NCBI GenBank assembly: GCA_950097015.1
Contig: CATNEN010000038.1
Span: forward strand, 20,274,001-20,338,000
Source of the DNA: Macrostomum hystrix
Taxonomy: Eukaryota > Animalia > Platyhelminthes
Reading direction: 5' to 3'
Length of the DNA: 64,000 nt
Positions 1-64,000 of the stretch are shown in pieces (the stretch's first letter is position 1; the number at the start of each line of letters is the position of its first letter). Made by a program: the position numbers and the translations under genes. A model generated the notes under the pieces. The model worked only from the letters and a program-made list of their open reading frames with translations, did no database searches and was not told where the DNA came from.

Positions 1-282
1 CTCACAGCCATTTGCCTGTTTCTCTGTCACAATAAAAAGATTCTTATCAATTTACTTCTCTTTTTTTGTTAAAAACAAGCCGTTGCTTGACCATTTTCTC
101 TTCCTGGCCAATTAGAAGCAAGTTTGTCACAACAATGCCCCATGTTGCAAATGTATGAAAATAATCTCATGCCAGCATATAAATATGAGACTCTGAAGGC
201 TGTTGGACCAGTTTATAGTTTCCAGCCATCGAGTTAACTAAAGGAAGCATCTGTTTTCCTTAAACTGACTGAAAAACTGAAA

Positions 283-6197
<5,915 letters not shown>

Positions 6198-8257
6198 CCA
6201 TGCCAGAGACTTTACAATGAAATAGTAATTAATAATAAATAATTTTCAGTAAGTAATTACGCTCGTAATTAAATAAAAGTGATAAAATGTAATTATGATT
6301 TATATATAATTGACTTAACAAAAAAATTAATCAACGAAATTATGAATTAAAGAATAAATATTTCATGAAGTAAATTACCAGAAAATTATATATTAAAAAA
6401 ATAATTTTATTACCAATTTTAACCAAAGTTAAATATATGCCATTCAGGTTCATCTATCTGCTATATTTTCATTTTACTGAAGTGAACGAATCCATGCAAC
6501 TTAATGAATCACCGATAATTATGTATTCAAGCCAATAAAACTTTTGTAATGTTGCCCACATGTCTGATATTCAGTTTTCTCGTTTGCAATCACTCGTAAT
6601 TCGCTTTTTTCTTTTCTAAAAAAAGAAAATGTATTTGAAAGCTGTTTTTATATATTCGTTTATTTGTTTGTCAGGTTCTTTTTACTTATAATCTAGAATG
6701 AAAAATTAATAAGATAGTATGTCCTATTAATAAGATAGATGCTCTGAATTTTTGTAGGCACAGCAGAGGCCATACCACTTTTTGCACATGTAGAAACAAC
6801 CATTATTTGCTTATAACTTCAGGAAAATTTGCTTTCTACACAAGTGCTCAATCGATTTTTGTTATGTCAATCAAACAAAATTGTTGACAATTAGAATTTT
6901 ACGAAAAATACAATTTTCAAAATGTTTCCACTCATTTACTGCCAGTTTGCTATAATTGTTTCAGTGACAACGATTCAAAATTGTTAAAAAAGTTGAGATT
7001 ACAAAGGAGAGAGAATGAGAGAATAGAGAGAATAGAAAATCAGAGTGGATAATGGTGACTCAATTAAATTGCATTTAGTAAAAGAAAGCCAATAGCTGTT
7101 ATAGTTCATCGAATTCAGCCGAATAGCACGTGAATGTCAATTATGAGTAGTGTGTTTTCGGACAGCGAGGTTATAATTTATTTTTAGCGATCAGAAAATG
7201 ACTGCTCGTTCAGGGCTAGTTACAAAGTTATTAAAAAAAGAGAGTATTTTTGTGGTAAATAAAAACTGCTGTCCATTGAGGATAGACGACAATAAATTTG
7301 TTAGCATGTGAATAAAACTCGCAAAATTTTCTCGAACTATTCTGCTTTTCGAATATACTATTATATTCTTCAAATAAAGAAACATCGTTCAAAAGCGATA
7401 CAAAAAGCGTTTCCATTTTTGACTGATTTGCTTAACGAGTAAAACAAATTATTAAATAAAAAAGAAAATAATTAACTGTGTTTCAATGAATAGGGTGAAT
7501 AGCGAAAAAAGTATTCTTTACTTGTAGTAGCATGATGGTGATACAAAGGCTAAATTAAAGCACCAAAAGTGCAATTGGAGTTAATCAATTTTTACCGGGT
7601 GTGAATCAAGATTGAGCCGAGTGTGAATTAAAAATGGAAAGTGAAACTAAACTAATAAAAATTGCGAAGCTGAGTCAAAGCTTGGCTCATGAAAAATGAT
7701 TGTGAGCATCAGTGCATACGGGTATTAGTTAAGGAAAAGGTTAAGCATTTTTATGTTTCATAAGCAATACGCTTTTAGTTTACAACTTGAGGTATCTCGG
7801 TTGCAGAATAATCAGAGTGCAGAAAATTGTCCAGAAATTGACAACATTTTAAAGAAACAATTATTGCACTAAAAAGCTGCAAATTATTATAAACTCGGAG
7901 CAAACAGCAGCCGGAAAAAAAACAAAGCCAAATCAGGCAAGCTATATAATTATTTCCATTGTGAATCAGCAAGAAAATGATAATTTGAGCGTAATTAAAA
8001 TTCAATTTAGGGCATGTACAAACTGCATCCCAATGAATACTTTTTTTCGGCCGATTATGACACACAGGAGATTGATATTTCTCTGCTTGATAATACATTT
8101 AGAAATCCATTTATTTCCTTCATCCATTGGGGATAGATTAGCAATCCATTCCATTCCTTCATCAATTGGATATTAGCAATCCACTCTTATTCCTTCATCC
8201 ATTGGGGATAGATTAGCAATCCATTCCGCAGCAATTCCCCAGTCCGAAATTGTCAGC

Positions 8258-8662
8258 TCACACTGGGAGCTGCTCCACCGGGTTGTCCTCTTCGTCCAAG
8301 CCGGATGTCGAATTCTTCTCGAAGCTGCTTCCGACACCTCCGCCACCGCCGCAGCCGCTTGCGTCGCTGCAGACCAGAGCTCCGATCATTTGGTCGCTCA
8401 ACCGCTCTATGGCCGTCTCGCTGTTGTCGACTCCGACATCGTCAACAGCGGAACCGTCTTTGCAGCTCTCGACGCTGCGAATTGGCTGATGACGCGCCTT
8501 ACCGTTGCTTAGCAACCGTTGCTGACCATCTTCGGCCCGGACAGCTGGCGATGAAATTGAAGACGCAATCGGCGAATCCACCGGAGACCCCATCGAGCTG
8601 TTCGCGTCGCTGCCTTCCCCGACTTCCTGGGAGACCTCAGCGAGCTGGGATTCGTTGTCTAT

Positions 8663-8693
<31 letters not shown>

Positions 8694-11600
8694 TGCTGTT
8701 TTCGCTCCTGAAAGGAAGTTTGGCCCTGTCGCGATTAAAAGCGGTTTTTAAATTGGCCGCCCCCAGACCCCAACCAATGCACACGCCTCTTTCACTCCCG
8801 CTGTGAAGAGGTGGCGACAGTCAAGCTTCGAAGTCGGGGGGGGTCGGGTAGCGGGCTGTTGTATCGATATTGCCAAACGACTGCGTAGTAGCAAAATGAG
8901 ACTGTAGTTAAAGTATCAAACTACGAGCATAGCAAGGCAGAAGTTTATGTAGCAATTCGGTTGTTCCAGTATTTTTCTTTTCCGAAAATCGAGCTTTCCA
9001 AGAATTCTTTCTTTCTCACTCTTACTCGATCGGGTCTGGGAAAAAAATATTTTATATCTGGGCAACTTTCTTTGAGGTTAATTCCGGTTTTTACCATAGA
9101 TTTTTTAATGAAAGACTATAACCAAAATAGTGAAAATATACAAAGTAAAACTGCAGAAAGTACGAGAGTACATTGAATTTAGGCTTTGAAGTGTTTTTTG
9201 CAGGTTTTATTAGTTTAATACATTCTAGAAAAAAAACGCGACCCAATTTAACGGACAGAATTAAGAAGTTGCGAAACTTAATGACTTACCTGCTGCTGCT
9301 GCTGCTGCTGCCGCTGCACAATTGCAGGTGTGTCAGGAAAAGCGGCTGTTGAAAATAAAATAAACTTCAAATAGTACTGTGTTGAAGTATTGTTTTTTGA
9401 GAAAACAAACTTGTTTTTTTTTCATTTTTTGTAACTCGTAGAATTTTTAAGAAACTAATTAGTTAATAAACGAAAGCTGAAAAATCTATTGGATTAGTAA
9501 TTACATTTTTTTAATAAAAACTAAAAAAATGCATTTTAGAAGCATTTTTTTCAAGTAAGTTTAAACAAAATCTAAATAAAAAAATACGATTAAGAGTTTT
9601 CATATTTCTAAACAAGAATTGACCAGCTTGTTAACATTAATATACATACATCCTAGTAACATAGTATCCTTCGTAGATTATTATAATAGTTAAAATACAG
9701 GTAAATAATGCATTTTATAAACAGGTACACTTTACCTTTCTGTCCGATTGCTTTTCTCATCTGCTGGTTCTTGACGTGGGTGTTAATAAATTTTTGGTCT
9801 GGAAAAAGTGGGAAAACTTTTTTAATAATTTGTACCCATATCTTATTTCACAATATGATGGAATGATGGAATGAACGATAAAAAAGAGAGAACTTGAAGA
9901 CCTGAATATCTCAAGATGGGAAGAGATAATGAGATATGGAGAAAATAAATGGGAAATTGGGAGAAAGATATGGGAAGAGAGAAACGCGAGATGGGAAGAG
10001 AGAAACGGAAGATGGGAAGAGAGAAACGGGAGATGGGAAGAGAAAAATGTTAAGAGAGAAATGGGAAGAGAGAAACGGGAAGAGAGAAATGGGAAAAGAA
10101 AAATGGGAAGAGAGAAATGGGAAGAGAGAAATGGGAAGAGAGAAATGGGAAGAGAGAAATGGGAAGAGAGAAATGGGAAGAGAGAAATGGGAAGAGAGAA
10201 ATGGGAAGAGAGAAATGGGAAGAGAGAAATGGGAAGAAAGAAATGGGAGGGAGAAATGGGAAGAGAGAAATGGGAAGAGAGAAATGGGAAGAGAGAAACG
10301 GGAGATGGGAAGAAGAAATGGGAGATGGGAAGAGAGAAACGGGAGATGGGAAGAGAGAAACGGGAGATGGGAAGAAGAAATGGGAGATGGGAAGAGAGAA
10401 ACGGGAGATGGGAAGAGAGAAACGGGAGATTTTCCAGAATCGGAAAAGGTAGAATAGGTACTCTTATATTTCACAATATTTAGGGTTTGAGTTGATAAAC
10501 AAAAGATTTACGGGCTGGGAGAAAGATATGGGAAGAGAGAAACGCGAGATGGGAAGAGAGAAACGGAAGATGGGAAGAGAGAAACGGGAGATGGGAAGAG
10601 AAAAATGTTAAGAGAGAAATGGGAAGAGAGAAACGGGAAGAGAGAAATGGGAAGAGAGAAATGGGAAGAGAGAACCGGAAGAGAGAAATGGGAAGAGAGA
10701 AACGGGAAGAGAGAAATGGGAAGAGAGAAATGGGAAAAGAGAAATGGGAAGAGAGAAATGGGAAGAGAGAAATGGGAAGAGAGAAATGGGAAGAGAGAAA
10801 TGGGAAGAGAGAACCGGAAGAGAGAAATGGGAAGAGAGAAACGGGAAGAGAGAAATGGGAAGAGAGAAATGGGAAAAGAGAAATGGGAAGAGAGAAATGG
10901 GAAGAGAGAAATGGGAAGAGAGAAACGGGAAGAGAGAAATGGGAAGAGAGAAATGGGAAAAGAGAAATGGGAAGAGAGAAACGGGAAGAGAGAAATGGGA
11001 AGAGAGAAATAGGAAGAGAGAAATGGGAAGAGAGAAATGGGAAGAGAGAAATGGGAAGAGAGAAATGGGAAGAGAGAAATGGGAAGAGAGAAATGGGAAG
11101 AGAGAAACGGGAAGAGAGAAATGGGAAGAGAGAAACGGGAAGAGAGAAATGGGAAGAGAGAAACGGGAAGAGAGAAACGGGAAGAGAGAAATGGGAAGAG
11201 AGAAACGGGAAGAGAGAAACGGGAAGAGAGAAATGGGAAGAGAGAAACGGGAAGAGAGAAATGGGAAGAGAGAAATGGGAAGAGAGAAATGGGAAGAGAG
11301 AAATGGGAAGAGAGAAATGGGAAGAGAGAAATGGGAAGAGAGAAATGGGAAGAGAGAAATGGGAAGAGAGAAATGGGAAGAAAGAAATGGGAGGGAGAAA
11401 TGGGAAGAGAGAAATGGGAAGAGAGAAATGGGAAGAGAGAAACGGGAGATGGGAAGAAGAAATGGGAGATGGGAAGAGAGAAACGGGAGATGGGAAGAGA
11501 GAAACGGGAGATGGGAAGAAGAAATGGGAGATGGGAAGAGAGAAACGGGAGATGGGAAGAGAGAAACGGGAGATTTTCCAGAATCGGAAAAGGTAGAATA

Positions 11601-14600
11601 GGTACTCTTATATTTCACAATATTTAGGGTTTGAGTTGATAAACAAAAGATTTACGGGCTAGGTGACTCAGTTTAGGAGCATACTTCAGTCGGGATTGAA
11701 ATGAAGACTTAAGAAGCGACTCAGTTGCCTGTTGAAGCAACTATAACAAGTGAGATTATTTTACAGCGCTATCGTTGGGGACTAATCACTAATCTGGAGC
11801 CCTGTAATTAGTCCTTAGTGGGCCAAAGACGGCAAAGTTAGACAAAGTAAAGGGTATTATGAAACCGAAGCTTTAACTATTACATAATCAAGTTTTTAGA
11901 GCAGACAAACAAAGAGCATTGAATATTTTATGGGACCGCTATCTACAGAGGCCTATATCGACTGTATTATATAATATATATATGGTCTTATCCACAGAAT
12001 AACTGGCTATAGTCTTCACTTTCAGTGACCGAGCTTCAAAGTATAAAGATTGACGCAATCAGATTTTTCTACTCTATTTTAGCCAGACAGCACACCACTC
12101 CTAACCGGGCGAAACCTTCTCTAGATAAATAATAAATATAACTGGAGAAGGTTTAGAAACAGACAATTTCCACTGAAAATGTAGAACTAGCAAAGCTAGA
12201 ATGAGGAGTAGAGAAGGTAGGGAAAGTAGATTCGGAAGTAGATAAAATAGATTCGGAAGTAGATAATGTAGATTCGGAAGTAGATAAAGTACGAGCTAGA
12301 TTCAGAAGTAGAGATGGTAGATTCAGAAGTAGAGATTTTAGATTCAGAAGTAGAGATGTTAGATTCAGAAGTAGAGATGGTAGATTCAGAAGTAGAGATG
12401 TTAGATTCAGAAGTAGAGATGGTAGATTCAGAAGTAGAGATGGTAGATTCAGAAGTAGAGATTTTAGATTCAGAAGTAGAGATGTTAGATTCAGAAGTAG
12501 AGATGGTAGATTCAGAAGTAGAGATGGTAGATTCAGAAGTAGAGATGGTAGATTCAGAAGTAGAGATGGTAGATTCAGAAGTAGAGATGTTAGATTCAGA
12601 AGTAGAGATGGTAGATTCAGAAGTAGAGATGGTAGATTCAGAAGTAGAGATGGTAGATTCAGAAGTAGAGATGGTAGATTCAGAAGTAGAGATGGTAGAT
12701 TCAGAAGTAGAGATGGTAGATTCAGAAGTAGAGATGGTAGATTCAGAAGTAGAGATGTTAGATTCAGAAGTAGAGATGTTAGATTCAGAAGTAGAGATGT
12801 TAGATTCAGAAGTAGAGATGGTAGATTCAGAAGTAGAGATGGTAGATTCAGAAGTAGAGATGGTAGATTCAGAAGTAGAGATGGTAGATTCAGAAGTAGA
12901 GATGGTAGATTCAGAAGTAGAGATGGTAGATTCAGAAGTAGAGATGGAAGATTCAGAAGTAGAGATGGTAGATTCAGAAGTAGAGATGGTAGATTCAGAA
13001 GTAGAGATGGTAGATTCAGAAGTAGAGATGGTAGATTCAGAAGTAGAGATGGTAGATTCAGAAGTAGAGATGGTAGATTCAGAAGTAGAGATGGTAGATT
13101 CAGAAGTAGAGATAGTTGATTCAGAAGTAGAAATGGTAGATTCAGAAGTAGAGATGTTAGATTCAGAAGTAGAGATGGTAGATTCAGAAGTAGAGATGTT
13201 AGATTCAGAAGTAGAGATGGTTGATTCAGAAGTAGAGATGTTAGATTCAGAAGTAGAGATGGTAGATTCAGAAGTAGAGATGGTAGATTCAGAAGTAGAG
13301 ATGGAAGATTCAGAAGTAGATATGGAAGATTCAGAAGTAGAGATGTTAGATTCAGAAGTAGAGATGGTAGATTCAGAAGTAGAGATGGTAGATTCAGAAG
13401 TAGAGATGGTAGATTCAGAAGTAGAGATGGTAGATTCAGAAGTAGAGATGGTAGATTCAGAAGTAGAGATGGTAGATTCAGAAGTAGAGATGGTAGATTC
13501 AGAAGTAGAGATGGTAGATTCAGAAGTAGAGATGGTAGATTCAGAAGTAGAGATGGTAGATTCAGAAGTAGAGATGGTAGATTCAGAAGTAGAGATGTTA
13601 GATTCAGAAGTAGAGATGGTAGATTCAGAAGTAGAGATGTTAGATTCAGAAGTAGAGATGGTAGATTCAGAAGTAGAGATGGTAGATTCAGAAGTAGAGA
13701 TGGTAGATTCAGAAGTAGAGATGGTAGATTCAGAAGTAGAGATGTTAGATTCAGAAGTAGAGATGTTAGATTCAGAAGTAGAGATGGTAGATTCAGAAAT
13801 AGAGCAGGATGGAATTGTTCCCCAGTCCCACAGCAATCTTACCGTGCTCATCCAATACAAAATCAGCGCCATTCATTTTCTCATTGGCGTAAGCCACAAA
13901 AACGTTGGCTTCTGCAAAGAAGTCGTCAAGACTGGTCACCTGGAGATTGTCAATTTTGCGGTTTTAGATGTCTGAGATACCCTAAAAGCACTCTGTCCCA
14001 TCCTGTCTACTACCATCTCAAGTCCACCTCAAATTGCCTCTCTCAACATGTCTATTTCAGCCTGTCCATCTTAGCCTGTCCATTTCAGCCTGTCCATCTT
14101 AGCCTGTCCATCTTAGCCTGTCCATCTCAGCCTGTCCATCTCAGCCTGTCCATCTCAGCCTGTCCATTTCAGCCTGTCCATCTTAGCCTATCCATCTCAG
14201 CCTGTCCATTTCAGCCTGTCCATCTTAGCCTATCCATCTCAGCCTGTCCATCTCAGCCTGTCCATCTCAGCCTGTCCATCTCAGCCTGTCCATTTTATTC
14301 TGTCCATCCCAGCCTCTCCGTCTCACCAGTTTCTTTTCCTGCAGGCTGTAGAGTCGGCGCACAGCTCCGCTAGCCAGCCGCACAGCTTGGCTAACATCGG
14401 CCATGACACGGTCAAAGGACTTGGCTGTGCGGCCGTTCAGCAGGACTCGGGCGGCTCGCCTTGGCCTCGGCAGTCCGCCTCCGGGCAGAATCACGGCGAT
14501 GCGACCGCGGGCGCTGGCAGCTGCTGATGTTGCCAAAACCATCGCGCCGGTACCGCCACCGATGGACGGTGTCATCTGCTGCTGCTGCTGCTGCCTAACT

Positions 14601-14926
14601 GCAGTCTGTTTGCCACTAGAAGCAGAATAAGCCAACCGTTTGTACTTATCAAACGATGCGCAAACGTAGCCGCCGCCGTCGACAAGATCCTGCAGCTGTC
14701 GAACTCGCCTGCCAGTTGACTGGTCGAACAGGAATCGGACACCCTTCGGCAGGATGTTCCTGTCACAGACCGGACCCTGTGTCAAATCATCCAGCAAGGC
14801 TTCGAATGTTCTATATCGATCCGGTGGTAGCGCCATCTGGAATCCGCAATAGTGACTGTCGCCATTTCGATAGAATCGAACCCTGACGGCCTTTCTTGGC
14901 TGTTGGATTGAGTCGTTGCTGCTCAT
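8258..14926 (-). CDS. Doublecortin-family protein with two DCX domains (DCX/DCLK-like, no kinase domain seen); exons 14926-14327, 13939-13843, 9798-9736, 9345-9290, 8707-8258
   Basis: DCX1: KAVRVRFYRNGD..RYRTFEALLDDLT..LPKGVRFLF..LVDGGGYVCAS. DCX2: PRRAARVLLNGRTAKSFDRVMADVSQAVRLASGAVRRLYSL..VTSLDDFFAEANVFVAYANEK. The downstream exons join in phase (0,1,1,0) and encode a Q/S-rich tail. The 3' exons are less certain and additional small exons are possible. Confidence 0.85.
9913..11575. repeat. 14-bp minisatellite (GGGAAGAGAGAAAT) in a DCX intron, present as two tandem-duplicated blocks
   Basis: Tandem units, with the unique flank repeated at 10430-10517 and 11575-11660. Confidence 0.95.
12297..13800. 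repeat. 21-bp minisatellite (TAGATTCAGAAGTAGAGATGG) in a DCX intron
   Basis: About 70 near-identical units lying just inside the donor at 13842. Confidence 0.97.
14057..14292. repeat. 14-bp minisatellite (TCAGCCTGTCCATC) in DCX intron 1
   Basis: Tandem units. Confidence 0.95.
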
Positions 14927-15431
14927 ATTTTTTTAGCGTTTCAACTGTCTGTAGAACAAGATGGCTGCTAGTTGTCGTTCTCGTTGTTTGTTATTATTTA
15001 ATCGATGACCTACCAGCAGTCAGTATCGCCTTCGTCCGACGAGCATTTTAACTTTGAATTCAAGCTCGCCCTCTCATTGGCTGAGCCTTTTTGGGGTGGG
15101 TGAGAAAAGGAGGGGTTGGCTGGGCTGTTTTGACTGGCTTTAAACGATGAGACACTAAATTATCTTGCAGGAACTGAAAGTTGGCATGACTAATGTACAC
15201 TTTAAATGCTCAATTTAGTTTGCCAAAAATGTGCATGTGCAATTGTGAAAATTCATTAGTACACATATACAGGTATATATTCACCCGATTCCAAGAAAAA
15301 CCTGATTTAAAAAGAAAATAATGTACATGCTACTTTAAAAGGCACCTTACGCTAATGAAAATCTAGCAAACTTTGCATTTAATTTTCGTTTTAATGCATA
15401 TAGCATACAGATCCTGACAGTTCATATAGAT

Positions 15432-18148
15432 AATCCAGACCCCCATTGTTCATCCAGACCCCTATTGTTCATCCAGATGCCCAGTGTTCATCCAGATCCC
15501 AGCTGTTCATCCAGACCCCCACTGTTAATCCAGACCCCTATTGTTCATCCAGACCCCTATTGTTCATCCAGATGCCCAGTGTTCATCCAGATCCCCCACT
15601 GTTCATCCAGATGCCCAGTGTTAATCCAGATGCCCAGTGTTCATCCAGATGCCCAGTGTTAATCCAGATGCCCAGTGTTCATCCAGATGCCCAGTGTTAA
15701 TCCAGATGCCCAGTGTTAATCCAGATGCCCAGTGTTCATCCAGATGCCCAGTGTTAATCCAGATGCCCAGTGTTAATCCAGATGCCCAGTGTTAATCCAG
15801 ATGCCCAGCGTTCATCCAGATGCCCAGTGTTCATCCAGATCCCCAGTGTTAATCCAGATGCCCAGTGTTCATCCAGATCGCCATTGCTCATCCAGATCGC
15901 CATTGCTCATCCAGATCGCCATTGTTCATCCAGATCGCCATTGCTCATCCAGATCGCCATTGCTCATCCAGATCGCCATTGTTCATCCAGATGCCAACTG
16001 TTCATCCAGATGCCCAGTGTTCATCCAGATGCCCAGTGTTAATCCAGATGCCCAGTGTTAATCCAGATGCCCAGTGTTCATCCAGATCGCCATTGCTCAT
16101 CCAGATCGCCATTGCTCATCCAGATCGCCATTGTTCATCCAGATCGCCATTGCTCATCCAGATCGCCATTGTTCATCCAGATCGCCATTGTTCATCCAGA
16201 TGCCAACTGTTCATCCAGATGCCCAGTGTTCATCCAGATGCCCAGTGTTAATCCAGATGCCCAGTGTTAATCCAGATGCCCAGTGTTCATCCAGATCCCA
16301 GCTGTTCATCCAGATCCCCAGTGTTAATACAGACCCCTATTGTTCATCCAGACCCCTATTGTTCATCCAGACCCCTATTGTTCATCCAGATCCCCAGTGT
16401 TTATCCAGATGCCCAGTGTTCATCCAGATCCCCAGTGTTCATCCAGATCCCAGCTGTTCATCCAGATCCCCAGTGTTAATCCAGACCCCTATTGTTCATC
16501 CAGACCCCTATTGTTTATCCAGATGCCCAGTGTTCATCCAGATCCCCAGTGTTAATCCAGATCCCCAGTGTTAATCCAGACCCCTATTGTTCATCCAGAC
16601 CCCTATTGTTCATCCAGATGCCCAGTGTTAATCCAGATCCCCAGTGTTAATCCAGATGCCCAGTGTTAATCCAGACCCCTATTGTTCATCCAGATCCTCA
16701 TTGCTCATCCAGATCGCCATTGCTCATCCAGATCGCCATTGCTCATCCAGATCGCCATTGCTCATCCAGATCGCCATTGCTCATCCAGATCGCCATTGCT
16801 CATCCAGATTGCCATTGCTCATCCAGATCGCCATTGCTCATCCAGATCGCCATTGCTCATCCAGATCGCCATTGTTCATCCAGACCCCTATTGTTCATCC
16901 AGATCCCCAGTGTTTATCCAGATCCCCAGTGTTCATCCAGATCCCAGCTGTTCATCCAGATCCCCAGTGTTAATCCAGACCCCTATTGTTCATCCAGACC
17001 CCTATTGTTCATCCAGATGCCCAGTGTTCATCCAGATCCCAACTGTTCATCCAGATCCCCAGTGTTCATCCAGACCCCAGTGTTCATCCAGATCCCCAGT
17101 GTTCATCCAGATCCCCAGTGTTAATCCAGATGCCCAGTGTTCATCCAGATGCCCAGTGTTAATCCAGATGCCCAGTGTTAATCCAGATGCCCAGTGTTCA
17201 TCCAGATGCCCAGTGTTAATCCAGATGCCCAGTGTTAATCCAGATGCCCAGTGTTAATCCAGATGCCCAGTGTTAATCCAGATGCCCAGTGTTCATCCAG
17301 ACCCCTATTGTTCATCCAGATCCTCATTGCTCATCCAGATCGCCATTGTTCATCCAGATCGCCATTGCTCATCCAGATCGCCATTGCTCATCCAGATCGC
17401 CATTGCTCATCCAGATCGCCATTGCTCATCCAGATCGCCATTGCTCATCTAGATCGCCATTGCTCATCCAGATCGCCATTGTTCACCCAGATCGCCATTG
17501 CTCATCCAGATCGCCATTGCTCATCCAGATCGCCATTGTTCATCCAGATCGCCATTTTTCACCCAGATCGCCACTCTTAATCAAGATCCCCATTGTTCAT
17601 CCAGATCCCAATTGCTCATCCAGATCGCCATTGCTCATCCAGATCGCCATTGCTCATCCAGATCGCCATTGCTCATCCAGATCGCCATTGCTCATCCAGA
17701 TCACCATTGTTCACCCAGATCGCCACTCTTAATCAAGATCCTCATTGTTCATCCAGACCCCCACTGTTCATCCAGATCCATATTGTTCATCCAGATCCCC
17801 ATTGTTCATCCAGACCCCCACTGTTCATCCAGACCCCCAGTGTTCATCCAGATCCCCAGTGTTCATCCAGATCCCCAGTGTTCATCCAGATCCCCAGTGT
17901 TCATCCAGATCCTCATTGCTCATCTTGATCGCCATTGTTCATCCAGATCCCCATTGCTCATCCAGATCGCCATTGCTCATCCAGATCGCCATTGCTCATC
18001 CAGATCGCCACTCTTAATCAAGATCCTCATTGTTCATCTAGACCCCCACTGTTATCCAGATCCCCCACTGTTCATCCAGATCCCAACTGTTAATCCAGAT
18101 CCCCAGTGTTCATCCAGATGCCCAGTGTTCATCCAGATCCCAACTGTT
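15432..18148. repeat. 19-bp minisatellite (ATCCAGATGCCCAGTGTTC / ATCCAGATCGCCATTGCTC variants)
   Basis: About 2.7 kb of tandem units with blocks of variant types. Confidence 0.97.
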
Positions 18149-18673
18149 CTCACTGGCTTCGTATTGTTGTGAGGTACCCACTGCCAACCTCATGCATTTT
18201 ATTCATCCAACGTTTGATTGTCATAAAAATCCACAAAGCTAAGTTAATGACAGATGTCGTGACTGAGTATATAATGAAATCACTCATGAAAGTAATAGAT
18301 TCCTATTGGATAATCCAATTGTTCCAGGAGACTGATTGAAAGACAATGGGCGGAAAACGAGTGTATTCTAAATGAACTGTTTCTACTGTCTCTGTGTGGA
18401 TATTTACATTATTAACGAGAGAAGTAAATAATCTACAGCAATTAGTATGCATGCTATTTCACAGACACTATTATGAACTAGAAGTAAACTTTTTACTTTC
18501 ACTTGTCGATTAGGCAAATAATAATTTCATAGCTGTATTGTTCAAAGCGCGATACAATCATTCGTGTGGAATCATAAAGGATTCCAGTTAGGATTTAAAA
18601 TCATCAATGTGCATTAGTAGTATGACAACTGATGAGTAAATTATTTTCTGAGCCTATAGTCTCTGATTTTTCT

Positions 18674-19386
18674 TACTTCAGTGTCCCATTGCTTGTACTT
18701 CAGTGTCCCATTGCTTGTACTTCACTGTCCCATTGCTTGTACTTCACTGTCCCATTGCTTGTACTTCAGTGTCCCATTCCTTGTACTTCAGTGTCCCATT
18801 CCTTGTACTTCAGTGTCCAATTCCTTGTACTTCAGTGTCCCATTGCTTGTACTTCAGTGTCCCATTCCTTGTACTTCAGTGTCCTAATTCCTTGTACTTC
18901 AGTGTCCTTTTCCTTGTACTTCAGTGTCCCATTCCTTGTACTTCAGTGTCGTTTTCCTTGTACTTCAGTGTCCTTTTCCTTGTACTTCAGTGTCCAATTC
19001 CTTGTACTTCTGTGTCCAATTCCTTGTACTTCAGTGTCCAATTCTTTGTACTTCAGTGTCCCATTGCTTGTACTTCAGTGTCCCATTCATTGTACTTCAG
19101 TGTCCCATTCCTTGTACTTCAGTGTCCCATTCCTTGTACTTCAGTGTCCTTTTCCTTGTACTTCTGTGTCCAATTCCTTGTACTTCAGTGTCCCATTCCT
19201 TGTACTTCAGTGTCGTTTTCCTTGTACTTCAGTGTCCAATTCCTTGTACTTCTGTGTCCAATTCCTTGTACTTCAGTGTCCAATTCTTTGTACTTCAGTG
19301 TCCCATTGCTTGTACTTCAGTGTCCCATTGCTTGTACTTCAGTGTCCCATTGCTTGTACTTCAGTGTCACATTCTTTGTACTTCAG
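18674..19386. repeat. 22-bp minisatellite (CTTGTACTTCAGTGTCCCATTG)
   Basis: Tandem units. Confidence 0.96.
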
Positions 19387-19989
19387 TTAAAAAATAAATT
19401 TTAAATACTTAAAGAACTTAAGCGGGAGTTTTTTTAACAACTTTGTACTTTTATGAGTTATCCCATCACCTCGGTTAACACTCGAACAGCCTTATTTGAG
19501 CTGGGAGCTAAATAACTCTGTAGTTAGCGAAAAAAATGGTTATGATTGACATTTTGGTAATTTCTTCAATGACGCGTTGTCGGCCAGACAGTTTTGAAAA
19601 ATAAATCGATTCGTCAGGGACAAATTAGCTTGAATGCTGCCAAAAGCTTTTCACACTTTGGGCCAAGAGGTGAGTCTATCGCACGCGGGTTGAATTAAAA
19701 ATACTTCCATTAAAAAGAGAAGCAAATTTTATAGACAATATAAAAAATGTTTCCACAATGAGCAGGTGGGGGGGCTGAAGTCGAGAACTATTTCGAGCCA
19801 TAAAATGGCTTTAAAATTTTCACTGTCGCTCTTAGTTCAACAGCTGGTGGGAGAAATTTTTAGCAGTCCCAGTGAGTGTGTGAGTTTAACAAACGTGACT
19901 TAGCGCAAACCAAGAGGTGACTGTGAGAATAATGGAAAATAAAACTTCCATTTTACAAAAGCAAACCATTTTTTTCTTGACTTGATGCC

Positions 19990-20003
19990 GTTGTCATGGT
20001 AAC
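19990..20003. promoter_or_regulatory. RFX X-box motif GTTGTCATGGTAAC upstream of the polycystin-like gene
   Basis: Fits the GTNNYY-AT-RGNAAC consensus, ~320 bp upstream of the ATG at 20323. Confidence 0.55.
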
Positions 20004-20322
20004 AAAGCAAAGTCGAGCTCTATAACTTTTTATCGTTTCTTCCCACCTCTATTGTTGTTTTCAGGCAGTGAGGATCTAAACTCTTTTAATTTGGTTGGTC
20101 CCTGAGCTTAGTAGCCAATTGGAGTGAGTTACAATGTGGAGTAGGTACTCACTATATTTTTTGCATACTTATAGGCGTATTCGAGCGGTACGAGAGAGTT
20201 TAGATTAATCTGAAATCTAAAATCTGATTAATTTGACTGCACGGTGAAGCATTGTTAAAGCGGTTTAAAAAACCACTGCTCTCATTCACATCTCATTCAA
20301 ATCTGCAAAATTTCAGTTGCCA

Positions 20323-22879
20323 ATGTCAACAAGAAATATGTCTAGCCGACTTCGAGACGCTGTTTTGGCCCGGTTGCCATGGCAGCTAATAGAAGAAGAA
20401 GCTCCGCCAGCTTCCGAGACTGCGCCGGGCGCCAACCGGTGGCAATGGCGCCAGAATCGGCGTCGAATAGTTCAACGAAGACTGGCACTCTCCCTAGCAA
20501 CCGTTGCTCACCTGGCCCTGCTGCTGGCCGCAGCCTGTGCCGATCGTCGAGGTGTTGAACAGCTCTGGCTTCGGCGTCACCTGGCCCAGCTGTTCTCGAC
20601 TCCCACGAAGCTGCCGAATCAGTCCAGCCTGACCGGCTTCTGGAACTGGACTCGGGTCAGGCTGGTGCCGGGCGTCTATTATTCGCCAGAGCTGCGCGTT
20701 GCTGGGCAACCGACGCTGCGTCTGGTGCTCAGTCCAGCGTCAGGCGCCGCCTGCCCGGCGCGCCTACCCTCAGCGCTGCTGAATCCCACCGGCGGCGTCT
20801 GTCTGGCGTCCGATGGCGATGGCGACACTTTGTCCAATGTCGAATCGCCAATCTATAAAAAACTTGGCTACAATGCCAGCGTTGCTATGGCAACCATAAA
20901 TAATTTGCAATCGTCCGGCTGGGCGGCAACGATGAGGACTCGTCGTCTCTCCGCTGATTTTGTACTTTTCCAAAGCGGCTGCGGACTTCTGGCGGCCTGT
21001 CAGATGCAGCTTCGCCTGCCAGTGCCCGGAGCCAGCCGTGGAGTCTTCCGGCTGCGCCTCTGGACACACCCTGTCAGAAACTACCCGTTCGAGGCGTCGG
21101 CCGCAGCGGCTCTCGCCTTCGAGCTGGCCAGCCTGCTGTTTGGCTGCGCTCTGATTGGCGTCGTCATGGCAACTAGGCGTCATCGCTGCTGCCCAATTGG
21201 TGGTTACTGGTTGTGCCATCGGGTGCTGACTTTCGGCGCCATTCTGGCCTCGGCAGTGGCCTTGGTGCTTCGATGCACCGGAGAGCTGGACTCCAGGCGT
21301 CGATTGGCCGCCGGACAAGCGGCGGAGGCGTTCGAGGCCGTCAAATCCACGGCGGAGTTCGGCGATGTGAGAACCAGACGGATGGAAGGCTTTTTTAAAA
21401 GGAGAGACGCCTGGCAGGCTAGTCGTCATGCAATTTTACTCCCATGAGGGCCAATTCCCTAGGCACATGCAGTCAGAGTGTACACTCCCTGACGATGAAA
21501 ACGCATTTATCCGTGTTTAATCAACTCGCCATTTCTCCAGGCATTCGCTAGCTTACTGGCGATTCAGGTCTTCTTGTGCAGCATGCAACTGCTTGAAGCG
21601 ATGCCGCTGCATCCAGAACTGGCGAAGTTCTACTACAGCATGTCGGCAGTTCTGGGCCAGTTGATCAGCCTTTCAGCTGTTCTTTGTCTTTTGTGCCTAG
21701 CCACCTGTCTGCACCTGCTGGCTGCTCTCTGCTCCGAGTCTGGAAGCGAAAGACAGCGCAGTTTTGCTCCACTGATGCAGAGTCTCCTAGCAACTGTTCT
21801 GCGTTAGTCAATCGGCAAATAATTAGGGACTGACTATAATAACGAACAATTATAGTAGCTATAGAATCTCTGACAGCCAATCAGTGAAAATCTGGGTTTC
21901 TCGCTTCTCTTACCTCTGATAGCCAATCAGAAATAAGCTGGGAATCGCAGTTCTCTTACCTCTGATAGCCAATCAGAAATAAGCTAGGTTTTTCACTTCT
22001 CAGACCTCTGATAGCCAATCAGAGACAAGCTGCACGAGTGCCTAACAATCTCTAGCTTCTTTAATTTCTAAAATCAGAAATGATCAGAACCGATCAGAAA
22101 CAAGCAGAGCATGCATCGAACCAATGAGGGAGAAAATGTACCAAGAATATAATTACAGTCTTCTTCAACCAGTTTTTAAACCATCTGCAGGAGAGTCTAA
22201 GCACGCCAACTGGAAGGAACTGAATCATTGGCCCATTTCGGCACTTCTATTGGTCATCTTCGCAGCCGCAGCCTGTGTAATCTGTATGCGATGCATCAGC
22301 GCCGCAGTCATACAGGCCTACGCTGAACAGACTGCGAGGCATCGTCGTCAGACAGGCACTATTGATGACAGCGTCGATGCTGAAGAGACATCCAGCGGAC
22401 TGCTGACTTCAGTCGTGTGCTCTCCAGCTGTACGTCTATTGCGTTGGCTGGCGGCTGCGCTGACTGGCTCAGATCGTGGACTGAAATCTCGGCTGGATTA
22501 TGTTCACGCCAATAGAGGTAGGAAATGTTTTTGAGGATTTAAATAATTGCATTTAATGCTTCGAGCGTAATTGCAACCAGTTCCCCCTTTCTAAATAATA
22601 AAAAAAGATATCAACAAGGTGTCATCGAATCTGCACAACATTCGTGTCGGCTTGCATCTAATTCATCTGAGGCTAATCCGGCTTAGCAGAGCAGAACTTC
22701 AAGAACCAATAGAAGTAGAGCGGCAACAGCAGCAGCAGCAGCGGCAGCGACTACGGCAGCTCCAGGATGCCGAGGAAGAAGTGGCGCTGGCCAAGAGGCA
22801 GTTTTGTCGAGCTATTCAGCGTACAGTTTACCAGTCCGACAATCCTTTTGAGTGGCCTTTCGCTGAGGAGCAGTTATAA
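20323..22879 (+). CDS. Divergent polycystin (PKD2/PKD1L-type TRPP channel domain) protein; exons 20323-21366, 21541-21802, 22191-22517, 22608-22879
   Basis: A TM helix followed by TOP-domain hallmarks (FWNWTRVRLVPGVY, GQPTLRLV, LGYNASVAMATINNLQSSGW..TRRLSADFVLF..LPVPG), further TM segments, a pore/S6-like region ending AAVIQAY and a C-terminal coiled coil. Phases 0,1,1 are consistent. The last acceptor is weak. An acceptor at 20316 may join an upstream exon or a spliced leader. Confidence 0.75.
21868..22030. repeat. Four ~45-bp degenerate repeats each containing AGCCAATCAG in polycystin intron 2
   Basis: TCTGA(C/T)AGCCAATCAG repeated four times. Confidence 0.8.
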
Positions 22880-23666
22880 CCTCGCGAGTTAAACTCTATA
22901 AAAAAGTTCCTAGTTATGCCATCCGCGCATGCTAGTTAACCGAGCCGGGGAGTCTCATATACCAGCCATCATTTGTGCCAGTGTACTCGTTTGTGCGTTA
23001 CCAAGTTGACTCTTGACTCACTGATCTGATTAGTCCATAGTTTTATAAAACTCTATTTTAATCATAAACCTAAATTCTGAACATAATTATATATATGCGA
23101 CCCCTCGCTAGCTGTTAGATATAAGCTGTGTACATCTAAACTTGCTGCTGCATCCAATTTGTTTCCTAACATTTTCCTACCATCATTATATAATAACCTG
23201 TTTCTTAGGCAAGACGACGCCTTTAAAAATGGTCAACTAAAAAATACTGTCTATTGTTTATTATCAGAATATTTGTAGAGCTCGATCTCTTCGATACATC
23301 TAATTATAAACGGATCGTCAATTCATGATCTTTTAATAATTAAAAGAGAAAAAATAAATTTGTTTTCGTAAATCGCAACATTTTCCAATTGTAAAATGTT
23401 TAGCTCCAACAGAAATATATCTTTCAATTCATTATCAAAGTATGATTAGATAGGAAGGCGCGCCCTAAGTGAGTCAAAAGTATATTAAATATGAATTCAA
23501 TACCAGTACCACTAGTAGGAATTTGTTTAGTGGACTGGTTCAACTCGATTTTGATGTTTCTGTCTTCTTGGGGAGTACATATTGGTATATCTATTATATA
23601 TCTAGCATATATGTCTCAATCTGAAAGTTCAAGTTAATTTAATCAGCCAAACGTAAATGGGATGCT

Positions 23667-23748
23667 CAAGGACCACTGTAGTATAACTATTATAATAGTT
23701 ATAGCATAATAGTTATATAACATAATAGTTATACTACAGTGGTCCTTG
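23667..23748. mobile_element. 82-bp MITE with 27-bp perfect TIRs and an 8-bp TSD (P or hAT superfamily)
   Basis: CAAGGACCACTGTAGTATAACTATTAT ... ATAATAGTTATACTACAGTGGTCCTTG, flanked on both sides by GGGATGCT (23659-23666 and 23749-23756). Confidence 0.88.
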
Positions 23749-24698
23749 GGGATGCTATTCTGAGCTTAGAGACGCATTATACAACCAATTTTAGTCTGTA
23801 ATTACTTCGTAAGATCGTTAATATATTTTACCGCAAATTTGAGGACGCTGTTTCTACGAAATTGTTATATCGTCGACTGTTTTATTGTTGTTCTTAATGT
23901 ACTTTGTGTTGACAAAAACTGCAGTGCTTTAATATAAAAGCTTCTTTTCAGACTTTTAACTACTGTGTAATTTTAATTATTATATAAATATAATATTTAC
24001 TTATATCTCATGATACTTTTGTTCCTATTATCAGGGCCTAGCCTGTATTTTCTTCTTTGTGTTTGTGTCATTGGACACGGCCCGATTGTGCATTCCTCAC
24101 CCACCGCCCGGAGTATAGCAGCATCAGCCCTAGTTTTCAGGTCTCTAGGGTGGTTATGGCCTCTTTGGACCCCTGGCTATGGCTACACCACTGAACATTA
24201 TTGCATTAAATTTAATTTCTTCTCATAATTCAAACAAGAAGTCATGGCTGGATTGCTGGAAGCTGGTGGAAGAGCCTACCTTTTAATTTGGCAATGTTCT
24301 ACTTCCATTCGTTATATTATTTTTTCGTTTGAATTCGTGACACATGTGCATTCTGAGTTTGAAAAAGTTGTGCTGACATGGCCTTGCCGTGACTTGACAC
24401 TTGGATCTATGTCTATGGCAAAATCTGGCAAATATGGGGGAATGGGAAGCTAAAGCACATAAATTTAATTTTATTAAAAGTAAAATTAGAAATTTATTTA
24501 TTTCTTTGAATAAGGCCCTCTATTTAAAGTTATAAGGTGTAGGTATACAAATTAATTGGTTCATATTACTTAGGCCTACTTAGGATAATATTTTAGTGAG
24601 AAAGAAGTGAGAACCAAATGTAAAACTATTAAGTATTTTAGTTGGAAAATGTGCATCAGGACTATCAGTTCCAAATAAAGCTGATTAGGATTCAGGAT

Positions 24699-25105
24699 GG
24701 TACCTGGGCACTTTGTCATCTGACTCATCTAGATGATGATCTGTCCAATATCTCAGATGGTGGATGTCGAGACTTAGACTTGTACACACTTTGTCATCTA
24801 TAAAACAAAAGTTTTCAAAGTTAGAACAGAACCACCCCACCCCGCCTCTTATCATGTTGGCACCTATCTTTCAACTCTTATAATGAAATCAGTTTTGACA
24901 CCTCTTTTGACAATTTAGAGTATGGAGTGTGTTCACAACTCTGCCTTACCACCCTACCCTCACTTTATTGATGACAAGCTTGATTGCTTGTTATTAGTAG
25001 ATGATGATCTGATCAAAATTTTAAGCATGCCAATTGGCTGGATGACAAAGTATCCTACCTTCAAAGTGGATGACAAAGTTGTAAGATGACTATGTGTCTA
25101 GGATC
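24699..25105. mobile_element. Degenerate non-autonomous DNA transposon (MITE-like)
   Basis: Imperfect inverted ends GGTACCTGGGCACTTTGTCATC / GATGACTATGTGTCTAGGATCC, with repeated subterminal TTGTCATC/GATGACAA motifs. No clear TSD. Confidence 0.45.
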
Positions 25106-25209
25106 CATTCAGGATATCTCAACAGAACTGATTACTGAGACCAGATCAGATAACATATTATTTGGTAGCCAGCACCTCTATGGCTAGCTAAGCAACTAAA
25201 AAAATTGTT

Positions 25210-25336
25210 CACCCAGTCCATTGACTGAAAAGCTATATACAGCCTTCAGAACTGCTGCGCAATAGTCTGCAGCTGTGCTGTTGGCTGCACATCAGCCCAA
25301 TTTGGGCAGGTGTAATAAATTATTATGTTATTATTA
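25210..25336 (+). mobile_element. Degenerate 3' fragment of the SINE at 27511-27826
   Basis: CCCAGTCC..GACTGAA..CAGCCTTCAGA..GCTGTGCTGTTGGCTGCACATC..GGGCAGGTGTAAT plus a TTA tail matches the reverse complement of 27511-27640. Confidence 0.75.
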
Positions 25337-26040
25337 AGAAACTATTTTTGTTATGCTTTACTACTGTTCTTAAGAAGTATAATAGAGCTAGTAGTACTAC
25401 TACTAACTTTTCAGAGTTTAGTATTTTGTTTCCTTATCAACATTAAAAGAAATTATGTTTTTGTTACTTTTTTATAGTGCTAGAAGACTTACATTATACT
25501 AACAATATAAATAGATTTATATAATGCTCAAACTTTGCTATTGTAGCTATTATAAAATATAGGCCATAGGTTCCCACAAGTGTTTGCTAAATGACTAGCA
25601 CCACTAGGAATATGTGAACATATGTGATTGCTTTAAAGTAAGCACTGGTTGGTTGGAACTGGTTAGTTGCATATTTGATTCAGTATATAATAGTTATGTA
25701 TTTTGATTGCATATGTTTATAAACTCAGTCTTTATTCAATTATACACTTTGCTAGCTAACAGCAAAAGTTTTGGTTTATTTGGTTTAGTTTTGGTTATTT
25801 CCTAAATTCTGCAATAGTTATATAGCTAATTTTATGCTTTTGGTTTAACTTCATACATGTATGTAGTGATATAGTTAAGCTAATATTGTATTTACCTTAG
25901 GCTCTGGCCCATAAAAACTTTTTTGCTGGATGTTATACACATTTACCTATATTAAGAACTTAATTACTTAATTTCAGAATTATATAAATATCAGTTTGTT
26001 GATTTATAAATCATTAGAGAAAAAATAAAACAAACACAAA

Positions 26041-29000
26041 ATGGCAGGAAGCTGGTGGAAGCGCCTACCATTAGTTCACATTCTGGTCATCTGGGGGTTC
26101 TTAATAATTGGCCTGAGTATCAACTTTCTGCAACTTTTAACCCTGCTAATTTGGCCAGTTAATCGCAGCCTATATAGAAAGCTGAACTCTTGGCTAGCCT
26201 TTCAAATGTGGTGTCAATTCACTGTGCTAGCTCAGTGGTATGCCAACTGCAAAATACACTTGTTTGTCAATCCCAACCATGTGCCTTACCTGGGCACCGA
26301 GCATAGCATGGTAATTATGAATCACCGCTACGAGATTGACTGGATGCTGGGTTGGTGCGCCGTGGAACGATTGGGAATGCTCGGAGTGAGTCATTGTGTC
26401 GTTACTACTCTGCTCTTTATCTTTTAATCGTCTGCAGATTATCTTTCAGCTCCATGCCTGCTTTCCTCACTAATCCGCCCCAATTTCCTCATTAATCTAC
26501 TTCCACTACTCCCAATAATCTATCCCCACTTCTCTCACTAATCCTCCCCATTTTGAAAGATTTGGGGATCTCAAATCTCAATTTATGGTGAGATTCCTCT
26601 CATCCTGTCCTCTCACCCTGCCCTCTCACCCTGTCCTCTCACCCTGTCTTCGCACCCTCTTCTCTCACCCTCTCCTCTCACCCTGTTTTCTCATCCTGTC
26701 TTCTGACCCCATTCTCTTACCCATGTTCTCTTATCTCTTCTCCACCTCTCCTTTCATCTATCTTTTCACCCTGTCTTCTCTCACTAATCCGCTCCCGCTT
26801 CTCACTAATCCGCCCTATTTTTCTCATTAATCCGCCCCACCTCCCTCATTAATCCGCCCCACTTCCCTCACTAATCCGCCCCACTTTCCTCACTAATCCG
26901 CCCCACTTTCCTCACTAATCCGCCCCCACTTTCCTTATTCATCCGGCCTTAACTTCCTTATTATTCCGCTTCTCAGCCTGTACTTTTTCATTCGCTTTCT
27001 CACCACCCCCAGAGCTCCAAGATGGTCGGCAAGAAGGTGCTGAAGTTCATCCCAATCATCGGCTGGTCCTTCTACTTCACCGAGTGCATGTTCCTGTCGC
27101 GCAATCTCGATCACGATCGTCGCGTACTGGAGTACCACTCCAAGGAGATGGTCTCCTATCCAAAGGAACATCCGGTTAGCGTCCTGTTCTTTCCCGAAGG
27201 CACCCGATTCACCGAGGCCAAACTGGCTGCCTGCAATCAGGTAACTTTGGCTAGTCGGGACTTACCATTTAAGATCGATAGACCGAATTTTAATCCTCAA
27301 ATTGGGATTAACAAACCAAATTTTGATCCTAACATTTGGATTTACAAACTTAATCTGAATCCTCAAATCCTGTGTGATTGGGATAACACAGACTGAATTC
27401 TAATCCTAAAATCGGGATCACACAGACTGATTTCTGATCCTCAAATCGGGATCGCACAGACAGATTTCTGATCCTCAAATTGGGATCACACAGACTGAAT
27501 TCTAAGCATCAATAATAATATTTTTTTAATAATTGATTACACCTGCCCCAATCGGGTCAGATGTGCAGCCGACAGCACAGCCACAGCTAATGCGCGGCGC
27601 ATCTGAAGGCTGTGTACAACTGTTCAGTCCACGGACTGGGGGGACGCCATACCCACCTTCAATTATCCCAGCTGATGCTGGTACCCATTTAACAGCTGGG
27701 TGAACTGAAGCAATGCAGAGTTAAGTGTCTTGCTAAAGGACGCAAATTGTTCCAGTGGAGTCGGGAATCTAACCCCCGACCTTCAAGTCGTGAGTCCGAC
27801 GCCCTAACCAATAGGCTACAACCTCTGGCTTTAGCCAGGATCAACCTGGGCTTAAAAAATCAAATCCCCAATCCCCTACGTGCGATCTGCAGCCCACATT
27901 CAACAAAGCTCAGGATATTGTTGCCAAAACTACAGGTAGCGGCCAGCAAGGGCCTCCCAGCAATGCGCCATCTGCTGTTACCCAGAACACGCGGCTTCGT
28001 ACTAATGCTGCAAGCTCTGAAAGGTCGGGCCGCCTGCATCTACGACATGACTCTAGCCCTGCCTGCTGGCGACGATCCGACCCTCATGGCAACTCTGAAT
28101 GGCGAGCCCTGTCAGGCTGATTTCCTCTGCCGGCGAATCCCCCTGGAGGATGTGCCCAGCGACGAGGCAGGGTGCGCCAAATGGCTGTTCGATCTGTATA
28201 AGAAAAAGGTGAGCACCCTTGTATCCTGTTCTCTCACCCTGTTCTCTCACCCCTGTCCTCTCACCCTGTTCTCTCACCCCTGTCCTCTCACCCTGTTCTC
28301 TCACCCCTGTCCTCTCACCCTGTTCTCTCACCCTGTTCTCTCACCCCTGTCCTCTCACCCTGTTCTCTCACCCTGTTCTCTCACCCTGTCCTCTCACCCT
28401 GTTCTCTCACCCTGTTCTCTCACCCCTGTCCTCTCACCCTGTTCTCTCACCCTGTTCTCTCACCCCTGTCCTCTCACCCTGTTCTCTCACCCTGTTCTCT
28501 CACCCCTGTTCTCTCACCCTGTTCTCTCACCCTGTCCTCTCACCCTGTCCTCTCACCCTGTCCTCTAATCCTGTCCTCTCATCCTGTCCTCTCACCCTGT
28601 CCTCTCACCCTGTCCTCTCATCCTGTCCTCTCATCCTGTCCTCTCACCCTGTCCTCTCACCCTGTCCTCTCACCCTGTCCTCTTATCCTGTCCTCTCACC
28701 CTGTCCTCTCATCTTGTCCTCTCATCCTGTCCTCTCATCCTGTCTTCTGACCCTGTCTTCTAGCTCTGTCTTCTTATCTGTGTCTCTTTACCCTCTTATT
28801 CGATCAATAAATCATTGAGACCCCATTTGTGAACACGCGCAGGACGACACGCTGGAGTATTACTACAAGCACGGCAAATTCCCGGACACTGATGTGACCG
28901 ATATTCATCTTGCTCGCCGGTACAAAGACATCACCGCCTATCTAGTCTGGCTAGCCTGGTCCGTCATAGTATTCGCAGTCTTTGTCGCGCCCTATATTGT

Positions 29001-29196
29001 TCAGTCGAGTCTAAATTGTGCTTTATTTGGCCTACTGATACTGGGTATGTCCTACGGTGCCAGAAAACTCATTGGAGTCACCGAGATTCGCAAGGCCTCC
29101 AGCTACGGATTGAACAGCTCGGGCGGTTCTGTGACACCTGCCAGCGATGCTGATTTAGTGAGGCCAAATGACAATGAGAACAGAAAGTCTAAATAG
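26041..29196 (+). CDS. AGPAT3: 1-acyl-sn-glycerol-3-phosphate acyltransferase gamma/delta-like (AGPAT3/AGPAT4 family); exons 26041-26385, 27013-27240, 27936-28208, 28843-29196
   Basis: Catalytic NHRYEID (HxxxxD), KKVLKFIPIIGW, FLSR, FPEGTRF, HLLLPRTRGF, RRIPLEDVP, WLFDLYKKKD and C-terminal TM helices. All introns are phase 0 with canonical ends. AGPAT3 versus AGPAT4 is not resolvable. Confidence 0.93.
26460..26940. repeat. Degenerate CT-rich repeats (CTCACTAATCCGCCCCACTT, CTCTCACCCTGT) in AGPAT intron 1
   Basis: Two interleaved degenerate tandem motifs. Confidence 0.8.
27511..27826 (-). mobile_element. tRNA-derived SINE with a Nin/Deu-like central domain
   Basis: On the minus strand: A-box TAGCCTATTGG, B-box GGTTAGATTCC, then TCCTTTAGCAAGACACTTAACTC..CACCCAGCTGTTAAATGGGTACC (resembles the Nin/Deu core) and an AT-rich tail. 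Confidence 0.8.
28222..28760. repeat. 13-14 bp minisatellite (CTCTCACCCTGTT/C) in AGPAT intron 3
   Basis: Tandem units. Confidence 0.95.
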
Positions 29197-29293
29197 AATG
29201 CTATATTAGCTTCGAGTGTAGTTTAGGGACTTTATGACTCAATACTACCTGATTGATTGAGTTCAATTAAGTGTAAAATAAAACTAATATTGT

Positions 29294-30037
29294 TGTTAGC
29301 TGTCAATTGGCTGTAAAATTGATATTTAGTTAGCTGTCAATTGGCTGTAAAATTGATATTTCAGTTAGCTATCAATGGCTGTAAAATTGATGTTTCAGTT
29401 AGCTATCAATTGGCTGTAAAATGGATGTTTCAGTTAGCTATCAATTGGCTGTAAAATGGATGTTTCAGTTAGCTATCAATTGGCTGTAAAATGGATGTTT
29501 CAGTTAGCTATCAATTGGCTGTAAAATTAATGTTTTAGTTAGCTATCAATTGGCTGTAAAATGGATGTTTCAGTTAGCTATCAATTGGCTGTAAAATTAA
29601 TGTTTTAGTTAGCTATCAATTGGCTGTAAAATGGATGTTTCAGTTAGCTATCAATTGGCTGTAAAATGGATGTTTCAGTTAGCTATCAATTGGCTGTAAA
29701 ATGGATGTTTCAGTTAGCTATCAATTGGCTGTAAAATTAATGTTTTAGTTAGCTATCAATTGGCTGTAAAATGGATGTTTCAGTTAGCTATCAATTGGCT
29801 GTAAAATGGATGTTTCAGTTAGCTATCAATTGGCAGTAAAATGGATGTTTCAGTTAGCTATCAATTGGCTGTAAAATTGATGTTTCAGATAGCTTTCAAT
29901 TGGCTGTAAAATTGATATTTCAGTTAGCTATCAATTGGCTGTAAAATTGATGTTTCAGTTAGCTATCAATTGGCTGTAAAATGGATGTTTCAGTTAGCTA
30001 TCAATTGGCTGTCAAATTTATATTTTAGTTAGCTGTC
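29294..30037. repeat. 35-bp minisatellite (TTAGCTATCAATTGGCTGTAAAATGGATGTTTCAG) downstream of AGPAT
   Basis: About 21 tandem units. Confidence 0.96.
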
Positions 30038-30343
30038 AGTTTATATATTTATTTTTTCTATCTAGTTAGTGATTATGTGTCTTGTTTCCATCCTTATTGT
30101 GTTAGTTATTATAGTTACCTAATATTGTTTGGCACGGATTAGCACGTTGTTGAATAGTTGGATATCGGCTATAGTTTGAATAGCACAATTTTTATCTTGA
30201 TTGGTGCCAATGTAAAGATCAGTGCTTAAGTGTTTCAAAAGTTCGCATGGTTTTAGATTTTTTCTGTTAAACTCTTACTTTAAAATAATTATCATTACTT
30301 TTCTGTTCACACTGTCTAAAAATCAGAATTTTGTCAATAATTT

Positions 30344-31045
30344 CTACGGGATTCCCTCAGGATTTGATCTCTACCTCCTACGGGATTCTTTCGGGATTTA
30401 ATCTTTACCTCCTACGGGATTCTCTCAGGATTTGATCTTTACCTCCTACGGGATTCCCTCAGGATTTGATCTCTACCTCCTACGGGATTCCCTCAGGATT
30501 TGATCTCTACCTCCTACGGGATTCTCTCGGGATTTAATCTTTACCTCCTACGGGATTCCCTCAGGATTTGATCTTTACCTCTTACGGGATTCCCTCAGGA
30601 TTGGATCTTTACCTCCTACGGGATTCCCTCAGGATTTGATCTTTACCTCCTACGGGATTCCCTCAGGATTGGATCTTTACCTCCTACGGGATTCCCTCAG
30701 GATTGGATCTTTACCTCCTACGGGATTCCCTCAGGATTTGATCTTTACCTCCTACGGGATTCCCTCAGGATTTGATCTTTACCTCCTACGGGATTCCCTC
30801 AGGATTTGATCTTTACCTCCTACGGGATTCCCTCAGGATTGGATCTTTACCTCCTACGGGATTCCCTCAGGATTGGATCTTTACCTCCTACGGGATTCCC
30901 TCAGGATTGGATCTTTACCTCCTACGGGATTCCCTCAGGATTGGATCTTTACCTCCTACGGGATTCCCTCAGGATTTGATCTTTTAATCTTCTACGGGAT
31001 TCCCTCGGGATTTAATCTTTACCTCCTACGGGATTTGATCTTTAC
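30344..31045. repeat. 34-bp minisatellite (CTACGGGATTCCCTCAGGATTTGATCTTTACCTC)
   Basis: About 20 tandem units. Confidence 0.96.
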
Positions 31046-31924
31046 CTTCTGTGAGACTTTTTAATTATATTTTACTGGTTTTTAGTAAATAAATGTTTTG
31101 GTACTTAAGATAGTTTTTTACTCATTTATATTCTCTGTTTGTTGATGAAGCTACTTAATTAGTCCGTCGAGGTTCTCTTTCGAGCTTTGAAAATTAATTT
31201 TATTTACTATCTGCTTGCCAAGATATTCTTTTCTTTTAACAGCAAGTTTATATACTACGTCTTTTTTGTTCACTGACCAGACCATCTTGATTTTTAACGC
31301 AATTTGTTAAAGCATTAGTCATATTGTGTGCATATTTGTTCTGATTTAATTTAGACAGTTGACAAATATATCAATAATAAATTTCATTTGCTTTTCTATT
31401 AATCAATTTTGGCTTTTAACTTGGGTTTTTATCATTCCAAAATAGTTGTCAATATCGAAACTTTTAATTGTAAATTTTTATTAAAAAAATTTCAAGTATC
31501 ATTTTGTTCGCAAAGTCACCTGTGATTAGTTTTCTTATTTTTTGTTCCTTTTAGATATGAATCTTTGTATGCTACTGAAAGTAAGTACTGATGTTTTCAT
31601 GTGACAAAAATACTTTTTCTGTTTAGACAGTATTTTGTTAATTTTTTTAACCTTCAAATCTGAGCATTGTGCCTGCAAAATTTCAACTGTCTCGTAGCCT
31701 TAGAATCAGTCATCATCAATGTGAGATGAAGTTAGCTTAATTTTTTTATAAATGATTTTCACTACATTTTCACGCATTTTAAATACACACAGCGCTTGTA
31801 CGTCGCGAGCTTGTTTGAAAATGCAACATTTTCAAAAATTCTAATTTAGTAATCAATGTTAACTAATCTAATAAAACGTTGTCTGTCAAATTTAGATTGA
31901 CACAAAGTTTAATGACAGTGTGCT

Positions 31925-32870
31925 GTGTGTCTCTATCAGTGTCTCTCTGTGTCTCTCTCTGTCTCTCTGTCTCCCCCCTCTCTCTGTCTCTCTCTGTGTC
32001 TCTCTCTGTCTCTCTGTCCTCTCTCTGTCTCCCCCCTCTCTCTCTGTCTCTCTCCCTCTCTCTCTGCCTCTCTCCCTCTCTCTCTGTCTCTCTCCCTCTC
32101 TCTCTGTTTCCCCCCTCTCTTCCTGTCTCTCTCTGTCTCTGTCTGTCTCTCTTTGCCTGTCTGTCTCTCTGTATCTGCCTGTCTTTCTCTGTGTCTGCCT
32201 GTCTATCTCTGTATCTGCCTGTCTATCTCTCTGTATCTGCCTGTCTATCTCTCTGTATCTGCCTGTCTATCTTTCTGTATCTGCCTGTCTATCTCTCTGT
32301 ATCTGCCTGTCTATCTCTCTGTATCTGCCTGTCTATCTCTCCGTATCTGCCTGTCTATCTCTCTGTATCTGCCTGTCTATCTCTCCGTATCTGCCTGTCT
32401 ATCTCTCTGTATCTGCCTGTCTATCTCTCTGTATCTGCCTGTCTATCTCTCTGTATCTGCCTGTCTATCTCTCCGTATCTGCCTGTCTATCTCTCTGTAT
32501 CTGCCTGTCTATCTCTCTGTATCTGCCTGTCTATCTTTCTGTATCTGCCTGTCTATCTCTCTGTATCTGCCTGTCTATCTCTCTGTATCTGCCTGTCTAT
32601 CTCTCCGTATCTGCCTGTCTATCTCTCTGTATCTGCCTGTCTATCTCTCTGTATCTGCCTGTCTATCTCTCTGTATCTGTATATAGAAGATTAAGTTAAT
32701 GAATAGTTTAACTATTCAAACTATTGAAAGTTTGAATAGTTTTCAAACTATTTGAAAAAAATTTTCATGTAGTTTTTTGTCTATCTTTCTGTATCTGCCT
32801 GTCCATCTCTCTGTATCTGCCTGTCTGTCTGTTTCTCTGTCTCTCTATTTCTCACTGTCCCTCTTTGTGT
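31925..32870. repeat. CT microsatellite grading into a 22-bp minisatellite (TCTCTGTATCTGCCTGTCTATC)
   Basis: Tandem units, interrupted at ~32680-32778. Confidence 0.95.
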
Positions 32871-33515
32871 ATCTCTAGATTTAAAGGAACTTATTATTGG
32901 ATCCATTTTTGTTACATTTTAGCAATGGTCTTGGCCTTCAAAACGATTACGTTTTTAATCGGAGAGTTACTTTTCTTGTAATAATTTTCCTGTAACTTTC
33001 ACTAGTACAGGTGATAATGGAACTGTTGTTTGTTCAGCTTTTCACTCTTCGCTCACCTATTCGCTTCGATAGATTTTCTAATAACTTGTGGGATTAGAAG
33101 TTGAAGGCATGAGTAGCTGCTCACTTTTTTATTAGTAGTATGTTAAGCACTTTGATTTTTTTGCGAGTTTTTTGGTCTATTCGGTTTCTTCTCTTTTATT
33201 CTCGAAGCGAAAATTCCTTTGTTTAAACCGGAACTGTCACCTTTTCTGTCTATCTCTTAGACAATACACTAGAACTTTGTGTCATTGGCATTGGTATATA
33301 AAGTTACCATGTAATTTTCATGCCAACTTTTTTCATCAATAGTTCTAATAAAAAATGCTGAATTCAAAATTCTCTGTGAGTTTTTTGTGCCTAGCGTAAA
33401 TATTTAATCATATGGAACATTTGTGATATTACGCAAGTATTTGATTGGCATTTTTCAGATAGTTTGGTGAATATTAACATCATATAATTAGGGGATTTTA
33501 TAGTGGGGATTCTAA

Positions 33516-33770
33516 GGGCGTTGAGTGGCAGTGTGGTCGCACCGAGGTCTCTGAGCTCGATTCCGCAGCGAGGCCGCATTAACTTTAGGCGCAGCCGCGG
33601 AGAGAAGGCTTGGTGTGGCTTGTCGAGCAATTTTAGCACTCAATGACTAAATCTGAAGGCCTGACGATGAGAAAATCGGGGCGGTTGTAAATACCTGTTT
33701 GAGCGTGCGCTCAGGGATTAACGGAATGGGTATAATTGCCTCCTCGCTGGCTGCGGGTCGACTGTAGACA
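33516..33770 (+). mobile_element. Diverged copy of tRNA-derived SINE family B
   Basis: TCGATTCC B-box, GCGAGGCC..GCGCAGCCGCGGAGAGAAGGCTTGG, CCTGACGATGAGAAA and AATTGCCTCCTCGCTGGCTGCGGGTC are shared with the copies at 39.9, 53.9 and 54.7 kb. Confidence 0.75.
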
Positions 33771-34299
33771 CATTATGCTTCACAGCTAATGTTAGTATCA
33801 TTCCTAAAATGTGGAAAATTAGAAAATATTCTATAGCTATTATAGGAAAACTCCAAAGAGGATTACATGGATTACAAGGATTTGATTTAAAGTTGCATAT
33901 ATAAATATAATTAGTCCTCGGTAAACATTTTCTACTATTAGTAGTGTTTTTCAATACGAGCAGCATTTGTAAGATATATAGATTAAAAAATAAATTAAAC
34001 ACGAAATTTCAAGACGAGGTGCTTGCAAACGCAACAACAAAACACAGGTCGATCTAATTAGCCATTCTCCCAACGCGATGCGGTTGCAACAGCTCTTGTA
34101 GTTTTTATTTAGTCATTTAGAAAGTTAACTTCATTTAATCAATAATGAACAAAAACTGTCATTTCCACGTGCCGCTAATGGGCCGTTTTATTTATCATCG
34201 TCTCTTTAGGCGAAAAGCGAATGAACTCTGCAGCCCGGAGTAAAATGATTAGAAGTTAGCATCTTGACTGGTTGATTTTCAGTTCACTTATTTTTTCAT

Positions 34300-34859
34300 C
34301 TATTCTTCTCCATATTCGCTCTCTGGATCAATGTCCCTTTTATCGATCATGGGATCGCGGAGGATTCTCTTGTCGATCATTGGATCGCGGAGGATTCTCT
34401 TGTCGATCATGGGATCGCGAAGGATTCTCTTGTCGATCATTGGATCGCGGAGGATTCTCTTGTCGATCATTGGATCGCGGAGGATTCTCTTGTCGATCAT
34501 GGGATCGCGAAGGATTCTCTTGTCGATCATTGGATCGCGAAGGTTTCTCTTGTCGATCATGGGATCGCGGAGGATTCTCTTGTCGATCATGGGATCGCGG
34601 AGGATTCTCTTGTCGATCATGGGATCGCGGAGGTTTCTCTTGTCGATATCTTTGAGTTCTCCTTGCACCCAGACCTTGGTCTCATCATCTTTAGGAGAGC
34701 ATAAAGTTGTTGGCAAAACTGAGGCTCCTAAAAGTGCAAAGGGTATTTCGGCAACCAATAAAATAAAGAAGATATAATCTTCGAAACAATAGGCAAGCAA
34801 AATGAGAATTTACCGATAACAATAGCAGACCATAGGACTAGCAGAGCTTTACCGTCCAT
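34300..34859 (-). CDS. Putative neuropeptide/prohormone precursor (157 aa); exons 34859-34814 and 34727-34300
   Basis: AAACCATGG start and an 86-nt GT-AG phase-1 intron. Signal-peptide-like MDGKALLVLWSAIVIGASVLPTTLC, an acidic spacer, ten KR-flanked (I/N)LRDPMID units and an acidic tail DIDPESEYGEE. Variation between repeats is almost all synonymous in this frame. Confidence 0.85.
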
Positions 34860-35394
34860 GGTTTAACTGAAAGTCTTACAATTAGTTATAAGCAAGCTAG
34901 CAAGTGTAGCGACTGTTAGAGTTGCAATCCTTTTTATGATAAATTGTCTGCCGATTCCAAATTAGTAGATCGGCTGCTGAGTGGATAGGATTTATTCCCG
35001 GCGGCTAATATCCCACCGCCCTCTTCTGATTGGCTAGCCAATCGTCATCGAACACATTCACATTGATGTCAAACCAGAAGAATTGCTGAGAGGTTGATAA
35101 AAAACAAGTTGAGTGCATTTTACAATCACTCAAAAGAAGTATTTTGTCCGCCAATGTAAATAGTGTACAGCATTGTAAGGAAGAGGAAAAAAGTATATGC
35201 TAACATATTTGCGTAGAAATTCAGTTGGACAAAAACCTGTACTACAATGATGATGATGTTTTATAGAGTCAATGTTTTATAGGCTTTGAAAAACTAAGAC
35301 ATAGTCTTTTATCTCAAGACACAAGAGCTACAGCTCCTCTTGTAGAGGCTGAAATCACTTTTAGATAAGCGTGCAGCTCTCCTCTTTCTCTAAA

Positions 35395-36318
35395 GGCTTG
35401 GAGCTCCATCATCTAAATGCTTTGAGCTCTCTTATCTAAATGCTTTGAGCTCTCTTATCTAAATGCTTTGAGCTCTCTTATCTACATGCTTGTAGCTCTC
35501 TTATCTAAATGCTTTGAGCTCTCTTATCTAAATGCTTTGAGCTCTGTTCTCTAAATGCTTTGAGCTCTCTTATCTAAATGCTTTGAGCTCTCTTATCTAA
35601 ATGATTTGAGCTCTCTTATCTAAATGCTTTGAGCTCTCTTATCTAAATGCTTTGAGCTGTCTTATCTACATGCTTGTAGCTCTCTCATCTAAATGCTTTG
35701 AGCTCTCTTATCTAAATGCTTTGAGCTCTCTTATCTAAATGCTTTGAGCTCTCTTATCTAAATGCTTTGAGCTCTCTTATCTAAGAGCTTGTAGCTCTCT
35801 TATCTAAATGCTTGTAGCTCTCTTATCTAAATGCTTTAAGCTCTCTTATCTAAATGCTTTGAGCTCTCTTATCTAAATGATTTGAGCTCTCTTATCTAAA
35901 TGCTTTGAGCTCTCTTATCTAAATGCTTTGAGCTCTCTTATCTAAATGCTTTGAGCTCTCTTATCTAAATGCTTTGAGCTCTCTTATCTAAATGCTTTGA
36001 GCTGTCTTATCTACATGCTTGTAGCTCTCTCATCTAAATGCTTGTAGCTCTCTCATCTAAATGCTTTGAGCTCTCTTATCTAAATGCTTTGAGCTCTCTT
36101 ATCTACATGCTTGTAGCTCTCTTATCTAAATGCTTTGAGCTCTCTTATCTAAATGCTTTGAGCTCTGTTCTCTAAATGCTTTGAGCTCTCTTATCTAAAT
36201 GCTTTGAGCTCTCTTATCTAAATGCTTTGAGCTCTCTTATCTACATGCTTTGAGCTCTCTTATCTAAATGCTTGTAGCTCTCTTATCTATCTAAATGCTT
36301 TGAGCTCTCTTATCTAAA
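35395..36318. repeat. 23-bp minisatellite (GAGCTCTCTTATCTAAATGCTTT)
   Basis: About 40 tandem units. Confidence 0.96.
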
Positions 36319-37219
36319 GAAGTGATTATCATAAAAATGAAGTTTTCGGTTGGCATGTTTTCAAGGTGGAGCTTCAGACTAAATTACCAGTGGAGCAAAC
36401 TGGGCAGGCTTTCAACAGTTAAGAAGCAATACGAGCTTGTAGCATCCAGTTAGGAGCAGAAATCAGATGTCAAAGACACAGAAGAATTAGGCGAAGCAAA
36501 ACAACCCGAAATTATCCCATAATCATATTTTTCTTCTTTGTCGGCAGACTTGAGCCGTGCTCAAGTCCGCCTCAAACCAAACGCCATGCCCTCTCGTGTG
36601 TGCTAATCTGCTTTCAAAACCAGGATAAAAACGTTTTTTCATCCTTAGCTCTAATCCGTAGGCTCAATTTTCAACTCAGCCAGTCAGGATTTTTATCGAG
36701 ATTCTTATCTACAAATGAGTTAAAAGTGATTATTTTTCTTGAAAAAAAGCTGCAACAAGCCACTCAATGATACAAACTTCAGCACGCAATGTCTGCTGTT
36801 TGTTACTGCCAACATTCGTAGATCCAATAACTGCCAATAACTGCGTGTTCTAGTGTTAGATAACAGGGAAAAACTGCTTTGAACCAAAAATGGCTGTCTA
36901 TCTAAATGTTCTCACTGCTTTTTAAAATGATTTTTAAGCCGCGGGATGAAAGTAAAAAGTTATATCATGATGTTGTTTGTAATTACCCATTCTGAAAATC
37001 TTTAGAACCAGATGCAGAAAAAGTTTTTTGTTCCAGACTTTAAGAATGATGATCTATAAGCTAGGTCACGAAGCAGATAATTAGTATCGTCGAGGATAGA
37101 GGATGCCATCATAATTAGAAAGCTCTTCATAAATAATCTATCAGATTCAGGTAAGTTTCAATGCTCTTCCTGTCTGTTTTAACTTTGTTGAAACTTCATT
37201 TAAACTTCGTTGAAAGCAT

Positions 37220-38535
37220 AACTGTCTGTGGGCTTTAGAGTCGAACGATAATGTGCATTAGTGTGGTTGTTAACTCTATGGGCTTTAGAGTCAAAGGATA
37301 ATGTACATTAGTGTGGTTGTTAACTCTATGGGCTTGAGAGTCAAAGGATAATGTACATTAGTGTGGTTGTTAACTCTGTGGGCTTTAGAGTCAAAGGATA
37401 ATGTGCATTAGTGTGGTTGTTAACTCTATGGGCTTTAGAGTCAAAGGATAATGTACATTAGTGTGGTTGTTAACTCTATGGGCTTTAGAGTCAAAGGATA
37501 ATGTACATTAGTGTGGTTGTTAACTCTATGGGCTTCAGAGTCTAAGGATAATGTACATTAGTGTGGTTGTTAACTCTATGGGCTTTAGAGTCTAAGGATA
37601 ATGTACATTAGTGTGGTTGTTAACTCTATGGGCTTTAGAGTCAAAGGATAATGTACATTAGTGCGGTTGTTAACTCTATGGGCTTTAGAGTCAATGGATA
37701 ATGTACATTAGTGCGGTTGTTAACTCTATGGGCTTTAGAGTCGAAGGATAATGTAGATTAGTGCGGTTGTTAACTCTATGGGCTTTAGAGTCGAAGGATA
37801 ATGTACATTAGTGTGGTTGTTAACTCTATGGGCTTTAGAGTCAAAGGATAATGTACATTAGTGCGGTTGTTAACTCTATGGGCTTTAGAGTCAAAGGATA
37901 ATGTACATTAGTGTGGTTGTTAACTCTATGGGCTTTAGAGTCAAAGGATAATGTACATTAGTGTGGTTGTTAACTCTATGGGCTTTAGAGTCAAAGGATA
38001 ATGTACATTAGTGCGGTTGTTAACTCTATGGGCTTTAGAGTCAAAGGATAATGTACATTAGTGTGATTGTTAACTCTATGGGCTTTAGAGTCAAAGGATA
38101 ATGTGCATTAGTGTGGTTGTTAACTCTATGGGTTTTAGAGTCGAAGGATAATGTACATTAGTGCGGTTGTTAACTCTATGGGCTTTAGAGTCAAAGGATA
38201 ATGTGCATTAGTGTGGTTGTTAACTCTATGGGTTTTAGAGTCGAAGGATAATGTACATTAGTGCGGTTGTTAACTCTATGGGCTTTAGAGTCAAAGGATA
38301 ATGTACATTAGTGTGGTTGTTAACTCTATGGGCTTTAGAGTCAAAGGATAATGTACATTAGTGTGATTGTTAACTCTATGGGCTTTAGAGTCAAAGGATA
38401 ATGTACATTAGTGCGGTTGTTAACTCTGTGGGCTTTAGAGTCAAAGGATAATGTACATTAGTGTGGTTGTTAACTCTGTGGGCTTTAGAGTCAAAGGATA
38501 ATGTACATTAGTGCGGTTGTTAACTCTATGGGCTT
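37220..38535. repeat. 50-bp minisatellite (AACTCTATGGGCTTTAGAGTCAAAGGATAATGTACATTAGTGTGGTTGTT-like; exact period approximate)
   Basis: Long array of near-identical tandem units. Confidence 0.95.
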
Positions 38536-39886
38536 CCAGACTTCCAGATGAAATGGGCCTATTTTAATTTTTTAACTATTGAAAATAACTGATAAGTAAT
38601 GGCACAGTAGACTGAGAAAGGAGTTAGTTTTATCACTCCTCACGTCTTGAAGTAACCGTTGAAATGAAAAACTGTACTTAAATATGTAAATGCATGCTCT
38701 CATACGATGCGACAAGCTCATACTTAAGTTAGTTATCGAGTACTGCTTCAGTGCTTTCGTGTTTAATGAGCTCATATGCTCATTAGTTCTCCCAGAGTGC
38801 ATAAAAAAGTCGACTCTCATATATCAGTCATACGTATCTCGTACCAAAAATGAAAAATTTGTACGTGTCAATTGACTCAATGTAAAAAAGTGATATTGTC
38901 GTTGTTCTAGCGAACGCGTTGTCCGATTTTCGCGTCATCCTTTATATTGTCAAACCTTGTCTCGAATTCGATCAAATTGTGCCGCTTTTTTCATCTAGCT
39001 CCGAAGTAAAGTGACTTTTGTTATTTTGCAGAATGCAGGTCGAATTTCAGCATCAGTTTTGTTACTGCTTCTTTTTCTTCTAATCTTCTATGATCAACAG
39101 TTAAGAACGTATAAGATCCTGTTATTATTACTTTTTATTAGGCAAATTTTTGGTTCGAGTATAAATAAGTAAGCGCTTAGCTAATGTTAGAGCGAATATT
39201 CGTTTGCTTTACTATATTACTCTTCTTGCTGTGAGAAAATATATAAGTTTTTTTGAGTGTAGCAGCAAGTGCTATTCGATACTCGATACTAAGACTAAGG
39301 AAGGATTTTTTAGCATTGCTGCAAGTTTTATCAGATTCAGAACTAGAAAAAATCTGTTGAGCACAGCAAAAAGCGCGTTATATAATTTAAATGTTTACAT
39401 TTTTTCGCGTCTTGCTTCAAGCGCTATTCGAATCGAAACTCAATCAAGACTGTTCGAGAATACGTAGCTTTTGGGATTATATTTTCAAACTTAAGAAAAG
39501 TGTATTGAACATTGCTGCAATCGTTAAATTAGATTGAAAAAAAATAAGCAGGGAAATTTTTTTGCAATGTTTTTAAAAGCATAGTACTCGTAATTCGAAG
39601 GAAAACACGAAACTGAAAATATAGCGCTAGATATCAATGGTGAGCAGCAGGAGATATCACGTAAACAACAATAATGGGGAAAAGCGTCACATATCTTGGG
39701 AATATCAAGATATTTTTCAAGATATAGCATGAGATTTCCAGGGGATAACATAATACTTTGAGGGTATAGTCCTTTTTTCCAAGCGGATAGAATGATTTAT
39801 TGAAGGGGAAGCATGAATTATCGAAAGGGAAAGCGTGAAGTATCCACGGGAAGAATAAGTTATCGAGGGAAAGCGTGAATTACCGA

Positions 39887-40228
39887 AATAATAATAATAA
39901 TAATTGCAGGAGGGCTGAGAGCAGTGCTCATCATTTAGTGACACTAGACTCGCAGCCAGCGAGGAGGCAATTCTGCCCATTTCGCTGACTCCTGAGCACA
40001 CACGCACACAGATACCGTACGCAGGCACACGCTCACACAGGTGTGTACATCTGCCCTGAGTCCCTGACTTTCTCATCGTCAGGCAGTGTACATTTCACTG
40101 TGCCTTGGAGGTTGGCCCTCAAGGGCGTAAATTGCACGACAAGCACCCAAAGCCTTCTCAGCGGCTGCGCCCCAAATAAATGTGGCCTCGCCGTGGAATC
40201 GAACTTGGACCGTGGTGCGAGAGGCAAC
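39887..40228 (-). mobile_element. tRNA-derived SINE family B copy
   Basis: GTTCGATTCC B-box on the minus strand, the shared body and a (TTA)n tail. Highly similar to 54675-55040. Confidence 0.85.
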
Positions 40229-42334
40229 TACATTGAAAATAATTAAAGAACCAGTCTTCTAAGAAAAAAAAGAAAATTTACACTTTTTTGTTTGTTAAAA
40301 TACTGAACTTGGTTGCTACAAAATATTTTATTGACTAACTAAAAACTGTTTCAATTGCACAGTAGCCTTCAAGTTTAAGGTCACCAAAAAAGGGGGGCAC
40401 AAATTGCTAGTCACATGCACTAAGCATAGAATTTTTACCAAATTATTATTGCAGTTTTCAGCTCTTGCACTCTAGAAAAGCTCGTTAATCTTCCAATAAA
40501 CCTGATTGGCTAAGCCTAAGTCTTGATACTTGTTTGCGAGCTCTCTCTCTCTCTTTCTCTCTACCCCCTTCATGTGATGCCATTGGCTGAATTCTTTTTT
40601 CTATCCTTGTTTTCTCTGCTCGTTATCTGATTGCCTGTTAATCTAGTCTACGGAGTCAGACTGAGGGTGCGGTCATAAAATGACTACCTTTTATAGAAAT
40701 CAGCCTATCCTAACATTAATAAAGGTTATTGGTTATCTTTATAGACGTAGTCTTAAACAAAGCAAAAATGCTATTCTAAATTCATCATTACTCAAACTTA
40801 TTGCCTGCTAATGTAAAAATAGTGTAGTCGAGGCAATTCGCTCATTATTCTAATTAAGTCCCATCTTATCTTAACAAATCGCTTTGATGCCGTTGACTTA
40901 TAGCTTCTGGCTGTTTGATTTAACTTTTCTATTTAGCAGTTGCAGAGAATGTACCGAAAATTAGCCAATCTGATACAGCTGTGGATGGCCACTTGAAAAG
41001 CTGACTTCTACAAAAGACTTTCTTCTAAGCAGGAGCTGAGACCGCTTTGATGTGTGCTACCATTTTAGTTGGCCTCTTCAATAAACGAAGTGGAATGAAA
41101 CTGATATAGATTAAGCAAAGCTTAAGCAAAGCACGGATGTAACAAAAGCCAAAAAAGAAAAATTCTTGTTACTTAATTTTGCTTTTAACAAAAGGTTCGT
41201 TATTAATAACTGTAATACCCTGAAGATGACCAAATTTTTTAACGAAGAGCAACGACGATTACATAAAATATTTAAAAAATCTCATTTAGGTTGACATGTC
41301 AAAAAAAGTTGGAAAATTTAGTAGAAAATTTCGAAAATATTGCAAAAACTATTGCCAAATTTCAGAGCAACAAGACATGTTAAAGGTGAAATAATATTTT
41401 TCGGCAACCACAAGTCACCTGTACTACACGAAAAGATAAAAAACCGTGAAAAAGTGATGTTAATTAAACCATGCGCCCCACTGGCGGGAGGGCGTATAGC
41501 GGGGCGCATAGTAAAATCAACCAGCGCCCCACTGGCGGGAGGGCGTATAGCGGGGCGCCGGCGCCCCACCCTGCGCCCCCCCGCCGGTGTCCCACCGGGC
41601 AGTTACTTTCATTAAACGACCTATACACTTAATTTACATTTCGAAGAAATTGCTACTTGTAAAGTCGCGGCGAATTTTATAATAATTATTTAATGCAATT
41701 CAAAAAGAAAAAAATCGATATAATTTCTAAGAAATAAAAAGACCGTTTTTCTTTCATTCCTAAAAAATCAATTTAAGCCCACCGAAAAATGAAATTGCCA
41801 AACGAACTATCATGAAATTCGAAACTTTTGACGGCACTTGTGACACTTCTAGACAGTTTGAGCTCTACTTTCCATTCATATGTATATATATATATATATA
41901 TATGCGCAAGTAGCCAACAAGTGGCGAGCCCTACTATTCATTATCCGTGTGAAAAGTTCTTGCCTAACTCACGCACCCAACGCTGTCTGCAATAGCTGCA
42001 GATAGGCCAGACAGGGTTTAGGCAGGAGAGGATGAGAAAATAGAAGAAAAATTTGCCCCTTGGCAACCAGCTCCATTGCCTGAGAGAGAGAGAGAGAGGC
42101 TGCTAATAGAAATCTGGGATTTTTCCCGCGAGATTGATTGGAGCAACCCCAGCAATGGAATCACTTTTGGCTTATTTTGATGTTTATTGGCCGTACATCA
42201 TATTGTCATCTTAGTAATAAACAGAAATCGATTTGTTGGTTTGACACTGCGAAACAGTAGACACTAAATAGCCTAAAAACTTAGCTGAATATTATATTTG
42301 ACACTCATTTGAGTCAGTGGAACATCCCAGTGTC

Positions 42335-42585
42335 TAACAGTAAGGACTCTTATCTAACATGTAACTGTCCCAGTGTCTAATAGGTAGGACTGTTATCTAA
42401 CAGGTAGGACTGTTATCTAACAGGTAGGACTGTTGTCTAACAGGTAGGACTGTTATCTAACAGGTAGGACTGTTATCTAACAGGTAGGACTGTTATCTAA
42501 CAGGTAGGACTGTTGTCTAACAGGTAGGACTGTTATCTAACAGGTAGGACTGTTATCTAACAGGTAGGACTGTTGTCTAACAGGT
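42335..42585. repeat. 20-bp minisatellite (TCTAACAGGTAGGACTGTTA)
   Basis: Tandem units. Confidence 0.95.
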
Positions 42586-43199
42586 ATAATATCTAACATC
42601 TAACATCATATCAAACATTAATAATATCAAGTGTCGAACACTTTTAATGGCATACTGAAGAGTATCAGCTCGCATTTTGTAGTTTAGCGTTCTTAATCTG
42701 AAAGCAAAATATTTATATTTTCCATCAAAGACGTACTTTTGTGGCGTCAGATCAAAACAAACCATGCAGTTAGCGACATACAAAATTAAGAAAAAAACTT
42801 TCTTTTTTGTGAGGTAATATTCCAAAAAAGTTTAATTTCTTACAAGCAGCCTACCCACGCATAGTTCAATTTAAATGTTTCATTTTTTATAAAATGAGAA
42901 AATTTTTTACTTTTTTTCCACAAGTAAATAATGTTTCGTTTAATTAAACACAAAATTTGCACAGTTGGCGATAGGTAATAATGCTGGTACCTCGTTAATT
43001 AAAAACCTTGAAGCTTAAATTAAAACCAAAACAATGTACATTGTTTCAGTGACTAATCGATCTCACCACCCAACAACCCGACAAGGATGAAGTTCAATGT
43101 ACATTGCGCAAGTTCCCGATAAATGATGATTTCGAAGCAAGTTCAAAATTTGCATTTTTGCTGAGTAAAATATCAACTGCAGTAGAAAACATTTTAAAG

Positions 43200-44680
43200 T
43201 TGATATAGAACGGATTATTTCTAATAATAATATGCTAATCTAACCCAAATGGCAGAAGGAATAGAATGGATTGCTAATCTATCCTAATAGATTAAGGAAT
43301 AGAACGGATTGCTAATCTATCGCTAATGGATGAAGGAATGGAATGGATTGCTAATCTATCCCCAATGGATGAAGGAACAGAATGGATTGCTAATCTATCT
43401 AAACAGATGAAGTAATATATAGTGGATTGCTAATCTATCTAAATGGATGAAGGAACAGAATGGATTGCTAATCTATCCCCAATTGATGAAGGAACAGAAT
43501 GGATTGCTAATCTATCTAAACAGATGAAGTAATATATAGTGGATTGCTAATCTATCTAAATGGATGAAGGAACAGAATGGATTGCTAATCTATCCCCAAT
43601 GGATGAAGGAACAGAATGGATTGCTAATCTATCCCCAATGGATGAAGGAATAGAATGGATTGCTAATCTATCCCCAATGGATGATGGAATAGAATGGATT
43701 GCTAATCTATCTAAATGGATGAAGGAATAGAATGGATTGCTAATCTATTCTAATGGATGAATAAATAGAATGGATTTCTAATCTGTCCCTATGGATGAGA
43801 AAATGAAATGGATTCTTAATCTATTGCCTAATGGATAAAGGAATAGAATGGATTGCTAATCTATCCTCAATAGATGAAGGAACAGAACGGATTGCTAATC
43901 TATCCCAATGGATGAAGGAACAGAATAGATTGCTAATCTATCCCCAATGGATGAAGGAACAGAATGGATTGCTAATCTATCCTCAATAGATGAAAGGAAT
44001 AGAATGGATTGTTAATCGATTCCCAATGGATAAAGGAATAGAATGGATTTCTAATCTATCCCTATGGATGAGGGAATGAAATGGATTCCTAATCTATTGC
44101 CTAATGGATGGAGGAATAGAATGGATTGCTAATCTATGTACGAGTAAATAGATGAATGAATACAGTGGATTGCTAATCTGTCTAAATAGATGAAGGAATA
44201 TAATGGATTGCTAATCTATCTAAATAGATGAAGGAATAGAATGGATTGCTAATCTATCTAAATAGATGAAGGAATATAATGGATTGCTAATCTATCTAAA
44301 TAGATGAAGGAATAGAATGGATTGCTAATCTATCTAAATAGATGAAGGAATAGAATGGATTGCTAATCTATCCTAATAGATTAAGGAATAGAACGGATTG
44401 CTAATCTATCGCCAACGGATGAAGGAATAGAATGGATTGCTAAACTATCCCTAATGGATGAAGGAACAGAATGGATTGCTAATCTATCCCCAATAGATGA
44501 AGGAATAGAATGGATTGCTAATCGATTCCCAATGGATAAAGGAATAGAATGGATTTCTAATCTATCCCTATGGATGAGGGAATGAAATTTATTCCTAATC
44601 TATTGCCTAATGGATGAATGAATACAGTGGATTGCTAATCAATCTAAATAGATGAAGGAATACATTGGATTGCTAATACT
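43200..44680. repeat. ~38-39 bp minisatellite (GATGAAGGAATAGAATGGATTGCTAATCTATCCCCAATG)
   Basis: Degenerate tandem units. The same family occurs inverted at 8100-8230. Confidence 0.95.
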
Positions 44681-45340
44681 ATATGCATCGAAACAAAATA
44701 TATAATCGCTTTTTGTGTGTTTTCTGCTGCTTCATTAGTTTCAAGCGAGCCTCTTTGAACTTGCTTTATCCCCATTCATTAGCGTCAAAGTTAAACTTTC
44801 CCTAATCCCATAATTCGTAGCAGTTGCTATATTTTTCAATGCAAAGTTTTACGAGTGAGAATGAAAAATTGTTTGACTTCTAAGGAATAATTTCAAATAA
44901 AAAAATGCAATAACCTTGCTTAGTTGTTTGCATTTGAAATCCCATAATTGTGAGGAAAACGGTTAATCTCGAAATCCGATTTCCCCAAAGGCAAATGTTT
45001 TCGGGCTCAATATTTTCCCTATTCGGCTAGGCTTAAATGACTAGGGTGTAGAGAAATCTTCGATGAGATAACAAGCTTAGCTATCTTCTAAGATAAAAGA
45101 AGCATTATCACATATATTCAAATTTAAAATGGCCATAATAGTGGATTTAAAAAATTATAGTGATGCGAATAACTCAAGTTATAACCAAGAATGGGGTATA
45201 ATTTTCGTGCCACTCTTTGAAATTAAACTGATTCATTATTAACAAATTTATTGATAAAGTTATGTTTCGTTTTAGTGGACCTTATACGGGTTAAAATCAA
45301 TAGAAATTATTTGTTTCAATTTTAGTCTAAGAAGTATAAC

Positions 45341-45455
45341 GGAGGCTTATAGCTCAGTGAATACAGCGAACGTAGCTTCTTCTGACCAAAAGGTCGCGAG
45401 TTCTAATCTCATCGAAAGAGGGACAATGTATGTGCTTGAGTGAGACACTTAATTT
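45341..45455 (+). mobile_element. Truncated tRNA-derived SINE head / tRNA-like relic
   Basis: TAGCTCAGTG A-box, GGTCGCGAGTTCTAATC B-box, followed by CTTGAGTGAGACACTTAA similar to the SINE at 27.7 kb. No intact cloverleaf. Confidence 0.6.
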
Positions 45456-45809
45456 TTCTAAACGCTTAATAATTATAGTAAAATTGCCATATACATACAA
45501 AAGTACAATCTAGAATGATGAGGTCACGTGATCCAAGTCGAATGATCACGTGATAACTGACTCGAACCGCGAATCTTTGAGACATCTCACGCAACTCGAA
45601 GATTTTCTAGATAGAATTATCGAATGGATTGACACCTGAGACTTAATTACATCAATGCATCTGCTATTACATACCTATCAATTACTTTTATATGCTGTAT
45701 TGGAATTATTTAACTAAAGCAGAATACATTATATGTCATGGCTAACTTATCTAGATAAGTTATAATTAGCAGTTTCTGCTTGACAGTGTATTTGTACTCC
45801 GGTTTATAA

Positions 45810-46285
<476 letters not shown>

Positions 46286-46659
46286 TCGGACTTATAGATG
46301 ACTGATCGAAAAATGAAAACTGACTATAAATCTATATCAACAGCTGCAGTTCGTAAAAGTTCATTTTCTATCATAGGGGTCTGAGACAAAAAACAAGCTG
46401 AGAGACAAAAGCCGGAAAGAATATTTGACGCAAATCACGAGAGTCATGATGCAGAGCTAGTCGGTTGATTTCTAAGAAAACTGTTGCATTTTTAAGCACC
46501 TGTAGCCACTGAATGTGTCGATTTTCCTATTGAGCAAAAAACGTGAAAAGAAAATTTTGGCCTAAGGAGAACCAGAGAACAAAAGAAAGTGTAAAATTTG
46601 CGATGAAAACTAAAGAAAACACCTCTAGGGTTGGACGCTCTTGACAGACACCTTGATAG

Positions 46660-47215
46660 GATTGAAGACACTCGGGACAGACTAATTCTTAATAATCGGG
46701 ACATACACATCATTATTGATCGTGGACACTCGGGACAGACACTCCATTATTGATCGTGGACACTCGGGACAGACACTCCATTATTGATCGTGGACACTCG
46801 AGACAGACACCTCATCATTTATCGCGGACACTCGAGACAGACACCTCATTACTGATCGTGGACACTCGGGACAGACACCTCATTATTGATCGTGGACACT
46901 CGGGACAGACACCTCATTATTGATCGTGGACACTCGGGACAGACACCTCATTATTGATCGTGGACACTCGGGACAGACACCTCATTATTGATCGTGGACA
47001 CTCGGGACAGACACCTCATTATTGATCGTGGACACTCCGGACAAAAAAACTCATATTTGATCGTGGACACTCGGGAAAGACACCTAATTAAATATTGCAT
47101 TTGGATACCCAGGAAAGACACCACATTAATGATTATGATCGTGGACACCCAGGAGAGACACCGAATTAATGATTGTGGACATTTGGAACACGGAACACGG
47201 GACAGACACCTCATA
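46660..47215. repeat. 34-bp minisatellite (TTATTGATCGTGGACACTCGGGACAGACACCTCA)
   Basis: Tandem units with degenerate edges. Confidence 0.93.
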
Positions 47216-48296
47216 AACGATCGTAGGCGCCCTCCAGGGATTTGTCCTGTCGCGCGTAGGCGGCAAATTAATTTCCCGCAGCATAGAAATAATAAAGCAG
47301 AAACTATTAACAATCAGGATCTCGTTCGATGTGATAATTCCTTTTGCATAGTGCATTCCTGTTTATTCACAAGTTCATTAACAAATCAGTTTGGTAAACA
47401 AATCTTTTGTCTTTGCTTTTGTGTAATTTTCTACGATTTTTATATACTGGGAATTGACAATGTCATGTAGCCTAAAGCCTCAACAATGATGATGAGGCTT
47501 TCATGCACCTCAATCAGACTTCTTAAACTAAATCATGCAAACATCTCATTTATATTATTCGCGAACCGACGTGCTACAGAAACATTTATTATGTATAAAT
47601 GCACTTTTTTCAGGAGTTCGACTTTTTTTACATTAAAATGTTGAGTTGGACAAGCATACATATATATCTTAAAATTAAATTTGACTTTTATCATTATGTT
47701 CGTAATTTTTTGGCAAAAGCACGAAACGAAAAAAAAGAGAATTTTATTTGCGTGCTAATTTTTTCTTTGTTTTCTCATTGTTAGACTGTGGTGGAATGGG
47801 AGATGGGCAATTTGTCGTGCCGTTTTTGTCCCCATCTAGCACAAAAAACTCGGATCGAACGTAATGCTCTACAGGACTTCTTACTTACAACATACAAAAG
47901 CAAAGAGAATCTTGATACCGGGTTGTTAATGGAAATATTTTAGCGGTTAAAGAGCAAAATAACTAGTTCAAAGATTACACTTAATTCACAAAATATCACT
48001 TAATTTGAGTCTTACGTAAACCCGTAAGTTCACGCTTAACGCGAGATTGTAAAGTATAACACAAAGTAAAAAAGCTGAAACGTTTTATTATCTTATTCTA
48101 AAATTTGCACTGATATTCGAGTTTAATTCAGAAAATGTATTGCATATATTCACGAAGTTTTAAACTAATTAATGCACTATGGTAACTGTAGTCGTTCCTA
48201 AAGTTTAAGATTCTTCACACTGTAACTTTTAATTATCGATTCGAAAAATTCGCGTAAACGAATTCTTGCCGACACGGCATGCGTTAGCTGTCAAAG

Positions 48297-51200
48297 ATGG
48301 CTGATGGGAATCAATTGACATCACGAAATCAACTAAGTAGCAGAATTGATCTTTCTGCAACATCAGTTTCTGAAGAAGGTAGGTTCTTACAAACTTCCTG
48401 ATAGAATGCATTGCTATATCACATCATTGGTACCAAGTACAAATTCACACAACTCACAAAATTTACGAGTAGTGTGAGTACTTCATGGACTATTAAAATA
48501 AGTTTTCGGGAAAAAATTAAAGTGTTGCAATTTTATATTTGTTGGTGCACTTAAGTTAAAGTACTACATAATAAGGGTGAAATGTGCTATGCATTTAGTG
48601 GATATTTTTTAATATGTATATTTTTTAGCTTCATAGTAAGCTTAAAATTTTCATTTCTCATCTTGAGCTGCTTATAAAATTCAATTTTCACAACTTGCAA
48701 GGCCTTTATTTAGAGCTATGAAATTGAGAAGCATACTAAAATTATAATATGTATATTTTACTCTTGTACTAAAATGTAATGTATAAAAAAGTATAGTACT
48801 CGTACATTACTATGTATATATAATTATAAAAAAGTGCAATAATTGTGTAAACAAAATTTTTTTGTTGTCCTTACTCATACTTTTTTTCTGGTTTATATAC
48901 TTCTCAGGGCTAATTGACATATTAACAATGCTAATCAAAAAGCCGAGAATACATTTACATTTTTGCAAAATCGTGAATTTATTTATCACGACAGTAATTT
49001 GAAAACAGAACTTACTTAACAGGTTTTTTACTGATGACTGTATTTTTACTTTTTTTCTCAACTCTAGTACCTGTACGTAAATTAAATTAATTGAAGAATG
49101 TATTGTAATTTGACTTTTTTCTACAATCTAACAAAAATCACGTGCGAATTCTCATTAAAACAGATCTCTTTCACATCTGGGAGGCTGTGTCAAAGTTCAT
49201 AGAAAAGAACCTACAGAGTCAAAAGGTAAACATTATGCAACAATTTCAGTATCGACGTCTTTAAAGTGAAATAAACACAGCAAAAAACATTTCTATCATT
49301 TTTGTTCATTTATTCCAGGGCGTACACATCCCAAACTTCGGCACTTTCTCGTTCGTACAAAAGAAACTCGATGTTGGCAATGCCAAGTATCTGCTCATTC
49401 AGCGCCCTGTATTTCAACTATTCGAGCGCATCTGCCAAACCCACGGCCTGGCGCAGACTAAACATCACGTGACTGGCTCCGTGCCTGTGGTGCAGCTGAA
49501 CTTTGCCGCCCTGTCTGTGGAGTCCACGGGCCGATTTGATCGCGACAAAATTGAAACCTGCGTGCGCGAGACACTTGGCGCCCTGAACCGTTCCATCGCT
49601 ATGCAGAGAAATGTTGAACTGGTTTTCTGCGGAGTTGGCCGACTTCAAATTCGCGGCGGCCACGTGAAATTCAAGTTCTACAAGGATTTTGTGAACAGTC
49701 TGGACCGCAGCGGAACCGTCGTCAGGGCTATGCAGCAGGTGAGAACGCTGAAGTCATTTGGAAGTGTCACTGTCAGGTAGTTCAGTCACTCTCCCCTTTA
49801 TCACTGCCAGTTCAGTCACTCTCCTCCTTATCAATGCCAGTTCAGTCACTCTCCTCCTAATCAACGCCAGCTCAGTCACTCTCCTCCTTATCAATGCCAG
49901 TTCAGTCACTCTCCTCCTTATCAATGCCAGTTCAGTCACTCTCCTCCTTATCAATGCCAGCTCAGTCACTCTCCTCCTTATCAATGCCAGTTCAGTCACT
50001 CTCCTCCTTATCAATGCCAGTTCAGTCACTCTCCTCCTTATCGATTCCAGCTCAGTCACTCTCCTCCTTATCAATGCCAGTTCAGTCACTCTCCTCCTTA
50101 TCAATGCCAGCTCAGTCACTCTCCTCCTTATCAATGCCAGTTCAGTCACTCTCCTCCTTATCAATGCCAGCTCAGTCACTCTCCTCCTTATCAATGCCAG
50201 TTCAGTCACTCTCCTCCTTATCAATGCCAGTTCAGTCACTCTCCTCCTTATCAATGCCAGCTCAGTCACTCTCCTCCTTATCAATGCCAGCTCAGTCACT
50301 CTCCTCCTTATCAATGCCAGCTCAGTCACTCTCCTCCTTATCGATTCCAGCTCAGTCACTCTCCTCCTTATCAATGCCAGCTCAGTCACTCTCCTCCTTA
50401 TCAATGCCAGTTCAGTCACTCTCCTCCTTATCAATGCCAGTTCAGTCACTCTCCTCCTTATCAATGCCAGCTCAGTCACTCTCCTCCTTATCAATGCCAG
50501 TTCAGTCACTCTCCTCCTTATCAATGCCAGATCAGTCACTCTCCTCCTTATCAACGCCAGCTCAGTCACTCTCCTCCTTATCAATGCCAGCTCAGTCACT
50601 CTCCTCCTAATCAACGCCAGCTCAGTCACTCTCCTCCTTATCAATGCCAGCTCAGTCACTCTCCTCCTTATCAATGCCAGCTCAGTCACTCTCCTCCTTA
50701 TCGATTCCAGCTCAGTCACTCTCCTCCTTATCAATGCCAGTTCAGTCACTCTCCTCCTTATCAATGCCAGTTCAGTCACTCTCCTCCTTATCGATTCCAG
50801 CTCAGTCACTCTCCTCCTTATCAATGCCAGTTCAGTCACTCTCCTCCTTATCAATTCTAGCTCAGTCACTCTCCTTATCGATTCCAGCTCAGTCACTCTC
50901 CTCCTTATCAATGCCAGCTCAGTCACTTCACCCCCACTTATCGCTTGTTTTCAGAGGCCTGGAACTGCAGACTCAGTCATGACTGACCGACCAGCAAGCA
51001 GAGCGTTCAGCGTGGCCCTGCCAAAGTAAGTTGACCTTTTTTCTTAAAATTTGATTGATTTTGTTTAGCTAAAATGGTAGGTCGCTTTTTAACACAATGT
51101 GCAACATAATCAGGAATTGCATTTTTATATTTTCTAACCTTGATCTATTCGCATTTAGATTGAAGTTTTTGTTTTTTGTTAAATCGCAAAACTAATTTGC

Positions 51201-54200
51201 AAAATGCTTTTTTTTATAGATCCTACCAATTACTTGCTTACGAGTACCTGAAACTAGCTCTCAATCTTACCTGTATCTAGTCGCAAATCTACCTGTATCT
51301 ACCTACAAATCTACCTGCATCTACCTTCAAAACTACCTGTATCCACCTAAAAAACTAACCTGTATCTATCTACAAAACAACCTATATCTACCTACAAAAC
51401 TACCTATATCTACCTACAAAACTACCTGTATCTACCTACAAAACTACCTGTATCTAGCTTCAAAACTACCTGCATCTACCTACAAAACTACCTGTATCTA
51501 CCTACAAAACTACGTGTATCTAGCTTCAAAACTACCTGCATCTACCTACAAAACTACCTGTATCTAGCTTCAAAACTACCTGCATCTACCTACAAAACTA
51601 CCTGTATCTAGCTTCAAAACTACCTGCATCTACCTACAAAACTACCTGTATCGACCTACAAAACTACGTGTATCTAGCTTCAAAACTACCTGCATTTACC
51701 TACAAAACTACCTGTATCTAGCTTCAAAACTACCTGCATCTACCTACAAAACTACCTGTATCTAGCTTCAAAACTACCTGCATCTACCTACAAAACTACC
51801 TGTATCGACCTACAAAACTACGTGTATCTAGCTTCAAAACTACCTGCATTTACCTACAAAACTACCTGTATCTACCTACAAAACGAACCTGTATCCACCT
51901 AAAATATTACCTGTGTCTACCTACAAAAATACCTATATCTACCTACAAAACTACCTGTATCTACCTACAAAAATACCTGTATCTACCTACAAAAATACCT
52001 GTATCTACCTACAAAAATACCTGTATCTACCTAAAAAATTACCTGGATCTAACTACAAACCTAACTGTATTTACCTGCAAACCTACTTGTATCTATCTAC
52101 AAAACCTTATTCTGAGCTGGAATCGATAAGGAGAGTGACTGAGCTAATTTACCATTCTAAATACCCATTGCTTCTCATTTCTATACTTAGCTTTTCACTC
52201 CAGCTGTGCTACCGCCAGATGAGACGTAGTCTCAAATAAATTGGCACTCAATATACAACTGTGAGTTTTATAGGTAACTGAAGGCCTAAGAGCAGACTCT
52301 TAAAATTGGTTGCTGTTATCGCAACGCTAATTTACTCATTTACCTTGCGTCAGCTTAACTTCTCACTAAAGACCAGTTCTTATCTTAATTATTATCAGGT
52401 CTATGCATTTTTATCACGTTTTATGCCTAGTCGTCACATTTCAAAGCTATAATTGTGTTATTATCAAATCGTCCCACACGATACACGCTAAAGTCGGTTG
52501 CATTTTGTCTGCTAATTTTATGATCGCAATTCATACAAACCTGTCGATCACTTTGTCGAGCACAAATGGATAATGAAAGTGAATAAAATTTTCGAATATA
52601 TATAAGATACTACTATCAGTAAGGCTTATCGAGAAAACTTCGGAAAAAAGCCACGGGATTCGAACCCCTGCCGCCTGTTAACGCTTAACATATTTATAAT
52701 TAACCGATTTTACCTGTACAAAATTCAGAGAATAATTATCCCCTAAAAATTGACAGGCTTCCCAGTCGTGGAGTCAACGGTTTGGCTCCCATCGAAGAGG
52801 ACGAGTACGCGATTGGCGAGAGCGCCGGAGTGCAAACTGATCGTCGAGGTGCGGAATTCGACCAAGGTAAAAAACAGCTTCATTTTCGACAGAATCTCAG
52901 TTATTTTTTTCACTATTACTACTTTAGAAACTACATATTGTATCCTTTTTATGTACAAGTGGTCATTTTGGTTTTTTATTTACTATGAGTAGGCTGTTGT
53001 GCATTTTTACAGCAATACGCAAAGAGCTTTGATTTTTCGATACATATAGGACTTAAAAAACAAAATATGTATACTGAAAGTCTGTAACTTACAATATTTT
53101 CGCTGACATACATGTCGATTTATTTAACCCGCACTTTAAAATTAGTTTAGCTTTTTTCTGAAGTCAAAATTGATAATCCTTCATAACTTCAGCATCAGAT
53201 CTTAATGCCACAGTCCCACATTCTATATGCTGATTTTTATTGCCATTGAATCCTTGAATAATTCAAACATCGCCAACTCAGTCGATAAGAATGACTCAAA
53301 TCGCGTCAAGTGCGTTGCTATTAGCAACCAGCATCCTTGTGAGGAAGGTTATGGTAGAATCGCGTGGAACTACAATGCGTATATAATTAGAGACAGTTGA
53401 AACACAATAAGCTAAGACCAAGAATAGGCTAATGAAAATGTCCCCATCTAAGTGTCGTCAACTTGGCTTTGCCTCAATTTGCGACCACAATGGCAGACAG
53501 TTTTACTTGCCAGCTGAGCTGTTGCAGTTGCCACACCAACAGCAGCAGCAGCAGCAGCAGCAGTTGCGTTTGTCAACGCCAAAGGTAGCAAAATGCTTCG
53601 ACGATGAAAGTTTAGAAACAGCCGCAGCAGCAGCCGCAGCCGGTCTTCCATCAGTTGAGTCGTCTCAGAGACCGCTGCAGCGCAAATTGCCTGTTAAAAA
53701 GTGCAGACAATTTAGCCTGCAGCAGCAGCAGCAGCTAATGCAGCAGTATCATTCTCTTCTCCCAGAATTGCCAAGTCGTTTAGCGACTGCTTTGCAAAAG
53801 AGAGCCATGGCTGGTGAGGTTGATATAATTAGGGCTTTCCCCACTTAAAAGTAAAACATAATTAAATCAACGTAAAAAATAATTGCAGGAGGGCGACGGG
53901 CAGTGGCACATGATTTGGTGACACAAGACCCGCAGCCAGCGAGGAGGCAATTCTACCCATTTCGCTGACTCCTAAGCACACCCGCACACAGATACTGTAC
54001 GCAGGCACACGCTCATCGTCAGGCAGTGTACACTGTCAATGCCTTGGAGCATTGCACGACAAGCATCCAAGCCAAATAAATGTGGCCTCGCCGCGGAATC
54101 GAACTTAGGGACCTTGGCGCGCGAGGCAAAAGCGATAAACTGCTCTACCACCGACCTCCAAAAATATAATTTTATATTTCACTATTAACTTTGAAACTTG

Positions 54201-57200
54201 AAACGCAGAAGCGGCTGGTTTCGACGAGGCCCAAGAGGTGGATCGTCGGCCGCGCACTGAACGACTGTCCACCGGGCATCAGTCGGCTCTCCCCGTTGCT
54301 ATGGCAACCGACTTCAGCTACGACCTGGCAACGGCCAGGCGTAGCGTCGCCGTAGCCGATCGTCTCGACCTGCGCGACGGCGACTTTGAAGCTAGCGAAC
54401 CCGGCGACGATGCAGCAGCGGCCGACGCCGATGCCGAGGCGGACAAGGAGAACACAGAGGCCAAGCCAAGCCTGGCGACTTCGCTGCCTCCGCCGACGCC
54501 GCCGCAGATGTCGCTGCTGCCTCCTCCGAGGCCGCCGTCGACTGCTCGCTTTCAGCCGCAGCAGCAGCAGCAACAGCAGCGGCCGCCGAGCACCGCTTCC
54601 TCTTGCGGTCACGCAGGCGCCGGACAAGAGCTCTGCTATGTCTGTCATCAGCGAGCCAGGTTTGCTTCCAACACTAATAATTATAGTAATAATAATAATA
54701 ATTGCTGGAAGGCTGCGGGCAATGGCACATCATTTAGTGACACTAGACCCGCAGCCAGCGAGGAGGCAATTCTGCCCATTTCGCTGGCTCCTGAGCACAC
54801 ACGCACACAGATACGGTACGCAGGCACACGCTCACACAGGTGTGTACATCTTCCCTGACTTTCTCATTGTCTGGCAGTGTACACTCTCACTGTGCCTTGG
54901 AGGTTCTTGGTTTAAATTGCGCGACAAGCCCCCAAGCCTTCTCTACGTGGCTGCACCCCAAATTAATGTGGCCTCGCCGTGGAATCGACCGTGGTGCGTG
55001 TGGCGAATACGTTAACCGCTTCTACCACTGGTTTGCCATGCTTTTGCAATAGATTTCAGACTTATGATCGAGAGGTCGGGGGTTCGATTCCTAGCCAAAG
55101 TGAAACGCGCAGACGAGAATTGTTGAATATCCTGACGATGCCGATGTTTTGTGATTCTGGAAGTTGTTTCATCGGATAGAGCGGAAAATATTCAGTTCTC
55201 TAAATTTATATAGCGACTGGTTGAATATTTTGGGCGATACAGAAAAGAGAAATGTGCAGTGGGGCTATTTGAAATTCCATCAGATGCCTCTTCAGTCCAG
55301 GGACTGAGCAGCTGTACACAGTATTTGGAAGTGTTGCGCAATGGATTCGGCTGTGTGACCAGCTGTACATCCGCATTTGGTGTCGTTTTAAACTATGCAA
55401 TGCTCTATTAATACTTATAAGCTACCGAACCGCAGGCGGAACATTCCGGTGTCCTTTGCCGAGGAGCTGAAGCGTCGAGAGAAGGAGGAGGACCAACTGC
55501 TGCACGCTTACAATGAGATGCGGGACAAGGAGAGAATTCTTAAAGACCAGGTGAGTAGAACACGCTTTACTTGAAATTCTATCCGAAATTCTCTCCGAAT
55601 TTCTATCCGAATTCTATCCGAATTCAACCCGAATTCTTCGCAAATTCTATCCGTAATTCAATTCGAAATTCTATTAAAGTTCTTCCCGAATTCTTCCCAA
55701 ATTGAATCCGAAATTCTATCCGAAATTCTCTCCGAAATTCTATCCGAAATTCTCTCAGAAATTCTATCCGAAATTCTCTCCGAAATTGTATCGGAAATTC
55801 TATCGGAAATTCTATCGGAAATTCTATCGGAAATTCTATCCGAAATTCTATCCGAAATTCTATCCGAAATGCAATCCGAATTCTAAACAAGTTCTTCACA
55901 AATTCTTCCCGAATTCAACCCGAAATTTTCCCGAAGACTTGTGTCCGAACCCTATCTTCTAAATTTTAGTTGAATTCTATCAGAATTTTCCTGGATGTTC
56001 TATTTTATCTGATATTATTTACTATTTCCATCTTTCCGAAAAATGTCTTCCAGGAATCCCTCTTAGCCAAGCGTCACGACGCCCAGAAGGTGTCGGCCTT
56101 CAATCTCGGCATCTCCGAGGCGCAGAAGGAGCGCCGGGGTCAGCGCGACGACGACACTAGGCCGTCGTACATCTTCCAGGCCAGGCCGCTGACGCCGCCG
56201 CGGCGCATCAAGCAGCTGGCGCTGAACGCCGAACTGGAGCGGCAAGTCATCGACAAGCGGTCGGCGCACGACCGCCTGCGAGCCGACGAGGCCTTCCTGG
56301 AACGATTGGAACAGGTTCAGCTGGCCGAGGACTTGGCGGCCCAGCGGGAGCAGTACTTGAAGGAAAGGGAGGAACAGAAGGAGATGTACAGGCGGGCTCT
56401 CTCGGCTCAGGTAAGCAGCGAGTCTTTTACCTGAGTATCAGTATTCCCAAGTTGATTTTCAACTTGCATCCCGAATCGTGTTTCGACATTCTGCCTTCGG
56501 ATTTCGAAATCCAACATAAAATATCACTATTTTTAAATTCCCATCTGAAAGATCCTATCCTGAACTCCCAATCTCGAAGTCCTGATCCTGAAACCCCGTC
56601 CTGAAATCCTTCAACTTCTTTCCCGAAAATACTACCACGAAACCCCCAAGAATCCTAGAATCCCTATGCTAAAAATCGCATCCTTAAATCCCGGTCCTGA
56701 AATCCTCATCCTGATTCAAAATATTCCTATATGGAATCGTCATCAAGAAATCCCCGTCCTGAAATCCCCATCCTGAAATCCCCATCCTGAAATCCCTATC
56801 CTGAAATCCCTATCCTGAAATCACATCTCGAAATCCCATTCTGACATTCCCATCCTGAAACATCCTTTCTCTTCTGATCCCCAATCTCCAAACTCCCATC
56901 GCAGTTGCGCTACAAGCCGGTGCCTCTGCCGCCGCGTGAGCCCGACTCCTCGGAGCCCGTATTCGGTCGCAACGACGTCACCGAGGAGAAACTGCTCGAG
57001 CGCCGGCGACGCGCCAAGGAGGTCGCGCTCTCCCAGCTAGACGATGTCAATGCCAAGAAGCGCGAAGAGCTACTGCGTCGGCTGCAGGAGCAGAAGTACG
57101 AGGAGGACGTGCTGCGCCGGACTCGCGACGAGTGAGTTTCGGTCATCGGGTTGATGTTTTTGACTGCTCATCTTATCTAACAAATCTGTCATCGTGTCTA

Positions 57201-57731
57201 ACATGTCAGTCATCGTGTCTAGCATGTCAGTCATCGTGTCTAGCATGTCAGTCATCGTGTCTAGCATGTCAGTCATCGTGTCTAACATCTAGGAAGACAT
57301 GGCGAGCTGCTTTATAATTTTTACTCATCCCTGTATTGTGATGGCAACAGAATGTATTTAAAATAATTCAGACAGCGTCTACTGTTAGTAGGCTAGAAGA
57401 TTATTTCTGTCGTAAAATAAATTGCTAAAAATGAAACGACCCTCTCCGACGTCGCCTCCAACGCAGTCTGGTGCGAGATCGGGCCTGGCGCTTCGACCGG
57501 CTGCAGCGCAATCGTCAGGGCCTCGAAACTGACTGGAGCCAGGCGGCCCAGGTGAAGCGCGACCGCGAGATAGCCGAGAAGCTGCGCGCCGCATCACCCG
57601 GCGGCCTGGTGCACGAACAGTGCGACAACAACAGGCGCTGCCGACAGTGCAAGCGTCGACTAAATAACAGCGGCGAGACCAACATCTGGTGCGAGAGCTA
57701 CTACGTGCCCGGCAGTCGTTACCTCACTTGA
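48297..57731 (+). CDS. CCDC81: Coiled-coil domain-containing protein 81 (HU-like N-terminal domains); exons 48297-48378, 49164-49225, 49319-49738, 50955-51025, 52757-52866, 54209-54659, 55436-55550, 56054-56410, 56905-57131, 57467-57731
   Basis: IWEAVSKFIEKNLQSQKGVHIPNFGTFSFVQKKLDVGNAKYLLIQRPVF..VPVVQLNFAALS..VRETL..NVELVFCGVGRLQIR..KFKFYKDF, GQELCYVCHQRARRN and the C-terminus QCDNNRRCRQCKRRLNNSGETNIW..VPGSRYLT match CCDC81 as recalled. All intron phases are compatible. Confidence 0.92.
49778..50925. repeat. 30-bp minisatellite (GTTCAGTCACTCTCCTCCTTATCAATGCCA) filling CCDC81 intron 3
   Basis: About 38 units between the donor at 49739 and the acceptor at 50954. Confidence 0.97.
51265..52105. 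repeat. 22-bp minisatellite (CTACCTGTATCTACCTACAAAA) in CCDC81 intron 4
   Basis: Tandem units. Confidence 0.95.
53432..53813 (+). CDS. Candidate alternative first coding exon of CCDC81 (polyQ/polyA-rich, 127 codons)
   Basis: ATG-initiated ORF with host-like CAG runs. The phase-1 donor G|GTGAG at 53813 is compatible with the acceptor at 54208. An in-frame stop lies upstream. Confidence 0.6.
53878..54155 (-). mobile_element. tRNA-derived SINE family B copy (internally deleted)
   Basis: Same body as 39887-40228. Confidence 0.8.
54675..55040 (-). mobile_element. tRNA-derived SINE family B copy
   Basis: TGGTAGAAGCGG A-box-like, GGTCGATTCC B-box, the shared body and a (TTA)n tail. Confidence 0.85.
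55573..55930. repeat. ~12-bp minisatellite (ATTCTATCCGAA) in a CCDC81 intron
   Basis: Tandem units. Confidence 0.9.
56550..56860. repeat. Degenerate ~14-bp repeat (ATCCTGAAATCCC) in a CCDC81 intron
   Basis: Tandem and degenerate units. Confidence 0.8.
57175..57290. repeat. 21-bp minisatellite (TCATCGTGTCTAGCATGTCAG) in the last CCDC81 intron
   Basis: About 5 units. Confidence 0.9.
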
Positions 57732-57777
57732 GGGCAGAAAATTTTGATGGTCATGTGACCTGGCATGGATAAAAAAA

Positions 57778-58155
57778 TATCACGTGACTATAGTACGAAC
57801 ATAAATATTTAGATCACGTGACTGTAGTACGACCATAAATATTTAGATCACGTGACTATAGTACGATCAAATAATATTAAGATCACATGACTATAGTACG
57901 ATCAATAAATATTAAGATCACGTGACTACAGTTGGAAAAAAATAATCAGATCACGTGACTGTAGTTCGATCAATAAATATTAAGCTCACGTGACTATATT
58001 ACAATCAATAAATATTAATATCACGTGCCTATAGTACGATCAATAAATATTAAGGTCACGTGACTATAGTACAATCAATAAATATTAAGATCACGTGACT
58101 ATAGTACGACCATAAATATTTACATCACGTGACTATAGTACGATCAATAAATATT
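57778..58155. repeat. ~36-bp minisatellite (ATCACGTGACTATAGTACGATCAATAAATATTAAG) just 3' of CCDC81
   Basis: About 10-11 units. Confidence 0.93.
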
Positions 58156-59126
58156 GAGTAACTTAAAAGTACACAAAAAACTAACTGTAATTTTGAAACT
58201 CTGAGCCTTCTCTATGCACTGTGATACTGCGATCATTTTATTTGAGTAGTTTAGTAAAACAGTTGGGAAATGATTATCACGAAGTTTCTCTTCCCTTTGA
58301 AAAAAGCAAAAATTTTCTATTTAATTTTTTCACCTGGCTTTTGTTGACGAGCCCGCCGATCTTTCTAAATTAGGTCTGTTTTACTTTGTAGTTTTTTATC
58401 TTAAAAATTGATGAATGTAGTTAGCAACAACATGCAGTTAATGGCCTGCGTTTTCCGCCTGAAATTATTGACAGATTGATTGGTTGATCAATTGATTGAT
58501 TGAGTATTACAATTTGATTTATTGTAATGAGTCTATGATGACTTTAACTTTTTAGTAGAAGAACTTTGTTAATCTGCTACTAAATGATGCTAGAGTGATT
58601 TATTACTAAATGAGCAATTTAAACAAGTGTGAAAGGTTTTAATTGAACAAAAAGAGTTAGTTGATCAGTAATACGAATATATCGAATTGTTTTTCGTTCT
58701 AAATTTCTTTAAATACATTGAAACTTTTCGCTTCGTTTTCTGGGAACAAGTTGTTTGTTAAACGTTCGCTTACTAAATGTGACAGACTGAAAAAGCTGAA
58801 CTATTTGAAAACTGCCCATATTTGTTTTATTATTACTTTCGCTAATTTTAAGCACTTTTTTTCCTTCGAATTGAATTGCTTTATCACTTTCTTGTTTTCA
58901 ATTTCTATTAGTTTTTTTCGATAAACCATTTTCTCAACGCCTGCTCAGAAAAGAATTTTCCATTTTTGGTCTTGCTGCTTACTAAAATTAAACAAAGGTA
59001 ATAAATACTGCTGACTACAATATTTTGTTTTCTGAATAAGAGCATAGTAGACTTTATTCTCTCTTTTTTTAAATGAATAGCTTCACAACGTTGATAGTAT
59101 TTTCGTGACTTATTGTCTTATCAGTT

Positions 59127-59247
<121 letters not shown>

Positions 59248-61071
59248 TGAGTGGTCCGTATAAGGAATGACGATGTATAAGGAATGACCGCACGCACTAC
59301 GGTTAGTGTCAATGGAGTTCAGGCCAGCTGGGGTCTGAGTTTTCAGGAGATTAATGAGTCTGAGTTCCATTTATCTTCTCCTGCGTTGAGTTGCCTCTCT
59401 GTGCGTCTCACATTCAGGGCTGAGGTACCAAAGACCCATGAACCGTAAGTCCAGCAGGCTGTGGTCTGTAGAGCGAAAATGTCTTGAGACCGGGGTATCT
59501 TTTGCCAGTCTAATGTCGCTCAGGTGGGCTTGCAGTCGGACTTTAAGGGCCCCTCCTGTCTCTCCAATGTAGACACAACGGTCATTACAGCTCCTGCATA
59601 AGATTGAGTACACAACGTTTCTAGAGTCGCAACGGACTTTCTGGCAGATACTATATACCATGTTGGTAGAGTTGGATCCTGGACAGATCTGTCCAAATTG
59701 GCCATGTTGTCTACACACCCGACAGGTTTCATTATTGCAGTTGTGGAAGCCAAAATCCCACTGGCGGTCGATGAAGAAACCCAGTTGGATGAGAGCGGAG
59801 TATTTGGCGTTCCGAATAGAGCGGACAGAATGACCTTGTTTCTTAAGGATGCCCATTAGGCTAGAGCTGGCTCGGTCAAAGTCTTGCTTGTGTGTACAGC
59901 GACGGGCATAGCGTAGAAATTGGGATTTTAAAGTACCTTTAAAGGTGTGCTTCGGGTGGAAGGAGTCAGGATTAAGCAAGTGGCGGAATCAGTCGGCTTG
60001 AAATAGATGGAAGTCGTTAGAACCTTCATATTGCCCACTTCGGTGAGGGATACGCAACAGTCAAGGAAGTTGACACAGTCTTTACTGTACTGCATAGAGA
60101 GTCTGATGCTGGTGTCGAACTCGTTCAAATGTTGGTAGAGTTGCTTTAGTTGAGTTTCTGTGCCCACAAACACCATGAAAATGTCGTCGATATAGCGTCT
60201 GTACAGACGTGGAGTGAAAGGGGCATTTACCAATGCCCTGGATTCCCAGTCGGACATGAAAATATTGGCATAGGAGGGAGCGAAGGTCTTCCCCATGCTG
60301 GTGCCCTTGATTTGCAAGAAGCGACAGTTATTAAAAACGAAATCATTCTGGTTAAGATTAATATCAAGGAGTTTGAGCAGTTGACGGTCCGGTTTGGATG
60401 GCGCAGGGAAATTGTTGAACGCCTCACTGACAACGGTTATCCCCTTGTCCGTTGGAATGTTGGTGTACAGGGATTCAACATCTAACGTGACCAGGAAGAC
60501 GGACTCGTGAATGTTGAACGATAAGTCGTTGATAATAGCTTGGAAATGGTCAGTGTCACGGATATAGGAATCCTGCTCTCTTGCAATAGGTTGTAGAAAA
60601 TAATCAATGAATTTCGCGCTCATGTAGCTCTCCGAACTGCAGTCCGAGGCAATGGGCCTGCCAGGCGGAATGCCGGGAACGGGCCAGGTAGCAGGGTCCT
60701 TGTGGACTTTAGAAGATCCTGTCCCTGGGTTCCAAGGGAGGAATTAACTGATTAAACTGCTGGTTGCTGATTATCTTATCCCTACGGAGTTCTTGAAAGA
60801 TTTCCCTAATCACAGAACATGTTCTACTTCTTGAGGCAAAATCGACAGGACGGTAAAAGTCTGTGTTGGAGAGTTGCCTGAAAGCTTCAATGATGTAAGC
60901 ATCCCTATCAAGAACAACCATGTTGCTGCCTTTGTCCGCTGGTTTGATGACAATGCTGCGGTTGTTTTGGAGATTCTGGAGCGCTTGTTTTTCGGCTGGT
61001 TGCATATTGGTTCTGTTAAAAGCAGTACTAGGAACAGGAATGTAAGGAGTGCTGAGCCGAGAGATGATTTG
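59248..61071 (-). mobile_element. Decayed Penelope-like retroelement (RT + GIY-YIG endonuclease)
   Basis: EKQALQNLQNNRSIVIKPADKG, KVHK..PGRPIAS, LDVESLYTNIP, QIKGTSMGKTFAPSYANIFM, RRYIDDIF, VNFLD, YFKPTD, HPKH..SQFLRYARRC, Cys linker, VYSILCRSC..VYIGETG..RLQAH, E..LI..L.T..P.GLN. Frameshifts at ~60710 and ~59985 and an in-frame stop at 59371-59373. Confidence 0.93.
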
Positions 61072-61264
61072 TGTAGACGAAAAAGCCTAAAGCGAAGTAG
61101 GCTCTGAGCAATCGATTATATTTGATATTTGGTGATGAACATGCAACGTGCGGCCGATGGGTGCAGATGTACATTAATCGCTCGCAACTCCACGCACACT
61201 ACGATATAACTCAGGGCCTACAGCTAACACGGCTAAATGAACGCGCGCCCACTTGGCGCCTACA
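61072..61264 (-). mobile_element. 3' LTR (193 bp) of the Ty3/Gypsy element
   Basis: The minus strand begins TGTAGGCG and ends CGTCTACA (TG..CA with an 8-bp near-perfect inverted repeat). It is preceded by the polypurine tract GGGGAGAAG (61265-61273), and PLE coding sequence resumes at 61071. Confidence 0.82.
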
Positions 61265-61420
61265 CTTCTCCCCAACTAGAGAGATTGCCGGGGGATAAAA
61301 GAGAAAAAAGCAAAGCTTTAGAGCAATGGATTGTTGCAACAATCTAGCGGAAAAAGTCCATAGAACGCAAGACAGTCCATAGCAACTCATTTGAGAAAAT
61401 ACGGCCGCACGCAAAATGAG

Positions 61421-64000
61421 TTATTGTTTGTAGCTAAGCACTTTGCTACGCGCAGCCCTGGGATGCTGTCGTGTGGCGACACAATCGCTAGGGTTAGCGG
61501 TTGGCTGGCCGGCAGACTGGCCGGCGGACTGGCCGGCAGACTGGCCGGCGGACTGGCCGGCGGACTGACCAGCAGAGTGGCCGGCAGACTGGCCGGCGGA
61601 CTGGCCGGCGGACTGACCAGCAGAGTGGCCGGCAGACTGACCGGCGGACTGGCCGGCAGACTGGCCGGCAGACTGGCCGGCAGACTGACCAGCAGAGTGG
61701 CCGGCAGACTGGCCGGCAGACTGGCCAGCAGAGTGGCCGGCAGACTGGCCGGCGGACTGACCAGCAGAGTGGCCGGCAGACTGGCCGGCAGACTGGCCAG
61801 CAGAGTGGCCGGCAGACTGGCCGGCGGACTGACCAGCAGAGTGGCCGGCAGACTGGCCGGCGGACTGGCCGGTGGACTGACCAGCAGAGTGGCCGGCAGA
61901 CTGGCCGGCGGACTGGCCGGTGGACTGACCAGCAGAGTGGCCGGCAGACTGGCCGGCGGACTGGCCGGCGGACTCTATCAGGGGCCGCAGTTGAGTGACG
62001 TGTCGCATGCACGATTGTTCGCCGCGTTGAAGGACGCACGTGTCTCCCTGGACCAGCTTGACAGTCCACGGAGAAGGCTCAAAAGGCAGTTGAAGCTTGT
62101 TGCGCGGTTGCTGCTTTCGTAGAACTTTGATGCCGTCAATGATGCCGTGCTCCTGGGCAGCCTTGCGGTCATCGAATCTTGATTTCATATCTTGCACGTA
62201 ATTCCGGTGCCAGTCTTGAACTTCTTCATGATTCACCTCGACCGGCTGAGACGGCTTAGTGGTCGGGATGCCATCGTTCATCTTCCTGCCCATGAGGAGT
62301 TCAGCGGGTGCGCGGCCGGTTGCTCGGTGCGGTGTTGTGCGGAAAGCCAGCAGCCAGTCCTCGATGGCCTCCTTCCAGTTACGCCCTTCGGCCACAGCCG
62401 TCTGGATGACTTTTCCAATGCTCCGGTTGACTCGCTCTGTCGCTCCATTGGATTCAGGGTGGAGCGGGCAGATAAGGCGATGTCGAATGCCATAGGTGGT
62501 GAGGAAGCTGCGGAAAGCGGCTGAATTGAATGGCGGGCCGTTGTCAGTGACCACCTCGATAGGGACGCCGAATCTACCGAACAGTCGGCGAAGGTGCGGG
62601 CTCACGCTCTCCGCTGTCGATGAGTTCAGGAAGCTGACTTCTGGATATTTTGAGTAGAGGTCTGTGATGACTAGCAGCATCTGGCCCTGTACTGGTCCGT
62701 AGAAGTCCATGCCTAGAGTGAGCCAGGCACCGTCTGGGATCTGCGTTGGTTTAAGAGGCGTTTGACGCGCTCCAGTGGAGGCGGCCTGGCAGAGCGTGCA
62801 GCACTGAACAAAGCTCTCGCAGTCGCTGCGCATGCGAGGCCACCAGACTTTCGTTTGCAGCCGCTTCAGGGTTCGGTCAGCGCCTAGATGGCCGGTGTGC
62901 GCTAGTTGGAGGACAGGCCTGCGCAGTGTCTCCGGGATGACGATGAGGTCGCCCCTTAGCAGGACGCCGTCACTCTCTGAGAGCTCGTTGCTGACGGTCT
63001 TGTAGGAGCGCTGGGCCGGGTCGCGGATATTCCAGTTACCGGTTCGGATGGCGCTTAGCGCCGCCTGGATGCCGCTGTCGGTGCGCGACGCTTCCCGCAC
63101 TTGAGCGAGGCTGAAGCCCTTTGGCACAGCTCCGGCCGACACGGCGTTGACGAAGGCGGTGTCAAGTTCTTCACCAACGTTCCTCCTTGATTCTGGCAGT
63201 GGCTGCCGGCTTAGCAGGTCGGCTGGATTGGTCGGCCCGGGTCGGTAAATCAGATCGAAGCGGAGGTGCTGGATGCGCAATGCCATCCGTTCGATTCGTG
63301 GCGGTGGACGAGAGCCAGGCTTGAACAGCGGCACGAGTGGTCGGTGGTCTGTTACTACAGTGAAGCCTGGGTCTCCGGCTAGGTAGTGTTCAAACTTCAA
63401 GCACCCGAATTTGATGGCCAGAGCTTCTCGCTCTATCTGCGCGTACCGCTGTTCCACTGCTGAAAGGGCTCTGCTGGCGTAAGCCACGGGTCTGCTGCTG
63501 CCGTCCGGCTGCCTCTGCGTGAGGATGGCGCCCAGTCCGACCGGGGAGGCGTCCACTAGGAGCTCGGTTTGCCGCCTGCGGTCGAAGAAGGCGAGCGTTT
63601 CCGCGGCGCCTATTGCTTTTTTAATGCTTTCGAATGCCGCAGTGTGCTTATCCGTCCACTCCCAGACCTGGCCCTTCTTTGTCAATTGACGTAGGGGCCC
63701 GGCGAGGTGAGCGAAGTTTGGGACGAATTTTGACAAGAAGTTCGCGGTGCCGAGGAATGAGCGGACGTCGGAAACGTTTTCAGGTTGCCGAAAGCTCTGC
63801 ATGGCCTCAATTTTCTCAGCAGCTGGCTCCATGCCCCGAGCAGTCAGGCGCATGCCGAGAAACTCGATGGACGGTCGGGAGAACCTGCACTTGTCCCTGT
63901 TGAGGGTGATGCCGTACTCACGCAGGCGCTGAAGGCACGCGTCCAGTCTCTTATGGTGTTGCTTTAAATCAGATGCGTAGATCACCACGTCATCGTGCGC
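61421..64000 (-). mobile_element. pol: Ty3/Gypsy LTR retrotransposon pol (RT C-terminus, RNase H, integrase), 5'-truncated by the window edge
   Basis: Intact ORF of more than 855 aa: KCRF..EFLG, DASPVGLGAILTQ, YAQIEREALA, TDHRPL, H-TGH..C..C zinc motif, DFYGP..TDNGPPF..NGATERVNR. The RT-RH-INT order is that of Ty3/Gypsy. Confidence 0.96.

Follow-up and report, generated by a model that had tools for sequence, protein, structure and literature searches.

The genome of Macrostomum hystrix is full of 30-bp tandem arrays that stay open in several reading frames. One array, in the 64,000-nucleotide stretch of contig CATNEN010000038.1 analysed here (positions 20,274,001 to 20,338,000, the window), raises the question of whether it is a minisatellite like the others or an exon encoding a secreted peptide precursor and, if it is the latter, what kind of peptide the precursor would release. 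TRF detects one array at 34343-34647, with a period of 30, 10.2 copies, 95% matches and no indels, and the array units are 93-100% identical at the DNA level. When the same stretch is read on the minus strand, eleven KR sites bound ten 8-mers, eight of which are ILRDPMID and two NLRDPMID. A first-pass annotation had called ten such KR-flanked peptides, followed by an acidic tail, as part of a hidden neuropeptide precursor, and translation confirmed both the peptides and the tail.

Reading and translating positions 34100-35100 gave a minus-strand gene of two exons with a product of 157 aa (15+1+141 aa). The coding part of exon 1 (34814-34859, 46 nt) comprises the ATG, the first 15 residues of the predicted signal peptide and the first base of a Gly codon. 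The ATG, at 34859-34857, lies in an AAACC-ATG-G context on the minus strand, and is the Kozak-like start to which the first-pass annotation had pointed. It is followed by an 86-nt, phase 1 intron (34728-34813) with GT at 34813 and AG at 34729-34728, such that the plus strand reads CT..AC. Exon 2 (34727-34300) has an open frame to a TAG at 34302-34300. Its first part (34699-34727) encodes the rest of the predicted signal peptide, G-ASVLPTTLC, and is followed by an acidic spacer of 19 residues (34636-34698) that ends in a degenerate unit, ELKDID, and the first KR. The ten in-frame 30-nt units, as defined by TRF, translation and comparison of the units, occupy 34336-34635 and read NLRDPMID-KR in units 1 and 4 and ILRDPMID-KR in the other eight. 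Positions 34300-34335 encode an acidic tail at the C-terminus, DIDPESEYGEE, and contain the TAG stop.

Evidence that this gene is transcribed and spliced came from sequencing runs. The gene sequence is present in ten runs from four studies, and four of the runs were aligned to the window. Contigs from three runs in two studies (X1, organism A; X2, organism B; X7, organism D) join 34726/34813, dropping exactly 86 nt, and depth inside the intron is 0. The X7 contig pieces are at least 99% to 100% identical to the window. The evidence consists of assembled contigs, with RNA nature presumed for at least three of the four runs aligned, and the strand of the transcript derives solely from the splice dinucleotides. 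The contigs confirm the 86-nt GT-AG intron that had been read in the sequence, and they skip it with the GT-AG polarity of a minus-strand transcript. Neither the X1 nor the X7 contig extends beyond ~34944, which is likely to be the transcription start and gives a 5' UTR at 34860-34944. The 3' UTR (34047-34299) contains an AATAAA at 34109-34104, ~50 nt before the point (~34047-34056) where contigs run out. These contigs describe an mRNA of ~0.8 kb with no spliced leader attached, no such letters being joined to the 5' ends of the X1 and X7 contigs. Contigs of the runs examined give no cover upstream of ~34944 or at 34975-35150. An inverted pair, ATTGG-CTAG-CCAAT, sits at 35029-35042 on the minus strand, ~85-98 nt upstream of the transcript 5' end, where it is covered by no transcript contig; it is a candidate NF-Y/CCAAT promoter element. 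A DNA search of the genome found no second nucleotide-level copy of the ILRDPMID gene, which is single-copy by this measure.

The differences between array units bear directly on whether the reading frame is in use. Six sites in the array vary. In the coding frame, five of these changes are synonymous and all five are at third positions (CTC/CTT, CCC/CCA, GAC/GAT, AAG/AAA and AGA/AGG); the sixth, ATC/AAC, exchanges I for N in two units. This is exactly the set of differences that the first-pass annotation had listed. When the same six changes are read in the other five frames, all six are non-synonymous in four frames and two of the six are so in the one antisense frame whose third positions coincide with those of the coding frame. 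For an expected synonymous fraction of 0.20-0.25, the probability of at least five synonymous changes out of six is 0.002-0.005. Related sequences from organisms A and B and from a sediment metatranscriptome differ from the window in the coding part by two synonymous changes, at 34597 and 34600 (CGC>CGT, CTC>CTT), and carry an in-frame 3-nt insertion that turns I-L into I-Q-L, giving IQLRDPMID. These data indicate that the ILRDPMID reading frame is under purifying selection. Selection on the frame had been proposed from the unit differences, and the proposal gains further support from an orthologue and a paralogue that keep the peptide and the KR sites. The array also behaves like a minisatellite, in that its units are near-identical and copy number is 3-4, 10 and 15 across genes and species.

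The orthologue was found in a congener. A HMMER scan of 1.84 billion representatives returned 579 matches with one true relative, PAA84435.1 of Macrostomum lignano, together with its cluster mate PAA77719.1/PAA79507.1; every other match that was inspected proved to be an artefact of periodic repeats, in sequences from sources such as fish, plants and a horse relative. The M. lignano orthologues, BOX15_Mlig021643g1 (PAA84435.1, A0A267GEF6) and BOX15_Mlig009070g1/g2 (PAA77719.1, PAA79507.1), are annotated merely as “hypothetical protein”. They have the same arrangement as the window gene, with a hydrophobic N-terminus, a spacer, KR-flanked ILRDPMID identical to that of the window and an acidic tail, but the peptide is present in 3-4 copies rather than 10, the protein is 89-99 aa long rather than 157 aa, one of the units is ILRDLMID, and KK takes the place of KR at the last site. 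Alignment shows that ILRDPMID-KR is identical in the two species, whereas the signal peptide, spacer and tail are ~30% identical. This relationship accords with placement in Macrostomum and marks the species of the window as distinct from M. lignano. The unit length, the peptide and the KR sites of the array are all kept in M. lignano, and frameshifts and lost KR sites, which in orthologous arrays would by the first-pass annotation have refuted its reading, occur in a pseudogene alone.

A six-frame search of the M. hystrix genome itself identified a paralogue on contig C29 (G000:C29:2825xxx, L003), with 81% identity, that encodes 15 copies of MLRDPMLD. The paralogue shares with the window gene a 46-nt first coding exon, a phase-1 GT..AG intron in a Gly codon and a 30-nt KR-terminated unit. 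Its intron is 76 nt long and lies within the Gly codon after “T-I”, and is followed by a spacer and the array. The paralogue unit and the window consensus unit are identical at 24/30 nt; four of the differences are synonymous and two are conservative, changing I of the window peptide to M at position 1 and to L at position 7. Outside the array the two genes differ. The paralogue is without the acidic tail, a stop replacing the last K codon, its signal-peptide sequence is unrelated, and a blastn comparison with the window gene detected no similarity in the flanks. The pattern RDPM(L/I/M)DKR occurs at three loci in the 220-Mb, 42-contig genome, with 0 control hits. The third locus (L023), an inverted duplicate, lies 33 kb away from the paralogue. 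Its exon 1 contains one additional G, which causes a +1 frameshift; a CGA>TGA change has struck the first KR; and every other KR is missing from its three fused 45-nt units. These lesions indicate that the third locus is a pseudogene and that decay (frameshift, stop, lost KR) is confined to the dead copy. The xLRDPM(I/L)D family in this genome consists of two live genes and one pseudogene.

Comparison of these genes suggests which parts of the product matter. Across the window gene and the paralogue, the Lys of the KR sites is encoded by AAG or AAA and the Arg by AGA, AGG or CGA. KR is kept through three different Arg codons, and the dibasic site itself is therefore apparently selected. The peptide starts with I, N, M or IQ, while LRDPM(I/L)D is fixed across genes; because these first one or two residues differ and the rest is invariant, the C-terminal LRDPM(I/L)D is probably the active core of the peptide. 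The mean Kyte-Doolittle hydropathy of the exon 1 coding part is 1.65, and a single K and a single D lie close to the N-terminus. By inspection, the N-terminus of the protein has one basic residue, an uncharged hydrophobic stretch of ~16 residues that spans the exon junction, and small residues at -3/-1 (T-L-C), and the predicted cleavage after T-L-C would fit the -3/-1 rule. Signal-peptide features, also judged by inspection, are common to the window gene, the paralogue and the M. lignano orthologue despite their differing sequences. The predicted peptides are acidic, with a computed charge of ~-1.2 at pH 7. Their calculated [M+H]+ masses are 972.518 for ILRDPMID, 973.477 for NLRDPMID, 990.475 for MLRDPMLD and 1100.577 for IQLRDPMID. 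Amidation by PAM needs a Gly before the cleavage site, and no unit has a Gly before KR; the peptides are therefore predicted to be non-amidated.

Searches for similar genes beyond Macrostomum were run with exon 1, with exon 2 or with natural relatives of full length as homology queries. A word-index homologue search returned nothing for exon 2 or for the paralogue, and the M. lignano protein matched itself alone. Pfam assigned no family, the best result being a sub-threshold periodicity match to Extensin_1 at 27 bits against a cut-off of 105. No paper containing the peptide or the M. lignano accessions was found in a literature search, the scope of which lay outside the M. lignano EST survey of McVeigh et al. 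2009, and a keyword literature search found no relevant Macrostomum neuropeptide survey. The xLRDPM(I/L)D motifs are absent from the text and supplements of Collins 2010 (PMC2953531) and from the S. mansoni cercaria neuropeptide paper, and the motif is not present in the planarian and schistosome prohormone lists. No known flatworm neuropeptide matched, and the earlier suggestion that this may be a new family holds within the searches made. Together, these results point to a real and new family of multi-copy secreted peptide precursors that, as far as searched, appears to be restricted to Macrostomum.

The reading considered probable, with appreciable room for others, is that this expressed two-exon gene encodes a secreted prepropeptide that is cut into ten 8-mers, most likely an undescribed signalling (neuro)peptide. 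Under this model, the signal peptide would be removed on entry into the ER, a PC2-type convertase would cut after each KR in the regulated secretory pathway, and a carboxypeptidase E-type enzyme would trim the K and R. Processing would release eight ILRDPMID and two NLRDPMID peptides, non-amidated and with a net charge of ~-1, and an N-terminal spacer peptide and an acidic C-terminal peptide as further products. The peptides could then act as diffusible signals, most likely from pc2+/7b2+ peptidergic neurons, onto a G-protein-coupled receptor. Components of the processing machinery are encoded in the genome: 7B2 (PF05281) scores 71.7 bits at C37, and PF01483 convertase P domains were detected in fragments as well as in two long open frames. 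In M. lignano, pc2+/7b2+ peptidergic neurons have been described (Chai et al., bioRxiv 10.1101/2024.09.03.611027), and the PC2 promoter labels the whole nervous system, i.e. is pan-neuronal (PMC12435804).

Cleavage at KR and bioactivity are predictions from the sequence, and it is the architecture of the precursor that suggests the “neuro” assignment. PC2/CPE-processed multi-copy precursors such as those of FMRFamide-like peptides (FLP), allatostatin-A, tachykinin and pro-TRH likewise have a signal peptide and near-identical short peptides between dibasic sites, and in them too the peptides are conserved while the spacers are free to evolve. The window gene differs from these precursors in having no sequence relation to them, no amidation Gly, acidic peptides and an unusually high DNA identity between units. 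The protein-language-model neighbours of the orthologue (PAA77719.1) and of exon 2 are almost only multi-copy neuropeptide precursors (tachykinin, allatostatin-A, FLP, PBAN, pro-TRH, PDH and DH31), with values of 0.78-0.85 that lie below the 0.9 level regarded as meaningful. Short acidic non-amidated peptides are a minority of known neuropeptides, and the aliphatic residue that directly follows KR in eight units of the window gene and in the paralogue counts against the neuropeptide reading, given the cleavage preferences described below. Tandem identical peptides are also released at KR/RR by Kex2/furin-type proteases from yeast alpha-factor MFalpha1 and honeybee apidaecin. As with the window gene, copy number in these systems varies, here between alleles and species. 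They differ in that a dipeptidyl (EA/EP) spacer follows the dibasic site and in the greater length and non-acidic nature of their peptides; the analogy is one of mechanism alone.

The alternative that survives best, which is less probable than a neuropeptide but deserves serious attention, is that the precursor is made in non-neural secretory cells, where it would be cut by a furin/PC-type enzyme to give an exocrine or reproductive peptide. The candidate cells are prostate/seminal-fluid, pharyngeal, rhabdite or adhesive glands, and the product would be a pheromone, an allohormone or another secreted effector, released outside or into the mate. The family was found in Macrostomum alone, and its copy number turns over fast, from 3-4 in M. 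lignano to 10 in the window gene and 15 in the paralogue, with a recent pseudogene besides; this distribution and rate of change would also suit a reproductive or exocrine product. The transcript also turns up in a sediment metatranscriptome and has a word depth of ~125-136 in a 46-Mb run, both of which hint at high abundance, depth being a poor measure of it. The points against this alternative are all indirect: the 100% identity of the peptide between species is unusual among fast-evolving reproductive proteins, the predicted acidic charge argues against a classical cationic antimicrobial role, and the nearest neighbours in feature space are neuropeptide precursors.

The gene might instead encode a modified form of a known neuropeptide, as a divergent macrostomid member of the flatworm npp-26/spp-15 (FDPIxF) family, in which case there would be no new family; this is judged rather unlikely. 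The first-pass annotation had noted a loose likeness to FDPI(L/M/Q)F peptides, and part of that likeness stands. The Schistosoma npp-26 and Schmidtea spp-15 precursors contain KR-flanked 7-8-mers that have D-P at their centre and two hydrophobic residues after it. In schistosomes the peptides are non-amidated, and Sma-npp-26, with KR-flanked NFDPILF and SYFDPILF (PMC2953531, Table 3, supplementary file 8), has the same build as the window gene, including a signal peptide. The core x-D-P-(I/M)-(L/I)-x is common to the two. Moreover, narrow pattern searches of the genome found no FDPIxF(G)KR array, and one isolated chance match, so the slot may be vacant. Identity is nevertheless limited to D-P. 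Where an F before DP and a C-terminal F/Y define the family, the window peptide carries R before DP (R-D-P-M) and ends in D; amidation occurs in the planarian forms; and sequence searches give no link. While the shared build and D-P core make the resemblance real, it is weak, and the gene is left outside that family. The other likeness that had been suggested, to pedal-peptide-like families, did not hold up. Peptides of the pedal peptide/orcokinin type have ~13-18 residues and an N-terminal x-F-D-x-I motif, and that identity was ruled out by the 8-residue length, the lack of an FDxI motif and the lack of any match in sequence searches.

Much less probable than a divergent npp-26/spp-15 member is a secreted repetitive protein that stays uncut at KR and forms a structural or mucus-like polymer of the 10-residue repeat. 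Convertases in vertebrates and insects reportedly disfavour an aliphatic P1' residue after KR, and P1' is Ile in eight units of the window gene and Met in the paralogue, which may hinder cleavage; precedents exist for cleavage despite an aliphatic P1'. Also in favour of this reading, the product is predicted to be disordered (orthologue pLDDT 0.42). The protein is, however, very short for such a role (157 aa, and 89-99 aa with 3-4 repeats in M. lignano), and the strict retention of KR through three Arg codons also argues against it.

The weakest reading, that of a transcribed non-coding minisatellite in which the open frame, ATG and KR pattern arose by chance, could draw on the abundance of open 30-bp arrays in the genome and on the resemblance of the unit to the commonest such superfamily at 17-20/30 nt, but in our view it is refuted by the synonymous-site bias in the array, the peptide kept in M. 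lignano with diverged flanks, the paralogue with its retained exon structure and intron phase, and the decayed pseudogene as a contrast, non-coding arrays themselves shifting frame and carrying stops, and its probability is next to nil.

The resemblance to that superfamily calls for a closer look at the coding unit as a sequence. The remaining own-genome matches, at 40-55% identity, all belong to one superfamily of non-coding 30-bp arrays, which read (I/L)LxDPQ(I/V)D in one frame, are open in several, shift frame and often carry stops. The superfamily core CCAGATCCTCARRT has at least 7,302 occurrences, compared with 6 for the control, and the arrays that contain it have a period of 28 or 30 bp. 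The coding array shares the 30-bp period, and the match of 17-20/30 nt to the gene unit is in register; random 30-mers at best rotation give a mean of 13.2 (SD 1.2), and 0.13% of them reach 18. A manual count of aligned units finds ~17/23 conserved positions matching between the gene unit and the superfamily. This similarity is that of the best match picked from thousands of arrays, and common ancestry is for that reason rated as no stronger than possible. The gene unit matches the core CCAGATCCTCARRT at 9/14 nt only, and the superfamily arrays, in their thousands of occurrences, are without ATG, signal peptide or regular KR. Membership of the gene in the non-coding CCAGATCCTCARRT superfamily was rejected on the basis of the core match and of the constraint on its frame, as seen in the five synonymous changes out of six and in the orthologue. 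As an observation on the arrays of the window, the coding unit contains the pentamer TCCCA, which is found in 7/39 arrays against 2.4 expected (P ~0.01).

A more speculative proposal, which we regard as doubtful, is that the coding array and the CCAGATCCTCARRT superfamily share ancestry, such that a genus-specific peptide was born from, or seeded, a minisatellite, with copies that still expand and contract by the same mechanism. If this were true, peptide dosage would be set by minisatellite dynamics, as in the 3-4, 10 and 15 copies seen here.

The gene is of interest for both annotation and biology. It shows that repeat criteria can fail to tell a coding exon from a minisatellite, and in repeat-rich genomes masking and low-complexity filters can hide genes for small secreted peptides. 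The first-pass annotation expected repeat masking to strip this gene from annotations; the M. lignano orthologue does have an entry, as a hypothetical protein. With the 3-4-unit orthologue added, the 10-unit, 15-unit and decayed copies make up a small natural series in which the evolution of paracopy number under selection on the peptide can be studied. The work adds an undescribed and apparently Macrostomum-specific peptide family, xLRDPM(I/L)D. Transgenesis, RNAi and a PC2 reporter line are all available in Macrostomum, a model genus of flatworms, so the function of this family is directly testable.

The peptide-coding unit of the window gene, in which 30-nt repeats encode ILRDPMID or NLRDPMID peptides, resembles a very abundant superfamily of non-coding minisatellites at 17-20 of 30 nucleotides. 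Members of this superfamily share the core CCAGATCCTCARRT, for which at least 7,302 matches were found genome-wide versus 6 for the control, and their arrays differ in period (28 and 30 bp). When the superfamily unit is read in one frame, it gives (I/L)LxDPQ(I/V)D. Examples from the same genome are the arrays at L004:186-1808, L005:693-1797, L007:1229-2199, L009:1083-2281, L011:893-1813 and L012:1119-1895.

Among the arrays of the window itself, enrichment of the pentamer TCCCA/TGGGA is modest. Using 39 non-overlapping arrays identified by the tandem-repeat finder TRF, the pentamer was found in the consensus units of seven, where shuffled sequences gave an expectation of 2.4 (P ~0.01). The coding array is one of these seven, with the pentamer lying within GAT-CCC-ATG.

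A pseudogene of the MLRDPMLD paralogue, the sister gene in the same genome, lies on the plus strand of contig C29 (G000:C29:2858198-2858500; L023:1798-2110). This copy is an inverted duplicate located 33 kb from the paralogue. It carries one added G in exon 1, a CGA-to-TGA change in the first KR dibasic site, and three fused 45-nt units (MLRDPMLRDPMLDKR).

Other open frames in the window were compared with Pfam. An ordinary host exon encoding a doublecortin (DCX) domain (14267-14926, minus strand) adjoins a 14-bp array at 14041-14325, and the open frame of a second ordinary host exon, encoding an acyltransferase C-terminus (27747-28568, plus strand), enters a 13-bp array at 28225-28761. An 855-aa retroelement pol frame (61421-63988, minus strand) includes the end of a reverse transcriptase (RT), RNase H, and the zinc-binding and core domains of an integrase; its C-terminal part crosses a GC-rich 12/36/48-bp array at 61505-61974, which is read there as SAGQSAGH repeats. 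A second retroelement is represented by two adjoining minus-strand frames at 59371-60623, one matching RVT_1 and the other Cys/His-rich and without a Pfam match.

One 160-aa protein fragment of marine eukaryotic origin (P0071; ERR1712130_690379, MERC marine metatranscriptome) contains eight 10-residue units of the form Y(L/V)RDD(T/A)(I/M)EKR. These units are identical to ILRDPMIDKR at no more than five of ten positions, or six if D/E is counted, with the dibasic end included in both figures. This likeness could reflect either chance or a distant relationship.
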